Below, in pieces: positions 1 to 64,000 of a stretch of 64,000 nt of DNA. The stretch covers positions 30,483 to 94,482 of the forward strand of contig JAMDAY010000019.1 of assembly GCA_023484515.1 (NCBI GenBank), given 5' to 3'. The notes under the pieces were generated by a model. That model made no database searches, had not been told where the DNA came from, and saw only the letters and a list, made by a program, of their open reading frames with translations. Source of the stretch: Patescibacteria group bacterium. Its GTDB lineage: Bacteria > Patescibacteriota > Doudnabacteria > UBA920. Position 1 is the stretch's first letter; every line of letters starts with the position of its first letter. Position numbers and translations under genes: made by a program.

Positions 1-221
1 CCACGCGGCAGTCTTCCATTTTGTTCCAGGTGGCATTTAAGGCGGCAGTGGCCTTGCAGGCGGCGCGCATCCGCACCGGCCTGGAAGAAAACCGCGACCA
101 GCTTTACGACACCGCCCTGGAATTTTACGACTGGATGGCCGCGCACATTGGCGAAGAGCCGGAACACGGAGGCCATGGTAGGCGGGACCAGCCTGAGGAG
201 GACGAAATCTTGGAGGCTTGA
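1..221 (+). CDS. 3' fragment of an unidentified gene, open to the window start, GC-rich (~60%)
   Basis: Frame is open from position 3 and the track start at 21 is a TTG. No recognisable motif. GC clearly exceeds the window average. Confidence 0.3.
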   Translation, partial: TRQSSILFQVAFKAAVALQAARIRTGLEENRDQLYDTALEFYDWMAAHIGEEPEHGGHGRRDQPEEDEILEA

Positions 222-252
222 ATAGCGCTCGGCCTAGTGGTAAAATTGGCTT

Positions 253-516
253 ATGGCCGAACCAATTGAATTTTATAAAGAAATAAAAATCATCAAAGAA
301 CGCAATAAGCGCGTGGAAGCGGACAAGGCTTGGGAAATTAGCTGGACCAGGCGTATTTTTATTGCCATAATTACTTACGTAGTTGCTGGCATATGGCTGA
401 TGATAATCCACGAATCCACAGCTTGGCTAAAAGCCCTTGTCCCTGTCGCCGGCTACATACTTTCCACCCTTTCACTCCCGGCAATAAAAAAATGGTGGAT
501 ATCCAAAAACTTGTAA
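253..516 (+). CDS. small hydrophobic (2-TM-like) hypothetical protein
   Basis: 87 aa with hydrophobic stretches. A hairpin followed by a T-run lies just downstream. Confidence 0.4.
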   Translation: MAEPIEFYKEIKIIKERNKRVEADKAWEISWTRRIFIAIITYVVAGIWLMIIHESTAWLKALVPVAGYILSTLSLPAIKKWWISKNL

Positions 517-524
517 AAAGTTAA

Positions 525-559
525 CCGGACCAGCAGCGCACGCGCCGGTCCGGTTTTTT
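525..559 (+). terminator. rho-independent terminator-like hairpin (ccggacc..ggtccgg followed by a T-run)
   Basis: GC stem followed by tttttt, read directly from the sequence. Confidence 0.5.
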
Positions 560-572
560 GACGCCGCAAAGG

Positions 573-1427
573 TCACTCCTTTCCCTTTGCAAGCTTTTTT
601 TCTCTGGGAGCGGCCGACGGTTTCCTCGGCGGCTGCCAATACATCACGCCGTCGCGGAACGCCTGGCCCATTTCCTGTTCGCTGCACTGGCCGGGTGGAA
701 GCAAGCGCAACGACATTCCCGGGTCATATACCGGTATCCCGTTTTTGTCAACAATAATCGCCGTCCCCGGTTTCAAATAAAACGGGTAGTAGCGGTAAGT
801 CTCGGCGCTAAACCTGAGAAGCCACATCGGCTCGCCCTTATACGTTGTTTCCCGAAGCGGTGGATGCAGACGGTCTTTGCCGATAAACGGCTGGCCGTCC
901 AGATACTCCGGATATTTGTCTACCTGGAAACAGGCTGGCCGTGGCGGTAAAGGTTTGGCCAGATTATGCTCAACCAAAAATTTCCAAAGGCTTCGCGCGG
1001 CGTCTGGCACTACATCGCTAACGTTAATTATACCCAACTGCTGTTGCCAGACAATCTCCGGCTTGAGCTGACGCCCCTCAGCGGGACTACAGGCCAATAC
1101 CAGATTGATGTTGACCGCATTCCCTTCCCCATAATTGAGTACTGATACCACATCATAAAGGCCAGGGACAATTGTTACTGGCTTGCCGTCTTTTTTCGCC
1201 GAAAACGCGTTCCTTAACTGATCCACAAAAGCCAGATTTAGATAGAGATAATTTTCCATCCCCTGCGGCCATTTTGACCAGTCTTCAGAACGCGAAAGAT
1301 CCGGCAAGGTTAAATACCGGAATACTGTAGGCTGGACAAACTCCTTTTCCAACGTTAAGGTTTGGGCCGGGCTGGCAACCAACACCAACAAGGCCAGAAT
1401 GAACAGAGATGCTAAACTTTTCGTCAT
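573..1427 (-). CDS. secreted hypothetical protein with an N-terminal signal peptide, GC-rich
   Basis: N-terminus MTKSLASLFILALLVLVASPAQT is signal-like. No conserved motif recognised. Confidence 0.5.
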   Translation of the reverse strand: MTKSLASLFILALLVLVASPAQTLTLEKEFVQPTVFRYLTLPDLSRSEDWSKWPQGMENYLYLNLAFVDQLRNAFSAKKDGKPVTIVPGLYDVVSVLNYGEGNAVNINLVLACSPAEGRQLKPEIVWQQQLGIINVSDVVPDAARSLWKFLVEHNLAKPLPPRPACFQVDKYPEYLDGQPFIGKDRLHPPLRETTYKGEPMWLLRFSAETYRYYPFYLKPGTAIIVDKNGIPVYDPGMSLRLLPPGQCSEQEMGQAFRDGVMYWQPPRKPSAAPREKKLAKGKE

Positions 1428-1609
1428 TTTTTCTTCCTCCGGTTCTGTGATCTGGCTTAGTTATAGCAGTAATTTGTGTTTGGGTCAATTTTAATAAGGC
1501 GCCTGTTTTCCGGCTATTATAAATCTCCGCAAAATCAGTTGAACAAATTTGGGCTTACTGAAAACAAAAATTATTTAAGATAATATGCGGGCTCTAATAG
1601 GAGTAAACC

Positions 1610-1639
1610 TGAACACCTCAACCGGTGTTGAGGCGTTCA
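1610..1639. repeat. 28-30 bp palindrome family C (TGAACGCCTCAAC-n2-4-GTTGAGGCGTTCA), copy 1, imperfect
   Basis: The same palindrome recurs at 15040, 23146 and 48728. Confidence 0.7.
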
Positions 1640-1655
1640 AACGGTAAAATTTAGT

Positions 1656-2114
1656 TTAATATTTAAACTCTATCTTGCCGATTTTTGAATTTGGGGAGGA
1701 ATTATTTTGTTTTTGTAAAATTTCGGGACACAAGGCGTCCAAAGTTTGGACCGCTGATTGGCCAGCAGGCGAAGCCGGGTTAACGGTTACGTAAATATTT
1801 TGCAGATACGATTCCGCGCTGCCAAAGGAACAGGCAAGTTGCAGGACTTCCAGAAACCCCTGGTTGCCATTTATTATATTCGGTGCTTCAATTTCGGATG
1901 CGGGATCTTTTTTTTCATCGTTCGCTCGTATTTCTGGCGTACCGGTTGCGGCGCTAACAATAGAACCATTGCTGACATTCCAATTGCCGGAAACACTTGG
2001 ACTTTTGTTGTCCCCTGCCCTCTGCATAACGGTTTTAAAAATATATCCCAAACCAAACCCCGCCCCGATCAAAATGGCTAAAATAAACAATGTTAACGCA
2101 GTAGTCTTATTCAT
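1656..2114 (-). CDS. membrane-anchored hypothetical protein
   Basis: N-terminal TM helix; the rest is Ser/Asn/Gly-rich. Confidence 0.45.
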   Translation of the reverse strand: MNKTTALTLFILAILIGAGFGLGYIFKTVMQRAGDNKSPSVSGNWNVSNGSIVSAATGTPEIRANDEKKDPASEIEAPNIINGNQGFLEVLQLACSFGSAESYLQNIYVTVNPASPAGQSAVQTLDALCPEILQKQNNSSPNSKIGKIEFKY

Positions 2115-2323
2115 GTCTTCAAATATTTTTGAAATTTGCTGTAATGACGGCTAAAAACAACATCCATTACCGCGTAACCTGAAACTGTTTTATTTAACAA
2201 AATTTTTCTGTTATAATTCAGATGCATAAAATTAAACCTTTAATCTTAAGGGAAGGAGGCAATTTATACATAAATTTTAAGAAACAAAACTTATAAATTA
2301 ATTAAATTTCAACACAAATAAAT

Positions 2324-2896
2324 ATGTTTAAAAAACGACCGAAATCACTAGCGGCCATTATTGTCTTGGCGGTTATATTAGTCTTAGCCGTTGCCTATGC
2401 AGGGAAACTGGAAACCCGCAGAGTCGTAAACCTAAGCGACAAACAAATCCAAGCGGTTAAAATCCAAAACCAGGACAGTCTGATCAAGAGCGAAACCCAA
2501 ACTGCAATTTCCATGCTGCAGGCCGTATATGACAAATCCGCCAAAGGCGAATACTCATTATCTAAAGCTAAGACTTTAGGCGCTGACTTGCTAAGAAACT
2601 TGCGTTACGGCCCCAGCAACCAAAGGTATTTTTTTGCCGATACCTTGGATGGAATTAACGTGGTACTTTACGGCAATAAAGATGTAGAAGGCAAAAACCG
2701 GCTAAACGACACGGTTAACGGCATAAGTTACATAAAAGACATAATAGCCAAGTCCCAAGCCGGAGGCGGTTATACCGATTATTTTTATCCTAAAATTACG
2801 GGCGGCGAACCTTTGGCCAAACGCGCTTACAGTATGGAATTCCAGCCCTTTGGCTGGTCCGTAGGCACGGGTTATTATTTGGAAGACGTAAAATAA
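2324..2896 (+). CDS. membrane-anchored single Cache (sCache_2-like) extracellular sensor domain protein with no output domain
   Basis: Pattern YFFADTLDG..G..GGGYTDYFYPK..GGEPLAKRAYSMEFQPFGWSVGTGYYLEDV matches the Cache_2 signature. A single N-terminal TM precedes it. Confidence 0.6.
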   Translation: MFKKRPKSLAAIIVLAVILVLAVAYAGKLETRRVVNLSDKQIQAVKIQNQDSLIKSETQTAISMLQAVYDKSAKGEYSLSKAKTLGADLLRNLRYGPSNQRYFFADTLDGINVVLYGNKDVEGKNRLNDTVNGISYIKDIIAKSQAGGGYTDYFYPKITGGEPLAKRAYSMEFQPFGWSVGTGYYLEDVK

Positions 2897-2904
2897 CATT
2901 TTTA

Positions 2905-2937
2905 GACGGTCCGGCCTTTTGGCCGGGCCGTTTTTTT
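2905..2937 (+). terminator. terminator-like GC hairpin followed by a T-run
   Basis: ccggcc tttt ggccgg followed by ttttttt. Confidence 0.4.
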
Positions 2938-2973
2938 GTTATGATTAATCAAAGGAGGGTCATCCGAATTTAA

Positions 2974-3474
2974 ATGAAACAAAACAAATTTCAACACGGT
3001 TTTTCTTTGATTGAACTTTTGGTGGTTATTACCATTATTGGGCTGCTGGCTTCAATAGTATTTTTGGCTACTGCCGGCGCTAGGGTAAAGGCGCGAGACA
3101 CCAAACGCAAAACCGACCTGGCGCAAATGGGCAGGATGCTATACGCGGGTTCTTGCTTTATGCCCGGTTCCGGAGCCGGGGACTACGATTTGGCGGATTT
3201 AATGGGCGAGTTGGAAACGAAGTACCCGCAATACGCGCAATATGCTTCGCTGCTGCCTAAAGACCCCAAAACCGGCAGCGGCAGCAAGGCCAATTACCGG
3301 TATGCAATTACGGCTAACGGACACTGTGCCTTATACGCCAACCTGGAAAACGAAGAAGAACAAATTACTTTGCCAAACTTGTCCGCCGTAACCCCTGGTG
3401 CCGGAACGGGGATACTAAAAACGACGGTTATCGGCTGGAATGGCACAAATATTTTTTACCAAGTGGGAAAATAG
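2974..3474 (+). CDS. type IV pilin / pseudopilin-like protein (prepilin N-terminal methylation motif)
   Basis: N-terminus GFSLIELLVVITIIGLLASIV is a class III signal peptide with G-F cleavage and the E5 residue. Confidence 0.75.
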   Translation: MKQNKFQHGFSLIELLVVITIIGLLASIVFLATAGARVKARDTKRKTDLAQMGRMLYAGSCFMPGSGAGDYDLADLMGELETKYPQYAQYASLLPKDPKTGSGSKANYRYAITANGHCALYANLENEEEQITLPNLSAVTPGAGTGILKTTVIGWNGTNIFYQVGK

Positions 3475-3690
3475 CCAATGTTCGGGAAAATTTTAAGGTC
3501 CGGTATTGACTGATGACATATAAGCTATGGAAAGCAGCCTGATTAAAACCTTCCAAAAAATAGCAAAAGATGCTTACCCTTGAAAATCCGCTTCGGTCTG
3601 CTGATAAACTTCCAGCGGCCGGAAAGACGGGAGAAAAAACCAGGCTGGAAATTGCGGAAGTTTGGGTGTAAAATGGAAGCGTAAGGAAGT

Positions 3691-3758
3691 GTTACCGAAT
3701 GCGCTTTTAAGGCGAAAATTGAAATTTTCAATTTGCGGTTAAAATATCATCCGGTAAC
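3691..3758 (+). repeat. family A repeat element, truncated copy (A4)
   Basis: Shares ccgaatgcgcttttaaggcgaaa with copy A3 and is closed by a gttaccg/cggtaac stem. Confidence 0.55.
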
Positions 3759-3775
3759 AGTCCAAGTGGAGAATT

Positions 3776-4081
3776 ATGACCATCAGGCTGGTAAAAAAAT
3801 GCGCCAGCAGCCAGGCCGCCGCAGACCCTTTGGCCGCCATTGGCCACTTCCATTGGGTGGAAGACCGGACCGATTACCGCGGAACTTATACCCGGGAAGA
3901 GCTTTACGATTTTATTAAAAGCGGCAACGAAGTTTACGTCCGCGACCCGGCCGATCCGTTCGGCAAAACCAGGGTAAAAGTATTGGCCGCCGTGTCCCAA
4001 CAAGGCGAAAAGTGCGTTTACACCGCCATAAACGGCCAGCAAACCGACCACCTGTTAAACTTGCCTGACTGCGAACAATAA
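3776..4081 (+). CDS. small hypothetical protein
   Basis: SD-like GGAGAA lies 5 nt upstream of the ATG. No motif recognised. Confidence 0.4.
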   Translation: MTIRLVKKCASSQAAADPLAAIGHFHWVEDRTDYRGTYTREELYDFIKSGNEVYVRDPADPFGKTRVKVLAAVSQQGEKCVYTAINGQQTDHLLNLPDCEQ

Positions 4082-4145
4082 GGCTAGTTTTTTCAATTTT
4101 AGTCTGCGACTAAAACTTATTTTAGATGCGGTTAATTTTTTTCAG

Positions 4146-4179
4146 CATTTCTTGCACGCTATATAGCGTGCAAGAAATG
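4146..4179. repeat. 34-bp perfect palindrome, family E (CATTTCTTGCACGCTATATAGCGTGCAAGAAATG)
   Basis: Perfect inverted repeat. A near-identical copy sits at 46942-46975. Confidence 0.7.
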
Positions 4180-4186
4180 TTTAAAT

Positions 4187-5920
4187 TTATTTCCTGGTCG
4201 GCGGAATATGCAGGTAGTCCAAAATGAACTGGGCCATTTGGCCGAATACGGGGGCGGCCGTGGTTTCGGCAAAGGTTACGTCGCGCGGATGGTCAATGCG
4301 GACCAACATTAAAAATTGGGGGTTCTCCACCGGCCCAAAGCCTATGAAAGAGCCGATGTTGTTGTTTGGCTCATATCCTGGCTTGCCGTCTTTCCTGGCA
4401 ACCTGCGCCGTGCCGGTCTTGCCGCCAATATAATATCCAGGCACTGCGGCCTTTTTGCCGTGCCCCTTTTCCACCACATTGACCAGCATGGCGGAAACCA
4501 TATTGGCGGTTGCGGCGCTTATCACCTGCCCTACTTCCTGCGGCTGCGCGGTCACGGCTTTCCCGTCGGGATTAATTTCCGCTTCCACCAAATAAGGCTT
4601 CATCATTCTGCCGTTATTGGCAATGGTGGAGTAAGCCTGGATCATCTGGAGAGGCGTTACCATAATGCCTTGGCCGAAGCTGGCCGTATCGTAATTTACC
4701 GCGATATTGGCTTTCAGGTTGTCCAAATTTCCTTTGGCTTCCGGCACTTCAATGCCTGTCGGCCGGCCAAACCCGAATTTTTTAACGTATTCGTAAAATT
4801 TGTCGTTGCCAATCTGGTCTTTGGCGAAAATAGCGCCGGTATTCAACGACAATTCCAAAACTTGGTCCATAGTTTGCACGCCATGGGCCTTGCTGTCGGA
4901 ATTTTTTATGGTATAGCCGTCAATAACCACAGACCCGGTATCCGTATAAGTGCTGTCGGGCGTGACTTTGCCTTCGTTAATGGCTGCGGCCATGGTTATC
5001 GCCTTAAAAATTGAACCGGGCTCGTAACTGCCGGTTGCCGCTTCATTGGAATACAGCGACGGATCTTCCACTTTATTATATTCATTCGGATTAAAATCCG
5101 GATAGCCGGCCATGGCCATTATGGCGCCGGTTTTAGGATTGGCCACAATAATACAACCGCTGTCCGCCCCATTGTTGGCCACCGCGTCTTTAAGCAAGCT
5201 TTCGGCTTTAAACTGGATGGTCTTGTCTACGGTTAAAACCAAATTTATTCCGTCCCGGGCGGGCGTAATGTCCCTTTGCGAACCGAAAATCCAGGCTCCG
5301 GCCGTATCTTTTTCTTCTTTTAAAATTCCCGGACTTCCCGCCAAATCCGTCTCAAAAAACCGTTCCAAACCGTAAAGTCCCGCCTTGTCGTCTCCTTTAT
5401 ACCCCACAAACCCCAAAGTCTGGCTAAGCAGGCTATGCTCCGGATAATACCTGGCGCCTTCGGAGTCCAAATATATGCCGCTAAGCTTTAAATTTGTAAT
5501 TTTTTGCTGTTCATCTTCCTTCAATTCTTTTTTTATCGGCACATATTTTTTTTCCGTATTGGTAATTTTATCCAAAATATCCTTGCTGTCCATGCCTAAA
5601 ACCGAAGCCAAAGTTTCGGCAGCGCTTTTTTTGTCCTGGATGTCCTGGGGCACGGCATAAACCAAATATTTTTTTATGTTCGTGGCTACTGGAAAGGTTT
5701 CCCCGGTCTGCCGGTCCATTAACTTAATCTCTCCCCGCTCGGGCAAAAGTTTGCGGAGCACGCTGTGCTGGGCCTCCGCCACCTGCCTGGTCTCCTTGCC
5801 TTTGACTACCTGGAAATAAAACAACCTGGCCGCAATAACGGCAAAGACCAGTAATAAAAAAACAGTCACTATAACTGTTCTTTGTTCAAAGGTTTGGCTG
5901 GTTCGCGGCTTGGTAGGCAT
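4187..5920 (-). CDS. ftsI: penicillin-binding protein 2 / FtsI-type peptidoglycan D,D-transpeptidase
   Basis: N-terminal TM, SXXK-like GSIFK, and KTGT within GGKTGTAQV. It lies downstream of mraZ-rsmH-ftsL. Confidence 0.85.
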   Translation of the reverse strand: MPTKPRTSQTFEQRTVIVTVFLLLVFAVIAARLFYFQVVKGKETRQVAEAQHSVLRKLLPERGEIKLMDRQTGETFPVATNIKKYLVYAVPQDIQDKKSAAETLASVLGMDSKDILDKITNTEKKYVPIKKELKEDEQQKITNLKLSGIYLDSEGARYYPEHSLLSQTLGFVGYKGDDKAGLYGLERFFETDLAGSPGILKEEKDTAGAWIFGSQRDITPARDGINLVLTVDKTIQFKAESLLKDAVANNGADSGCIIVANPKTGAIMAMAGYPDFNPNEYNKVEDPSLYSNEAATGSYEPGSIFKAITMAAAINEGKVTPDSTYTDTGSVVIDGYTIKNSDSKAHGVQTMDQVLELSLNTGAIFAKDQIGNDKFYEYVKKFGFGRPTGIEVPEAKGNLDNLKANIAVNYDTASFGQGIMVTPLQMIQAYSTIANNGRMMKPYLVEAEINPDGKAVTAQPQEVGQVISAATANMVSAMLVNVVEKGHGKKAAVPGYYIGGKTGTAQVARKDGKPGYEPNNNIGSFIGFGPVENPQFLMLVRIDHPRDVTFAETTAAPVFGQMAQFILDYLHIPPTRK

Positions 5921-6050
5921 TGGTGTTTGAATTTTTTATAGCCAAATTTAGGTTGCAACCATTGTCATTTATGGCGTGAGGATCCTTTGTGATTGACCGG
6001 AATCAATTAACCTAATTATTCTAATTAGAATAATTTAAACATCTTTTCCA

Positions 6051-6458
6051 TTAATTCATCCCGCTGTTCATGGCTGTGGACACCGGACTTGCCTGGAGGA
6101 ATTTAACCCCCGTAACCGGCACGTAATGGGTATTGGCAAAGTCATTCTGGATGCTGACCATGGAAGAAACCTCCGAAACTTTTAAATTAATCTTGTCATT
6201 TTCTTCGGTCAAAGCAGCAAGCTTGGATTGCAGGGATTTAATTTCATAACCGCGGGAAGCGTAATTGTTAACCCCCGCCAAAAAATTGAAAAGCAAGGCC
6301 ATATTTAAAACCGCTAAAGCCAGGGACGCTCCCAGCCATTTGCGCGAAACCGGTTTTGCATTTGCGGCTTCCCTTGCGGATTTCCTTACGGACAAAACCC
6401 TGGCCGGCCTTGCGTCTGCGGAAAAAAATAAATTTGGCAAAATAAAAGTCCTGGACAT
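6051..6458 (-). CDS. ftsL: FtsL-like cell division protein (septum formation initiator family)
   Basis: Small bitopic coiled-coil protein sitting between rsmH and ftsI. Confidence 0.5.
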   Translation of the reverse strand: MSRTFILPNLFFSADARPARVLSVRKSAREAANAKPVSRKWLGASLALAVLNMALLFNFLAGVNNYASRGYEIKSLQSKLAALTEENDKINLKVSEVSSMVSIQNDFANTHYVPVTGVKFLQASPVSTAMNSGMN

Positions 6459-6633
6459 TGTTTTATTGTTTAATCTTTATTTTAATTTTCTTCTTTTTGC
6501 CGTTCTTGTTTTGAATTTTTATTTTCATATACCGCTGATATAACGCTGATTATTACGCAGACCAACCGCTGATTAGATAACCAATAAGAATTAATTTTTT
6601 GTCGCTAATTTTTCGCTGGGGGAATCCAACCAA

Positions 6634-7575
6634 TCATAATTTTTCCACAGCCCGCAGCTTGGCGGGCTTGCTTCTGGGATTATTTTTTATTTCTTCAGGC
6701 GAAGCTGTTATGGGCTTTTTATTTAATAGCCTGGCTTGCGGATTCCTTCCGCACCGACAGATGGGAAAGTCCGGCGGACAAACGCAACCTTTACTCAATC
6801 CGGTAAAATATTTTTTTACTAAGCGGTCTTCCAGCGAATGGAAGGACACAACGGCCAGCCTGCCTCCCGGAGCCAGCAAACCAAAGGCTTTGGGCAGGAA
6901 TTCTTGCAAATTTTCCAGTTCATGGTTTACCGCAATCCTTAAAGCCTGGAACACCCTTCTGGCGCTGTCATCCGCGCGGTGCTTAAGCGGCTTGGGCAAG
7001 GCGTCTTTTATAACCTGGTATAGGTCGCTTGTGAATTTTATTTGGTTCTTGGTTCTTGTTTCCTGGACTTTCCGCGCGATTTGCGCGGCGAACTTTTCTT
7101 CCCCGTATTCTTTAAAAATTTTAATTAATTGGTCAATACTGTAATTATTTAAAATAAATTTGGCGTCTTCCTGTTCTTGGCTTTGGTCAAAACGCATGTC
7201 CAGCAGCTCTTTTTTTTGGAAGGAAATGCCTCTCTCCGACTGGTCCAGCTGATAGGATGACAACCCCAAGTCTGCCACAATTCCGTTCGGCACGGGAAAT
7301 TTATGACGGACAACAGCCTTGTCTATGTCGCGGAAATTCCCGTGAACAATCTGCCAATTTTTGATATTTGATATTTGGAATTTGATATTTTCTAAGGCAA
7401 CAAGATCAAGGTCTATAGATAGTAACTTCCCGTTAGGTTTAACTTTTTCAATAATTGCCTTACTGTATCCCCCGCCGCCCAAAGTCGCGTCCACAAAATT
7501 CTGCCCGGCCTGGGGATTTAAAATTTCCAAAACCTCTTTTAATAATACTGGGATGTGCTTGTAATCCATAATCAC
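6634..7575 (-). CDS. rsmH: 16S rRNA (cytosine1402-N4)-methyltransferase
   Basis: N-terminus HIPVLLKEVLE..DATLGGGGYS; follows mraZ. Confidence 0.9.
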   Translation of the reverse strand: MIMDYKHIPVLLKEVLEILNPQAGQNFVDATLGGGGYSKAIIEKVKPNGKLLSIDLDLVALENIKFQISNIKNWQIVHGNFRDIDKAVVRHKFPVPNGIVADLGLSSYQLDQSERGISFQKKELLDMRFDQSQEQEDAKFILNNYSIDQLIKIFKEYGEEKFAAQIARKVQETRTKNQIKFTSDLYQVIKDALPKPLKHRADDSARRVFQALRIAVNHELENLQEFLPKAFGLLAPGGRLAVVSFHSLEDRLVKKYFTGLSKGCVCPPDFPICRCGRNPQARLLNKKPITASPEEIKNNPRSKPAKLRAVEKL

Positions 7576-7650
7576 AAAGGGCGTCTTTCCGGGTATGCAG
7601 GCATTAGATTATTAGATGTTATCCATTACAGTAATACTCATTATTCAGTA

Positions 7651-7749
7651 TGAAGGCCGCCCTCTGGGATAATCTGTCTTAAGATTGATAATAGATGATG
7701 ATCATAGACTGATAATCTAAAGTTCGTTATTCCCAGAGGGCGGCCTTCA
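7651..7749. repeat. family B inverted-repeat element, copy B1 (19-bp perfect GC-rich arms TGAAGGCCGCCCTCTGGGA, AT-rich ~60-nt centre)
   Basis: Perfect terminal inverted repeat. Related copies at 15100, 48771 and 50849. A degenerate partial copy sits at 7578-7650. Confidence 0.75.
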
Positions 7750-7769
7750 AAACTCAGGCCTGTTGTAAT

Positions 7770-8222
7770 TTACACGCCCAGGGACCCTAACTGTTCCGCA
7801 ATGGCATTGCTTTGCTGTTCGGTTTGCTGCTTGTAGGCGGACCATAATTCTTCACTCCAGACTTCTATGCGGTTAAACAGGCCGGCAAAGACAATCTTCT
7901 TATTAATTTTGGCAAACTCCTTTAGGTAAGACGGCAAAATTATGCGCCCCTGCTTGTCCACTTCGCAGTCCATGGCGCCGGCTAGCATCAAGCGGGAAAA
8001 GGCGCGGGTATTGGCAGTGGAAATTGGCAGGCTGGCCAGCTTTTCCGCCAGCTTTTTCCATTCGTCCAAAGTGTATAAAAACAAGGAGTTATCCAATCCC
8101 CGGGTAACTACGACTTTGGCTTCCAATTGCGACCTAAACTTGGCCGGGATGGATATCCTGCCTTTGTCGTCTATGGTGCCTTGGTATTCGCCAATGAACA
8201 TAAAATTTTGAACAACGAACAA
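7770..8222 (-). CDS. mraZ: transcriptional regulator MraZ
   Basis: Duplicated DxxGR motifs (DDKGRISIP, DKQGRIILP). Confidence 0.9.
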   Translation of the reverse strand: MFVVQNFMFIGEYQGTIDDKGRISIPAKFRSQLEAKVVVTRGLDNSLFLYTLDEWKKLAEKLASLPISTANTRAFSRLMLAGAMDCEVDKQGRIILPSYLKEFAKINKKIVFAGLFNRIEVWSEELWSAYKQQTEQQSNAIAEQLGSLGV

Positions 8223-8434
8223 CTCCCCTAAATTTTCCTTTTAAATACGGGGAGAAGATTAATATACTGGATTTTGATTAAATCTCTAAAGCCATTAAAT
8301 TTTGTTTTAACTTGGGCATTCCGGTTTTAAAAACCCCATTTTTAGGAAGACTAGCGTTTTTAAGCTGATTTTGGCTTAAAAATTTGGGGATTTACAAACC
8401 CGGTGGGGAAAATGCCCAAGTTAGATTAAATTGA

Positions 8435-8475
8435 TTATCCACAAACTTTACCACTTATCCCCACTTTTATCCACT
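8435..8475 (+). promoter_or_regulatory. cluster of three co-oriented DnaA-box-like 9-mers (TTATCCACA perfect, TTATCCCCA, TTATCCACT) ~220-260 nt upstream of mraZ; a fourth (cTATCCACA) sits at 8603-8611
   Basis: Exact consensus 9-mer at 8435-8443. Lies in a ~700-bp AT-rich non-coding region. Confidence 0.4.
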
Positions 8476-8692
8476 TTTTACCATTACTCTGGTATTATAT
8501 ACCACTTTAAAACACCGGTCAAAGCAGTTTATATTAACCATTGTTAATATTATTCCTTATAATTAAAGTAAATATTTACTTAAATATTTAAGTAAATAAA
8601 AACTATCCACAAGTTTTCTCTAAAAAGTTTCCTTAACATAAATTTGTGCTTTATTACGACATATTTAAAATAAATAGTCCATTTTACAAGCA

Positions 8693-8722
8693 AAATAAAA
8701 AAACATCCTTGTTTAAGGATGT
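8693..8722 (-). terminator. rho-independent terminator (acatcctt..aaggatgt hairpin plus U-run on the minus strand)
   Basis: Perfect 8-bp stem with an A10 run on the plus side. Sits downstream of the SpoU methyltransferase gene. Confidence 0.55.
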
Positions 8723-8917
8723 TTGCCAGAATAAATAAAACTTCCTGGGATTAAGAGTAACGACAGCCACATTGCAACAGATCCAGCAAAGGAGGACGCC
8801 CCGGACTATCTGCTTAAAGATTGACAGATTGCTATCATTATCCGGTGATTAACAAATTACGGTCATAATCCGGTGATTAAAAGAGCACCATCGTTTGGAT
8901 GCGTCCGGTTAAAACCA

Positions 8918-9436
8918 TTACTGCAATTGCTGGGTTTTAAACCTGCTTCCGGAAAGCCAAAAGGCCGCAATACCGAAAGCCACGGAAACGTTAAGGCTTT
9001 CTTTTTGGCCGGACATGGGGATTTCTATAATCTGGTCGCAGAGCTTTAAAATGGGTTTGGGGATGCCTCTGGTTTCTTCGCCAAGGATTAAAGCCATCGG
9101 GAGTTTCGGTTTAGATTTATTTAATTCGACTGGGCGGCTGAAGCCTGCCCCTACATTGTTTTCCAGCGCTACGGTTCGCATTCCCCTATTTTTCAATTTT
9201 TTGATCAACCGTGAAACGGATTTGCAATATTCCCAAGGCACGAATTTTTCCGCGCCCAAAGCCACTTTGGCTATCTTTTTCCCGTTTAAATACTGGTCCG
9301 GGCGGCCGGTGTAGCCGGTCAAATAAATTTTTGTAACGCCAAATGCGTCCGCAATCCGAAAAATTGACCCCACATTGTAAAGCGAACGGATATTGTGGGC
9401 TATTACAAAAAAATCACGCGACTTTTTTAAGGCCAT
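8918..9436 (-). CDS. SpoU/TrmH-family RNA 2'-O-methyltransferase
   Basis: C-terminal LILGEETRGIP...SLNVSVAFGIA is the SPOUT knot motif. Confidence 0.75.
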   Translation of the reverse strand: MALKKSRDFFVIAHNIRSLYNVGSIFRIADAFGVTKIYLTGYTGRPDQYLNGKKIAKVALGAEKFVPWEYCKSVSRLIKKLKNRGMRTVALENNVGAGFSRPVELNKSKPKLPMALILGEETRGIPKPILKLCDQIIEIPMSGQKESLNVSVAFGIAAFWLSGSRFKTQQLQ

Positions 9437-9932
9437 ATCTTTTCCTGAAAAAGAAAAACCAAATTATATATATTATTGCCAGCAAGCCGTAATTTACAAT
9501 CATGGGAACCGTGTCGGCCCAGGAGACGGCGTAAGGGTTGTGGAAATTGGACAAGGGATAAAAGATAGGAGTGGAAAAATGGACTTTGTGCGTAAACACG
9601 TCCAAAAATATATGCAGCGGCCAGCCCCACATTGGCCAGTACATTTTTCCCCGGCGCAGCGCCAAAACAACCAGCAAAACCGCGGCAAATACCGCCAGGC
9701 TGTGGGTATAATTATAGCCGTAAACCGCAAAACCATAGGTCCAGGAATTTATTCCTTCCAAATGGCGGTGAATAGCGGCTGGATGGAAAATTAAGTAAGC
9801 GGACAGAGGGATAAATACCGACAAATCCGGCAGCAGCCCGAACAATACGGCAACAAACCGCCGCCTTTTTTCCGTACGGTATTTGTCATAAAAAGCCGCG
9901 TTAGTCCACAACGCGTGCGCAAAAACATCCAT
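9414..9932 (-). CDS. membrane-bound metal-dependent hydrolase-like (DUF457/YdjM-like) protein
   Basis: Polytopic, His-rich, with a generally similar pattern. Weak call. Confidence 0.4.
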   Translation of the reverse strand: MDVFAHALWTNAAFYDKYRTEKRRRFVAVLFGLLPDLSVFIPLSAYLIFHPAAIHRHLEGINSWTYGFAVYGYNYTHSLAVFAAVLLVVLALRRGKMYWPMWGWPLHIFLDVFTHKVHFSTPIFYPLSNFHNPYAVSWADTVPMIVNYGLLAIIYIIWFFFFRKRYGLKKVA

Positions 9933-9938
9933 AGTAAA

Positions 9939-10358
9939 TTAAGCGAGCAAATTTAGATTAAAGTCCTGGCTATGCTCCCGCTTTGCCTCCCCGTCCAGCT
10001 TGATCAAAAAAATTTCGCAAGTGGCGCCTACGGCCAGCTTGAACACATGGCCGCTAATGGAAGTAAAGTCGTTCCTGCCGAACACGCCATGCATGTGCAC
10101 TGCCGGTTTTCCGTCCAGCAAAGCCGCATTTCCGTTTAAGGAAACTATTTCAAAATTTTCCATATACGGTTTTTTCCGGTAGTCCTTTAAAAAAGCGTTA
10201 TAGTAACCTATCTCCAGGCTGGAGCACGACCCAATGCCGGAAAATCCGGCAGCCTGGATATTATTCTGCTCCAAAAAGCCGGTCAGGGACGAAACCAGTT
10301 CTTCGTCTTTGTCAAACCGCAGCAAAAACCTTCTATCATCTTGGAGGATAATTTTCAT
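9939..10358 (-). CDS. PPC (DUF296) domain protein; start moved to MKIILQDD
   Basis: ~140-aa PPC-like pattern with AGGA 4-5 nt upstream of the internal ATG. The ORF-track N-terminus looks non-coding. Confidence 0.5.
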   Translation of the reverse strand: MKIILQDDRRFLLRFDKDEELVSSLTGFLEQNNIQAAGFSGIGSCSSLEIGYYNAFLKDYRKKPYMENFEIVSLNGNAALLDGKPAVHMHGVFGRNDFTSISGHVFKLAVGATCEIFLIKLDGEAKREHSQDFNLNLLA

Positions 10359-10527
10359 ATTCCTTGGTTTTATCGCAAACAAAAGCCTCCCTGGCAACAC
10401 TTGTTTAAAGTAGCATCTATTTATATCAAGCTTTGTCTTAGCCAAATGTAAACTGGCGGGCGGGCATTGATGGACCGCTGGTCAGTCAAATATTACAATC
10501 CGACATCCTGCCCAACGGATGACGGGC

Positions 10528-10911
10528 TTACGCCAATTTTACGCTGCGCGCCAATACGTCCTTGACTTTCTGCATAATGTCGTCTACCGACTGGTCGCTC
10601 TTGAGCAAATAGTCGGTCGCCCCGGCTTCCAGGATTTTGCTGATGGTTTCCACGTCGCCCAAATTGGTAAGGACAATTACGGCTATCTTTGCGGTTTCGG
10701 GGTTAGCCTTAAGCTCCCACAGCACGGAAATGCCGTCCAGCTTGGGCATCATAATGTCCAAAAGCAGCAGGTCCGGCGCTATTTCCTTGGCCTTGGCCAC
10801 GGCATCTTCCCCGTCGTAGGCAGGGACCGGCTCATGCCCCGCGGCTTTTAACGCGTCGCAAAGGGAGTTGGAAATTAATTTGTCGTCCTCCGCGACCAAT
10901 ATTTTCGCCAT
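10528..10911 (-). CDS. single-domain response regulator (CheY-like receiver)
   Basis: ILVAEDD acidic pocket, LLLDIMMPKLDG phosphoacceptor region, and conserved T and K. Confidence 0.85.
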   Translation of the reverse strand: MAKILVAEDDKLISNSLCDALKAAGHEPVPAYDGEDAVAKAKEIAPDLLLLDIMMPKLDGISVLWELKANPETAKIAVIVLTNLGDVETISKILEAGATDYLLKSDQSVDDIMQKVKDVLARSVKLA

Positions 10912-10990
10912 ATTATAAAAAGTTAATTTTTAAAATTATGCATTTTCTTGCCACTTTATTATAGCAAATTAGCCAAGAAAATGCATAATT

Positions 10991-12676
10991 TTAAATTGGC
11001 AAGCTAAAATAAAACGTGCTTCCCAGGCTCTCTCCGGCGCTTTCCGCCCAAATCCGGCCGCCATGCGCTTCCACTATCCCCTTGCTGACCACCAGCCCCA
11101 AGCCCGTGCCTTTGCGTGAGCGGTCCGCGCTCTTAAGCTGCTTAAACTTGGAAAACAACTGGCTTAAGTCTTCCCTGGCCACCCCTATTCCCGAATCTTT
11201 CACCGATACTACGGCTTCTTTTTTCTCGGCGTTTGCCGCCAAATTTACTTCCACCTGGCCGCTGTCCGTATATTTTATGGCATTACTGATTAAATTTCCC
11301 AAGACTTGCCCTATCCTGACGCGGTCAAACTTTAACAGATACTTTTCCGGGGACGTCACGTTAAGCGTTAAATGCTTCTGCTCCGCCTGCGGCCTGAAAA
11401 CCTTAGCCTGTTCCTGGATTAATCCCACAAGGTCGTATTCCTGGACGTTCAGTTCAAACTTCCCCGCTTCCAGCTTGGCCACGTCAAGCAAGTCATTTAC
11501 CAGCTCCAGCATGTTGTTGGAAGCGGTTTCAATGGTGACTACCGTATCCTTGACTTTAGCCTGGTCGGCCCCGTTGGCGACGCTTAAATTCTTCAGCAGC
11601 GACTCCGAGGACCAGCGCACCGCGGTAAGCGGCGCCCGCAGTTCGTGGACCATCATGGCCGTAAAGTCCTGCCGCAGCTTGTCCAAAGATTTTTCCGTGG
11701 TAATGTCGTGGAAAACCACGCTGGAACCAAGTTTTTCCCCTTGGCTGTTTTTGACCGGAGAAATAGTCAGTTCCAAGGCCTTGTCCTTTAAAATTACCTC
11801 GTGGACAAAAATGGGCTTGTCCTCGGCCAGCGACTGCTCAATTTTTGTCCTTATGTCAACTTTGCCGGCCAAGCCGTCCACCACGTCAAACATGGTTAAA
11901 GCTTTGTCCTGCTCCAGCCCTAAAATCTTTTTAATGGCCGGATTGGACACTAGCAATTGGTTGTTTGTATTCACCATAACTACGCCGTCGGCCAAAGAAT
12001 AAATAATGGCGGCCAGCTTGCCTTTTTCGCTTTCCAGCACCGCTTGCAATTTGGATACCGCCATTGCCGCTTGGTTGGTAATGGTATATAAAATGGAGGC
12101 CTGCCCTTCCCCGAACCTGCCTTTTTCCACGGACGCCACATTAATTATGCCGACCAGTTTTTCCGAAATGACCACCGGCAGGTTAAAGAATGACTCCACT
12201 TCGGCCTTTAAATTGTCGTCCAAAATATTGCCCGTCACGCTTTCATCCACTACAGAAGGCTTTATTTCCCGGTTTAAAATGGCCGAATAAGACAGCAGCA
12301 TTTTTTCCTTCACCTGTTCTACAAACTCGTGATTGACCGTATTTTCCACATGGCATTTAAAAATAACTTTGCCGCTTTCTTCCAGCACCATATACGAAAC
12401 CGTGTCATACTCCAGCAAGTTCCCCAGGGAACTGGTAATGATGTCCACAATCTTGCCGGTATCCAGGGAGTAGCCGATGCGCTCGTTAATCTCTTTAAGC
12501 ACCTGGGCTTGGTAGACTTTTTGCTGCAATTCCAGGGACTGGCTGGCCTGCCGCCTTAAATATCGGCGTTCCTGCAAAGAAGAATACACGTAGCCGATTA
12601 TTACCACGGCCAGCATTACGAAATCTATAAATAAGAGAATATTGATTATCATTTTTGTTTTTAACTGCGGACTCAA
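10991..12676 (-). CDS. sensor histidine kinase (TM-GAF-PAS-HisKA-HATPase_c)
   Basis: H-box HELRAPLTAV, N-box NLISNAIKYT, G-boxes DSGIGV and GTGLGL. Confidence 0.85.
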   Translation of the reverse strand: MSPQLKTKMIINILLFIDFVMLAVVIIGYVYSSLQERRYLRRQASQSLELQQKVYQAQVLKEINERIGYSLDTGKIVDIITSSLGNLLEYDTVSYMVLEESGKVIFKCHVENTVNHEFVEQVKEKMLLSYSAILNREIKPSVVDESVTGNILDDNLKAEVESFFNLPVVISEKLVGIINVASVEKGRFGEGQASILYTITNQAAMAVSKLQAVLESEKGKLAAIIYSLADGVVMVNTNNQLLVSNPAIKKILGLEQDKALTMFDVVDGLAGKVDIRTKIEQSLAEDKPIFVHEVILKDKALELTISPVKNSQGEKLGSSVVFHDITTEKSLDKLRQDFTAMMVHELRAPLTAVRWSSESLLKNLSVANGADQAKVKDTVVTIETASNNMLELVNDLLDVAKLEAGKFELNVQEYDLVGLIQEQAKVFRPQAEQKHLTLNVTSPEKYLLKFDRVRIGQVLGNLISNAIKYTDSGQVEVNLAANAEKKEAVVSVKDSGIGVAREDLSQLFSKFKQLKSADRSRKGTGLGLVVSKGIVEAHGGRIWAESAGESLGSTFYFSLPI

Positions 12677-12860
12677 CGCGGATCCGCCAACTGGCGGACT
12701 ACGCAGATTTTTGCTGATTTGATAGCAAATAAGAATATCTTTTATTTACCGCGAATCTTAAAGCTTGCCCGAATTCAAATCTATAAGACAAAAATGCCGT
12801 TCTTTATGGTAATAATTTCCGCGAGAAATCCGCGTCGCTATCCGCGTTTATGTCCGCGAT

Positions 12861-13127
12861 TTACAGGCCTTTTACCGCCGGATATTTTTCCAGTAAAGTA
12901 TTTAGGGTCATCTGGGCAATCTGTCCGGAAAGCGTCATATATTCATTGGCCACGCCTTTTAACACCATTTGCGGGTCACCGTCCACATCCATAACCGTGC
13001 CGTCGTCCTGGACCACCAAACCGGGAATTTTCCTGGCCTTGTCCAGGGCAATGTTCGGCCCCAGCACCACCATTTGCTTTTGGATCAAGTCCGTCAGCAT
13101 TTTTTTATATTCTTCATGGTCAGGCAT
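12861..13127 (-). CDS. small hypothetical protein
   Basis: Open frame only; no motif. Confidence 0.3.
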   Translation of the reverse strand: MPDHEEYKKMLTDLIQKQMVVLGPNIALDKARKIPGLVVQDDGTVMDVDGDPQMVLKGVANEYMTLSGQIAQMTLNTLLEKYPAVKGL

Positions 13128-13424
13128 ATTTTTATGTATTTTTAATTCTAAATTTTTGATATTAATAAGATACGATAATTATAACATATAACGGCGGTTG
13201 TTCAAAATTGGGCGCTGCTGGCAGCGAATTCGCCTTTTCGGAAGAGGCCTGTTAATGGCAGGCTGATTATCAACTTTGGGCGACGGTGCCCATCTGGGAC
13301 AATTTTGCTTAAGTTTGGTTGATGATGATTATTATCCGGTAATCTTAAAAACATTTATCCCAGATGGGCACCGTCACTGCCATATACCTTTGCCCTATTT
13401 GGCCAAGGATACCCATCTCACTCC

Positions 13425-14792
13425 CTAATTTTCCCTTAGCCTCCCGAAGCCGATGGAATCCTTAAACACATTAGCAGCCTTAAGCACTGGAGCGCGGCAA
13501 AGGGTAAAGTCCCCGTATTTGGCATTAATTTTGTCCAAGGCCTTAGCCACGCGTTGCTGCCGCTCCACGCCGCCAAACAAACTAAGCTGGCCCGATGCCG
13601 GGCGCAGGCTCCCCACGGTAATGCCGATTAACCTGACCTCCGCGCTTTTTCTGTTTAACTCTTCCCAGATATTCAGCGCTTCTGAAAAAATTTCCTTGCC
13701 TTCGGAAACTGGATAGCCCAGCCTCTTGCTGCGGCCAAAACCCTGACGGCCGTCGTATTCGTAAAAACAAAGCACGCCTCCTTCCAAATTCGCGCGGCGG
13801 AGCCGCGCGGCCACCATCTCGGAGAGCTTGTATAGCACCGGCGCAAAATATTCCGGCTTGCGGAACTCCTTTGGCAAAGTGTACATGTGGCCCATGGATT
13901 TTATATCCTCGTCTTCTTCCACTTCCGGCTTGAACGACCCTTCCAACTGTCCCAAATTGTAAAGATGGTGGCCGGGCAGGCCGAACAAGGCCACCAGCCT
14001 GCTTTTGGGATAATTTTTCAAATCCAGCAAGGTCTTTATTCCCAGCCCGTTCAGCCGTTTTTCCATGCGGCTGCCAATGCCCGGAACGTCGGTAAGCCGC
14101 AACAGATTGTATAGTTGATGTTTTGATAAAAATACGCAGGCGTAACCATTTTTGTCATTTTTATTATTTTTGTCATTTATCACCGCCAGCCCGTCGGGCT
14201 TTTTTAAGTCTGAAGCGATTTTTGCCTGCAGCTTGTTCTCCGCAATGCCTATGGAGCAGGTTAAATAGTCCCCCACTTCGCTGGTTATGCGCCGCTTAAT
14301 TTCTTTTGCGATTTTTACGGCTTCCATGAACGGGTCCGCTTGCGGCATTATTTCTTTACCTAAGATGTAGGTCGGACGCAATAATTTTTGAAATTTTATA
14401 TTTGATATTTGGAATTTATTTGGAAATTGGAAATGGGAAATTGGAATTTTAACATTGCAGCTTGCCGTAACATCCAAGAATACCTCGTCTATGCTGTATC
14501 TTTCCACCTTGTCCGTGTAGTCGCCAACCACCTTAACGAACCGCTGGCTGTAATGCCGGTAGCGGTCAGGGTGAGTTTGGGTCAAAATGATTTTCGGATA
14601 CAGTTTGACCGCTTCCCAAACCGGCGTGCCTGTCTTAATGCCCCATTTTTTGGCCTGCACGCTGGCCGCGATGATAATGCCGCCCAAATGCTCGCACACG
14701 CCCACCGGCTTTCCCCGCCACGCCAAATTCTCCTGCTGCTCAACAGAGGCAAAATAACTATTCATGTCTATGTGCATAATAACGCTTTGCAT
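13425..14792 (-). CDS. dinB: DNA polymerase IV (Y-family, DinB); start moved to MQSVIMHIDMNSYFASVE
   Basis: DMNSYFASVE and SIDEVFLDVT motifs. Contains low-complexity inserts (DKNNKNDKN; FQISNIKFQ). Confidence 0.8.
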   Translation of the reverse strand: MQSVIMHIDMNSYFASVEQQENLAWRGKPVGVCEHLGGIIIAASVQAKKWGIKTGTPVWEAVKLYPKIILTQTHPDRYRHYSQRFVKVVGDYTDKVERYSIDEVFLDVTASCNVKIPISHFQFPNKFQISNIKFQKLLRPTYILGKEIMPQADPFMEAVKIAKEIKRRITSEVGDYLTCSIGIAENKLQAKIASDLKKPDGLAVINDKNNKNDKNGYACVFLSKHQLYNLLRLTDVPGIGSRMEKRLNGLGIKTLLDLKNYPKSRLVALFGLPGHHLYNLGQLEGSFKPEVEEDEDIKSMGHMYTLPKEFRKPEYFAPVLYKLSEMVAARLRRANLEGGVLCFYEYDGRQGFGRSKRLGYPVSEGKEIFSEALNIWEELNRKSAEVRLIGITVGSLRPASGQLSLFGGVERQQRVAKALDKINAKYGDFTLCRAPVLKAANVFKDSIGFGRLREN

Positions 14793-14841
14793 AGCCGCTG
14801 AATTAATGCTGATAGGGACGCTGAATGGACGCTGATGGGGA

Positions 14842-14860
14842 GGGCGGATAGTATCCGCCC
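14842..14860. repeat. family D hairpin GGGCGGATAGTATCCGCCC, copy 1
   Basis: Identical copy at 14918-14936. A copy with longer arms sits inside the transposase gene at 26723-26749. Confidence 0.65.
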
Positions 14861-14917
14861 ATACAAAATGGCAGCGAACTGATATAGGGCGTCTGTGGCG
14901 GATTGGATGGATGTAGG

Positions 14918-14936
14918 GGGCGGATAGTATCCGCCC
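14918..14936. repeat. family D hairpin GGGCGGATAGTATCCGCCC, copy 2
   Basis: See copy 1. Confidence 0.65.
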
Positions 14937-15039
14937 GTACCAAAGATTACCAATGACAATACCAGCCCATTGAGCGGCCCTTTCAGGCGTCATTCCGGAT
15001 ACCCCGACGTTATGTCGGGGTATCCGGAATCTTGTTCTC

Positions 15040-15069
15040 TGAACGCCTCAACCGGCGTTGAGGCGTTCA
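15040..15069. repeat. family C palindrome, copy 2 (perfect 13-bp arms)
   Basis: TGAACGCCTCAACCGGCGTTGAGGCGTTCA. Confidence 0.75.
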
Positions 15070-15099
15070 GCCAACTAACCCAACCGCTCCTACTGGCTA

Positions 15100-15195
15100 T
15101 GAAGGCGCCCTTCCGGGATCAGCCTGCTTAAGTTAGATTAACAATGATCAACATCCAATTATCTAAAGTTAGTTTATCCCGGAAGGGCGCCTTCA
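15100..15195. repeat. family B inverted-repeat element, copy B2 (arms TGAAGGCGCCCTTCCGGGA)
   Basis: 19-bp perfect inverted terminal arms, AT-rich centre with ttagatta..atctaaag. Confidence 0.75.
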
Positions 15196-15393
15196 CAACC
15201 CCATCGCCTCCTTGCGCAATGGGTACCCTTGAGCCCTTTCCGTATATCCGCAGATATCCGTATTCCGTAAAAATTCAGCCTTGCCAAAGCCGAATTTTCT
15301 TGATAAAATAAAGGTATACGAACGTATACCATATTAAAATAATACCCCTTAACAACTATTTCAGTAAAGCCCGGTTATCCACAATAAAAAACG

Positions 15394-15430
15394 CGCCGCA
15401 GTCTAGTAAACCGACTGCGGCGCTTTCCTA
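15394..15430 (-). terminator. terminator hairpin (gcgccgcagtc..gactgcggcgc plus U-run on the minus strand)
   Basis: 11-bp GC stem with an A-run on the plus side, directly after the stop of the 15438-15803 gene. Confidence 0.55.
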
Positions 15431-15437
15431 AAACGAG

Positions 15438-15803
15438 CTACAATGCAGGATCTGCCGAATTCAGCGCTTCTTTAATTCCGGCTTGGAAGGCAGGAATGTT
15501 GAGCTTGGCTATCCGCAGCGTCTCGTATGCCCCTGCTTCCAAGAAACCTTCAATGTCTCCAACGGAGAGGATTGTTCTGGAAATAATGACAACCTTACAG
15601 CGGCCATCTCCCAAGCGGTGCTTGCACTCCCGCACGAATTCCTCCCCCCAACTCTGCCAGACTAACAATAAGTCCGGCGGTTGTTCGCAAAGCTTTTGCA
15701 AAGCGCCGTCTCTCTGTTGGGCATCCCATAAAACAGTGGCGCCCACCTCTTTGAATGCCTTTCTAAACCATAGCCCGTACCAACCGCAAATCCCTACTGT
15801 CAT
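15438..15803 (-). CDS. receiver/flavodoxin-like fold protein lacking the phosphoacceptor Asp (pseudo-receiver), GC-rich
   Basis: PDLLLV-W..KVVIISR..GAYETL parallels receiver topology, but the acidic pocket and Asp are absent. Confidence 0.3.
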   Translation of the reverse strand: MTVGICGWYGLWFRKAFKEVGATVLWDAQQRDGALQKLCEQPPDLLLVWQSWGEEFVRECKHRLGDGRCKVVIISRTILSVGDIEGFLEAGAYETLRIAKLNIPAFQAGIKEALNSADPAL

Positions 15804-15929
15804 TACATTTCTCCTCTTTTTAAGTAAACTATAGTGTGCCCATTCATTGGATTATTGTGCCATTATGAGGAACGATGACATAAAATAATTATGGCCGATA
15901 AATCGGCACACTACATAGCTTATAAATTG

Positions 15930-16322
15930 TTATTTTGATCTTAATACCCTCAGCAGCGCGAATTTTTCCCGGTGGAAGGTGCTAAAACCTTGTTTATTGA
16001 ACAGCTTAACCGCGCTGGTGATGCTTAGGACTTCGCGGATTTTAAGCTTGGCCGCGCGCTCCAGGCATAAGTTGATCAGATGCGTGGCTATCCCCTGCTT
16101 CCGAAAATTCGCGTCCACTACCAAACTGCGAATCTCGGCGATCCGTTTTGAGTAAACTTCCAAGGCGCAGCAGCCGATAATTTTACCTTGCGATGCGGCA
16201 ACAAAAAAGTCCTTGGCCTTTGGCACCATGACTTGCATCAACTGCTGCGGGTGGCTGCGGATTAACTTTTTAATTGCAGGCATGTCAGCTAATCTGGCCT
16301 GCCGAAAAATTATTCCTTGCAT
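15930..16322 (-). CDS. GNAT-family N-acetyltransferase; start moved to MQGIIFRQA
   Basis: VDANFRKQGIATHLI is the acetyl-CoA-binding Q/RxxGxG/A motif. Confidence 0.65.
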   Translation of the reverse strand: MQGIIFRQARLADMPAIKKLIRSHPQQLMQVMVPKAKDFFVAASQGKIIGCCALEVYSKRIAEIRSLVVDANFRKQGIATHLINLCLERAAKLKIREVLSITSAVKLFNKQGFSTFHREKFALLRVLRSK

Positions 16323-16724
16323 ATTCCAAAATTCAGGATTACCCTTAATATTTACAGGCAATTTTGCGCTTCGCATAAAAATTTTATTGCAACCAATCTT
16401 CATCTTTGGACGCCCTATCTTTTAAAAACGTACCACTGGCGCAAAATTGCCTGTAAATATAACAAAGCCCGTCCCTGAAAATAATAAAATTACTTCCAAG
16501 GACGGGCTTGCCGCGGTACCACCTTGATTCCCGGCTGGCTGAAATTTAAGCTTCTTGATCAGGCAGCCGGACGCTCAATATCCATTTATACGGCTGGACT
16601 TCCGTTCCTATTTTAGGACAGCTCCCGGAGCGCGACTTCCGGTAGATGCTTTATAATATGCAATTGTAGGACTAATTGTAGCATAAGCAAGCACCCTGTC
16701 AATTGTGGATAAATATGCAACAAA

Positions 16725-16891
16725 CTAGAGCTGGTCTCATAACCTGCTTTTAAAGCGAAAATTCAGAATTTCGAGCAGATTGGCGCAAATAAATTTTGAC
16801 GTTTAACTGAAGTTAAGCGGAAAAATTTTTTGCGGCAAGATGCCGAAATTGTGAAATTGCAGCCAAAATGAGGTTATGAGACCAGCTCTAG
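16725..16891 (+). repeat. family A repeat element, copy A1 (~125-nt conserved core flanked by 21-bp copy-specific inverted repeats)
   Basis: Core gcttttaaagcgaaa...cagccaaaatg. Flanks ctagagctggtctcataacct / aggttatgagaccagctctag. Confidence 0.75.
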
Positions 16892-16934
16892 CCACCAGCC
16901 AACGCTTGGGGTTTATTTGATTAATCATAATAAT

Positions 16935-16972
16935 TAAAAAACACGGGCTTAATGGTGCCCGTGGTGTTTGGC
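16935..16972 (-). terminator. terminator hairpin (cacgggc..gcccgtg plus U-run on the minus strand) overlapping the stop of the 16949-17416 gene
   Basis: Seen in sequence. Confidence 0.4.
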
Positions 16973-17416
16973 TTGCTCGTGCCGGATGGCAATATGTCTT
17001 TTTTTGTGGGCCAGAAATATCATTACAAGAAAAACAAAATATCCGGTCCAAAACTGGTAATAACTAAATAAGGCAAAACCGGTAAAAAGCGAAGTTATGA
17101 GCAGGTCAAAAAACAAATCCAGCAAAAACCAAAAAATCGCCACAAACATTGATTCCAGGAAATTTATTACCCCCAACCGGCGCACTGCGGCCGCAGTGAT
17201 TACCATTACCGCTATCCAATAATAAAAACTGAACAGGGAATTGTTAAAACCCCAGTATTTGAAAAATAACACTTTCAGCGCAATCAGCAGGAACAACTGC
17301 CAGAACGTATAAATTGCCAATTTTTTAAAAGTCATATTAAACTGCCGCTCCTTGAAGAGTTTCTCCCCGGATAAATTTTCTTTAATATGGATTTGATAAT
17401 AATCATCAATCAACAA
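16949..17416 (-). CDS. polytopic membrane hypothetical protein
   Basis: Several TM helices; His-rich C-terminus. Confidence 0.4.
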   Translation of the reverse strand: MLIDDYYQIHIKENLSGEKLFKERQFNMTFKKLAIYTFWQLFLLIALKVLFFKYWGFNNSLFSFYYWIAVMVITAAAVRRLGVINFLESMFVAIFWFLLDLFFDLLITSLFTGFALFSYYQFWTGYFVFLVMIFLAHKKRHIAIRHEQAKHHGHH

Positions 17417-17471
17417 TCTAAAGATCGCTTGCCCCGGAAGAGACCCTTCAAGGAGATGCGCATTAGGTAAA

Positions 17472-17942
17472 TTATGGCCTGTTTTTTACCGCAGCCTTTG
17501 GCGCGCTTTTCCTTGCCATCTTCCTTTTAATCGGCTGCGGGGAAACCGGCAGCTCGCCTGCCAATTTTTCCAAATTCCCCAAATCTTTTTCCAGTTTCTG
17601 TTTTACGGAGGCGATTTTTTCTTCCAAATTATAATTACCCGAAGCCTTGGCCCGCCAGCGCTGGGCCAGATGATTCAGCATGCCTTTATGCGAACCTGCC
17701 TCGTAGACCAAACCATACCAATAATTTCCCAGCCACACGCCGTACCATGCCCCCAACATTAAGGCTAGAACCAAAGTAACATAATCCAGGGCCGCGAACT
17801 CCATATAGGACAGGCCGAAATTGAAATCCCGGTAATCCACTATTTGCAGCGCCAGGAAAAAAAACGCAATAATCCGGTGCAGCGTTAAAAACAGCAAAAC
17901 CCCAAGCAGGCTGCTTAAAAATATGTATAATGATTTTTTCAT
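17472..17942 (-). CDS. membrane hypothetical protein
   Basis: N-terminal TM helices followed by a coiled-coil C-terminus. Confidence 0.4.
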   Translation of the reverse strand: MKKSLYIFLSSLLGVLLFLTLHRIIAFFFLALQIVDYRDFNFGLSYMEFAALDYVTLVLALMLGAWYGVWLGNYWYGLVYEAGSHKGMLNHLAQRWRAKASGNYNLEEKIASVKQKLEKDLGNLEKLAGELPVSPQPIKRKMARKSAPKAAVKNRP

Positions 17943-18078
17943 GTTTGTTTCCTTAGGCTTTTGGTAATTTTATTATACCACAATTAAAAACGGCTACCAA
18001 GCGCATTACTTCCCTGGCCGCCTGCGCTTTACAGGCCAGGTTATAGGTTACCAGTTATTAAGTTATCTGCCATGCCGC

Positions 18079-19086
18079 CTATCTCGTGCTTAAGATGCTT
18101 TTCTTGTAGCTTTCCAAATTATCCAAAGCCACGCCAGTGCCTTTGGCCACGCAGAGCAAGGGATCTTCGGCTACGAAACACGATACGCCTAAACTTTGCG
18201 AAATATAATGGTCCAAATTCCTAAGCAAAGAAGTGCCGCCCGTCATAACCATGCCTTTGTCAATAATGTCGCTGGCCAGCTCCGGCGGCGTTTCCTGCAG
18301 CACGGTCTTAACAGCCTTGACTATTTCCAGCAATTCGTCGTTAATGGCGTCTACCGCCTCGTTAGTGGAAACGGTCACGGTTTTCGGCAGGCCGGTTATC
18401 ATGTCGCGGCCCTTTACTTCCATGACTTCCTCTTCTCCCAGGCGCATGGCGCTGCCAATGGTAATTTTTATCTCTTCGGCCGTCCGGTCGCCAATGGCAA
18501 TACCGTGCCTTCTCCTCATAAAATCTATTACGGCCTGGTCCAGCTTGTTGCCCGCCACCCGCACCGAAGTAGAATTGACAATGCCCCCCAAGGACAATAC
18601 GGCCACGTCAGTCGTGCCGCCGCCAATATCAATGACCAAATTTCCCGAAGCCGAGGCTATGGGAATTCCCGCGCCAATGGCCGCGGCCACGGTTTCCTTA
18701 ATCACATAAGCCGTTTTGGCGCCGGCGGCCTGCGCGGCGTCCACTACGGCGCGGCGTTCCGTGGAAGTAATGCCGCCGGGGACGGAGATCATCACCTCGG
18801 GCCGGAAAAATCGCACGTTACCCAAAGCTTTGTTTATAAAATAACGCAGCATGGCCTCGGTTACGCGGTAGTCGGCTATTACCCCGTCTTTCATGGGCCG
18901 GCTGGCCACTATGGTTTCCGGGGTGCGGCCCAGCATTTCCTTGGCCTCCTGCCCCACTGCCATTACTTTATTGTCATACAGGGAAATGGCTACCACAGTC
19001 GGTTCGTTTATAATAATTCCCCGCTTGGGCAGGTAAACCAAAGTATTTGCCGTGCCTAAATCTATACCGATCTTGTTTTCAAACAT
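18079..19086 (-). CDS. mreB: rod-shape determining protein MreB (ATG start at 19086; the track start at 19101 is a TTG)
   Basis: GIDLGTANT phosphate-1 motif and actin-fold motifs throughout. Confidence 0.9.
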   Translation of the reverse strand: MFENKIGIDLGTANTLVYLPKRGIIINEPTVVAISLYDNKVMAVGQEAKEMLGRTPETIVASRPMKDGVIADYRVTEAMLRYFINKALGNVRFFRPEVMISVPGGITSTERRAVVDAAQAAGAKTAYVIKETVAAAIGAGIPIASASGNLVIDIGGGTTDVAVLSLGGIVNSTSVRVAGNKLDQAVIDFMRRRHGIAIGDRTAEEIKITIGSAMRLGEEEVMEVKGRDMITGLPKTVTVSTNEAVDAINDELLEIVKAVKTVLQETPPELASDIIDKGMVMTGGTSLLRNLDHYISQSLGVSCFVAEDPLLCVAKGTGVALDNLESYKKSILSTR

Positions 19087-19268
19087 ATAGTCCGTTGCCA
19101 ATAAATTTTCAGCTGATTAATCTTGAATACGCGGATTAACCAAATGCGATAGATTTTACTTTTTAACGCTTATCGTTAAAAATTTATTGCCAACGAACTA
19201 ATTATAACAAAAATTACGGTTTCAAGGAATTTGCCAAACCGGGTTAATTTTAGGTATAATAAATTACT

Positions 19269-20570
19269 ATGAGAAAAAGGACCAGATATTTGCTAATTGC
19301 AGCGGGTTTTACCGTTTTCCTAATACTTACCCCGTTAATTCTAATGTATGTGCGGGGAATCAGTTACGATTTTAGCACCCATAAATTCGTCCAGACCGGA
19401 ATTTTAGCCGTCAGGACCGACCCGAAAAATGTTAAGATAATTTTTAACGGCCAAACAAAGCGCAGCAGTTCCGGCGATATAAAATTCCTGAAACCCGGAG
19501 AATATGAAGTGAAAGTCGAAAAAGACGGATATTCCGCCTGGACCAAACGGCTGGCCGTTTATTCCGGACAAGTAACCTGGGCCAATCCGGTCGGCAATAA
19601 GATTTACCTGTTCGCTAAACAGCCTGCGGTTACGGACATCTCTTCCGGCGTCAAGGACTTCTACCTGCAGGACAACGCTTTGTTGTATTTATCCGGGCAA
19701 AATTTAACGGTTTCCAAGGCGGACAACCCGGGAGAAAACCAAAACTACGGATTGCCAAAACCGGCCGATAAAATTTTAGCCGCTCCGAACAATAAAACTT
19801 TTGCGCTTTATTCCGAAACCGCGACATCCGCAACCTCGTCGGTTATGGTTTTTTCCCTGGACGCGGGAAAAGTGACGGACATAAGTAATTTATTTTCCGC
19901 CGCGCCGGTCCTTAATTTTTCCGGGCAGAACGACTTATACGCCCTGGAAAACGGCGCGCTTTATCGCGTGGATTTAAACAAACCCGCGTTGATTCCTATT
20001 TTAACAGGCATTAAGTCCTTTACGTTTTTAGGCGATACCTTATATTTTATCAAGCAGGACGGGCCAAACCTATCCCTTTTTGCAACGCAGAATCCAGGCC
20101 AAGGCACGGACACTTTGCTGCAAAATCTCCCCAATTTCAGCCAAGGGACAATCAAAGTTAATTTTGAAAAACAAGTATTCCTGCTGTTGGACAACAACCT
20201 TTACGAAGTCGGTTCTGACTTGAAAAAAATTGCCGGCAATGTCACTGACTGGCATTTTAACCCGGCCGAATCCACCATGTCGTTCTTGCACTCCGGAGAA
20301 ATGGATTATTACAACCCTTTCCAGAAGGACATAGATTTCATTACCAGAAGCGGCTCCGGCCTTTCCAATCCCCTGGTAAGCCTGGAATTAAATTACGCGT
20401 TTGTGCTTAAGGACAACCAACTGACCGCCATAGAGCTGGACTCGCGCGACCGGCAAAATGAATATGCGCTTTACAGCGCGGCTAACGGCGGCAAATTCGC
20501 GTTGGACACCGCCGCCCAAAACATTTTCCTGCTGGACAACGGCAACCTGAAAAAAATTAAGATTCGCTAA
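19269..20570 (+). CDS. membrane-anchored PEGA-domain protein with a large extracytoplasmic region
   Basis: N-terminal TM; PEGA-like KPGEYEVKVEKDGYSAW. Confidence 0.55.
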   Translation: MRKRTRYLLIAAGFTVFLILTPLILMYVRGISYDFSTHKFVQTGILAVRTDPKNVKIIFNGQTKRSSSGDIKFLKPGEYEVKVEKDGYSAWTKRLAVYSGQVTWANPVGNKIYLFAKQPAVTDISSGVKDFYLQDNALLYLSGQNLTVSKADNPGENQNYGLPKPADKILAAPNNKTFALYSETATSATSSVMVFSLDAGKVTDISNLFSAAPVLNFSGQNDLYALENGALYRVDLNKPALIPILTGIKSFTFLGDTLYFIKQDGPNLSLFATQNPGQGTDTLLQNLPNFSQGTIKVNFEKQVFLLLDNNLYEVGSDLKKIAGNVTDWHFNPAESTMSFLHSGEMDYYNPFQKDIDFITRSGSGLSNPLVSLELNYAFVLKDNQLTAIELDSRDRQNEYALYSAANGGKFALDTAAQNIFLLDNGNLKKIKIR

Positions 20571-20583
20571 AAATATTTTATGT

Positions 20584-20745
20584 GAGGTGGTCTAAAAACT
20601 CGCTTTGTAGGCGAAATTGCAAAATTTCGAGGCAGTTGGGACAAATAAATTTTGATGTTTAGCCGTAGGCTAAGCGGAGAAATTTTTTGGCCCAAATGGC
20701 CGAAATTTTGCAATTGCAGCCCAAATGGAGTTTTTAGACAGCCTC
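20584..20745 (+). repeat. family A repeat element, copy A2
   Basis: Conserved core with 18-bp copy-specific flanking inverted repeats gaggtggtctaaaaactc / gagtttttagacagcctc. Confidence 0.75.
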
Positions 20746-20807
20746 TGTCTATTAAATACTGCATTACGGTCCGGTAATGCAGTGTTTTAAATCTGTGCCA
20801 TCCTCGG

Positions 20808-21248
20808 TTATAAGCGTATCTGCGGATACAATGCCTCGTCTATGGCCTGGTTCACCAGGCGGTCGGCTTCTTTGTTCTGCTCGCGCGGGACATGTTTGAA
20901 TTCTAAAGATTGGAAATTTCTGGATAATTTAAAGACTTCCGCTGCCAAAATTTTTAAGTTCGGGTCTTTTATTTTATATTTGCCCTGCATTTGCCGCACA
21001 ATTAATTCCGAATCCATCCTAATTTGGAGATTGGAGATTGGAGATTGGGAATTGGAAAGCTTGGCCGCTTCTTTAAGCGCGAGGATTAAGGCCTTATACT
21101 CGGCACAGTTGTTTGTAGCTTCGCCGATGTATTGTTGGTATTGGCCGACAATGTTGTTTTGCCCGTCGCGGATTACCACGCCAATTCCCGCCGGCCCCGG
21201 ATTTCCCCTGGCCCCGCCGTCGGTGTTGATAATAAGTTTGAATGTCAT
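20808..21248 (-). CDS. rnhA: ribonuclease HI
   Basis: INTDGGARGNPGPAG and CAEYKAL active-site regions. An in-frame SNSQSPISNLQI insert is encoded by a (ttggaga)n repeat. Confidence 0.85.
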   Translation of the reverse strand: MTFKLIINTDGGARGNPGPAGIGVVIRDGQNNIVGQYQQYIGEATNNCAEYKALILALKEAAKLSNSQSPISNLQIRMDSELIVRQMQGKYKIKDPNLKILAAEVFKLSRNFQSLEFKHVPREQNKEADRLVNQAIDEALYPQIRL

Positions 21249-22972
21249 AATTTTAATTTTTGTTCATTTTTAACATCAATTATGCGCAGCTTGATATCGC
21301 GCCGCCCGTTCCATCCATCCTCTATTAGTTCCGCTGCCACGTCTATAGTATCGCTAATTTTTAAAGTTTTGGCAAAATAACCCAGGCCGAACCCGATGGC
21401 GGAAATTGTTTTGCCGCCTTTTTGCAACTGCAATTGCAAGTGCTTTTGTTCCGCGCCGACCGCGCGCAAAGACCGCACCTGCAATTCGGAAATTAAAAAC
21501 TTCGGCCTGGAGTTGCCTACGCCAAAGGGCTCAAAATGCGAAAGCAATTCCAAAGTTTCCAGGCGCAAATCGCTTTCCGCCAATTCCGCGTCCAATTCCA
21601 AAGCGCGGTTCAAGTCTTCTTCGGACAAATTCTTTTCCGCGTATTCCAGAATCTTTCGGTAAAATTTTTCAAACTCCGAAACTTTCAGCGTCAGCCCGGC
21701 TGCCTGCCGGTGGCCGCCGAACCGGACAAGATGTTCAGAAGAAAATTTTAACGCTTCCACAATGTTAAATTCTCCCACAGTGCGGGCCGAGCCTACGGCA
21801 GTTTCCCCGTTTTTGGAAAGGACAATGGCCGGGCGGTTAAACTCTTCGGTAATCCTGCCTGCTACCAGGCCGACCACTCCCGGATGCCAATCTTCTTTCA
21901 TTAAGACCAGTATTTTGCGGTCTTCCAACAGTAAAGCCTGTTCGCGAGCCTCGCTTAACATTCTTAAAGTCGTATCCTGGCGGCTTTTGTTTAAAGTTTC
22001 CAAAGCCATGGCACGCTGCTGGGCAGCCACCAAATCCCCTTCCAGCAGCAAATTTAAAGCCGTGGTAGCCAGCTCCAGCCGCCCTGCGGCATTCAGGCGG
22101 GGCGCCAAAATAAAACCCAAGGTATAGGTGTCGGGAAGTTTCTGGTTAAAATTTAGCCCCGCAGTCTGGCATAAAATTTTTAAGCCCGGCCACCTGGTTT
22201 TTGGCAATACCTTTAACCCGAATTTCACCAGTACGCGGTTTTCCCCGAGCAGGGAATGGCAATCCGCCACCGTGCCAATAGCTACTAAATCTAAGAGCCA
22301 TTTTTCCCATCCGCTGATAAATTTTGGTTCTTGATTTTTGGATCTTGGGTCTTGCAAAATTCCCTGCGCCAACTTAAACGCCACGCCCACGCCGGTAATT
22401 TCGCGGCAAGGATAGGTCTCGCCGGGATTTTTTGGGTTGATTAAAGCAAAGGCGCCGGGCGTTGGACCTAAAACTTCGTGGTGGTCGGTAATGATAAAAT
22501 CCATCCCGTTGTTTTTGCAAAACTCCGCGGCTTCCGCGGAATTGGCGCCGCAATCAACAGTAATGACCAGTTTTGTGCCCTGATTGCGGATTTTTGTTAA
22601 AGCGTCCAAATTTACGCCGTATCCTTCGGTAAACCTGCTGGGGATGTAACTTTCCGTTTCCACTCCCAAATAACGGAAAGTTTGCTGCAGCACAGCATTG
22701 GCCGTAACCGCGTCCGCGTCGTAATCGCTGTAAATGCATATTTTTTCGCGGTTTTCAATGGCTTGCCAAATCCTGCCTGCGGCTTTTTTCATGTCTTTGA
22801 ACAAAAAAGGGCTGTGCAAGTCCTGGTATTGCGGCTCCATAAATTTTTTCACCCGGTCCAAGTCCGTAATCCCGCGATTATAGAGCAACTGCACGGTTAA
22901 AGACGAATACCCGTCCAGCTTGCGGAAAATTTCCTCCGGCGCTTCCGGTTTTAATTTCCATTGTTTAGGCAT
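21245..22972 (-). CDS. recJ: single-stranded-DNA-specific exonuclease RecJ
   Basis: DHH motifs (ITDHHE) and the DHHA1 region GGHRQAAG. Confidence 0.85.
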   Translation of the reverse strand: MPKQWKLKPEAPEEIFRKLDGYSSLTVQLLYNRGITDLDRVKKFMEPQYQDLHSPFLFKDMKKAAGRIWQAIENREKICIYSDYDADAVTANAVLQQTFRYLGVETESYIPSRFTEGYGVNLDALTKIRNQGTKLVITVDCGANSAEAAEFCKNNGMDFIITDHHEVLGPTPGAFALINPKNPGETYPCREITGVGVAFKLAQGILQDPRSKNQEPKFISGWEKWLLDLVAIGTVADCHSLLGENRVLVKFGLKVLPKTRWPGLKILCQTAGLNFNQKLPDTYTLGFILAPRLNAAGRLELATTALNLLLEGDLVAAQQRAMALETLNKSRQDTTLRMLSEAREQALLLEDRKILVLMKEDWHPGVVGLVAGRITEEFNRPAIVLSKNGETAVGSARTVGEFNIVEALKFSSEHLVRFGGHRQAAGLTLKVSEFEKFYRKILEYAEKNLSEEDLNRALELDAELAESDLRLETLELLSHFEPFGVGNSRPKFLISELQVRSLRAVGAEQKHLQLQLQKGGKTISAIGFGLGYFAKTLKISDTIDVAAELIEDGWNGRRDIKLRIIDVKNEQKLKL

Positions 22973-23145
22973 AGGCTAATTTTACCAAATTTAGCCAATA
23001 TAAAAAAGTGCAATCTTATTAATTTTAAGATTGTAAGATTGCGACGAATCGCTGCAAATTATGAGGAACACCTGCTGGGATTATTCATCCGATGACCAAC
23101 GAACATTAGTTGCGGGCTGATAGCTTGGCGAGGACATACGCCTCC

Positions 23146-23174
23146 TGAACGCCTCAACCGCGGTTGAGGCGTTC
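23146..23174. repeat. family C palindrome, copy 3
   Basis: TGAACGCCTCAACCGCGGTTGAGGCGTTC. A second palindrome cggctcaacgcgttgagccg lies ~160 bp downstream. Confidence 0.7.
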
Positions 23175-23414
23175 CCGCCATATAGGCCAGGCGGGTCTGT
23201 AGTTGCCTGATTCATCAGGCCCCTTTGCAAAGCTGAGTGAACTAAGCGACTGCTAGCTTAAGGGACAAGCCATGCTGCTGCGCGAACAATCATGGCAGGC
23301 CGCGACCGCTTGTGATCCGTTCGGCTATCTTTTAACGGCTCAACGCGTTGAGCCGTTGGAAACTATGCTGCCTGGCATTGGCTTTTAAACATTCCATGGG
23401 GTCCTGCAAAATAA

Positions 23415-25061
23415 TCAGCCGTTCATTGTTCGCATTATAGCTCCCCCCTTTTCATCCGCAGCATCTTTAACCATGTTCATCAGGCTAATACCGGTCATTT
23501 CCGGAGGCTTGGGCAGGCCGAACAGGTCCAGCACTGTGGGCGCTATGTCGCATATTGCGCCCGCGGGAATTTTGGCGGACAGGGATTGGTAGGTTATATT
23601 GGCCGGCGGCTTAAGCCTGTTGTCATTGGATAAAAACAAAAACGGGACCGGATTGGTAGTATGGTCTTTGTCTATCCCGCCGGTCTTGGGGCTTATCATT
23701 TGTTCCACGTTGCCGTGGTCCGCGGTAATTATTACGGCGGCATCTGCCAGCAAAGCCGCGTCCGTCACCCTTTTTAAGCAGCCGTCAATAAATTCCACTG
23801 CCGCAATTGCCGCCTTTAAATTTCCCGTATGGCCTACCATGTCGGTATTGGCGTAATTCGCCACAAAAAAATTTGTTTCAGTGGAAGAAATCTTTTTAAT
23901 TAATATATCCGTCAGTTCCTTAGCCGACATTTCCGGATGGTCCGAATAATTCCTGCTGTTTTCCGGGCTGGTCACAATTATGCGGTCTTCCCCGGGATAT
24001 TTTTCCACGCGGCCGCAATTAAAAAAAGACGTGACATGGGCGTATTTTTCGCTTTCCGCAATGTGGAATTGGGCCAGTTTGGAACGGGACAGGCATTCGG
24101 CCAGGCTGTCTTTTAAATCCAAAGGCGGGAAAGCCGCATGCACCGGCAAGCCCGGGGCGTATTCGGTCATGGTTACGAAAAAAAGATTTTGCAGCGGACT
24201 TTGGCGGAACTGCTCCGGCACGTCTTCCGGCTTGGCGAACATGCGCGTCAACTGCAGGGTCCGGTCCTGGCGGAAGTTTAAAAAAATGACCGCGTCATTG
24301 TCGGAAATTTTGGCAACCGGCTGCCCTTCGGCGTTTACAATTACCGTGGGCTTGATCATTTCGTCAAAAATTTGCCGGCTGTAATTGCCCATAATTGCTT
24401 CTTCCGCGGAAAGCGCGGTTTCGCCCTCGCCTGCCACCAATGCCCGGTAAGCCAACAAAGTTTGCCCCCAATGGCCTCCGCGGTCCATGGCGTAAAACCG
24501 GCCGGCAATAGTCGCAATCTTTCCTGTTCCGGCGCGGTTAATCCGCTCGCGCAATTTGCCGACGGAATCCAGGGCGACTTTGGGTTCGGTATCGCGCCCG
24601 TCCGTAAACATGTGCACGAAAACTTTTTGCAAACCCGCTTCGGCGGCCATGCCCACCAAAGCATAAGCGTGTTCGTCCAAACTATGCACGCCGCCGGGAC
24701 TGATCATACCCATTATGTGCAAACTGGAATTATTTTTCCGGACATGATCCATGGCTTCCAAAAACGCCCGGTTCTTGAAAAACTGGCCGTTTTGGATAGC
24801 CGTAGTAATGCGGGGCAGGTCCTGTCCCACTATCCTGCCGGCACCGATGTTCAGGTGCCCCACTTCGGAATTTCCCATTTCTCCCCAGGGCAAACCCACC
24901 AGCGGGCCGCTGGCCTGCAAAGTCAGGCTGGGAAAATTGGACACAATATGGTTTAAGGCGGGTATTTTGGCCACGGAAATCGCGTTGCCGCGCCCTGCGG
25001 AGGCCACGCCGAAACCGTCCAGGATAATAAGTACGACTTTTTTGTAATATCTATGCTGCAT
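23415..25061 (-). CDS. gpmI: 2,3-bisphosphoglycerate-independent phosphoglycerate mutase
   Basis: N-terminus VVLIILDGFG and iPGM motifs throughout. Confidence 0.9.
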   Translation of the reverse strand: MQHRYYKKVVLIILDGFGVASAGRGNAISVAKIPALNHIVSNFPSLTLQASGPLVGLPWGEMGNSEVGHLNIGAGRIVGQDLPRITTAIQNGQFFKNRAFLEAMDHVRKNNSSLHIMGMISPGGVHSLDEHAYALVGMAAEAGLQKVFVHMFTDGRDTEPKVALDSVGKLRERINRAGTGKIATIAGRFYAMDRGGHWGQTLLAYRALVAGEGETALSAEEAIMGNYSRQIFDEMIKPTVIVNAEGQPVAKISDNDAVIFLNFRQDRTLQLTRMFAKPEDVPEQFRQSPLQNLFFVTMTEYAPGLPVHAAFPPLDLKDSLAECLSRSKLAQFHIAESEKYAHVTSFFNCGRVEKYPGEDRIIVTSPENSRNYSDHPEMSAKELTDILIKKISSTETNFFVANYANTDMVGHTGNLKAAIAAVEFIDGCLKRVTDAALLADAAVIITADHGNVEQMISPKTGGIDKDHTTNPVPFLFLSNDNRLKPPANITYQSLSAKIPAGAICDIAPTVLDLFGLPKPPEMTGISLMNMVKDAADEKGGAIMRTMNG

Positions 25062-25187
25062 GGAATTTCAAAAGCAAAAGAATGGACCTTTTGGGATAAA
25101 CAATCTTTAGATTATTTAACTAGCGATCATTATTAATCAATCTTAAGGAAAACAGTCTCAAAAAAGTCGCTCTTTTGCAACAATATT

Positions 25188-26441
25188 TTATCCAGCCTGC
25201 CCTTCAATTTCTAATAACCTGTTGTACTTCGCCACCCGCTCTCCCCTGCTCGGCGCGCCGGATTTGATAAAATCCGCGTTAGTGGCCACGGCCAAATCCG
25301 CAATAAAATCGTCGCTCGTTTCGCCGCTGCGGTGGGAAATGACGGTTTTGTAACCGCGGTCCTTGGAGATTTTTATGGCCTGCATGGTCTCGGTCAGCGT
25401 GCCAATCTGGTTGACCTTGATTAAAACCGCATTAGCAATCCCCTGCGCCATGCCATACTTAATGCGCTGGGGATTGGTCACGAACAAGTCGTCGCCAACC
25501 AGGATTAATTTTTTCCCCAGCATCTTGGTAAACATTTTCCAGCCCACGAAATCGTCTTCCGCGCAGCCGTCTTCTATAATCTGCAAATGGTACTTGGTAA
25601 TCCATTGCTGGTAAAACCGGTAAATTTCACTGGGCTGCAATTTGGCGTTGGAAGCCTTAAGCGCGTATTGTTTTGCTTTGCCGTCAAAAAATTCGCTCGC
25701 CGCCGCGTCCATCCCCAATTTAAAATCCGCGCCCAATTTGTATTTGGCCTTTTTAACGGCATTGGCGAGCTGGGCCAGGGCTTCTTCGTTGGATTTTAGC
25801 TTGGGCGCAAAACCGCCTTCGTCCCCCACGGCCGTGGTCAGGCCTTGCTGGGCCAGGGAAAATTTTAAAGCGTGGAAAACTTCCGCGCCTTTGCGCAGCT
25901 TCTCGGCGAACGTGCCTCTTTGCGGAATAATAAAAAATTCCTGAATATCCAGCCCGCTGTCCGCGTGCCTGCCGCCGTTAATTACGTTAAACAAGGGCGT
26001 AGGCATGTCTTTAATTTTGTAGTGATACTGTTTGGCGAGATATTGATAAAGATCCTGGCCGGCCAGTTTGGCGGCCACGCGGATGCAAGCTAACGACACG
26101 GACAAAATGGCGTTGGCGCCCAGGCGCGACTTATTGGGCGTGCCGTCTAAATCTGCCATTTTCTGGTCTATGTCCTGCTGGTGCGAAACGTCCATGCCTT
26201 TCAGCGCGCGGAAAATTTCCCCGTTGGCGTTCTTGCAGGCCTTAAGCACTCCCTTGCCGCCATACCGCTTTTTGTCGTTGTCGCGCAGCTCCCAGGCTTC
26301 GTGGATGCCCGTGGAAGCCCCGCTCGGCACCGCCGCTTTGGCGCCCGTCTCCCCCGCCCATACTGTTGTTTCTACCGTCGGGTTCCCCCTGCTGTCCAAA
26401 ATTTCCCTCGCCGCAATTTTAGTGATTTTCATTGGTTTCAT
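25188..26441 (-). CDS. eno: enolase
   Basis: ILDSRGNPTVE and SHRSGETED-like motif. Confidence 0.95.
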   Translation of the reverse strand: MKPMKITKIAAREILDSRGNPTVETTVWAGETGAKAAVPSGASTGIHEAWELRDNDKKRYGGKGVLKACKNANGEIFRALKGMDVSHQQDIDQKMADLDGTPNKSRLGANAILSVSLACIRVAAKLAGQDLYQYLAKQYHYKIKDMPTPLFNVINGGRHADSGLDIQEFFIIPQRGTFAEKLRKGAEVFHALKFSLAQQGLTTAVGDEGGFAPKLKSNEEALAQLANAVKKAKYKLGADFKLGMDAAASEFFDGKAKQYALKASNAKLQPSEIYRFYQQWITKYHLQIIEDGCAEDDFVGWKMFTKMLGKKLILVGDDLFVTNPQRIKYGMAQGIANAVLIKVNQIGTLTETMQAIKISKDRGYKTVISHRSGETSDDFIADLAVATNADFIKSGAPSRGERVAKYNRLLEIEGQAG

Positions 26442-26479
26442 TAATTAGTTCTATGCATAAGTATTATACCATATTTAAT

Positions 26480-26503
26480 TGCAGGGGCAGGTTTCCAAAC
26501 CTG
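26480..26503. repeat. perfect hairpin palindrome AGGGGCAGGTTTCCAAACCTGCCCCT abutting the 3' end of the transposase gene
   Basis: 11-bp perfect stem, read directly. Confidence 0.6.
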
Positions 26504-26506
26504 CCC

Positions 26507-27010
26507 CTAACGGATAATGGTATTTTTCGGATGATATTTATCCAATTTCCACTTTAAAGGATTGTTGATAATATATTCACGGATTTTATCCAAAGATTCT
26601 TCCTTACGGATAACATGGTCGTAAAAAGATTTGTGCCAAGCGAAATTATTATCCGTAATATGTATTGCTTTAGAAGAAACTCTTTTAAACGATCCTACCA
26701 TTTGTGATATCGACGGCCTCTTGTAGGGGCGGATAATATCCGCCCCTACATCGCCTATTACGATTATGCCATGCACGTGATTCGGCATCACCCTGAACAC
26801 ATCCAAACTTATGCCTTTATAATACTTCGGAATTTCTTTCCAAAACTTTTCCGCGATTTTTCCCCATTCGTTTAAAATCATTTCTCCTTTTATTACCTCG
26901 CCAAAACAACACCGCATATCCTTCGCGCAAACCGTGACAAAATAAAATCCCGGCCGGGAATAGTCGTATTGCTTTAAACGATTTGCTTTCCTTTGCGGCA
27001 ATCCCTCCAT
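26507..27010 (-). CDS. IS200-like Y1 (HUH) transposase / REP-associated tyrosine transposase-like protein
   Basis: HUH motif MPNHVHGIIVI and C-terminal catalytic-Tyr region WHKSFYDHVIRKEESLDKIREYIINNP. A 27-bp perfect palindrome lies inside the CDS at 26723-26749. Confidence 0.65.
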   Translation of the reverse strand: MEGLPQRKANRLKQYDYSRPGFYFVTVCAKDMRCCFGEVIKGEMILNEWGKIAEKFWKEIPKYYKGISLDVFRVMPNHVHGIIVIGDVGADIIRPYKRPSISQMVGSFKRVSSKAIHITDNNFAWHKSFYDHVIRKEESLDKIREYIINNPLKWKLDKYHPKNTIIR

Positions 27011-27022
27011 TATTCCTCAATT

Positions 27023-27703
27023 TTATCCTTTTAATAACTTCCTATGTTTTACGAATTCATAAAGAGGGCCAATAAACATACCTGTTAAAAAGTACCAGAT
27101 ATATTCCCCAAATGGTATCCCAAAATACAACCTTGCATACCATTGATGGGGCAAAAACCAAAAGCGCTGGATATATCCCGGGAAGAATAAAAAAAGCAAA
27201 AGATAAATTCCAATACCTATAAAAAGCACCCATAAACCGCTATAAATCGCGTTTCTAATTAGATCTTTACGGGCATACAACATATAACCAATAAACAGTA
27301 AATAAGAAATGGATGTAGAATAAAATGAACTCAAATTAAAAAAGTAAAAAAGAACTAAACAAAGTAAAATAAATCCCAATAAAAAAGCCAGCGGTTCGCT
27401 TGGAGGGAAGGTTTTTGACTTTTTCCTACTTAGATGCATTTTATAAACTTCCTCATAAATTACCGCCGCGACCCCCCCAATACTAAAACCAATGATAAAA
27501 TCCTCAACACCAATGCGAGTATGAGTAATTGTTAAAGGACGCCACCAATCAATAACGTAAATTTTCTCACTGGCAAGGCCGCCTATTCCAAACAAGCAGC
27601 TGATCAACAACATTTCGTGCCTGATGCTTTTCCTCGTCAAAAAAACAACCAGCCAAACTACAAAGAATAGCAAAGACCAAATAAGATAAAAATATTCCTT
27701 CAT
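27023..27703 (-). CDS. polytopic membrane hypothetical protein, AT-rich codon usage
   Basis: 6-7 TM helices; no motif recognised. Confidence 0.4.
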   Translation of the reverse strand: MKEYFYLIWSLLFFVVWLVVFLTRKSIRHEMLLISCLFGIGGLASEKIYVIDWWRPLTITHTRIGVEDFIIGFSIGGVAAVIYEEVYKMHLSRKKSKTFPPSEPLAFLLGFILLCLVLFYFFNLSSFYSTSISYLLFIGYMLYARKDLIRNAIYSGLWVLFIGIGIYLLLFLFFPGYIQRFWFLPHQWYARLYFGIPFGEYIWYFLTGMFIGPLYEFVKHRKLLKG

Positions 27704-27707
27704 TTTT

Positions 27708-28952
27708 TTAACTCAACGCCTCAATGCCGGGGAGTTTGGCGCCGGCGAGGTATTCCAGCATGGCGCCGCCGCCGGTGGAAACGTGGTCAATATGGTCCAG
27801 TTGGTGGGCCATGCGGACGGCGTCTACGGTTTCCCCGCCGCCGACCACGCCAAAGGCTTTGCGCCTGGAAACCGCGCCGACAATGCGCGCCAAAGCCATG
27901 GTCGCGGTGTGGAAGGGTTTTACCTCAAACAACCCCAGCGGCCCGTTCCAGACAATCGTCCTGGCCAATTTTAATTCCGCGGCGTATTTTAAAATGGTTT
28001 TCGGCCCAATGTCGTAAATTGTTTCGTTCTTCCCTATCTCGTGCGGCCGGGCCACGCGAATGGTGCTGCGGTCCATCTGTTCGTCAGCCACCACCACGTC
28101 CGCGGGCAGCAATATCTTTCCTTTAAAATTCTTTTCCAAATGCCAGGCAATTTTTTCCGCGTCTTTTTCCACTTTAGACTTACCAATTTCATATCCTTTA
28201 GAAAGAAAAAACAAATTAGCCAATCCTCCGGCCAGCAAAATTTTGTCCGCTTTTTCCCCCAAATTTTCTATGGTCTGAACTTTGTCCGAAATTTTAATTC
28301 CGCCCATCATTACCACAAACGGGCTTTGGCTTTTGTGCAGGACAATATCCAATGACTTTATTTCCTTTTCCAAGAGCAGTCCGGCGTAAGAAGGCAAATA
28401 TTTAGTAATGGCCGAGACCGATGCTGCCTGGCGGTGATCCACGCCAAAGGCGTCATTGACATAAACTTCAGCCAGGCCGGCCAATTTCTTGGCGAACATG
28501 GCGTCATTTTCTTCCTCGCCTTTGTAAAACCTGAGATTCTCCAACAATACCACGTCCTTAACCGGCACGCTGTCCAATTGCTTCCTATGCTTGTCTTCCG
28601 CAAAATTGCCGGTATAAAAAATTAAGTGGCTTAATGGGTAGTTCGGCAAGGCGTGGTCGGTTTCTAAAAATTTAAACTGCAAAAGTTCGGCCATTTTTTC
28701 CGCTACCGGCCGCAGACTTAAGCTTTTGTCAGGCTTGCCGCCGGGCCTGCCCAAGTGGCCGCATAAGACTACCCGATTATTGCCCTTTTGCAGATATTTG
28801 ATTGTCGGCACAATTTCCTCAATGCGAAAAGCGTCCGCCACTTTGCCGGTTTGTTTGTCTATAGGCACATTCACGTCAACGCGCACCAACGCTGTCTTAT
28901 TTTGAATTTTTGACGTTCGCAAATATTTGATTGCCACAAAAATAATGAGCAA
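27708..28952 (-). CDS. pgk: phosphoglycerate kinase
   Basis: LVRVDVNVPI N-terminal motif and the C-terminal GGGA...G motif. Confidence 0.9.
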   Translation of the reverse strand: MLIIFVAIKYLRTSKIQNKTALVRVDVNVPIDKQTGKVADAFRIEEIVPTIKYLQKGNNRVVLCGHLGRPGGKPDKSLSLRPVAEKMAELLQFKFLETDHALPNYPLSHLIFYTGNFAEDKHRKQLDSVPVKDVVLLENLRFYKGEEENDAMFAKKLAGLAEVYVNDAFGVDHRQAASVSAITKYLPSYAGLLLEKEIKSLDIVLHKSQSPFVVMMGGIKISDKVQTIENLGEKADKILLAGGLANLFFLSKGYEIGKSKVEKDAEKIAWHLEKNFKGKILLPADVVVADEQMDRSTIRVARPHEIGKNETIYDIGPKTILKYAAELKLARTIVWNGPLGLFEVKPFHTATMALARIVGAVSRRKAFGVVGGGETVDAVRMAHQLDHIDHVSTGGGAMLEYLAGAKLPGIEALS

Positions 28953-28983
28953 AAATTAACAAACTTGACAAAAATGAACAAAA

Positions 28984-30054
28984 TTAGCCTGCGTTCATTT
29001 CCGTCGTTTTTGTCATTTTTTTAATTTTTTCATTCCCTACCATTATCACTTCTTCCACTAGCCGGTTACTATACCCAAATTCATTGTCATACCAGGCCAC
29101 GACTTTCACGAAATTGCCGTCCACTACCTGGGTTAAAGAAAGGTCAATAATAGTTGAGGCGGGATTCCCTACTATATCCTGTTGGACAATCGGTTCAGCC
29201 GTGACCTCAATTATGCCCTTATACTTTTCTTCTTTTGATGCGTCAATAAAAGCCTGGTTAATTTCTTCCTTGGTGGTATTTTTTGACATTAAAATTACAA
29301 AATCCGAAAGTGAGCCGACTGGCGTGGGCACGCGGAAAGAAACGCCGTCAAACTTGCCTTTCAGGGAAGGGATGGCCTGCGTGGCCGAAATTGCCGCGCC
29401 GGTCGTGGTTGGAATAATGTTGACTGCGGCTGCGCGGGCCCTTCTTAGGTCGTTCGATTTTCCTCCCGGCGGCGGCCCGTCCACCAGGTTCTGCTCCGCG
29501 GTATAGCTGTGGATAGTGGACATAAAAGCCTTTTCCACCCCGAATTTTTGCTGCAATACGTCCAAAACCGGCGCAATGCAGTTGGTGGTGCAGGAAGCGT
29601 TGCTGATTATTGGCTGGCCCTTATAAGTTTCCTGGTTTACTCCCAATACGATGGTAGGCGTTACGCCTTCGTCCTTGGCCGGCGCGGAAATTACGACTTT
29701 TTTTGCGCCGGCTTTCAAATGAGCCGAGGATTTTTCGCTGTCTGTAAACCTGCCGGTTGCCTCTATTACGACATCAACTCCCAATTTTCCCCACGGCAGC
29801 GCTGCGGGATCTTTCTCCGCGAATACGGGATATTTTTTTTCATCCACTATGATATTCTTTTCGTCAGATTCTACCCGGCGGGGGTAAGTGCGATAAACGC
29901 TGTCATATTTCAACAAATGCGCCAAGACCGCCGTTGAACTCAGGTCGTTAATCCCGACAATTTCAATTTCCGGCTTTTCCAGCGCGACTTTAAACGCCTG
30001 CCGCCCTATGCGGCCAAACCCGTTAATTGCGACTTTGATTGTTGGCATAAGCAC
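28984..30054 (-). CDS. gap: glyceraldehyde-3-phosphate dehydrogenase
   Basis: INGFGRIGR and the ASCTTNC active site. Confidence 0.95.
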   Translation of the reverse strand: MLMPTIKVAINGFGRIGRQAFKVALEKPEIEIVGINDLSSTAVLAHLLKYDSVYRTYPRRVESDEKNIIVDEKKYPVFAEKDPAALPWGKLGVDVVIEATGRFTDSEKSSAHLKAGAKKVVISAPAKDEGVTPTIVLGVNQETYKGQPIISNASCTTNCIAPVLDVLQQKFGVEKAFMSTIHSYTAEQNLVDGPPPGGKSNDLRRARAAAVNIIPTTTGAAISATQAIPSLKGKFDGVSFRVPTPVGSLSDFVILMSKNTTKEEINQAFIDASKEEKYKGIIEVTAEPIVQQDIVGNPASTIIDLSLTQVVDGNFVKVVAWYDNEFGYSNRLVEEVIMVGNEKIKKMTKTTEMNAG

Positions 30055-30086
30055 CCTTTCTCATTTACTTAATTAATTAAAATAAA

Positions 30087-30422
30087 TTATTCTTCCGCTT
30101 GCTCATCCGCCGGCTGGCCGGCTCCTTGCTGCATGGGAAGAGATTTGTTTTTCGGCTGCTTTAAATGCCTGGCAGCAGGGACCTCTACGTATTCCGCGGA
30201 CAGCATCAGCTTACTGCGCCAGAACAAGACCGCGCCAAAGGCCATCACGCTCATTACCGTAATAATCATCAGCCTTAAGCTGAAATTGGGGTCTTTTACT
30301 CCGGCGCCTGTTAATCCGGCAAAAGTTCTGTTTTGGCCGTAGTTGGTAACCACGGGATCCTGGCCGCTTAGGCTTTCCGCTTCGCTTAAGATTTCGTCTA
30401 CCTGGGATTGGATATTTTGCAT
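30087..30422 (-). CDS. small membrane hypothetical protein
   Basis: One TM. Its start abuts the stop of the upstream kinase gene. Confidence 0.35.
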   Translation of the reverse strand: MQNIQSQVDEILSEAESLSGQDPVVTNYGQNRTFAGLTGAGVKDPNFSLRLMIITVMSVMAFGAVLFWRSKLMLSAEYVEVPAARHLKQPKNKSLPMQQGAGQPADEQAEE

Positions 30423-30424
30423 TT

Positions 30425-31438
30425 TTAATCCTGTTTGCCTGCCACAATTTTTGCCACCTGGCTTTTAATTGTATCGTTTGTAATTTTTATTGGCTGAAAT
30501 TTTTTAATTTTTTCCAGCCTTAATTCCAATTCGCGCCTGGTAAGCAAGCCCGCTTGCGGGCCGATCTTCTGGACAACGCTGCCGGCATTAACCGGCCCCC
30601 AGCGCAAGGCTTCTGCATGAGGCAGGCCGTAAATTAACGCGGCAATATACGCGGTGGTAAAGGCGTCGCCCGCGCCGGTAGATTCCACCCTCGGCCCGGG
30701 GAACTCTTCAATGTAATAAAATCCTTCTTCGCTGTAACTGTATGCCCCGCGCCTGCCGTCGGTCAAGGCCACGGCTTTGGGCCCCAACCGCAAAAGCCTG
30801 CTGCAAAGCTCTTCCGGGTCTTCAACATTCCCTACCCAGCTTTGGGCCTCTTGCACGTTTAAAGACAAAATGTCGGTGCGCTGCAGCATTTCCTGGTTTG
30901 CCTTTAGCCCCTTCCTCAACTGGAAAGTGCCTGGGTTAAAACCTAACTTAGCCTTGTATTTGTCTAAATATTTTCCCAAATCCTTATAAATTTTTTCAAA
31001 CCCCACGCCCATGCTGGTCAGATACACCCAATGGCTGGCCGGAAAATTGGGCAAGCTGTATTTGCGGTGTTCATGGTAGACAAAAATGGTGCGCTCGCCC
31101 TGATAGCTTATGACCGTAGACGCATTGGTCGGATGGCTGTCATTTTTAATGATAAACCTGGTGGACACGCCTTCTTTTTCCATTTTGTGCGCTATTTCGC
31201 GGCCGCCGCTGTCATGGGCCAAAACCGTATAAAAACCGGTGCTTAACCCCAAACGGGAACTGCCTACGGCGTTGTTTGCCGCATTGCCGGCCACGGACCG
31301 GTAATACTGGTCCACCGGCAGCTTGTCGCCCCAATTTAAAATTGCCTTTTTGCAGCCTTCAACGTTCTTAATCTCCACGTCATGTATAAGCAAAAAAGTG
31401 TCTATAGTCGCGTCGCCGATTGAAATAATGTCAAACAT
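30425..31438 (-). CDS. PfkB-family carbohydrate kinase (ribokinase-like)
   Basis: GAGDAFTTAYIAAL PfkB signature 2 and an N-terminal GG-like motif. Confidence 0.75.
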   Translation of the reverse strand: MFDIISIGDATIDTFLLIHDVEIKNVEGCKKAILNWGDKLPVDQYYRSVAGNAANNAVGSSRLGLSTGFYTVLAHDSGGREIAHKMEKEGVSTRFIIKNDSHPTNASTVISYQGERTIFVYHEHRKYSLPNFPASHWVYLTSMGVGFEKIYKDLGKYLDKYKAKLGFNPGTFQLRKGLKANQEMLQRTDILSLNVQEAQSWVGNVEDPEELCSRLLRLGPKAVALTDGRRGAYSYSEEGFYYIEEFPGPRVESTGAGDAFTTAYIAALIYGLPHAEALRWGPVNAGSVVQKIGPQAGLLTRRELELRLEKIKKFQPIKITNDTIKSQVAKIVAGKQD

Positions 31439-31451
31439 AAAAATTTGATTT

Positions 31452-31787
31452 TTATTTTTCCGGATTAGGCAAACCTTCTATTATTAACGATCCTTGGTAC
31501 CATAATTCATAATTCCTCAATGTTTCCAGGTCCAGGTCAATCTTCTTTTCTAACTCCAATTCTTGAGCCAGGTCTACGCACCCTTTTGTATTATTGTTTT
31601 GCAGGCAATCCCGCAACTGATCGCCATACTTGATCTGTTGCTGCTCCGGCATGAGCCGGATAAAACCAGCCAAATAATTTTTTAGTGTCCACTCCCGGAC
31701 AGCCAAAAAAGCCTTGGAATTTTCCTGCTTAGTCCTGTTTAACCTTTCCTCAAAATTAAAGAATCCTTCTCTCCCTTGACCGTCCAT
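31452..31787 (-). CDS. hypothetical protein
   Basis: Open frame only. Confidence 0.3.
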   Translation of the reverse strand: MDGQGREGFFNFEERLNRTKQENSKAFLAVREWTLKNYLAGFIRLMPEQQQIKYGDQLRDCLQNNNTKGCVDLAQELELEKKIDLDLETLRNYELWYQGSLIIEGLPNPEK

Positions 31788-31801
31788 TCGTTTTCCTTTC
31801 C

Positions 31802-32458
31802 TTAGGCCTTAATATTATTTATTTCTGAATTTAATTTCTCGTAAGCCTCGGCCGGGTTGGGCGCTTTGACTATGCTGGAGCCGCAAATTATCAAGTCCGC
31901 GCCGGCCCGGGCAATTTTCTTAATGTTTGCCAAATTCGCGCCGCCGTCCACTTCTATTATAGCATTAGGGGTTATTTTCCTTAACTCCCCAATCCTCTCA
32001 TAAGTATTTTCAATAAATGATTGCCCCTGATAACCGGGATAAACGCTCATAAGCTGGAAATGGTCTGTGTCGCCGGCAAACTCTTTTAACGCCTTTATGG
32101 GAGTGTCCGGATTAACGCAAAGTCCGGGCTTTATGCCTTGCTGCCTAATGGTTAGCAAAGCCCGGCGGATGTCGCCAGCGTTGGCATAAGCCTCATAATG
32201 GACGACTATGGTCTTAAAGCCGCAAATCTCGTAGTCCAAAAAATCCGTGGGATTTTTTACCATCAAATGGGCTTCCCAATGGTAAGCGGGGTTAAGCGTA
32301 TCCATTTCCGCTACCGGCAAGATTTCCTGGGGCACGAAAACGCCGTCCTCAAAATCCACCTGTATCCTTTCCACCCCAGGCAGCTTTAAAATAACGGACT
32401 GCTTGTCCAAAAAACCTTCCTTTGTCTTTTCCAATATTGCCGGCACTATCTGAGCCAT
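31802..32458 (-). CDS. rpe: ribulose-phosphate 3-epimerase
   Basis: VDFEDGVFVP and DGGAN...GADLIICGSSIV motifs. Confidence 0.75.
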   Translation of the reverse strand: MAQIVPAILEKTKEGFLDKQSVILKLPGVERIQVDFEDGVFVPQEILPVAEMDTLNPAYHWEAHLMVKNPTDFLDYEICGFKTIVVHYEAYANAGDIRRALLTIRQQGIKPGLCVNPDTPIKALKEFAGDTDHFQLMSVYPGYQGQSFIENTYERIGELRKITPNAIIEVDGGANLANIKKIARAGADLIICGSSIVKAPNPAEAYEKLNSEINNIKA

Positions 32459-32510
32459 AAAATAATTTGAAGATTAAAAGATTTAAGGATTGAAGGATTC
32501 ATAATTCTTG

Positions 32511-32960
32511 TCATTTTTGTTCAATCTTGGCAATCTTGCCAATCCTTCTCTGGTGGCGGCCGCCTTCAAAGGGAGTGGCCAGCCACAGATCTATCGCTGT
32601 TTTCAAGTGGCCCATGCTTACGAATTTCGCACCGAGAGACAGGACGTTCGCGTCATTGTGCTGCCGCGAAAGTTTTATAATTTCCAAATTCTCGCAATTA
32701 TAAACCACAGCCCTTATCCCCTTAGCCTTGTTGGCTACAATGGCTTCGCCTTGCCCGCTCATGCCCAAAATAATACCCTTGGCTTCCGGTCCTCCCCCTG
32801 CGACTTTGGCCGCGCAAGGGTATATTAAGTCCGGATAGTCGTCGTCTTTGTCGTAACTGAAAGGGCCGCAATCCTCCACTTCCAGGCCTTTGGATTTTAA
32901 ATATTCCGCAATTTGGTTTTTTAATTCAAACCCCGCATGATCGGTTGCAATGTATATCAT
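32511..32960 (-). CDS. rpiB: ribose-5-phosphate isomerase B
   Basis: IYIATDHAGFELK N-terminus. Confidence 0.85.
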   Translation of the reverse strand: MIYIATDHAGFELKNQIAEYLKSKGLEVEDCGPFSYDKDDDYPDLIYPCAAKVAGGGPEAKGIILGMSGQGEAIVANKAKGIRAVVYNCENLEIIKLSRQHNDANVLSLGAKFVSMGHLKTAIDLWLATPFEGGRHQRRIGKIAKIEQK

Positions 32961-33025
32961 ACTTTAGGTTTTAGGTGTTAACTTTTAGGGATTAGGGCTA
33001 AAACCTAACGCCTAATATCTAATAC

Positions 33026-33709
33026 CTAGAAATTAATTATTTGGTTAAAATGTCCCGGTATCAAGCTTTCGCCGCCGACCAGCAGGCCGCTAATGTTCGG
33101 CTGCTGCAAAAACCCTTTGGCGTTGGCCGCGTTTACGCTGCCGCCATACAAAATTTTTTTTATGCCGTATTTTGACTTTATAAACAGGGCAATTTTTTCC
33201 GCGTGTTCCGGCGAGGCATTCTTGCCGGTGCCAATGGCCCAGACCGGTTCGTAAGCGGCAATAACTTTTAAAGGATCAATTCCGGCCAAACCGGCACCCA
33301 ACTGCTGTTTTAACACGTCTGTCACCTCTAAGTCATCCTGCTCCACTGTGGTGCCAAAACCCACGCACAAAATTGGCGTAATTTTATGCTCCAATAGCGC
33401 ATTAAGCTTGGCGTTAACCATTTCGTCCGTATCCCCTACCGCGCGCCTTTCGCTGTGGCCGGCAATGCAATATTTTACGCCGAGCGATTTTAACTGGAGC
33501 GGCGAGGTCTGCCCGGTAAACGCGCCTTTTTCCTGCCAAAAGCAGTCCTGCGCGCCCAGACGCGGAAAATTTATCCGCGATAAAAAGACGGTTGGCGGGC
33601 ATAATACCGCAGTATTTTTAGCTGCTTGATTGATTGATGCGGCCAATTTTTGCGCGTCATCCGCAGTGGCAGGATTAAGTTTCCAATTGGCAATTATTAG
33701 TTTCTTCAT
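33026..33709 (-). CDS. tpiA: triosephosphate isomerase
   Basis: ANWKLN, AGHSERR and AYEPVWAIGTG motifs. Confidence 0.9.
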   Translation of the reverse strand: MKKLIIANWKLNPATADDAQKLAASINQAAKNTAVLCPPTVFLSRINFPRLGAQDCFWQEKGAFTGQTSPLQLKSLGVKYCIAGHSERRAVGDTDEMVNAKLNALLEHKITPILCVGFGTTVEQDDLEVTDVLKQQLGAGLAGIDPLKVIAAYEPVWAIGTGKNASPEHAEKIALFIKSKYGIKKILYGGSVNAANAKGFLQQPNISGLLVGGESLIPGHFNQIINF

Positions 33710-33860
33710 ACTGCTGTTTCTGTTCTATGCCTATTTTTAAAATATTTCGAAATTTAAACTTTGATTTTTTCATTTTGCATTAACCAGCGAATAGGACGAA
33801 TGGGGCTAATAAGACGAAAAGGATTAAGGAGGATTAAAAGGTAAAAAAGGAATAAGGGGG

Positions 33861-34859
33861 TCAAGAATCTCCACGCAAAAATTTGGCTGTTACCTCCGGC
33901 GGCATGGGGTTTACGGGAATGCCGGTGGCGTATTCAAACCCGGCCCAAATGGTGATCCTTGGAAAAATTGTCAAATGCCAGTGGTAAGCGTTCTCTTCGC
34001 CAATGCTCAACTGGCTGTCATGCCTTTTTATGGGCATGGTATGCACGTAAAAATTCAAAGGAGGGTCTGACAATTTGGTATAAAGCTGACCTAACATCAC
34101 TTTCAGGACGAAAGACAAGTGCCTCAACTGCCCCTGGTCCATCTCTTCAAACCGCGCGCCGTGCTTTTTGGGAAGTATCCAGGTTTCAAAAGGCTTGCGC
34201 GAGGCATAAGCGGATAGCACCACAAAATGCTCGTCTTCGTAAACCAAACGGTCCCTGACCAGCCGTTCTTCTTTTATAATATCACAATAAACGCATTTTT
34301 TGTTATTTTGATAATAATGATAGCAGCCCATTATTTCGTTATGGATGTGCGGCGGCACAATGGGTGTGGCTAAAAGCTGATAGTGGGGATGCACGAGCGA
34401 CGCGCCCGCGTCGCGCCCGTGGTTATGGAAAATCTGCACATAAGCCAAGTCGGGCCGCTTGCTCAGGTTGCGATACCGCTCAATGAAAGTTTTTAAGGAC
34501 AATTCCACGGTCGCAATGGATTGCAAAGCCACCGGCTCGTTATGCTTGCGCGTAACAATGACTTCGTGGTCGCCGTCGCCGGCGTAAGAAACGTAAAATT
34601 CCTTATGGCGGTAAATTGCGGTCTGCTCCAGGGCGGCAAACTTATTGGGGATAACGCGAACCTCCCAATCGCCGTATTTCGGCGTACGCCAAAGCTCCGG
34701 GTTTAAATGCTCATTGCCCGGGCAAAACACGCACTTAGGGTCTTCTTCCGGCACGCCATGCATAACCGAATAAGTCTTGTATTCGTCCGGCCGCTTATTC
34801 CTGGCCGGCGCGACCAGCACCCACGATTTGTTAATTGGATTTTGGCGGAATTCGCTCAT
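33861..34859 (-). CDS. galT: galactose-1-phosphate uridylyltransferase (HIT superfamily)
   Basis: CVFCPGNEH zinc motif and HPHYQ active-site His-Pro-His. Confidence 0.75.
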   Translation of the reverse strand: MSEFRQNPINKSWVLVAPARNKRPDEYKTYSVMHGVPEEDPKCVFCPGNEHLNPELWRTPKYGDWEVRVIPNKFAALEQTAIYRHKEFYVSYAGDGDHEVIVTRKHNEPVALQSIATVELSLKTFIERYRNLSKRPDLAYVQIFHNHGRDAGASLVHPHYQLLATPIVPPHIHNEIMGCYHYYQNNKKCVYCDIIKEERLVRDRLVYEDEHFVVLSAYASRKPFETWILPKKHGARFEEMDQGQLRHLSFVLKVMLGQLYTKLSDPPLNFYVHTMPIKRHDSQLSIGEENAYHWHLTIFPRITIWAGFEYATGIPVNPMPPEVTAKFLRGDS

Positions 34860-34948
34860 TATAGGAATTTATAGTTTTATTTCAAACTCGCCTTAAATTT
34901 TTGCCTCATCATTTTTTCTCTTTTTCCCTAATTCATAATTCCAGATTC

Positions 34949-35332
34949 CTAATTTCTTTTCTGCTTGTCCAGGTAATTCTGCAGCAGAATCTGCGCGGCC
35001 AGGCTGTCCAGATTCTTTTTTTCGCCGGTTAAGTGCTGCGCCATTACGGACGACAGCCTTTCGTCGCCAATGCCAACCGGGATTTCTACCAATTTCTCCA
35101 ATTTTTCTTTGAACTTTCTGACTTCTTCAGTCTTTTTTGTTTCCTGGCCGCTTAAGTTCAAAGGCCAGCCGATTATAATGCGCCCGATGGAATAATTTAA
35201 AATTAAAAGATTTAAGGATTTCCAAAATTCTTTTGGCGACAATATATCCAATTCGCGCGCGAGCGTTTGCGTTTCGTCGCTAATTGCCAAACCAATCCTC
35301 TTTTCGCCATAGTCAATTCCTAAAATCCGCAT
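34949..35332 (-). CDS. ruvX: Holliday junction resolvase-like protein YqgF/RuvX
   Basis: ILGIDYGEKRIGLAISD N-terminus. Carries a low-complexity insert encoded by aaagatttaaggattt. Confidence 0.8.
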   Translation of the reverse strand: MRILGIDYGEKRIGLAISDETQTLARELDILSPKEFWKSLNLLILNYSIGRIIIGWPLNLSGQETKKTEEVRKFKEKLEKLVEIPVGIGDERLSSVMAQHLTGEKKNLDSLAAQILLQNYLDKQKRN

Positions 35333-35337
35333 AATCC

Positions 35338-36642
35338 TTAATTAGCCTCGCCTAATGTCAAATTCACGGTTTTTTCCTGCCCTTTATGATAAACTTTCAA
35401 GCTCACGGTATCGCCAATATTGTGCTTTTGCACCAGAGATGACAAGGTGTTGCTGCCGTCCACTTTGGTGCCGTTGACTTCCAAAATAATGTCATTTTCC
35501 GCCAGCCCGGCTTTATCCGCGGGACTGCCGGGAACAACGGCAAAGTCAGTCATATTCTGGCCGCGCAGGATTAGCGCACCGTAATCCGTGGGCAATTTTT
35601 CCTGGCTGGCAATATCCTTGGTGATCATTACGTAGCGGACGCCAATGAACGGCTGGGTAATTTTTCCGCTTTTTTGGTAGCTGGCCAGCGCCCGGGCCGC
35701 GTCATTGGACGGCAAAGCAAACCCCACCAACTGCCCTTGTTGGTCAATGGCGGTATTAATGCCAATAACCTGGCCAGCCGCGTCCAGCAGCGGACCGCCG
35801 CTGTTGCCGGGATTAATGGCCACGTCAGTCTGAATGACGCCGGAAAGCTGCTCGCTGCTGTCGCTGGAGCCCGCGGTAATGCTGCGGCCAATGCCGGAGA
35901 CTATGCCGCTGGTCACGGTATTCTGGTATTCGCCCAAAGAATTGCCAATGGCAACCACGCGCTGCCCAATTTGGATTTTGGAAGAATCGGCCAAGCTTAA
36001 ATACGGCGCATTGCTAATCTTGATCTTTAAAACAGCCAGATCGTTTACTGGATCGCGCGCCTCAACCACCGCATCGTACTTGGTGCCGTCGCTGGTGATT
36101 ACGGTATAGCTGGCTTGCGTATCTTCCACCACGTGCTTATTTGTCAGGATCAATCCGTCGGATGACACGAAAAACCCGCTGCCTGCCCCCACTTGCTGGA
36201 CATTGGGGGTATTGGAACTGTTGTTAGATGGTGATCCGCCGCCAAAAAAATTAAAAGGATCAAAATTAAACGGATTTATCCCGTAGCCGGGAATTTTGCT
36301 TAAATCCTTTGAGATAACCACCGAAACCACGGCCGGGCTGGCTTTTTTAACCACGTCTATTATAGCCGAATCTTCCGTTAAGGTGATGTTTTGGCCTGAA
36401 GAATTGGCGACTACCGGATTATTACCGAGCAATTTCCGCACGGAAGCGGAATCTGCCATTAGCTTTATCCCCAGCGCTCCGCCTACTAAGCCCGCCACCA
36501 GGCTGACTGCCGCTAGTATGGCAATAACCCTGGCGCTGATATTTGAAATAACATTTTTATTTTGATCAAAATTTTGTTTTACATCTTGCGCCGGAATGGA
36601 AATGTCCGGCTTTAATTCTTTATTATTGTCTTCATTTAACAT
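35338..36642 (-). CDS. htrA: HtrA/DegP-family serine protease with a PDZ domain
   Basis: GNSGGPLLD catalytic Ser motif, TNKHVV His region, and a C-terminal PDZ domain. Confidence 0.85.
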   Translation of the reverse strand: MLNEDNNKELKPDISIPAQDVKQNFDQNKNVISNISARVIAILAAVSLVAGLVGGALGIKLMADSASVRKLLGNNPVVANSSGQNITLTEDSAIIDVVKKASPAVVSVVISKDLSKIPGYGINPFNFDPFNFFGGGSPSNNSSNTPNVQQVGAGSGFFVSSDGLILTNKHVVEDTQASYTVITSDGTKYDAVVEARDPVNDLAVLKIKISNAPYLSLADSSKIQIGQRVVAIGNSLGEYQNTVTSGIVSGIGRSITAGSSDSSEQLSGVIQTDVAINPGNSGGPLLDAAGQVIGINTAIDQQGQLVGFALPSNDAARALASYQKSGKITQPFIGVRYVMITKDIASQEKLPTDYGALILRGQNMTDFAVVPGSPADKAGLAENDIILEVNGTKVDGSNTLSSLVQKHNIGDTVSLKVYHKGQEKTVNLTLGEAN

Positions 36643-36796
36643 TGGATGATTCCTTTAAGGTATGGCAGGCAAAAGGAAAAAACGTTTTCCAAAAACTTAG
36701 AGCTCCATCCAAAGCCCTAAAGCCCTTTAATCCTGCCAAAATTAGCTTATATTTACAGTAAACTGTATAAATTATATCATAATTTTACTAAAAACC

Positions 36797-36833
36797 AAAG
36801 CCGGCGGCATTTACCGCCGGCTTTGGTTTGCGG
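36797..36833 (-). terminator. rho-independent terminator (15-bp perfect stem aaccaaagccggcgg/ccgccggctttggtt plus U-run on the minus strand)
   Basis: Directly downstream of the 36837 stop. Confidence 0.6.
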
Positions 36834-36836
36834 CGG

Positions 36837-38660
36837 TTAATATCCCCGCGGCGAACTGCTATTTACCGTGGACTGAAAATCCTGGAGCTGCCGGCAAAGA
36901 GCGTCGGAAGATGCTATCTGTCCGCACTTTGCCTGCTTTTTGTCAAATTTTTTTACGCAGGTCAGCCTGTCGGAATAAGACAAATCGTCCCAATGGCTTA
37001 TGCACTGCCTGACTTCTTCGTCCAATGTCAAATCCTCGGCGCTGGGAGCAGGCGGCGGTTCCTGGTATTGGGTGGAAGCTGCCGGCAAAACCACTTGCAG
37101 TTGGGCTGCCGCCAGGCAGGTAGATTGCTCTTTCAGCACGCCAAGGGAGCCGTTTTGCGCCACAGCCCCGCGAAACACAAACTTGTTTACCATAGTCTCC
37201 GTAACCTGCGCCACAAACTTGCTAATAAAGTCCTTCGCGTTATTAACCCCCAATTGCATAATGGCGTTTAAACCGGCGCGTTGCGCGCTGACAATGTTGT
37301 TTATGGAAACGCTGATGGAATTCTTAAGCGTGTCGCGCGGCGTTTTTAGCCCTGGGCTGGTTAATTCCTGTTCTGCGGCTTTCTCCGCCGCGCTTTCTGC
37401 CTGGCTGGCTAGATCCTGGTAATACAGGGCCCAACCGTTGGGTGAGGCCAGAAAATCGCCCACTCTGGCCATCTTTTCATAATAATTCGGGTCTTTAGGG
37501 TCCATGCTGGCAGGATTGAATCCCAAATACTGTGCCGCTTTGGCCTGGAATACCGGCTGCAGGTCCCGGTTCTGCTGGCCGCAGGAAAATTGGGGGATAA
37601 ATTCCTTAATAATCTGCCGGTCTAAATTTTCAGAAACATACTTATTTAAATAATCATCCACATATTGCCCGCTGACCAGCGCGTCGGAATAATACAAAAA
37701 ATTGGCGATTAAATAGTTCTGCTCAATCTTGTCAACCAGTTTGCCAATGAACGATGCCATAAACTGGGAAAAGGAAGACTGCAACCCTTGCTGCACCGCA
37801 TCCATTACCATTCTTGGTATATCCCCTACGGTAATAGATACATCGCCCAAGCCCAAAAAAGCATTGGCGGTTGGGATTAAAGCAAATTTGGAATCTTTTG
37901 CATTATCTTGTGCGTAAGATTGATAGTGAATTGTTAAAGACGCAAGTTGGTATTTGTCGGAAATTTTTTTTAATTCGCTGCTAAAATTTTTGGCGCTGTC
38001 GTTAATAACAGCGTAATCCCGATAAACCTTTGGCCAGGGATTTTGATCTTGCTGCGACGAATATTGCTTGGAAATTTCCAGCAGCTCGCCATAGGCCGCG
38101 TAAGCGGTCAATAAGGATTTTTGCAAGTCTTCGGCATCCTTGGGAACCGCGGCCTGGGAAATTTTTTGGAAGACCGCATTGTATTCGTCCTTAACCTGGT
38201 CCGCAACGCCCGGATCCCCGCCAAACAAGCTGTTATTCAAACCGGCGGTCTTGCCGTTAAAATCCGCTATCGGCCCCACGGTATCGGTTAAATAGCCAAT
38301 CATGGCTTGTTGGGAATCATTTCCGGAATCGGCCAGATTTAACGCCGGGATGGCAGGAGTTGTTATGACTTGATCGGTTTGCAAAGCCTGCTCCACTTCC
38401 TCTTGGACGTCTTTTTGCGTTAAAATTTCCTGAAACAAGGCTTTGCTGGCATTGGGGTCTATTTTTAAGCTGTCCAGGTATTTTAAATAAACGGCAGGGT
38501 CAAGTTGTGCCTGTTGGTTTTGATTATAATTTGTGGTATCATGGTATGATAAATTCGGCCGTTTCCATAAGGATACGGCCGTTAAAATTACGACCAAAAC
38601 CATGGCCGCCGCAAAATATTGTTTTTGTTCTTTGGTTTCTAACATAAAGGCCGCAAACAC
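36837..38660 (-). CDS. large membrane-anchored extracytoplasmic hypothetical protein with a Cys-rich C-terminus
   Basis: N-terminal TM and a 600-aa Q/N/A-rich body. Six Cys residues in the last 60 aa. Confidence 0.45.
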   Translation of the reverse strand: MFAAFMLETKEQKQYFAAAMVLVVILTAVSLWKRPNLSYHDTTNYNQNQQAQLDPAVYLKYLDSLKIDPNASKALFQEILTQKDVQEEVEQALQTDQVITTPAIPALNLADSGNDSQQAMIGYLTDTVGPIADFNGKTAGLNNSLFGGDPGVADQVKDEYNAVFQKISQAAVPKDAEDLQKSLLTAYAAYGELLEISKQYSSQQDQNPWPKVYRDYAVINDSAKNFSSELKKISDKYQLASLTIHYQSYAQDNAKDSKFALIPTANAFLGLGDVSITVGDIPRMVMDAVQQGLQSSFSQFMASFIGKLVDKIEQNYLIANFLYYSDALVSGQYVDDYLNKYVSENLDRQIIKEFIPQFSCGQQNRDLQPVFQAKAAQYLGFNPASMDPKDPNYYEKMARVGDFLASPNGWALYYQDLASQAESAAEKAAEQELTSPGLKTPRDTLKNSISVSINNIVSAQRAGLNAIMQLGVNNAKDFISKFVAQVTETMVNKFVFRGAVAQNGSLGVLKEQSTCLAAAQLQVVLPAASTQYQEPPPAPSAEDLTLDEEVRQCISHWDDLSYSDRLTCVKKFDKKQAKCGQIASSDALCRQLQDFQSTVNSSSPRGY

Positions 38661-38784
38661 GCCGATAACTGCAAAATTACGCAGATATTTACGCGTATAA
38701 ATTAAGTTTGCCTATTTTTATTTCAGGATTCGCTTTTGAATACTATAATTTTGTCAATTTTGCTTAATTTTGTCAATTTTGTCA

Positions 38785-40383
38785 TTATTCTATCAACTCT
38801 CCCCCGAAAATCTTAAGCGCGTCGGTTATAGCCGAGGCCGGAGAAGCTGTTTCCTCGCTGCTTTCCTTGGCCACTTGGGACAATATGTTAATTTTTTTGC
38901 CCAGAACTTCTTCCAGGGCTTGGCAAATTATGGCGCGGTTTTTCGCGTTTTCCAAATTCTGCTTATGGAATAAGAACTTTACTCCCAAGACCGCCGCGTT
39001 TCCCCGGACATCTATAGCGGGAGAATTCTTTACCAAATTGGCTAAGGGGCTATTAATGGCTTTTATTTTTTCCACGACCTGAGGCCAAACTTGCTGTAAT
39101 TCTTCCAAACTTGCCGGAGGACCCCCAACGCGCGAAACTGTTTCTTCTGCAAAACTGTTAGATAAATTTTGGACTTCCAGGGTGGCGCTGGAAACCTTAG
39201 GCGGCGCGGTATTTGCCTGGTATTTTACCGAAGCGGATTCCGCAACTATTTCTTGGGGCCGGGCAGGCGCAACGGCTGAAGTCTTTTTATAAACCGCCTC
39301 CAGGCCGGCCAGCAACAGCGGAATATCCGGCCGCGGGGACGCGGCCAAATCTTTAAACGACTTTAAAAAGAGCCTGACCGTAAATATCAGTTCATTGGCG
39401 GAAAATTTTCCAGCTAAATCCTGCAATTTGCTTTCCGCCGCAGCCGAAGGCAGCCCGGCCGCCGCTCCGCTGACCTTAAAAATTAAGGCCTTCCTTAAAT
39501 ATTCCAAAAAATCCTTGTTTAAAATTTGGAAATCCAAGCCCTTTTCCAGTAAGGAGTCAAAAAACGCGGGAATGTCCCCGGCTTTTCCCAGGGCAATCAG
39601 TTCCAACAGATTTTCGCAAACCGCAATATCCGTAATTCCCAGCAATTGCTGGCAGTCAGCCAGGGTGCAATCGCCGCCCAAGGTTGCTATTTTATCCAAC
39701 AGGGATAAAGAGTCGCGGACGCTGCCTTCGGCGTTTTGCGCTACCAGTTTTATGGCTTCTTCAGGCAGTTTTATATTTTCCGCCTTGAGGATTTTAGCCA
39801 AATGACTTTCCAAATCTTCCGAAGCCAGCCTTTTAAAATCGAAACGCTGAGTGCGGGATACAATGGTAGCGGGAACTTTGTTAACTTCCGTAGTGGCCAA
39901 AATAAAAATAGCATGGCTGGGCGGTTCTTCCAGGGTCTTAAGCAGCGCGTTAAACGCACCCTTGGACAGCATATGCACTTCGTCTATAATGAACACCTTA
40001 TATTTTCCCGCAGCCGGATTAAATTTTACGTGCTCTATGAGGTCGCGGATATTGTCCACGCCGGTGTTGGAGGCCGCATCTATCTCCACCAAATCCAAAA
40101 AATTTCCCTCTTCAATCTGCTTGCAAACCTGGCATTGACCGCAGGCGTCACCATTGTTTTTTTTGGATCTTAAATCTTGGTTCTTGGATCTTTCAACACA
40201 ATTCACCGCTTTTGCCAAAATCCTGGCAACCGACGTCTTCCCTACCCCGCGCGTGCCGGTGAACAAATAAGCATGGCTAACCTGCTCGCTTTCCACCTGG
40301 TTCTTAAGCGTTCGGATGATATATTTTTGGTTTAAGACCTCGGCAAAATTTCGCGGCCGGTATTTGCGGTATAAAACTGCCAT
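38785..40383 (-). CDS. dnaX: DNA polymerase III subunit gamma/tau
   Basis: Walker A GTRGVGKTS and the Zn module CGQCQVC. An in-frame insert ERSKNQDLRSKKNN is encoded by a (ttggatctt)-type repeat. Confidence 0.9.
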   Translation of the reverse strand: MAVLYRKYRPRNFAEVLNQKYIIRTLKNQVESEQVSHAYLFTGTRGVGKTSVARILAKAVNCVERSKNQDLRSKKNNGDACGQCQVCKQIEEGNFLDLVEIDAASNTGVDNIRDLIEHVKFNPAAGKYKVFIIDEVHMLSKGAFNALLKTLEEPPSHAIFILATTEVNKVPATIVSRTQRFDFKRLASEDLESHLAKILKAENIKLPEEAIKLVAQNAEGSVRDSLSLLDKIATLGGDCTLADCQQLLGITDIAVCENLLELIALGKAGDIPAFFDSLLEKGLDFQILNKDFLEYLRKALIFKVSGAAAGLPSAAAESKLQDLAGKFSANELIFTVRLFLKSFKDLAASPRPDIPLLLAGLEAVYKKTSAVAPARPQEIVAESASVKYQANTAPPKVSSATLEVQNLSNSFAEETVSRVGGPPASLEELQQVWPQVVEKIKAINSPLANLVKNSPAIDVRGNAAVLGVKFLFHKQNLENAKNRAIICQALEEVLGKKINILSQVAKESSEETASPASAITDALKIFGGELIE

Positions 40384-40859
40384 TTTTTGATATCTAATAA
40401 TTCATGAATAGCCAATACATTATAGCATAAATATAAATTTTATAATATTGCAAAGTTTGCCAAAAATAATAAAAATCCAAAGAATATGCAAGAAAGGAGC
40501 AGGAGGATGCTAAAGGCCGCGCTTTATTATGAAGCCCGCAGCCATAATCGGCGGACTAATTGTCATGCTTGTGGTTGGGATTTTTTCCCTCAAATACGAA
40601 GTCCGCAATGAATGAAACAAGAGGGCTCGCCGCCAAAACACACTTACCCAAAGCCGCGAGCCTCTACACTTATTATGGCCTTATGTGCTTGGAAGCGATT
40701 ACCTCTCCCCATTCAGGGACTAAGAATTACAAAAGGCGGCCTCCGGGACAAGCAAGCTTCAGATCGCAAAGCGCTGACCGCCATTCGCCTATCTTAAGGC
40801 GGGCGATCCCGGAAGGAGCCCTTCATCTGCGGCATTGATTAACAACCAATTTATTTAAC

Positions 40860-41021
40860 GGGTCTGTTGCCGAATGCGCTTTTAAGGCGAAATTTCAGAA
40901 TTCCGAACAGATTGGCCAAAATAATTTTTGATGTTTAGCCGCAGGCTAAGAAGAAAAAATTTTTTGGCCAGGATGCCGAAATTCTGAAATTGCAGCCAAA
41001 ATGGCATTTGGCAACAGACCC
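40860..41021 (+). repeat. family A repeat element, copy A3
   Basis: Conserved core with flanking inverted repeats gggtctgttgccgaatgc / gcatttggcaacagaccc. Confidence 0.75.
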
Positions 41022-41083
41022 TTAACAGTCCCAAAAACCGTCCCCCACAATGCGGGGACGGTTTTTGGTTGAAATTAAATAAT

Positions 41084-41554
41084 TTATTTTTTCCTTAATC
41101 TCGGCACGAACATGGGGACGCGTTTTTTGTAGGCGCGATAGTCTTCCATAAATTTTTCTTCCAAAAGCCGCTCTTCCAGGTTTGCCCAGAACACCAAGAC
41201 CAGGGTCAGCCAGATAACTATCGCCAAAACTTTATATGACGGCTGCCAAACAAATATGCACCAGGCTAATACAATATCCGTTGCATACAACGGATGGCGC
41301 ACTACGGCATACGCCCCTTCGGTTACCAGTTGGTTAATGCTATGCACGCTGGCCGGAGCCTTGCGGTGCTTGTTATAAGCAAAAAGCGAAACGCCTATGA
41401 AATTAATAATACCTAAAGCCAAAACCACTGAGCCTATCCAGCCGCTTGTGAACATCTGGCCCGGTTTGACAATTTTCCATAAAATGGCGCTGCCGAAGGC
41501 GACAATAACCCACATTAATAGCGGGCTGGCCAGGCGATATTTTAAATTAGGCAT
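41084..41554 (-). CDS. isoprenylcysteine carboxyl methyltransferase (ICMT)-family membrane methyltransferase
   Basis: RHPLY motif and C-terminal EE..L...F..Y..Y pattern. Confidence 0.65.
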   Translation of the reverse strand: MPNLKYRLASPLLMWVIVAFGSAILWKIVKPGQMFTSGWIGSVVLALGIINFIGVSLFAYNKHRKAPASVHSINQLVTEGAYAVVRHPLYATDIVLAWCIFVWQPSYKVLAIVIWLTLVLVFWANLEERLLEEKFMEDYRAYKKRVPMFVPRLRKK

Positions 41555-41561
41555 GTTTTGT

Positions 41562-42224
41562 TTATTTTTTAAACACTACCATTTTATAGCCGACAAAATT
41601 CCAAATCATAGACACGGCGGTAGCGGCAACCAAGGCTAAATTTTTATTCAAATCGCCGTTGCCGGTCAAATGGACGGCTACGGAAAACCGGGAAGCTATA
41701 AAAAAATTGATAAAAAACCCTACCAGGCTGACTATGAAAAAAGAAATAAAGGGGTTACCAGGCCTTGTTTCTCCTCCCAATCCGAAGCTGTGCCATAATG
41801 CCAATTGGGCGATAAGGAAAATTGCCAAAAGTATAAGGTAGTAATAATAAGGGGCGGTCGCCTGCGAGCCCAAATATACAAACCCCAGCGCCAAAACCCC
41901 AAGCAAGCCCACCCAGACCAGATGCAGGAAATTCTTGAACAAGCCGGAAGACTGCTGCCCGAAAGCCCAATATTTGTTCCAATAATAGCTTTGCAGCGTA
42001 GCCAGCAAAAAACCGGCCCCACTGCTGGCGCCAAGCCCGTTTCCCTGGACAATGCCAAAATATTTGGAGACCAAATTAGCCACCACAAAGCTTAGGCCCG
42101 TGTTTAAAAATCCTACTGCGGCGAACCTTAATACTTGCGTGATCACAGGGTTCTTTTGCAAAATCCCTTCAATTCTGCCATTCCCTATCCCCTGTCCGGG
42201 AGCTGCCCGCTGGGTTGTTTCCAT
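41562..42224 (-). CDS. GtrA-like polytopic membrane protein
   Basis: N-terminal LRFAAVGFLNTGLSF..YYWNKYWAF and C-terminal IWNFVGYKMVVFKK both fit the GtrA pattern. Confidence 0.5.
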   Translation of the reverse strand: METTQRAAPGQGIGNGRIEGILQKNPVITQVLRFAAVGFLNTGLSFVVANLVSKYFGIVQGNGLGASSGAGFLLATLQSYYWNKYWAFGQQSSGLFKNFLHLVWVGLLGVLALGFVYLGSQATAPYYYYLILLAIFLIAQLALWHSFGLGGETRPGNPFISFFIVSLVGFFINFFIASRFSVAVHLTGNGDLNKNLALVAATAVSMIWNFVGYKMVVFKK

Positions 42225-42235
42225 AAAATTAAAAA

Positions 42236-42865
42236 TTACAATTCTTCGTCCTCGTCCATTATGACCTTGTTTCCGCCGCCTTCCTCGTCGCCGCCGCCCA
42301 TTTCCATATCAGTATGCGCGGAACCGGAATTTTTCTTAATCACATTTTCCACGGCCGCCCATTCCGAAGGAGTGTCCTTGGGCACGACCAAAGTTACCTC
42401 ATCGCCGGGTTCCGCTTTAAAATAAGTGAGCGAAGCCAGCAAGACTTTATAAGTATTGCCTTCGGCCACCACCCGGAAATCGCCTTTTTCGTCCACTGTC
42501 AATATACCCAGCATCTTTTTGCGCTCCACCGGGCCGATCTGCTTGTAAATGAACGAACCGTCGTCGGCAATGGTCAGCTTTAACACATCGCCTTCCACCA
42601 ACTTTGATTTGGAAGCGTAGTTTGCCGGCACCGGATACTGTTTTTTGTCAGGCCCGATCATATTCTGCCCGTCAAACACGCCTTCAATTATTTTACCGCC
42701 TTCGGATACGGTAAAACTGCTGGCTTTTTCCGCTAACTGGCTGGCGCTGCTTTTTGCGGCCGGTCCGCCCATCATCTCCCGCAAAAGCTGCTTTGCCGAT
42801 TGAATGTTCTTTTCGGCGGAATCTATCATTTGGGCAATCAAGGCAAGGTTGGAAAGTTTATCCAT
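42236..42865 (-). CDS. hypothetical protein with an acidic Gly-rich C-terminal tail
   Basis: Open frame. A promoter-like TTGCCT-17-TGcTATAAT sits ~170 nt upstream on the minus strand (~43030-43065). Confidence 0.4.
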   Translation of the reverse strand: MDKLSNLALIAQMIDSAEKNIQSAKQLLREMMGGPAAKSSASQLAEKASSFTVSEGGKIIEGVFDGQNMIGPDKKQYPVPANYASKSKLVEGDVLKLTIADDGSFIYKQIGPVERKKMLGILTVDEKGDFRVVAEGNTYKVLLASLTYFKAEPGDEVTLVVPKDTPSEWAAVENVIKKNSGSAHTDMEMGGGDEEGGGNKVIMDEDEEL

Positions 42866-43145
42866 ATATTTTTTATTTTTTGGCCAATATAAAATTATGG
42901 CTTAAAAATTAGTTAATTTTAATTTTGACATGCTTTTTGTTTCTAAATTTTCCAAACCCCGGCAAAAAAGGGAAAATTTGCGTCCCCTGGGTTTAAAAAA
43001 TACGCTGGATTGAAGTAATGTCATTATAGCAATAAATAAAAAATAAGGCAAATTACGTGATAAACGACGGGAAAAATGCCACTGTCTTACCCTTGGCATC
43101 CTCTTGGTTAAGCCATTATTTTTAATAAATTGCTTGATTGTTGAG

Positions 43146-43346
43146 CTAATGGGCATGTGTCTTTTTCGCGCCTGCCTTTTTACCGGTAGCCAGAATATCC
43201 TCAAAAATACCGGTGCTTTCCACAGCCATTCCCGCCCCTGTTTTCATTGCCAAATCGGCAAAGCCCTCCAATAATTTCGCACCTTCCGCATGCCCTCCGC
43301 CATGATGCCTGCTAGTTTCTGCGCGGCCTCCCCCGTGATCTGACAT
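43146..43346 (-). CDS. small His/Gly-rich protein (66 aa)
   Basis: Strong SD AAAGGAG 6 nt upstream of the ATG. Lies immediately downstream of the ATPase gene. Confidence 0.45.
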   Translation of the reverse strand: MSDHGGGRAETSRHHGGGHAEGAKLLEGFADLAMKTGAGMAVESTGIFEDILATGKKAGAKKTHAH

Positions 43347-43392
43347 AATGCTCCTTTCTAATATTATTCCTATTACTGTTAAAAAAATAAAT

Positions 43393-45951
43393 TTACAGGC
43401 CTCTTTCCACGTCCCCCACGCCGGCGCTCATCATTTCCGCCACTTCGCCGGCTTCCAAAATTTCCGATTCCACTTCGGCGCGCGGCCGGCCGTGCTTAAG
43501 GCGGGAAAGCTGGCGGATAGCCTGGGCTAATTCGTCATTTTTCTCCGCAGACAATGGAATAGTGTTCATGTTAAACGGCTTGCTGGCCGTACCGTTGATC
43601 ATTAATCTCACATAAGTGCTGAACCGTTCAATATTCACCAGGTCAAACTGGTTGAAAGTCGGCGCGAATTCCTTGGCCAGGACTTCCGCGTCTTCCGCGC
43701 CTGTCCGGAATATTACCATGGTGCCGGCATTGCCGAATACCGCATCCCTTAAGTCTTTTGACCCCGCGCCCTGCGCTCCGGCCTGCTGCTCCAACTGCCC
43801 CAAATATTGGTGCGCAATTACCAGATTTAACTTATACTTTCTTGCTTCGGACAAAATGGAGGAAAATGCGTCAGTAATAAAATTCTGGAACTCGTCCACA
43901 TACAGGTAAAAATCCTTCCTCTGGTCTTCGGGAATGTCGGCCCGCGACATGGCCGCAATCTGGATTTTACTGACCAGGATCAAACCGAGCAGCTTGGCAT
44001 TAATTTCCCCGGTCCTTCCCTTGGATAAATTTACCAGCAGCACCTTGCCTTCATCCATTATCTTGCGGAAATTAAACCCGCTTTTGGGCTGGCCGACAAT
44101 ATTGCGCATCATGCTGTTTTCCACAAACCGGCCGACTTTGGAAATTAAGTATCCCAGCATCTCCGACTTATGGAAGTCCGAGGTCTTGGCCATTTCCTTT
44201 TCCCAAAACAGCCGCACTACCGGGTCGCGAACTTTGCCAATTTTGTATTTTTGGAAATCTGTATCCGTAAAAATTCGCGGAATGTCCGTAATGGTGCCGG
44301 GATGCTCCTCGTCCGCCATCAGCGTCAGCATGGCATTGCGCATATTATGCTCAAACATGGGCCCCAACATGGCCGGATCGGTTACCAGCTTGTAAAAAAT
44401 CTGGATCATTTCCTGAACCGCGAAATCTTTCTGCTCTTCGCTGTCCACTTCCAGCATGTTCAGCCCAATGGGCCGCTCCATGTCAAAGGGCTCAAATACA
44501 ATAATATCTTCAGCCCTTTCCTTGGGACAGCGGCTTAAAATATCCTGGACCAGGTCGCCGTGCGGGTCAATAACGCACAGGCCTTCGCCGTTTTTAATGT
44601 CCTGGATGGCCATATTGGCCAAAAGCCAGGACTTGCCTCCGCCGGTCCGGCCAAGGATGTAAGTATGACGCCTGCGGTCGCTGCGCGTCATGTAGATGGG
44701 CGTTTCCACGCCGCGGTAAATATTTTTTCCCAGCAGCAGACCTTCCGCCGGCGCATTCAGCGGCGGCGGCGCTTTTTTTGCGGTCAACCACTTAATGTTC
44801 GGCGTTTCTATGTAGGGAGTGGGCAAATGCCACAGCGACGACAATTCTTCGGTGTTTAAAATATCTTTCCTGCCATAATCCCGAAACACGCGAAAAATGT
44901 AATCTTTTAAGATGTCAGTCTTGTCGCGCTTGCGGGCATGCAGGCCGTTGAACGGCGGCATATTAAATTGCAAAAATGACGCCAATAAATTCCGCATGTG
45001 CATTTGCGCGTTCCCCGGAACGGCAGAGGATGTTACCAGGCGAATGTTGGCTTTGTAGCCCGGCCGGCTGGATTTTTCTTCCAGCTTTTTGACTATTTCC
45101 TGCTGCATCGGCGTTAATTGGATTGGCGAAGCGTATCCGGACAGGTCTTTGTGCGCGTGCGAAGGCTGGAAGTTCCTGTCGCCGCGGCCAAGGCCGGCCA
45201 AGGCGCGCCCCAACGACCGCATAAACCCGACTAAAAGGCGGTAGGCATGACCGCGTTCTATCAGTTCCGGATTTTTCCCCTGCTGGATTTCCAAAGCCAT
45301 GCGGCGCGGGCCGTATTGCCAGGAAGTCCCCGCAGGGCAGATAATAAATTGCACGGCAGCGCCTTCGTTTTCCCCAAGCTTGCTCATGGCATTGGTCAGG
45401 GAATTCAGCGGATCACTTTCCATGTTTTTGTAAGTACGGATAGGGTAGACGTATTTTTTACTGAGCCGCAACTCTTCCACTTCCAAAGTCCCTTGTTTCT
45501 GGAACGGGTTGTAGCCCTTTATTTGCTCAATAAAGGCATGGGGATACTGGGCCTGGATTTGTTTTTCCACCAATTCCTGCAAATGCTTGGGACAGTTGAC
45601 GTAAAAAGAAATTTTTTTGTCGGTGCAGGCAATCTCAAAGCTGTAGTAATCTTTGCCCTGCAGCCAGCCCTTGCTATGCCCCGATTCGGACAGCGTGGCA
45701 AACAACTGCTCGGCCACGGCAATCATCTGTTTTTTTTCCTCAATGCTTTTTACCCGCTGCTGGTCTTTTTCTTCCGAGTTGTCCTTGGGCATCTGAATTT
45801 CCAAAAAAACCCAGTCCTTGATCCTTGGAATAATATGTTTGGTGTGGTAAACGTGCCGCTTAAAGTAATAAAAAAAGACAGCGACAAATACTGCCGTCAA
45901 TCCCAGCAAAACTAAAACCGCAAAGCTAATTGTGTTTAATTCCGGAAACAT
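43393..45951 (-). CDS. TraD/VirD4-like (HerA-FtsK superfamily) P-loop ATPase with an N-terminal TM anchor (DUF87/TraG-D_C-like)
   Basis: N-terminal TM, Walker A GRTGGGKS, Walker B-like LYVDEF and LVIAHQ. The ~850-aa architecture resembles T4SS coupling-type ATPases. Confidence 0.55.
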   Translation of the reverse strand: MFPELNTISFAVLVLLGLTAVFVAVFFYYFKRHVYHTKHIIPRIKDWVFLEIQMPKDNSEEKDQQRVKSIEEKKQMIAVAEQLFATLSESGHSKGWLQGKDYYSFEIACTDKKISFYVNCPKHLQELVEKQIQAQYPHAFIEQIKGYNPFQKQGTLEVEELRLSKKYVYPIRTYKNMESDPLNSLTNAMSKLGENEGAAVQFIICPAGTSWQYGPRRMALEIQQGKNPELIERGHAYRLLVGFMRSLGRALAGLGRGDRNFQPSHAHKDLSGYASPIQLTPMQQEIVKKLEEKSSRPGYKANIRLVTSSAVPGNAQMHMRNLLASFLQFNMPPFNGLHARKRDKTDILKDYIFRVFRDYGRKDILNTEELSSLWHLPTPYIETPNIKWLTAKKAPPPLNAPAEGLLLGKNIYRGVETPIYMTRSDRRRHTYILGRTGGGKSWLLANMAIQDIKNGEGLCVIDPHGDLVQDILSRCPKERAEDIIVFEPFDMERPIGLNMLEVDSEEQKDFAVQEMIQIFYKLVTDPAMLGPMFEHNMRNAMLTLMADEEHPGTITDIPRIFTDTDFQKYKIGKVRDPVVRLFWEKEMAKTSDFHKSEMLGYLISKVGRFVENSMMRNIVGQPKSGFNFRKIMDEGKVLLVNLSKGRTGEINAKLLGLILVSKIQIAAMSRADIPEDQRKDFYLYVDEFQNFITDAFSSILSEARKYKLNLVIAHQYLGQLEQQAGAQGAGSKDLRDAVFGNAGTMVIFRTGAEDAEVLAKEFAPTFNQFDLVNIERFSTYVRLMINGTASKPFNMNTIPLSAEKNDELAQAIRQLSRLKHGRPRAEVESEILEAGEVAEMMSAGVGDVERGL

Positions 45952-46081
45952 TTGTTTTTATTTTTATTCGGGATAAACAGACTTTAGATTATAAGATTAT
46001 GATTATCACCAGCCGATGTTTAGATAAGCAACACGGAAAGGATAACCCTTGTGCAACACGCCTGTAAATAACCGGCTATGA

Positions 46082-46474
46082 TTATTCCCTGGCGTCGCCA
46101 AGTTCTTCCAAAGCCGCTGTAATATCGTGCGCCGGACCGGAATCTTTTTCGTGCGTGCCTTCGTGGAGCTTTTGGTCTCCTTGTAAAATTCTCAAAGCTG
46201 CATTTAAAATTTTCTTATATTTTTCTCCCGCGGAAGAATCGGCTAAAATATCTTTTCTAAATTCTGTATTACCCGACCCTAAATCACCCATGGTTGAAGC
46301 ATTATCCCCTTCAGCTCCCGCTTGGGATTCTTCTTTCTCCACTTCCGTCCTTGCTTGCCTTAAAGCGTCCTCCGCCTTTTCTTTTCCGTACCGCTGGAGT
46401 TCCTTAGGCAGAGGGGCGGATTCAAAATTTTTCCTTAATGGCTGTTCAGATTTATAACGAGGGTCTATAAGCAT
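46082..46474 (-). CDS. acidic hypothetical protein
   Basis: Open frame only. Confidence 0.35.
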   Translation of the reverse strand: MLIDPRYKSEQPLRKNFESAPLPKELQRYGKEKAEDALRQARTEVEKEESQAGAEGDNASTMGDLGSGNTEFRKDILADSSAGEKYKKILNAALRILQGDQKLHEGTHEKDSGPAHDITAALEELGDARE

Positions 46475-46552
46475 AAATTGGCCTTTAGTTTAGATAAATT
46501 ATACCACACTTTGCATATTAACTCCAAATTATAATCATTTTTATACTTTATG

Positions 46553-46918
46553 TCAAACCCTGCCTTGCTGACGCCATTTTTCTTCCAGCTTGCGGATTTC
46601 TTCCTCGTTAAAACCAAAATGATGGCCAATTTCGTGCCAAACCACACGCCGGATTAGATTTGGGATTAGATTTTCCGAACCGGCAAAACGCTCTATGGTG
46701 CCTTTCCAAATGGTAATCTTGTCCGGCAAAACCGGATTATACCCGTATGTCGAGCCGCGATGCAACTGCGAAACGCCATGATACAACCCGAACAGGCTGT
46801 TATTGGGCGACTCGCCGTCTTCCAGCACAATTTCCACGTTATCCATCTTTTCCTTAATGGATTCCGGCAGCGCCTCTACCGCCCGGTTAATATGTTGTTC
46901 AAATTCTTCCCTGGTCAT
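46553..46918 (-). CDS. small zincin-like metallopeptidase (HEIGHH motif)
   Basis: VVWHEIGHHFGFNEEEI contains HExxH. Confidence 0.6.
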   Translation of the reverse strand: MTREEFEQHINRAVEALPESIKEKMDNVEIVLEDGESPNNSLFGLYHGVSQLHRGSTYGYNPVLPDKITIWKGTIERFAGSENLIPNLIRRVVWHEIGHHFGFNEEEIRKLEEKWRQQGRV

Positions 46919-46941
46919 CTTTTTATTCTTTAAAACTTAGG

Positions 46942-46975
46942 CATTTCTTGCATGCTATATAGCATGCAACAAATG
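46942..46975. repeat. family E palindrome, copy 2 (CATTTCTTGCATGCTATATAGCATGCAAcAAATG)
   Basis: Near-identical to 4146-4179. Confidence 0.7.
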
Positions 46976-46985
46976 TCTAAAAAAT

Positions 46986-47537
46986 TCATAATTGGGATTT
47001 TATCCCGAATTTTTGCACGTAAAGAACATCGTAACCGACCATCTCCCGTTGTGACGTATCTATTCCGCAAGATTGCAGGAAGCCCAACATCTTCTTTTGC
47101 GCTTGATTAGGATCTTTGTCGGTCAGATGCTCTATCTCCAGGAAATCCCCAAGCTCTTTGACCTTATCCGCGCAAATTTCATACTCCCCGACCTTCCCCT
47201 TCCTTCGGATTTTGGTAATGTCGGCAATAACCTTAAACTCCAGCAATTTAATGATTTCGTGCATTTGTTTCTTATTAAAAATTTCCACTTCGCGCTCCAA
47301 TTTGGAAAGATGGTTTCCTTGGTCGCTCCGCTTTAAGGTGAAAATGCTTTTCCCCACCTGCTGCCTTATCCTTAAGACGTTTGTGCCCGCCGGGACGGGA
47401 ACGTCAGGGATTTCGTTGGGTATATAAACAATGTCGCGCTGCTTAACCGGCGCGCCCAAAACGCAGCCGTGATCCTTTAATATCCGGATAGCCTTATTTA
47501 TGTCCGCAACCTTAATTTTTACTTCCACTTCCTTCAT
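46986..47537 (-). CDS. CYTH-domain protein (class IV adenylyl cyclase / triphosphatase-like); start at MKEVEVKIKV
   Basis: Alternating charged EVEVKIKV N-terminal pattern and matching beta-strand motifs. Confidence 0.65.
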   Translation of the reverse strand: MKEVEVKIKVADINKAIRILKDHGCVLGAPVKQRDIVYIPNEIPDVPVPAGTNVLRIRQQVGKSIFTLKRSDQGNHLSKLEREVEIFNKKQMHEIIKLLEFKVIADITKIRRKGKVGEYEICADKVKELGDFLEIEHLTDKDPNQAQKKMLGFLQSCGIDTSQREMVGYDVLYVQKFGIKSQL

Positions 47538-47541
47538 AGTG

Positions 47542-48144
47542 TCAGGCTTCAATAAGCCGGCCCATGACAATTTTATAATCCCTAAATGTTTTGTATGCTT
47601 CCGCCCTCAAGCCCACGGATTGCGCCGCAGCCAGGCATTTTAAATCGTCGTCCCAGACGACAATTTCATCCTTTTTGCATCCGGGCAAGCCAAGGCAAGC
47701 TTTTTCCCAATATTCCGGCTGGCGCTTTAAATACCCGACTTCGCAGGAAGAAAATTTCCCGTCAAAATTATGTTTTAAGCCTACCGTATCCCAAAGATAC
47801 GCCATGCGGTATTTTTCCTGGTCAGTAGTTAAAAAACACTTAACTCCTTGCCGGCGCATCTGCTGAAGGTTTTCCATCATGTCCGGATCCGTAAGCGTTT
47901 CCCCGGAAAACCAAAAGTCCAGCAATTCTTCCAAAGTCTTGTTCCATCCCCAATCTTTAATGCGCAATGGCAGTTCCTGCTTTAAATCCGCCCTGCCGGT
48001 TTCGCACAACAAAAATTCATTCTGGAAAAATTCGTCAACTTGAGCCTTTTTAATAGGAATCCCCAAATCCAAAAGCCTTAAAGAAAAATACTTATCCCTC
48101 TTTACTACCGACCCATCGCAATCCATTAAAATTGTTTTTATCAT
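47542..48144 (-). CDS. HAD-superfamily hydrolase
   Basis: Motif I DCDG, motif II TTD, and a C-terminal DDD. Confidence 0.6.
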   Translation of the reverse strand: MIKTILMDCDGSVVKRDKYFSLRLLDLGIPIKKAQVDEFFQNEFLLCETGRADLKQELPLRIKDWGWNKTLEELLDFWFSGETLTDPDMMENLQQMRRQGVKCFLTTDQEKYRMAYLWDTVGLKHNFDGKFSSCEVGYLKRQPEYWEKACLGLPGCKKDEIVVWDDDLKCLAAAQSVGLRAEAYKTFRDYKIVMGRLIEA

Positions 48145-48671
48145 AATAAATGTAAATAATCTAAAGCAAGATAACCAGTAGCAATGTCGGTTAACTGGCC
48201 TTTACGCAAGCGTTCACGGAAATCAGTTAAAGTTAAAATCTGCGGTTCCAGAAATTCAAATTGGTCAGGTTTTATTTCCGCCACCTCAATACATTCTTTG
48301 GCTATAAAATTATACCTGACTATACTTTCATACGCTGTTCCCAAACTTTCTCCAATTAATACCAGTTTTCCTTTATATCCGGTTTCTTCCAGGAGTTCCC
48401 TGGCTGCGGCTTGTTCCGGCGTTTCGTTTTCTTCGCAGCTTCCGCCAGGCAGTTCAAACAAAACCCTTTCCGGTCCTGGACGGAATTGCTTGGCTACCAC
48501 TACCTGATTACTGATAGTTAGGGGGAAAATACAAACCGTTTTGTTGCGCCCCAGCACGTCAAAGTCTACCAATTCCCCATTAGGCATCAGGAAAGTTTTC
48601 CGTAACATTTTTCGGTAACCGGCATTATAACCTTGCTCTTTGATCTTTTTCCATTCAATTTTATTATTCAT
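48141..48671 (-). CDS. NUDIX hydrolase
   Basis: Nudix box GGSCEENETPEQAAARELLEETG. Confidence 0.8.
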   Translation of the reverse strand: MNNKIEWKKIKEQGYNAGYRKMLRKTFLMPNGELVDFDVLGRNKTVCIFPLTISNQVVVAKQFRPGPERVLFELPGGSCEENETPEQAAARELLEETGYKGKLVLIGESLGTAYESIVRYNFIAKECIEVAEIKPDQFEFLEPQILTLTDFRERLRKGQLTDIATGYLALDYLHLL

Positions 48672-48727
48672 GCTGTTATTATGGCAGATTTTGGGGAAAA
48701 ATAAAACTGCTTTAAATAAGGCGGTTT

Positions 48728-48754
48728 GAACGCCACAACACGTGTTGAGGCGTT
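48728..48754. repeat. family C palindrome, copy 4 (one arm mismatch)
   Basis: GAACGCCaCAACACGTGTTGAGGCGTT. Confidence 0.6.
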
Positions 48755-48770
48755 GGGATTTTTGGCAGTA

Positions 48771-48862
48771 AAGACGCCCTTCCGGGACCAGCCTTTTAAA
48801 GTCAGATTAATTATGATTAATATCTGATAATCTAAAGTTTGTATATACCGGAAGACCGTCTT
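48771..48862. repeat. family B inverted-repeat element, copy B3 (arms 13/15 matched)
   Basis: aagacgcccttccgg ... ccggaagaccgtctt with an AT-rich centre containing gataatctaaag. Confidence 0.6.
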
Positions 48863-49006
48863 CACCCCGGAGACGCCGGCTTTGGCTATTTTTGCCGGGA
48901 TGGACCGCGACCGACGCGGCCCGCACTACATTTGATGCATGAATAAAAGCGGCCAGTGGCCGCTTTTGAAATCTTTTAATCTTTCAATTTTCAATTCTTA
49001 AATTTG

Positions 49007-50296
49007 CTAAAACCCTTCATAGTCATGCATAGTCAACTGCGCTTCTATTTTCTTTATGACTTCAATGACCACGGCCACTACTATAAGCAAGCTGGTCCCG
49101 CCAATGGCAAAGGTGCCGGGAATACTGAGGAGCTTGGGCAGGTATAGCGGCAAAATGGCAATGACCGCCAAAAAGAAAGCGCCGGCCAAAGTGATGCGAT
49201 TTAACACCGTGCTTAAGAAATCCGCAGTCTGGGCTCCGGGACGCAGCCCCGGCACGAACCCGCCGTTCTTTTGCACGTTTTCCGCAATTTCCTGCGGATT
49301 GAAAATTACAGCCGTATAGAAATAAGTAAAAGCCATAACCATTATAAAATAGGCAATCCCGTAAAACCATCCTTGGGAATTAAATAGTGATATAACCTTT
49401 TGCGCGGTATTGGCTAAAGCGGCAGATTTTGCGTTTACGAAAAATTGGGCAATCATAGCCGGAAACAGCATTACGGAAATGGCAAAGATAATGGGAATAA
49501 CGCCGGCCTGGTTTAAGCGCAGCGGCAAGTGGGTATTAACTCCGCCGAACAATTTATTGCCGCGCACGCGCTTGGCGTAAGCAATCGGGATGTTTCGCTG
49601 CGCCTCGGTCACAAGCACTACGCCGGCTATTACCACCAGCACAATCGCTACCAAAGCTATCACTGTGGAAATGGCATTGGCATTGCCTTTATACAATTCA
49701 TAGCCGCGGGTAAAAGCAGAAGGCAGCCTGGCCACTATCCCCGCAAAAATAATCAAGGAGATGCCATTACCCACGTCAAACTCCGACATAATTTCCCCAA
49801 TCCACATTACCAGCATGGTGCCGGCGGTAATGGAAAGCAGGGTAATAAACCACTGAAACGGGGTAAAAAGCCCCAAAATACTAGCACCGCCCTGGCTCTG
49901 CAGCAGCCTGATGGTCCCAAATCCCTGGACAGCGGTTAAAGGAATAGTCAAGTATCTTGTATACTGGTTAATCTGTGCGCGGCCGGCTTCGCCGCCTTCT
50001 TTCTGCATTTCCGCCAAAGAAGGGACAACCACGGTCAATAATTGCATAATAATGGAAGCCGTAATATAAGGCCCCACGCTTAACATGGCAATGGAAAAAT
50101 TGGTCAGGCCGCCGCCGGAAAAGATATCCAGCAAGCTGTAAAACTGGCTTTGGGCAAAAACCTGCTTTAACCCTTCGGTATTAATTCCCGGAATGGGCAC
50201 GTGCGCCAAAACCCGGGTGAGCAAAAGCAAGCCCAACACAATTAAAATTTTGTTGCGCAAATCCTTGGTTTTCCAAATTAAGGCAAACTTGTTCAT
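49007..50296 (-). CDS. secY: preprotein translocase subunit SecY
   Basis: 10-TM topology and conserved SecY motifs. Confidence 0.95.
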   Translation of the reverse strand: MNKFALIWKTKDLRNKILIVLGLLLLTRVLAHVPIPGINTEGLKQVFAQSQFYSLLDIFSGGGLTNFSIAMLSVGPYITASIIMQLLTVVVPSLAEMQKEGGEAGRAQINQYTRYLTIPLTAVQGFGTIRLLQSQGGASILGLFTPFQWFITLLSITAGTMLVMWIGEIMSEFDVGNGISLIIFAGIVARLPSAFTRGYELYKGNANAISTVIALVAIVLVVIAGVVLVTEAQRNIPIAYAKRVRGNKLFGGVNTHLPLRLNQAGVIPIIFAISVMLFPAMIAQFFVNAKSAALANTAQKVISLFNSQGWFYGIAYFIMVMAFTYFYTAVIFNPQEIAENVQKNGGFVPGLRPGAQTADFLSTVLNRITLAGAFFLAVIAILPLYLPKLLSIPGTFAIGGTSLLIVVAVVIEVIKKIEAQLTMHDYEGF

Positions 50297-50297
50297 A

Positions 50298-50732
50298 TTA
50301 TAAAACTTGGCCGCCGGCTTTTTCCACGGCTTCGCGCGCGGACTGGGAGACCGGCAATTTTACGTTTAATTTCTTTTTTATTTCACCTTGGAGGATTTTA
50401 ACCTTTTTTACCCCCATGTCAACAATCCCTTTTTCCTGCAAAGATTTCAAATTTACGGTCTGGCCGTCGGCAAATGCGTTCAGTTTGGACAAGCTGATTG
50501 CCATGGGCTTCTGATTTAACGATTTAAACCCGCGTAATTTGGGCAACTGGCGAACAAGCGGCTGGCGGCCGCCTTCAAAACCAACTGGCATTTTAGAGTG
50601 CCCGGTCCTGGCAGTCTGTCCTTTGCCGCCGCGCGTGCTGTAAGTGCCGTGTCCGCTGCCCAAACCGCGCCCGACAACCTTGCGGCGGTGGACGGATTTG
50701 GGATTCTTTTTGATGGTATGGAGTTTTAACAT
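50298..50732 (-). CDS. rplO: 50S ribosomal protein L15
   Basis: GRGLGSGHGTYSTRGGKGQ. Confidence 0.9.
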   Translation of the reverse strand: MLKLHTIKKNPKSVHRRKVVGRGLGSGHGTYSTRGGKGQTARTGHSKMPVGFEGGRQPLVRQLPKLRGFKSLNQKPMAISLSKLNAFADGQTVNLKSLQEKGIVDMGVKKVKILQGEIKKKLNVKLPVSQSAREAVEKAGGQVL

Positions 50733-50848
50733 ATATATTTTGCTAGAACTTTAGGGAATACGGATCCGTCAGCCGCGTAAATTCATCCTGCGTGGCTATC
50801 TGGCGGAGTACGAATATACGGATGTAGAATCCTTGATCCTTTCCGGCA

Positions 50849-50945
50849 GTGAAGGCGCCCTTCCGGGATAAGTGATTTTAAATTGTTAGATGTTGATTAC
50901 TATCAAACTTACTTTAGAAGGCTTGTTCCGGAAGGGCGCCTTCAC
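50849..50945. repeat. family B inverted-repeat element, copy B4, in the rpsE-rplO spacer where rpmD (L30) normally sits
   Basis: 18-bp perfect arms GTGAAGGCGCCCTTCCGG. Confidence 0.75.
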
Positions 50946-50989
50946 CCTCTATCCGTATATCCGTATTAATCCGTATTCCGTAAAAATAA

Positions 50990-51493
50990 TTATTTTCTCA
51001 ACCTGGCCAATTCTTCCTTGCTTTTCATCCGCTGGAACGCGGCAAACACGGCTTTAATGTTATTGACCTTGTTATTGCTGCCCAACATTTTGCTGACCAC
51101 GTTCTTCACTCCGGCCAGTTCCATTACGCTGCGGACCGCGCCGCCGGCTATTACGCCGGTCCCGGCCTTGGCCGGATGCAGCATCAGGCTGCTGGACTTA
51201 TATTTAATATTCAATTCGTGGGGAATGGTGTCGTTGACCAGCGGCAGGGTGATCATATTTTTCTTAGCCGCGTTAACCGCCTTGTTCACGCTTTCGGAAA
51301 CGTCAGACCCTTTTTTCAAGCCCATGCCGACCCTGCCTTTATGGTCGCCAATCACCACCAAAGCCCGAAAACGCATGCGTTTGCCGCCTGCTACCACGCG
51401 GGTAACCCTTTTTACTTCCACGACTTTCTGGTCAAACTCGCTGCGTTCGCGTTCGCCCTCTTGCGATTGTCTCCGTCTTTTTTCAAATGCCAT
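50990..51493 (-). CDS. rpsE: 30S ribosomal protein S5
   Basis: VKRVTRVVAGGKRMRFRALVVIGD. Confidence 0.9.
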   Translation of the reverse strand: MAFEKRRRQSQEGERERSEFDQKVVEVKRVTRVVAGGKRMRFRALVVIGDHKGRVGMGLKKGSDVSESVNKAVNAAKKNMITLPLVNDTIPHELNIKYKSSSLMLHPAKAGTGVIAGGAVRSVMELAGVKNVVSKMLGSNNKVNNIKAVFAAFQRMKSKEELARLRK

Positions 51494-51539
51494 AGCTTAT
51501 ATGTCTTATAAGTCCTATATGTCCTATAGGATTGATTAA

Positions 51540-51893
51540 TTAAAATTCCAGTCCGCCTTCCCTGGCGCCTTCGGCCAAGGCCTGAACCCTGCCGTGGTAA
51601 GCGAATCCGCCGCGGTCAAACACGGCCTTCTTTATATTAGCAGCCAAAGCCTTTTCTGCCAATAACTTTCCCACTTCCTGGGCAATCTTGATTTTTTTAT
51701 CCTTAGCCTTCAGTTTTAAGCTGGATGCCTGGGCCAAAGTTTTACCCGAACCGTCGTCTACCAATTGGGCGTAAATGTGGCTGTTGGCCCGGAAAACCGA
51801 AAGCCTGGGCCTTTGGGCAGTCCCAAAAACCACGCTGCGCACGCGCCTGTGGCGGATTTGCCTCTTTATTCTCTTTTGCTTATTGCTGTTCAT
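51540..51893 (-). CDS. rplR: 50S ribosomal protein L18
   Basis: [10 protein letters not shown]-like motif; position in the operon. Confidence 0.9.
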
Positions 51894-51987
51894 ATGACCG
51901 ATAATCTTAAAGCTAATTTTTATGCGGGCCTGCCGCGGACCTGCTCTTAGATCCGCGCCGCCATCTGCATTTGGATCCGCGATTTAA

Positions 51988-52542
51988 TTATTTGCCTCCG
52001 CCTACCACCTTAACCACCTTTCCGGCTTTGCGCAGGATGACCTCGTCAGAATACTTAATCCCCTTGCCTTTGTAAGGTTCCGGTTTTTTCAGTTCCCTGA
52101 CTTCCGCCGCAAACTGCCCCACCTTCTGTTTGTCCGCGCCGGTTATGGTAATTACATTCTTGTCCGCGGTAACGGTTAAATCCTTGGGCACAACCACTTC
52201 TACCGGATGGGAGAATCCCAGGGACATGGTCAGTTTACCGGGAACCGCTGCCACTTTAAATCCCACTCCGTTAACTTCCAGTTTTTTCTCAAAACCCTTA
52301 ACCACGCCATCCACCATGTTTTGGACCAAAGAGCGGAACAGTCCCCACAGCGCCCTTTCTTTCTTGTTTTCCTTTTTGTCAACGTCCACCAAGATTTCTT
52401 TGTCTGACACGCTGACCCGCACCTTGGGATGAACGGCCAAGGTCAAATTACCCTTAGGACCGCTCACGGCCAAAGTTGCGTCTTTCATTTCCGCTTTTAC
52501 CCCGCTGGGGATAACAACTGGTTTTTTTCCAATTCTAGACAT
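51988..52542 (-). CDS. rplF: 50S ribosomal protein L6
   Basis: MSRIGKKPV; position in the operon. Confidence 0.9.
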   Translation of the reverse strand: MSRIGKKPVVIPSGVKAEMKDATLAVSGPKGNLTLAVHPKVRVSVSDKEILVDVDKKENKKERALWGLFRSLVQNMVDGVVKGFEKKLEVNGVGFKVAAVPGKLTMSLGFSHPVEVVVPKDLTVTADKNVITITGADKQKVGQFAAEVRELKKPEPYKGKGIKYSDEVILRKAGKVVKVVGGGK

Positions 52543-52593
52543 AAAATTACTTTAATAACAAATTCATTCTTTCATTCAATCTTGCCAATTAGC

Positions 52594-52986
52594 TTACCAC
52601 ACTTGGCACACAATCTCCCCGCCCACTTTCGCCTTCCTGGCCTGCGCGTCGGTCAGCAGCCCTTTGGATGTGGACACAACCGTAATCCCGTATCCGCTGT
52701 TGGTGCGGGGCAGCCTGTCAGCCGGCAAATAAATCCTTTGCCCCGGCTTGCTGACGCGCCTGATTCCCGAAATAACCGGCTCGCCTTTCGGCCCGTATTT
52801 CAAATTTATCTGCAAAACCTTATGCTCGCCTATCAATTCGGCATGGCCGGAAATAAACCCTTCTTGCTTGAGCAGTTCCGCCAAGTGCGCTTTAAACTTG
52901 GAATACGGCAAAACCAGCTCGGCTTTGCGTGCCTGCACGGCGTTCTTGATTCTGGTTAACATGTCGGCGATTGGATCGGTATACAT
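52594..52986 (-). CDS. rpsH: 30S ribosomal protein S8
   Basis: DPIADMLTRIKNA. Confidence 0.9.
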   Translation of the reverse strand: MYTDPIADMLTRIKNAVQARKAELVLPYSKFKAHLAELLKQEGFISGHAELIGEHKVLQINLKYGPKGEPVISGIRRVSKPGQRIYLPADRLPRTNSGYGITVVSTSKGLLTDAQARKAKVGGEIVCQVW

Positions 52987-53091
52987 AAGATTAATTGAAC
53001 AAAAATTAAAAAAATTAAATAAATGACAAAAATAAGGATTCTTTATTGTTTTTATTATTTTTGTTCACTTTTGCCATTTTTGTCATTATTG

Positions 53092-53286
53092 TTACCAAGA
53101 AGCCTTCACCACTCCCGGAATTTCTCCCCTGCTGGCCAGTTCCCTAAAACAGATCCTGCACAAATTAAAGTCCCGCATGTAACCGGCTTTCCTGCCGCAC
53201 TTCCAACACCGCCTGATCTTCCTGGTGGAAAATTTGGGATTCTTTAAGCTTCTCTTGGCTTTTGCAATATGCGCTTGTGTGGCCAT
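53092..53286 (-). CDS. rpsN: 30S ribosomal protein S14 type Z (zinc-binding); start moved to [11 protein letters not shown]
   Basis: [38 protein letters not shown]. Confidence 0.85.
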
Positions 53287-53380
53287 AAATCTTTTTACGA
53301 AGTACGGATATTTACGAACATACGAATCCCGCAAAAACTTCTTTCGCAAGTTCGTACCGGTTCGTATTTCGCAAAGTTAA

Positions 53381-53920
53381 TTACTTTTTAAAAGGAAAAT
53401 TCATTAATTTTAACAGCTCCCTGGCCGGTTCGTCTTTTTTGGCGTTGGTAACTACGGATACTTCCATGCCGAACACGTTTTCCAGGGCCGAGGCGGAAAT
53501 TTCCGGAAATACCAGATGCTCCTTCAGGCCCAAATGGTAATTTCCCCGGCCGTCAAAACCGGCGGGCGAAACTCCCTGGAAATCGCGCACGCGGGGCAGC
53601 GCCACGTTAATCAATTTGTCCAAAAAGCTGTACATCCTGCTGCCGCGCAAAGTTACGGTTAGCCCGACCACCTGGTTTTCCCTGACTTTAAACCCGGAAA
53701 TGGACTTGCGGGCCAGCGTCTTAACCGGAGCCTGTCCGGCAATTTTGGCCAAATCTTCGGCCACGGCGTCTACTTTTTTCCGGTCTTCCTTGAACTTCCC
53801 CACGCCCGCGTTGATTACCACTTTAGTGATCTTTGGAACCTGCATTATGTTCTTATAGCCGAACTTTTCCCTCAAGGCAGCAACCATGCGCTTATTATAT
53901 TGTTCCTGTAATCTTTCCAT
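53381..53920 (-). CDS. rplE: 50S ribosomal protein L5
   Basis: Sequence and operon position. Confidence 0.9.
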   Translation of the reverse strand: MERLQEQYNKRMVAALREKFGYKNIMQVPKITKVVINAGVGKFKEDRKKVDAVAEDLAKIAGQAPVKTLARKSISGFKVRENQVVGLTVTLRGSRMYSFLDKLINVALPRVRDFQGVSPAGFDGRGNYHLGLKEHLVFPEISASALENVFGMEVSVVTNAKKDEPARELLKLMNFPFKK

Positions 53921-54007
53921 AAAAATAGCTTTTAGCTGTTAGTTATTAGCTTTTAGATTCTTGGTGTTTCCTCTCCTAGACACCTATAAGCTAAAGCCTA
54001 TTATCTA

Positions 54008-54328
54008 TTAAACTGCCTTCCCGCTTGCCTTGCCTACCCGCTGCTTGTTCCCGTTTTCCAAAAACTTGTAGCCTATCCTGGTGGGGGTGCCGCTATTGCT
54101 GTCTATCAGCATAACTTTGGAAATTGGCATGCCTGCGGAAAATTCTATCTTTTTTCCGCCTTCCCTGGCTTTCTTGGGGCGCTCAAACCTGGTGTGCATA
54201 TTGGCGTTTTCCACTACTACCTTGCCTTGCCTGGGCAGCACCTGCAATACCTTGCCGGTCTTGCCGCGGTCCTTTCCGGACAGAATCTTTACCGTATCGC
54301 CTTTCTTAATTTTGGGCTTAATCATCAT
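54008..54328 (-). CDS. rplX: 50S ribosomal protein L24
   Basis: KIKKGDTVKILSGKDRGKTGKV KOW motif. Confidence 0.9.
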   Translation of the reverse strand: MMIKPKIKKGDTVKILSGKDRGKTGKVLQVLPRQGKVVVENANMHTRFERPKKAREGGKKIEFSAGMPISKVMLIDSNSGTPTRIGYKFLENGNKQRVGKASGKAV

Positions 54329-54431
54329 AAAATTACATTTAACTATCTCTTTACGGAATATGGACTTTTGCGGATATACGGATTCCGGAGATCCTTTCCG
54401 TATATTCGTATTAATCCGTATTCCGTAAAGC

Positions 54432-54824
54432 TTAAATTACTTCCGGAGCCAGGGAAATTATTTTTTTAAAACCGTCCTCAAACTGGCCTTTGGCCCTTTC
54501 GCGGATCTCTCTGGGGACCGGGCCGAAAATGCGCGTGCCGCGCGGCTCACCGCTCTCTTTGTTCACCAATACGCCGGCATTGTCGTCAAACCTGATGTAA
54601 GAGCCGTCCTTGCGGCGCATTTCCTTGCGGGTCCGGACAATAACCGCATAAATCTTGTCGCCTTTTTTTAAGGCGGAATTCGGGGCGGCCTGCTTGACCG
54701 AGCCGGCTACAATGTCGCCGACCCGCGCAAACCGGTTGCTGTTCTTGCTGTTCACGGAAAAAACATTGACGACCTTTGCGCCGGTATTATCCGCTATTTT
54801 AATCCACGATCTTACTTGTAACAT
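54432..54824 (-). CDS. rplN: 50S ribosomal protein L14
   Basis: KIADNTGAK...IISLAPEVI. Confidence 0.9.
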
Positions 54825-54938
54825 ATTATTGTATTATTGTAAAAGCTGGTTTACACGCAGTTAATGAAACACCAATGGCAGACGCCGCTTCCGTCGTTTA
54901 CTGCGGCGTTTTGCAGTAAACAGCGCCATATGCGGCTT

Positions 54939-55190
54939 CTATGCCTTGCTTAGTACCCTGAACTTCTTTTCCTTGGACATGGGCCGGATTGACTCAATTA
55001 CCACTTTGTCGCCGGGATGGAATTCGTTATTCTCGTCGTGCGCCTTGTATCGCTTGGAAACCGTGTAGGCTTTCTTGTATTTGGGATGGCGCTTGCGGGA
55101 ATCAACCTTAACCACCACGGTCTTGGCCATCTTGTCGGATATAACGGTTCCGATCAACTGTTGTTTTTTAGAAATATTATCTTGATTCAT
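54939..55190 (-). CDS. rpsQ: 30S ribosomal protein S17
   Basis: GTVISDKMAKTVVVKV. Confidence 0.9.
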   Translation of the reverse strand: MNQDNISKKQQLIGTVISDKMAKTVVVKVDSRKRHPKYKKAYTVSKRYKAHDENNEFHPGDKVVIESIRPMSKEKKFRVLSKA

Positions 55191-55219
55191 AACCTGTAAA
55201 TTATTCTAATTAGGTTAAT

Positions 55220-55408
55220 TTACTTCTCTTTCCGCCCCATAAAAGTCATTATTCTCGCGATGTCTTTTTTTACTTGCTTCAGCTTGTGCGTGTCCTTAAG
55301 CTGGTTTAGCCTGCCTTTGACGGCCAAGTCATGAGCTTCGTCCCGCAGTTCCGCCAGCAAGTTCCTTATTTCGCCTTCGGGCTTGGTTTTTAATTCTTTG
55401 TACTTCAT
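55220..55408 (-). CDS. rpmC: 50S ribosomal protein L29
   Basis: 62 aa, ELRDEAHDL pattern; position in the operon. Confidence 0.85.
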   Translation of the reverse strand: MKYKELKTKPEGEIRNLLAELRDEAHDLAVKGRLNQLKDTHKLKQVKKDIARIMTFMGRKEK

Positions 55409-55509
55409 ACTATATATATTCGGTAATTAATCGCTGGTTGTTACGCTGGTCTGCCGCTGATAGGCTTCAGCGTCTATTCAGCGTAGCTATCAGCGTTCTT
55501 TCAGCGGCA

Positions 55510-55926
55510 TTAGCCTTGCCTCTCTTTAACTACAAACTTGCTCTTGACCGGAAGCTTGTAGCTGGCAAGCCTCATGGCTTCCTGGGCCTGGGCATGGGTC
55601 ACGCCGTCCATTTCAAACATAATCTTGCCTTTCTTGACTACGGAAACAAAGTGGTCTACCGCGCCTTTGCCGCCGCCCATGGGGCTTTCGTTGCCGTGGA
55701 CCGTGACCGGCTTGTCGGCGAACATGCGGATCCAAATTTTGCCGCCGCGCTGCACATACCTCGTCATGGCGCGCCTGGCCGCTTCTATCTGCCGGGCAGT
55801 CACCCAGGAACTCTCCATGGCTTTTAAGGCAAAAGTGCCAAAGGCTATCTTTTCCCCGGCGCTGGCCTGCCCCTTGGTATGGCCGCGGTGGTGCTTGCGG
55901 TGTTTTAATTTTTTAGGAATGAACAT
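55510..55926 (-). CDS. rplP: 50S ribosomal protein L16
   Basis: KKLKHRKHHRG N-terminus. Confidence 0.9.
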   Translation of the reverse strand: MFIPKKLKHRKHHRGHTKGQASAGEKIAFGTFALKAMESSWVTARQIEAARRAMTRYVQRGGKIWIRMFADKPVTVHGNESPMGGGKGAVDHFVSVVKKGKIMFEMDGVTHAQAQEAMRLASYKLPVKSKFVVKERQG

Positions 55927-55991
55927 AACGGTAAAATTTCAAATTATAAATATCAAATTCCAATAAATTTGCAAAGGTTATCTTTTACATT

Positions 55992-56702
55992 TTACGCGGC
56001 CTTATGCCGGGTTGTAACTTCCGCGCTTTTTTGCGTTGAATTTTGCGCGGCGCCTCGGTTATTTTTTTCCTCAAATTTGTCGCCGCGGTAAATCCAAACC
56101 TTAACCCCAACGGTGCCGTAAGTGGTAAATGCCGTGGACCTGGCAAAGTCAATGTCCGCCCTTAAAGTATGCAGCGGAATTTTCCCTAAAGACAAATGTT
56201 CGGTCCTGGCAATTTCCGCGCCGTTCAGCCTGCCGCCAATGGCCACTTTGGCTCCTTTGGCTCCCGCGTTCATAACCTGTTCTAAGGACTGCTTCATTAG
56301 CCTGCGGAACGCCACGCGCTTCTCCAACTGTTCGGCAATGTTATTGGCTATGACCAGCGCCTGCAAATTCATGTCGCGCACTTCCTCTATATTGACTTTC
56401 AATTCCTTCTTAATCCCCAGCTTGTCCTTGACTTTCTTTTTTAGCTCTTCTATTCCCGCGCCGCCCTTGCCGATAATCAGCCCCGGCTTGGTGGTTTTAA
56501 TGACAACCGTAATGGTGCCGTCGCCTTTGCGTTCAATGTCTACCCTGACCAGCCCGGCTTTTTTTAAATGGTTTTCCAAATACTGGCGGATTTTTACGTC
56601 CTCTTCCAGCAACTGCCTGTAATGCTGCTTGGAAAACCACTTGGACTTCCAGGTGTCGGTAATCTTTATGCGGAATGATGTGGGATTAATCTTATGGCCC
56701 AT
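55992..56702 (-). CDS. rpsC: 30S ribosomal protein S3 (with a C-terminal extension)
   Basis: GHKINPTSFRI; KH domain. Confidence 0.9.
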   Translation of the reverse strand: MGHKINPTSFRIKITDTWKSKWFSKQHYRQLLEEDVKIRQYLENHLKKAGLVRVDIERKGDGTITVVIKTTKPGLIIGKGGAGIEELKKKVKDKLGIKKELKVNIEEVRDMNLQALVIANNIAEQLEKRVAFRRLMKQSLEQVMNAGAKGAKVAIGGRLNGAEIARTEHLSLGKIPLHTLRADIDFARSTAFTTYGTVGVKVWIYRGDKFEEKNNRGAAQNSTQKSAEVTTRHKAA

Positions 56703-56806
56703 AAAATTGATTAAACAAGATTTAAAGATTTAAAAGATTGAGCGTAATTCGTAATTTATGATAATCTTGGCAATGTCGGCCAATCATGTCAATCTTGCCA
56801 ATTAAT

Positions 56807-57406
56807 TTACTCTCCGCCTTTCCGGTTAAACAGCCTTCTTTTATTCTGGACTTTGTTCTGCTTAACCTGGTCTTCGGCCTTAAACGCTTGCTTTTTGGCC
56901 GGCTGTTTTTCCTGGCGCTGGTTGGTCGCTTCCTTCTGGTCAATATTTTCGGCGGATGCCTGTTCGGCGGGCTTGGTTGCTTTTTTCAGGAAAGCCAGCC
57001 TTGATGCGGCGGACTTGCCGCGCTTCTTTTCGGCCAATACCACGTTTACATGGCTGGTCTTGCGGCGGATGACAAACGCACTGCCGCGGGCCCGGGGAAA
57101 ATACCGCTTCATAACCTGGCCCATATCCGCGGTAATGCTTTTAATAAATAAGTTTTCCGCTTCCAGGGAAAAATTCTGTTTGGCGTTGGCAATGGCCGAA
57201 TCCAGCACTTTTACCACCATGCCGGCCGCCTTCTTGTTGGTGTGGGCCAGTTGCGCCAAAGCGTCCGAAACGTACATGCCCTTGACCAAATTGGTTACCA
57301 GCCTGATCTTGCGCGGGGAAATGTGAAGATGCCGGGCATGTGCCGTTACCAATTTTCCGGTAGTCTCATTTTTAGCAATTTTATCGGTCATAACAATACT
57401 TGTCAT
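56807..57406 (-). CDS. rplV: 50S ribosomal protein L22 with a ~85-aa Lys/Gln-rich C-terminal extension
   Basis: AHARHLHISPRKIRLV core plus a long basic tail. Confidence 0.85.
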   Translation of the reverse strand: MTSIVMTDKIAKNETTGKLVTAHARHLHISPRKIRLVTNLVKGMYVSDALAQLAHTNKKAAGMVVKVLDSAIANAKQNFSLEAENLFIKSITADMGQVMKRYFPRARGSAFVIRRKTSHVNVVLAEKKRGKSAASRLAFLKKATKPAEQASAENIDQKEATNQRQEKQPAKKQAFKAEDQVKQNKVQNKRRLFNRKGGE

Positions 57407-57477
57407 TACGAATTACGAAGTATGAATTTGGAATTATGCACCCAGTACCTTAATTCATAATTCCGTATTCCTAATTC

Positions 57478-57810
57478 CTATTTTTTCTCCGGCTCCTTTG
57501 CCGCTGCCAGCTTGGCTTTTTCCGCCGCTGCCGCCGCCGCTTCCTGTTCCTTGGCCATCTTGCCGCCATGCCTGTTAAATTTGCGGGTCAGGGCGAATTC
57601 TCCCAGTTTGTGCCCGACCATATTTTCCGTTACGAACACCGGCACATGCGTCCTGCCGTTATGCACCAAGAAGGTGAATCCGACAAATTCCGGGGCAATG
57701 GCGCAATCGCGCGACCAGGTTTTAATCTGGTCCTTTCCGGCTTTGGACTTGGCGACCTTAGCCGCAAGCTTGGGGTCTACATATGGTCCTTTTTTAGATG
57801 ATCGTGACAT
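57478..57810 (-). CDS. rpsS: 30S ribosomal protein S19 (Ala/Lys-rich C-terminal tail)
   Basis: [20 protein letters not shown]. Confidence 0.9.
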
Positions 57811-57910
57811 AGAATCAAATCAAAATTTAAATATCAAAGTGCAAAATATAGGTATTTTTCGCTCCGCGAAAAATTCTATTCTTTTACATTTTAATTTTTA
57901 AAATTTACAT

Positions 57911-58747
57911 TTACTTGCTTCTCCTTTTAATGATCATGTGATTGCTATACTTCTTCTTCAGCCTGGTCTTTACGCCCAGGGCATGCTTGCCCCAGGGAGT
58001 TTTTGGATATTTCAAGCCAATCGGGTTTACGCCTTCACCGCCGCCATGGGGGTGGTCTACCGGGTTCATAACCTTGCCGCGCACGCTGGGGCGCCAGCCC
58101 ATCAGCCTTCTGCGCCCGGCTTTGCCCAAACGCACGTTCATCCAGTCCGCGTTGGCTAATTGCCCAACGGAAGCCGAAGCGGTTTCCTTAACGCGGCGAA
58201 TTTCCCCGCTGGGCAGCTTCAGCAGCGCATAGCCAGCTTCCAGGTTTTGCAAAATGACATAATTTCCCGCGCTCCTGGCCAGTTTGCCGCCTTGTCCGGG
58301 AATTAATTCCACGTCATGCACGAAAGTTCCGACCGGAATGTTTTTTAAAGGCATCCTGTTGCCCGGCGCAATGTCCGCAGTTTCGTCGTAAGCCACTTTG
58401 TCTCCAACTTTTACGCCTTGCGGGGTCAGAATATAGCGCTTGTCGCCGTCGCGGTAAGCCAAAAGGGAAATAAACGCGCTGCGGGTGGGGTCGTATTCTA
58501 TGGTGCGCACAATTGCCGGTACGCCTCTCTTGTCCTGCCGGAAAAAGTCCACCAGCCTGGTTTTGCGCCTGAATCCGCCGCCCTGGTGCCGCACGGTTAT
58601 TTTGCCGCTATGGTTGCGGCCGGCCGGCCTGGCTTTGCTGGAAATCAGGTTCCGGGGCGTCTTTTCGTTTTTCCGCAAAACCGAATAATCGGTCACACTG
58701 TGGATGCGCCTGCCCGCACTGGTTGGTTTGTATAATTTTACTGCCAT
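57911..58747 (-). CDS. rplB: 50S ribosomal protein L2
   Basis: GGGEG-like HPHGGGEGVNP motif. Confidence 0.95.
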   Translation of the reverse strand: MAVKLYKPTSAGRRIHSVTDYSVLRKNEKTPRNLISSKARPAGRNHSGKITVRHQGGGFRRKTRLVDFFRQDKRGVPAIVRTIEYDPTRSAFISLLAYRDGDKRYILTPQGVKVGDKVAYDETADIAPGNRMPLKNIPVGTFVHDVELIPGQGGKLARSAGNYVILQNLEAGYALLKLPSGEIRRVKETASASVGQLANADWMNVRLGKAGRRRLMGWRPSVRGKVMNPVDHPHGGGEGVNPIGLKYPKTPWGKHALGVKTRLKKKYSNHMIIKRRSK

Positions 58748-58845
58748 AAAAATTATTGAACAAAAGTTAAAAAATTGGCAAAATTGACAAAAGTTTATTG
58801 CATCCTAATTTTATTATTTTTGTCAATTTTGTTCATTTTTGTCAT

Positions 58846-59208
58846 TTAAATTGTCTCTGTCGCCCCTTCTATCTTGTCTCCCTGTTTTAGGGTTACGACC
58901 GCTTTTTTAAAACCGGAAGTTGTGCCGCTAATCCTGCCGTAATTCCTGGCCTTGCCTTTGTTGTTTATTACGTTCACCTGCGTCACCCTGACTTTATAAA
59001 CGCCTTCCACCGCTTTCTTGATTAAAATCTTATTGGCTTCTTTGCGGACCAAAAAAACGTACTTATTGCCTTGCACCAAATGGCTGGCTTTTTCCGAAAC
59101 CCTGGGCTGCACCAAAATTCCGCCAAAAGCGGCAGCCGGTTTTCCCGCGCCGCGCTTTACGGACTGCTGATTCCCCGCTTCTTCTTCTTTTTTGCTGAAT
59201 ATGGCCAT
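58846..59208 (-). CDS. rplW: 50S ribosomal protein L23 (N-terminal extension)
   Basis: L23 core; position in the operon. Confidence 0.85.
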   Translation of the reverse strand: MAIFSKKEEEAGNQQSVKRGAGKPAAAFGGILVQPRVSEKASHLVQGNKYVFLVRKEANKILIKKAVEGVYKVRVTQVNVINNKGKARNYGRISGTTSGFKKAVVTLKQGDKIEGATETI

Positions 59209-59295
59209 ATTAAATATTGAACAAAAGTTAAAAAATTGGCAAAATTGACAAAAATTTACTGCACCCGAATTTTATTATTTTTGTCATTCTATTGT

Positions 59296-59955
59296 CTAAC
59301 TCCTCGGCTTTGCATCTTTAAGGTATACTTTCTCAATTACCGGCAACGATTCTTCCAAAACGATAATACTGTCTGCTTTTAATACGTCTACAACATTCAG
59401 GCTGCTTGCCAGCACGGGATTTATCTCCGGGAGATTCCGGGAAGCCCGGGCCAGCTTGTCGTCTTTTTTCGGCATTAAGAACATCTGTTTGCCGCCTAAA
59501 TCTTTAATCTTGGCCTTTAAGTCCTTTAGCACCCCGGCAAACTCCTTGGTTTTCGGCTGGCTTAAAACAACTTCTTTTACCACAACCAGTTTGCCGTCTT
59601 TTGCCTTGTCCGAGAGGGACATAAACAGGGCCTTGGTCTTGGCTTTCTTGTTCAGCTTTAACTCCCAGTTCCGGTTGGCGCGCGGGCCGAAAGTAATGCC
59701 GCCGTGGCGCCAAATGGGGCTGCGGGTGCTGCCTGCCCTGGCCCGTCCGGTCCCTTTCTGCTTCCAGGGTTTTTTGCCGCCGCCGCTTACTTCGCCCCTG
59801 GTCTTGGTGCTGCTGGTGCCCTGGCGGCTGTTAGCCAGGCTGACCCTGACCGCTTCCGCAAGCAAATGGGCATTGGGCTTTATTCCAAAAATCTTCGGAT
59901 TAAGGTCTACTTCACCGATCACTTCGGCCTTCTGGTTGTAGATACTTGTCTTCAT
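59296..59955 (-). CDS. rplD: 50S ribosomal protein L4
   Basis: GGGKKPWKQKGTGRARAGS. Confidence 0.9.
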   Translation of the reverse strand: MKTSIYNQKAEVIGEVDLNPKIFGIKPNAHLLAEAVRVSLANSRQGTSSTKTRGEVSGGGKKPWKQKGTGRARAGSTRSPIWRHGGITFGPRANRNWELKLNKKAKTKALFMSLSDKAKDGKLVVVKEVVLSQPKTKEFAGVLKDLKAKIKDLGGKQMFLMPKKDDKLARASRNLPEINPVLASSLNVVDVLKADSIIVLEESLPVIEKVYLKDAKPRS

Positions 59956-60023
59956 AAATGTTAGCGATTAGCTTGTAGCTTTTAGCGATTAGCGGCTAAA
60001 CGCTAATGACTAAGTGCTAAATG

Positions 60024-60713
60024 CTATTTCTTTTTCTTTTCTTCCCTCACTTCCTGGAACTTGACTAAAGGCTTTACCTTGCCGGTAGATACCACTTTAA
60101 CCATGGCATTGCGATGTCCGGGAACCGCGCCTTTTAAAATTAGGAGATTTTTGGCCGCGTCCACTTCCACTACCTGCAAATTCTTAACAGTTACCTGTTC
60201 GTTCCCCATGTGTCCGGCCATTCTTAACCCTTTGCGGGTATGCTGCGGAAACCGTTGGCCAATTGACCCGACCGACCTGGGTCGGTCATGGCCGTGACTG
60301 GCCGGAAACCCGGCAAAACCGTGGCGCTTAATTGCCCCGGCAAAACCGCGGCCCTTGCTGACGCCGACGACGTTTACCATTTCCCCGGGCTTAAAGCCGG
60401 ACAGATCCAGCTTTTGGCCTTTTTGGAAATCTTTAACTTCGGCCGTGCGGACTTCCGCTAAAACGGAAAAAGTACCCAATTCCTTTAAATGTCCTTGTAA
60501 AGACTTGGATACCTTTTTCTTTTTGCCTGCCCCGTCGCGGAGCTTTACGGGGCCAATGCCAATTTGCACGGCATTGTATTTGTCCTTGCCGTCTGCGGAT
60601 TTTACCTGGGTTACGGTCATTTCCGCGCCCTGAATTACGGTTACCGGGAAAACTTCCCCGCTCGGGTCAAAATGCTGGGTCATATTCAACTTTTTGCCGA
60701 TGAGGAAATTCAT
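60024..60713 (-). CDS. rplC: 50S ribosomal protein L3; start moved to MNFLIGKKLNMTQHF
   Basis: The ORF-track N-terminal 27 aa translate the repeat spacer (gatataagat..), so the real start is the internal Met. Confidence 0.85.
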   Translation of the reverse strand: MNFLIGKKLNMTQHFDPSGEVFPVTVIQGAEMTVTQVKSADGKDKYNAVQIGIGPVKLRDGAGKKKKVSKSLQGHLKELGTFSVLAEVRTAEVKDFQKGQKLDLSGFKPGEMVNVVGVSKGRGFAGAIKRHGFAGFPASHGHDRPRSVGSIGQRFPQHTRKGLRMAGHMGNEQVTVKNLQVVEVDAAKNLLILKGAVPGHRNAMVKVVSTGKVKPLVKFQEVREEKKKK

Positions 60714-60955
60714 AAAGTAATTTAAGATATAAGATTTAGGATATAAGATGTAAGATTTGAAAATCCTAAATCTTAAATAAAAATTGCGGGACAATTTACC
60801 CGCAAAAAAATATCAAAAGATATTATTTGGAGTAAATCGTTTTCTGCCTTCTTGAGCTTAAATGCTTTGGGATGGCAGAACTAATCTACTTGCTATTGAT
60901 TTATCTGAAAATGGCCCGTGCTTGATCCGTATGGCTATTCGTATTTGGAACCGGC

Positions 60956-61282
60956 CTAGCTCATCTTGATTTCCACGTCCACGCCTGCCGGCAAATTCAG
61001 GTTGGTCAGGGCGTCTATGGTTTTGGGCGTAGCTGCCAGAATATCAATTAACCTCTTATGCACCCGCATTTCAAACTGCTCCCTGCTGTCCTTGTGCACG
61101 AACGTAGAACGCAAGACCGTATATTTACTGTGCTCCGTGGGCAGCGGGATTGGCCCGGAAATACTGGCTCCAGTCCTCTTGGCAGTATCTACAATCTGCT
61201 TGGAACTTTGGTCTATGAGCTTATGGTCGTAAGCCCGTATTTTTATGCGGATTCTTGGAGCTTTTTCTGCAACCTTTTCCAT
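60956..61282 (-). CDS. rpsJ: 30S ribosomal protein S10
   Basis: [14 protein letters not shown]... Confidence 0.95.
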
Positions 61283-61353
61283 CTAGATTTGTAAAAGAGA
61301 TTAATTTAATAAATTGGCTCTATTTACCCTGGTAAATTAGGGTCACTTGGCAT

Positions 61354-61382
61354 ATTTTATACTACCTTTCAAAATTTGTCAA
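61354..61382 (-). promoter_or_regulatory. sigma70-like promoter for the S10 operon (TTGACA-17-TAAAAT on the minus strand)
   Basis: The minus strand reads TTGACAaattttgaaaggtagtaTAAAAT about 75 nt upstream of the rpsJ start. Confidence 0.55.
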
Positions 61383-61462
61383 ATGTATTTTTTCACTTTT
61401 AATACAAAGAGGTTCTCGGAAATTAAAAATGAAAAAAATGCATAAAAATGCAAAAAATAGTA

Positions 61463-61491
61463 TTGACATTTTTCCTAAAAAGTGCTATAAT
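61463..61491 (+). promoter_or_regulatory. consensus sigma70 promoter (TTGACA-17-TGcTATAAT) on the plus strand, divergent from the S10 promoter
   Basis: Exact -35 TTGACA, 17-nt spacer, extended -10 TGCTATAAT. It sits ~185 nt upstream of the 61674 ATG. Confidence 0.65.
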
Positions 61492-61673
61492 ATGGGGTAA
61501 ATTCCAACCGAAGGGTATTTTGGAAACAATTTACTTGCGGGAAAAGATTTGGCAACGCGGAAACCGCTGCCAATTCCCTTCTCGCAAGGACTATCCGCAA
61601 GGAGGAACTTGCATTTAGGCCTATCCGGTGACGGAAATGCCGGCGTCGAAGGACGATAAACTGGAGACTAGCA

Positions 61674-62159
61674 ATGGCCATAACCGGCCACGAAAAGCGT
61701 TCAACGCTCTTGGCATATGCGGGGATAATTCCCGCCGTACCTTGCCAGGCGCAAATCTGCACCACCATCACCTGCGCCAGGCGAATCGCCAAAGCGCTGC
61801 TGTGGTACCCGCTTATGCATTACCCGCGCGGATATTCGCTCCTGTTGGATACGCGCAAAGTTCCCTGCCTGGGACTGCAACGTGACGGAGTTACAGTTGT
61901 TTTCACCGGCTGGGGAAATGTCAAATACTGGCAGGCGCAATTTTTACAAGACGACATCGTTACCGGATTTTTACAGGAACTGGTTGAGATGTTCGAAATG
62001 GAATGCGCCGCCAGCCAGAAAGACCTCCATGACCATGAACAAAGGTTTCGCAGGTCAAGTTACTACTCCAACCTGCAAAGCCAGGAACTCCGCACGCGTG
62101 TAAATGCGGCGAATAAGGCTATCAAAGAGTTGAAAAAAGAATTCGGGCTCTTGCTGTAA
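61674..62159 (+). CDS. orphan Cys-containing hypothetical protein (161 aa), GC-rich, inserted between tuf and rpsJ
   Basis: SD-like GGAGA lies 8 nt upstream. Higher GC than neighbours. No motif recognised. Confidence 0.45.
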   Translation: MAITGHEKRSTLLAYAGIIPAVPCQAQICTTITCARRIAKALLWYPLMHYPRGYSLLLDTRKVPCLGLQRDGVTVVFTGWGNVKYWQAQFLQDDIVTGFLQELVEMFEMECAASQKDLHDHEQRFRRSSYYSNLQSQELRTRVNAANKAIKELKKEFGLLL

Positions 62160-62261
62160 GCTGTAACGGGACAGGTCTTTTGGGTAAATATAAAAATTTC
62201 CTATGCGGCTAAATATATTAGCCAAAACTTAAGCCATAATGCAATCAAAACAACAAAAGCC

Positions 62262-62372
62262 GGATTTTGGATTACCGAAAAATTAAACGGTATATCCTCC
62301 GGCTTTTAAAAACTCTAATTTGATATCAAATTAAAACTCGCCCCGAGCATAGCAAGGGGCAAGTTTTGGATT
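62262..62372. terminator. two terminator hairpins between convergent genes (agccgga..tccggct+T4; ctcgcccc..ggggcaag with flanking T/A runs)
   Basis: Seen in sequence. Confidence 0.5.
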
Positions 62373-62397
62373 TAGGATATTAAATCCGTAAATATAA

Positions 62398-62652
62398 CTA
62401 TTCCAAAATTGCTTTTAAATCCAAGTTTAATTTTTCTCCCACTAACTTAATGGCTTTTTCGTATTTTTCCATCCTCGCCCGCATTACCGACATTTCTATG
62501 TTCCAGTCCTTTGTCTGTTTGGCAATTTGATCCAGTATAATGGTATGCTGTTCAAGCGTTTGTTTTAAAGGTTCAAGTTTAAAGTCCAGCTTCTCTTCAA
62601 GCTTAACATCAAGTAATTCCTCAATGGCTTTTAAAGTAATTTCTTCCGCCAT
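62398..62652 (-). CDS. small coiled-coil hypothetical protein (84 aa)
   Basis: Heptad-like charged pattern. Lies downstream of tuf. Confidence 0.4.
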   Translation of the reverse strand: MAEEITLKAIEELLDVKLEEKLDFKLEPLKQTLEQHTIILDQIAKQTKDWNIEMSVMRARMEKYEKAIKLVGEKLNLDLKAILE

Positions 62653-62722
62653 ATTTTTATTGTTAATTTCTAATTTCGGCTTTTTTATATTCTATCTCAC
62701 ATCATCGCATCTGTCAAAACAA

Positions 62723-62746
62723 AAATCCGCCATAAAAGACGGATTT
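62723..62746 (-). terminator. terminator hairpin after tuf (aaatccgtc..gacggattt plus U-run on the minus strand)
   Basis: Seen in sequence. Confidence 0.5.
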
Positions 62747-62773
62747 TTGCCAATAAACTGTCTACTGATACGT

Positions 62774-63964
62774 TTATTTTATAATCTTTGTGACAACGCC
62801 GGCGCCGACAGTGTGGCCGCCTTCTCTAATGGCGAATTTGCCTTTTTCTTCCAAGGCTACCGGGGTGATCAATTTGATGGTTAAGTCCACGGTGTCGCCC
62901 GGCATGACCATTTCCTGGCCTTCCGGCAAAGTGACTTCGCCGGTCACGTCCGTGGTGCGGACGTAAAATTGCGGCTTGTAACCCTTAAAGAACGGGGTGT
63001 GGCGGCCGCCTTCTTCCTTGGTCAGAATATACACGTTGGCGGTAAATTCGGTGTGCGGGGTAATGGATCCGGGCTTGGCCAAAACCTGCCCGCGTTCCAC
63101 TTCGTCTTTCTTGGTGCCGCGGAGCAAAATTCCGGCGTTGTCGCCTGCCATGCCGCTGTCCAACTGCTTGTTGAACATTTCAATGCCGGTAACCACGGTT
63201 TTGGTCGTGGGGCGGATACCGACAATTTCCACTTCGTCGTTCAACTTGACTTCACCGCGCTCAATACGGCCGGTCACCACGGTGCCGCGGCCCTCAATGG
63301 AGAAAATGTCTTCAATAGGCATTAAGTACGGCTTGTCAGTCTCGCGCTTGGGATCCGGGATGTAGCTGTCCAAAGTTTCCATCAACTTCATAATGGAAGG
63401 TTCGCCAATTTCCGAAGTATCCCCTTCCAGGGCCTTTAAGGCAGACCCGCGGATAATGGGAGTGTCTTTGCCCGGGAATTGGTATTTGGTCAGCAAGTCG
63501 CGAATTTCTTCTTCCACAAGGTCCAACAATTCCGCGTCCTGAACCTGGTCTACTTTATTCATGTAGACTACAATATAAGGCACGCCTACCTGACGGGCCA
63601 ACAGGATGTGTTCACGGGTCTGGGGCATGGGGCCGTCAGCGGCCGATACGACCAGGATTGCGCCATCCATCTGCGCGGCGCCGGTAATCATGTTTTTGAT
63701 GTAGTCGGCGTGGCCGGGACAGTCCACGTGCGCATAGTGGCGCTTGGGGGTTTCGTATTCTACGTGGGCGGTGTTAATGGTAATACCGCGGGCTTTTTCT
63801 TCCGGCGCGTTGTCAATACTGTCATAAGCGCGCGCCTTGGCCCCGCCGGTCTTGGAGAGCACGGTGGTAATGGCCGCGGTCAAAGTGGTTTTGCCGTGGT
63901 CAACGTGGCCAATGGTTCCCACGTTCAAGTGCGGCTTGCTGCGGTCAAACTTTCCTTCTGCCAT
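62774..63964 (-). CDS. tuf: elongation factor Tu
   Basis: [18 protein letters not shown] and NKVD GTPase motifs. Confidence 0.97.
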
Positions 63965-64000
63965 TTGCAGTTTCCTTTCCTTAGCTTATAGCTTTTAGCT

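Follow-up and report, generated by a model that had tools for sequence, protein, structure and literature searches.

The spacer that separates tuf from the S10 operon in this member of a Doudnabacteria-like CPR clade is best explained as holding two real small genes, native to the chromosome, one of which is preceded by an untranslated leader that is probably a new regulatory RNA element. Taken as a whole, the best explanation of the locus is one to which we give about an even chance: native genes occupy a hypervariable slot, and the leader would act in cis as a translational operator under the control of a trans-acting factor. In the 64,000-nucleotide stretch of DNA analyzed here (the window), tuf (62774-63964, minus strand) and rpsJ (60956-61282, minus strand) are called 1,491 nt apart, in agreement with the preliminary description, which had reported some 1.5 kb inserted at a junction that is normally compact. 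That the junction is atypically long was borne out by a check of related genomes, since more distant Patescibacteria have 22-141 nt between the two genes. The anatomy described at the outset (divergent promoters, a leader, a 161-aa open reading frame or ORF, a bidirectional terminator and a convergent 84-aa ORF) is present as well. The same sequence recurs, 100% identical, in contigs of two other sequencing runs (SRR10252151 and SRR10267473), each independently assembled, and therefore the locus is not an assembly artefact. When the S10 protein was looked up by exact match, all the contigs returned were identical to the window.

The plus-strand promoter at 61463..61491 is very likely real, judging from its sequence. 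It conforms to the extended -10 consensus (TTGACA-17-TGcTATAAT) at 12/12 positions with the TG extension in addition, and diverges from the S10-operon promoter in front of rpsJ (TTGACA-17-TAAAAT; 61354..61382, minus strand; 11/12 match). The two promoters stand back to back, just as had been claimed, with 80 bp between their -35 boxes. The 64 kb contain two perfect promoter matches where 0.02 would be expected, and three of the window's six TTGACA-N16-18-TANAAT sites fall inside the tuf–rpsJ spacer. The promoter 'AAAAAGTGCTATAAT' precedes the window gene and all four homologous genes (5/5); it is also kept in three of the six relatives that carry other cargo or none at this place (L001, L002 and L004), and is best explained as ancestral. 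Immediately upstream, an A-tract region (61424..61462, plus strand) marked by inverted repeats I2 and I13 belongs to a near-palindromic layout with the S10 promoter side and may have an UP-element-like role. The S10 promoter region is itself conserved in relatives L001, L002, L005 and L007, as detected by blastn. Transcription from the plus-strand promoter would start at 61497.

The gene that this promoter would serve (61674..62159, plus strand; M1383_03740 in the NCBI annotation) encodes a predicted protein of 161 aa with five cysteines. It had been regarded as an orphan. Word-indexed protein searches with each ORF alone returned only the query itself, and relatives surfaced only in a full HMMER scan followed by a profile search, which gave four distinct homologues at 28-41% identity (P0003/P0006, P0004 and P0005). 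Those with known flanks all adjoin rpsJ or tuf, and the L088 copy lies between both. The motifs LPRGY, FTGW and the C-terminal IxxLKxEF are conserved across the homologues despite saturated divergence of the DNA. By these comparisons, the gene founds a new and very small family, confined to a few relatives and invariably located at the tuf–rpsJ spot. Thus, of the prospect raised earlier that the ORF might prove to be a conserved syntenic gene with known function, conservation and synteny have held and the known function has not. Comparison of the protein with Pfam, NCBIfam, PHROG, PADLOC and PDB sequence profiles assigned it to no family, and a metagenome scan with the protein gave no match. 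AF2 prediction, of the kind suggested in the preliminary description, reached a pLDDT of 45.9 with the single sequence (unusable) and 77.9 with the four-sequence alignment; fold searches with the model against PDB and BFVD returned generic coiled-coil matches only. The predicted pI varies from 5.3 to 9.0 across the homologues, and the fold carries no RNA-binding assignment. The codon-frame score of the ORF is 0.254, compared with a gene mean of 0.42 (sd 0.11). Its GC content (~0.52; GC1/2/3 of 0.55/0.40/0.61) had been described as higher than that of the surroundings; it exceeds only that of AT-rich intergenic DNA and is the same as in other window genes.

Upstream of this gene lies a leader of ~177 nt (~61497 to 61673), which folds at -64.9 kcal/mol (z = -4.3). 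The leader is structured, as had been proposed, though shorter than the ~185 nt first given; of the two pairings then pointed out, gcggaaaccgc is found and forms the tip of a longer hairpin, whereas gaaggg...cccttc does not pair in the minimum-energy fold. We compared five distinct leaders (those of the window, L081, L082, L083 and L088), which represent about four or five species. Common to all five are a long 5' hairpin (P1), an invariant AGGAGGA and a 45-nt block with two hairpins; a small 5' hairpin (61503..61525, plus strand) occurs in the window genome only and is missing from the other four. P1 is an imperfect hairpin of 55 nt (61534..61588, plus strand) that appears in the minimum-energy fold of every leader and starts no more than ~8 nt from the predicted 5' end in four of the five. 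In an alignment hand-built around the structure, the 10 basal base pairs of P1 are standard pairs in 49/50 cells (98%), with two or three pair types at 9/10 positions, and slid-partner controls give 36-52% paired. Compensatory changes that preserve the predicted helix are the best explanation for this pattern. A hairpin had been noted here before: the structure is indeed conserved, the sequence is not, and the truly conserved element, the 45-nt block at 61617-61661, had not been singled out.

Between P1 and the block, ~70 nt upstream of the start codon, stands the Shine-Dalgarno (SD)-like element AAGGAGGA (61599..61606, plus strand), of which AGGAGGA is invariant in the five leaders. No start codon conserved in position or frame follows it, candidate downstream starts differing in frame or being missing. 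An SD is missing from most window genes, so that the invariant AAGGAGGA is not background. The 76-nt stretch that begins with AAGGAGGA and leads to the start codon is a candidate regulatory leader, more conserved than the adjacent ribosomal gene. In the 45-nt block (61617..61661, plus strand), 33/45 columns are invariant. Its first hairpin, P2 (61625-61630 paired with 61638-61643, plus strand), has the loop A-N-GGAAA, where the N of A-N-GGA is the sole variable base; in the second, P3 (61644-61647 paired with 61652-61655, plus strand), the stem is constant and the loop variable. An A-rich tail follows on the 3' side of P3. The block ends 1-3 nt 5' of the ribosome-binding site (RBS), and its last stem 16-19 nt before the start codon. 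The RBS itself (GGAG-7-nt spacer-ATG; 61663..61676, plus strand) has an SD-like GAGG, GGAG or AGGG at the equivalent place in all homologues.

Pairwise identity in the block is 78-93%, compared with 75-80% for rpsJ DNA and 28-41% at the amino-acid level for distant ORF pairs. Being better conserved than the adjacent ribosomal gene, the leader is probably a new regulatory RNA element, and the earlier idea of a cis-regulatory RNA agrees with its being the best-conserved part of the cassette. Standard pairs fill 50/50 cells of P2 and P3, where a double change (CG to UA) affects one pair and a one-sided change another; covariation is weak, 46/500 shuffles reaching the observed score. Whatever the frame, third-codon positions in the block are mostly invariant, which argues for a constraint on nucleotides and not on a peptide. 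The frame of antisense ORFs across the block is not conserved. A covariance model (R1) and a fuzzy search allowing up to 9 mismatches located the block at only the five known loci, one copy each, in ~0.9 Mb of compared DNA; the leader-block DNA pattern gave no match in a metagenome scan or in the viral contigs scanned.

Comparison with known RNA families did not place the leader in any riboswitch or leader class. At the gathering threshold, Rfam 15 had no match in the whole window or in relatives L001-L007. With E <= 10 over 60650-62800 the matches were at chance level only, the one on 61497-61673 being just an A-rich promoter artefact. ARAGORN predicted zero tRNA or tmRNA genes in the window. 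A weak sub-threshold match to L20_leader was seen at 60772-60897, outside the leader. We also considered and rejected a transcription attenuator or terminator-antiterminator switch: no plus-strand terminator (a hairpin followed by a U-tract) was found inside the leader, and a competing helix, in which the 3' strand of P1 would pair with sequence 3' of AAGGAGGA, attractive by eye, was no better than its shuffled controls.

What is known of the leader would also accommodate readings in which no protein regulator takes part. The P2/P3 block could be a small riboswitch which senses a metabolite or an ion and thereby governs how the 161-aa gene is translated, perhaps together with a helix closing onto the RBS. 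Such a reading would suit a compact, nearly invariant two-hairpin element situated just 5' of the RBS, and in some single-sequence folds the GGCC at the 5' side of the block does pair with the SD or start-codon region; as no known family matches, the class would have to be new. We consider it quite unlikely, however, because the partners of the putative closing helix change from one sequence to another and no alternative-pairing signal was found. Riboswitches are usually found before transporters or enzymes and with several gene families, whereas here a single gene family with unassigned function lies downstream, at one copy per genome. Guanidine-II and mini-ykkC riboswitches resemble the block in having two short hairpins in tandem immediately 5' of the RBS, but their ACGR loops have no equivalent in the ANGGAAA and GAAG/GGCG/GGUG/CAAG loops seen here, Rfam gave no match to them at E <= 10, and the downstream gene is neither a transporter nor an efflux gene. 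Alternatively, the leader might do no more than stabilize the mRNA and enhance its expression: the 5' hairpin and the non-initiating SD would hold a 30S subunit and block 5'-exonuclease, the block serving as spacer or standby site, with no regulation involved. The aprE and ermC leaders are examples of such 5' stabilizers in Gram-positive bacteria. Together with cry3A they share with the present leader a perfect, far-upstream, non-initiating SD and a hairpin near the 5' end. SD-like stabilizers within 5' UTRs (STAB-SD), with their RNase J1 precedent, are documented (PMC4113751). All five leaders contain an SD-like sequence in the 5' UTR without a usable conserved start, as a STAB-SD would require; the position of P1 close to the predicted 5' end and the invariance of AAGGAGGA, which opens no conserved ORF, point the same way. 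As to pairing with the 16S rRNA 3' tail and to RNase J as the exonuclease to be held off, the 64-kb window contains neither an rRNA gene nor rnj, and use of the anti-SD is uncertain given how many genes do without an SD. This organism, however, is largely devoid of SD-led initiation, and simple stabilization leaves the 33/45 invariant positions of the extra 45-nt block unexplained, so that we regard it as an unlikely account of the leader.

Other readings place the constraint on coding sequence, on the transcript as a whole or on the history of the locus. If the invariant GUG of GGUGA were a start codon, the block would encode a regulatory leader peptide (x-E-M-P-A-S-x-D-D-K...) whose translation or stalling might gate access to the main start codon, with which it overlaps. 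None of the five leaders interrupts this frame, and the core of the peptide is conserved, with synonymous replacements at two codons (CCG/CCA and UCG/UCC); the upstream ORF stops on the main GTG start in L082 (GUGA) and ends 24-27 nt inside the main ORF in L081 and L083. Still, the GUG has no SD at a usable distance, the internal AUG is AUA in L081, 4/11 third-codon positions vary against saturated synonymous sites in the main ORF, the ends are not conserved (lengths of 16 to 85 aa), and the window copy, open for 85 aa, has a coding score of 0.073, that is, no signal. A leader peptide therefore appears very unlikely. Of two candidate frames for such a peptide, frame 1 is without a start in L081, and frame 2 shows inconsistent ends and a third-position variation that is too low. 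That the strong promoter mainly yields a non-coding RNA was contemplated in the preliminary description; this reading, with the 161-aa ORF being spurious, is now hardly credible. The full 824-nt transcript does fold at z = -5.5, and annotated homologues there are none; but the z of the ORF body (-2.3) is inside the range of 30 control genes, codon and GC3 signals are typical of the genome, the protein homologues retain their three motifs and AF2 confidence climbs once an alignment is supplied. Finally, the cassette could be a mobile or foreign module acquired recently, the conservation of the leader reflecting recent horizontal spread among relatives. In L001-L007, the slot measures 240-3,136 nt and contains unrelated cargo or none; on these comparisons, the tuf–rpsJ slot is hypervariable in this clade. 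Distribution of the gene is patchy against the L3 tree, and L081 and L088 are near-identical, yet only L081 has the 84-aa gene. These facts would fit a mobile element, and horizontal acquisition had been suggested before. Against it, codon usage, composition and GC3 are native, the location is constant, neither integrase, transposase, tRNA nor flanking repeat was detected at the locus, nor did the insert have paralogous or repeated copies in the rest of the window, and there was no match to phage, plasmid-type or defense families. Moreover, protein identity has fallen to 28-41% but that of the block has stayed at 78-93%, which indicates that the divergence is old and the conservation selective, and speaks against recent transfer. 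We thus view a recent mobile origin as distinctly unlikely.

Returning to the translational operator, one could envision the following sequence of events. The 161-aa gene would be transcribed from the ancestral consensus sigma-70 promoter, divergent from that of the S10 operon, and its ~177-nt 5' UTR would constitute a functional cis-acting leader made of P1, the non-initiating AAGGAGGA and the P2/P3 block. A trans-acting factor would recognize the block together with GGA-containing motifs and, by binding, control the access of 30S subunits to the adjacent RBS. The occurrence of the motif once per locus, and only before this gene family, is a pattern typical of gene-specific protein-binding leaders. 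Most plausibly, the factor would be a protein, either the 161-aa product itself or a CsrA-type GGA-binding regulator. P1 and the SD-like element might additionally shield the 5' end of the mRNA. We infer action at the RNA rather than the DNA level, and likewise that a binding factor exists, what it is and which way regulation goes.

The candidates for this factor inspire analogies with two groups of leaders. Those bound by CsrA/RsmE resemble the present one, whose membership is putative, in the A-N-GGA of a hairpin loop, with further GGA at ~30 nt spacing: A-N-GGAAA occupies the P2 loop in 5/5 leaders, AAGGAGGA lies 32 nt upstream and another GGA is in the 3' strand of P3. Here, on the other hand, a GGA at the true SD occurs in only two of the five (the window and L083), L081 and L088 having GAGG and L082 AGGG, so that a site over the SD or start codon is not a general feature, and the flanks of the P2 loop motif presumably do not fit the CsrA SELEX consensus. 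A tblastn search with E. coli and B. subtilis CsrA found no csrA in the 64-kb window or in the loci of the relatives. In ultra-small prokaryotes from groundwater, csrA transcripts have been reported to belong to the highly expressed ones (PMC9938205). Autoregulatory leaders, among them the one that L4 binds in the E. coli S10 operon and that of L20 (RF00558), share with the one described here a structured 5' UTR that belongs to one gene family and abuts the RBS, a conservation above that of the coding sequence, and the str/S10 neighborhood. They differ in that no Rfam leader matches here, the regulated protein is no known ribosomal protein and binding is only proposed.

The locus as a whole calls to mind the hypervariable intergenic "islets", in that sister lineages have different small, mostly unannotated genes, or none, at the tuf-rpsJ junction. 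In this case there is no recombinase, attachment site or repeat signature, and the slot lies within the gene cluster that is the genome's most conserved; there the ancestral promoter stays in half of the relatives considered while the cargo changes. CPR/Patescibacteria account for a large share of bacterial diversity. To our knowledge, few of their cis-regulatory RNAs or lineage-specific proteins have been characterized. In this regard, the locus offers a concrete, testable candidate for a regulatory leader in the CPR and a new small-protein family always sited between tuf and the S10 operon, and the strong, invariant SD-like element provides a handle on translation control in a mostly non-SD genome. 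It is tempting to speculate, although we think it doubtful, that AAGGAGGA and the P2/P3 leader represent a sensor RNA of a new class, at home in a CPR lineage poor in SD sequences: either a small riboswitch or a reader of the availability of the anti-SD tail or of a ribosome-associated protein, which would set the level of a fast-evolving, possibly ribosome-linked factor whose gene adjoins the S10 operon. The slot, with a consensus promoter retained and "ready-made", could be a landing pad on which small lineage-specific genes are tried out.

The remainder of the spacer is taken up by the second gene and by terminators. A bidirectional hairpin resembling an intrinsic terminator, AAAAGCCGGA...TCCGGCTTTT (62255..62307; A-tract, GCCGGA...TCCGGC, T-tract), is recognizable from sequence and fold and closes the cassette as originally described. 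A perfect 18-nt palindrome, TAATTTGATATCAAATTA (62316..62333), detected in a repeat search, separates it from the convergent terminator-like hairpin of the 84-aa gene (62337..62366, minus strand; terminator scan). This gene (M1383_03745; 62398..62652, minus strand; codon-frame score 0.472) encodes a predicted coiled-coil protein, in accordance with the earlier account of a convergent coiled-coil ORF, and has a promoter-like site of its own (TTGACA-17-TAGAAT; 62689..62717, minus strand; 11/12 match). It is missing from both L088 and L083, and the coiled-coil ORF of 78 aa that occupies its position in L006 shows no detectable homology to it; L081 has a syntenic homologue with 50% identity over 44 aa. 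On the tuf side, the spacer also includes the tuf terminator hairpin (62713..62744), flanked by an A-tract and a T-tract on opposite sides, which is visible in the sequence and in the terminator-like portions of weak Rfam alignments.

A hypervariable slot separates tuf from the S10 operon; in it lies a small syntenic gene, restricted to the clade, whose conserved leader is newly recognised. The finding is real and more than a curiosity, and it differs from what the preliminary description had proposed. The str/S10 region occupies the end of the window, on the minus strand, where 1,491 nt separate tuf (62774-63964, minus strand) from rpsJ (60956-61282, minus strand) of the S10 operon, which also includes rplC (60024-60713, minus strand). 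A simple scan gave a 12/12 match for a plus-strand TTGACA-17-TATAAT promoter with a TG element (61463-61491), and 11/12 matches for the S10 promoter (61382-61354, minus strand) and for a promoter-like site preceding the convergent 84-aa ORF (62717-62689, minus strand). There are two perfect TTGACA-N16-18-TATAAT sequences in the 64 kb, where 0.02 would be expected; the sole other one (N17) lies at 46528-46556 on the minus strand, and three of the six near-perfect sites fall within the spacer. The leader (about 61497-61673) has a folding energy of -64.9 kcal/mol (z = -4.3). The transcript of the 161-aa gene ends in an A-tract/hairpin/T-tract (62255-62307) and the 84-aa ORF is followed by a terminator-like hairpin (62366-62337, minus strand). 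Precisely between these two convergent terminators sits a perfect 18-nt palindrome, TAATTTGATATCAAATTA (62316-62333), which could be a protein-binding or recombination site. This anatomy is as first described, and contigs assembled from two other sequencing runs carry the spacer DNA with 100% identity. What did not hold is the idea of a GC-rich, horizontally acquired island: the GC1/2/3 values of the ORF (0.55/0.40/0.61) match those of the window genes (about 0.52/0.37/0.58), and the gene is clade-restricted and syntenic.

The codon-frame score of the 161-aa ORF (61674-62159, plus strand) is +0.254, compared with 0.42 ± 0.11 for 30 control genes, and overlapping alternative ORFs all score about 0. 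Its fold z of -2.3 is within the control-gene spread (mean -0.38, sd 1.6), the structured parts of the transcript being the leader (z -3.9) and the 3' UTR (z -3.4). No paralogue or repeat of the insert was found elsewhere in the window. The most extreme of the 30 control genes was rplC, the first 486 nt of whose mRNA gave z = -5.9 against shuffles.

The junction had been presumed to be normally compact. This is true of more distant Patescibacteria, where tuf and rpsJ are 22-141 nt apart, but not of six close relatives, where the distance is 240, 722, 1,141, 1,621, 2,608 or 3,136 nt. The window comes from a Patescibacteria MAG whose closest species representatives are Doudnabacteria-like, with 58-74% identity in L3. 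The cargo is not the same in any of the six: it includes an 81-aa membrane ORF (relative L001), a 109-aa ORF with a TPR-like ORF (L002), housekeeping-looking genes (L005), an HD-domain protein with small ORFs (L006) and a TPR-like ORF (L007). L001, L002 and L004 keep a consensus promoter that faces away from the S10 promoter. In the "empty" slot of L004 (1685-1925), this TTGACA-17-TGCTATAAT promoter, whose -35 box is only 18 nt from that of the S10 promoter, points straight into the bidirectional tuf terminator, which lies about 15 nt further on with nothing in between. Varied cargo combined with a retained promoter marks the tuf-rpsJ junction as a hypervariable slot whose divergent promoter is ancestral. 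The clade's str cluster may have a second variable slot, as suggested by four small unannotated ORFs (138, 140, 66 and 85 aa) inserted between fusA and tuf in L088 (7040-9257).

The 161-aa ORF, originally regarded as an orphan, has relatives. Word-indexed protein searches returned only the query itself; P0003 (E = 1e-10) and P0004 (E = 6e-6) came up in an exhaustive HMMER scan that covered 1.84 billion representatives, and a profile search added P0005 and a cluster look-up P0006. These homologues are 35-41% identical to the window protein, and wherever flanks are known the gene adjoins tuf or a divergent rpsJ; L088 displays the complete order rpsJ - homologue - tuf. The annotated start of P0004 is too far downstream; moving it 144 nt upstream, to an in-frame GTG, recovers the N-terminal similarity. 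The motifs LPRGY, FTG and, at the C terminus, I-x-x-(L/I)-K-x-x-F are among those that do not vary. With a four-sequence alignment, AF2 predicted a helix, a three-stranded sheet and a long helical hairpin (pLDDT 77.9); profile and fold searches yielded no family assignment. The 84-aa ORF (62398-62652, minus strand) has a syntenic homologue in L081 (50% identity over 44 aa) and is absent from L083 and L088; the L3 proteins of L088 and L081 are 98% identical. By L3 identity, carriers (the window, L081/L088, L082) are interleaved with non-carriers (L001, L002, L004 and others), a distribution that fits an old gene of the tuf-rpsJ slot, lost or replaced repeatedly.

Five distinct leaders could be compared (window, L081, L088, L082 and L083). 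All share the -35 box TTGACA (TTGACT in L083) and an A-rich extended -10, which reads AAAAAGTGCTATAAT in the window and in L083 and differs by single bases in the others. At or near the 5' end, each has a long hairpin, P1 (61534-61588 in the window), which is present in every minimum-energy fold and whose structure is kept while its sequence differs. In a hand-made structural alignment of its basal 10 bp, 49 of 50 cells are paired, with 2-3 pair types at nine positions (slid controls, 36-52% paired); the inner stem shows an A-U to G-C exchange between L081 and L088. The window leader alone has an extra small hairpin (61503-61525). Some 10-13 nt past P1 comes the SD-like element AAGGAGGA (61599-61606), with AGGAGGA invariant, followed after 9-11 nt by a 45-nt block (61617-61661) with 33 invariant columns. 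Pairwise identity in this block is 78-93%, against 75-80% (DNA) and 85-90% (protein) for the adjacent rpsJ; the ORF falls far below, at 60-69% (DNA) and, for distant pairs, 28-41% (protein). The block folds into two small hairpins, P2 (CCGGUG/UGCCGG, loop A-N-GGAAA, variable at N alone) and P3 (CGUC/GACG, constant stem, variable loop). All 50 pair cells are canonical, with one pair altered at both bases (CG becoming UA) and another at one (UG becoming UA), variation so small that 46 of 500 shuffles score equally well for covariation. Next come an A-rich tail and, 6-8 nt ahead of the start codon, an SD-like sequence; the distance from the end of P3 to the start codon is 16-19 nt. Neither a covariance model spanning AAGGAGGA to the start nor a fuzzy search matched anything beyond the known loci in about 0.9 Mb of DNA, and the block pattern was not found in JGI metagenome and viral scans.

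Could the block encode a leader peptide? One frame lacks a start codon in L081 and a second is interrupted by an invariant UGA. All five leaders keep the third (GUG-x-GAA-AUG-CCN-GCG-UCN...) open, with a conserved peptide core, x-E-M-P-A-S-x-D-D-K. Against this minor rival, no RBS was found for that frame, its ends vary from 16 to 85 aa, its codon score in the window (0.073) amounts to no coding signal, and variation touches just 4 of its 11 third positions, although the main ORF is saturated at synonymous sites. Each frame fails as a conserved coding frame and antisense ORFs over the block are not conserved in frame, so the constraint bears mainly on nucleotides. Most of 34 window genes (e.g., 57911-58747, 58846-59208, 59296-59955, 60024-60713 and 60956-61282), all the observed ribosomal-protein genes included, have AT-rich upstream regions devoid of an SD: within the 30 nt before the start, about four of the 34 show GGAG, GAGG or AGGA at -18 to -4, and only one of eight AAGGAGG occurrences in 64 kb is in RBS position. 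In so SD-poor a genome, this gene is unusual in having a genuine SD as well as a perfect, invariant SD-like element some 70 nt before its start.

The best fit is a translational operator to which a trans-acting factor, most plausibly a protein, would bind. The reading draws on a leader specific to one gene family, with nucleotides conserved beyond the protein and a pair of small hairpins that reach to the RBS and present an invariant loop rich in purines; the leader showed no terminator, and a switch helix is not supported. The precise mechanism is inferred from five leaders. A small riboswitch is possible; the leader, thought at the outset to be perhaps a riboswitch or other cis-regulatory RNA, matches no Rfam family. 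The A-N-GGA loop and further GGA motifs about 30 nt away recall CsrA/Rsm sites, but the SD GGA is not conserved here and csrA was not found within the 64-kb window, making CsrA/Rsm-type binding a lead only; in ultra-small prokaryotes of groundwater, csrA transcripts are reported to be among those of highly expressed genes (PMC9938205). Equally, the protein encoded by the gene could bind its own leader, but such autoregulation is unsupported: the predicted pI of the family ranges from 5.3 to 9.0 and the protein has no recognisable RNA-binding fold. By analogy with Gram-positive mRNAs that carry 5' stem-loop and STAB-SD stabilisers (PMC4113751), P1 and AAGGAGGA may serve stability rather than control.

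Other features of the cluster deserve mention. The predicted S10 leader (rpsJ 5' UTR, 61283-61347, minus strand) contains a hairpin, ACCCUAAUUUACCAGGGU, that could regulate the S10 operon; the matching segment TTTACCCTGGTAAAT is partly conserved in relatives. Inside the operon, the rpsJ-rplC spacer (60714-60955) is unusually long (242 nt), with tandem/inverted TAAGATATAAGATTTAGGATATAAGAT repeats (60719-60778) and a terminator-like hairpin (60805-60784, minus strand), and could serve in internal regulation or processing. It measures 220-360 nt in the clade relatives L001, L002, L081 and L088, versus about 20-35 nt in other phyla. Finally, AGCT/TAGC-rich pseudo-repetitive spacers (agcttatagcttttagc, gttagcgattagcttgtagcttttagcgattagcggctaa) lie between str/S10 genes of the clade, at 59956-60023 and 63965-64000 in the window, about 1010-1080 in L083 and about 4755-4800 in L001.
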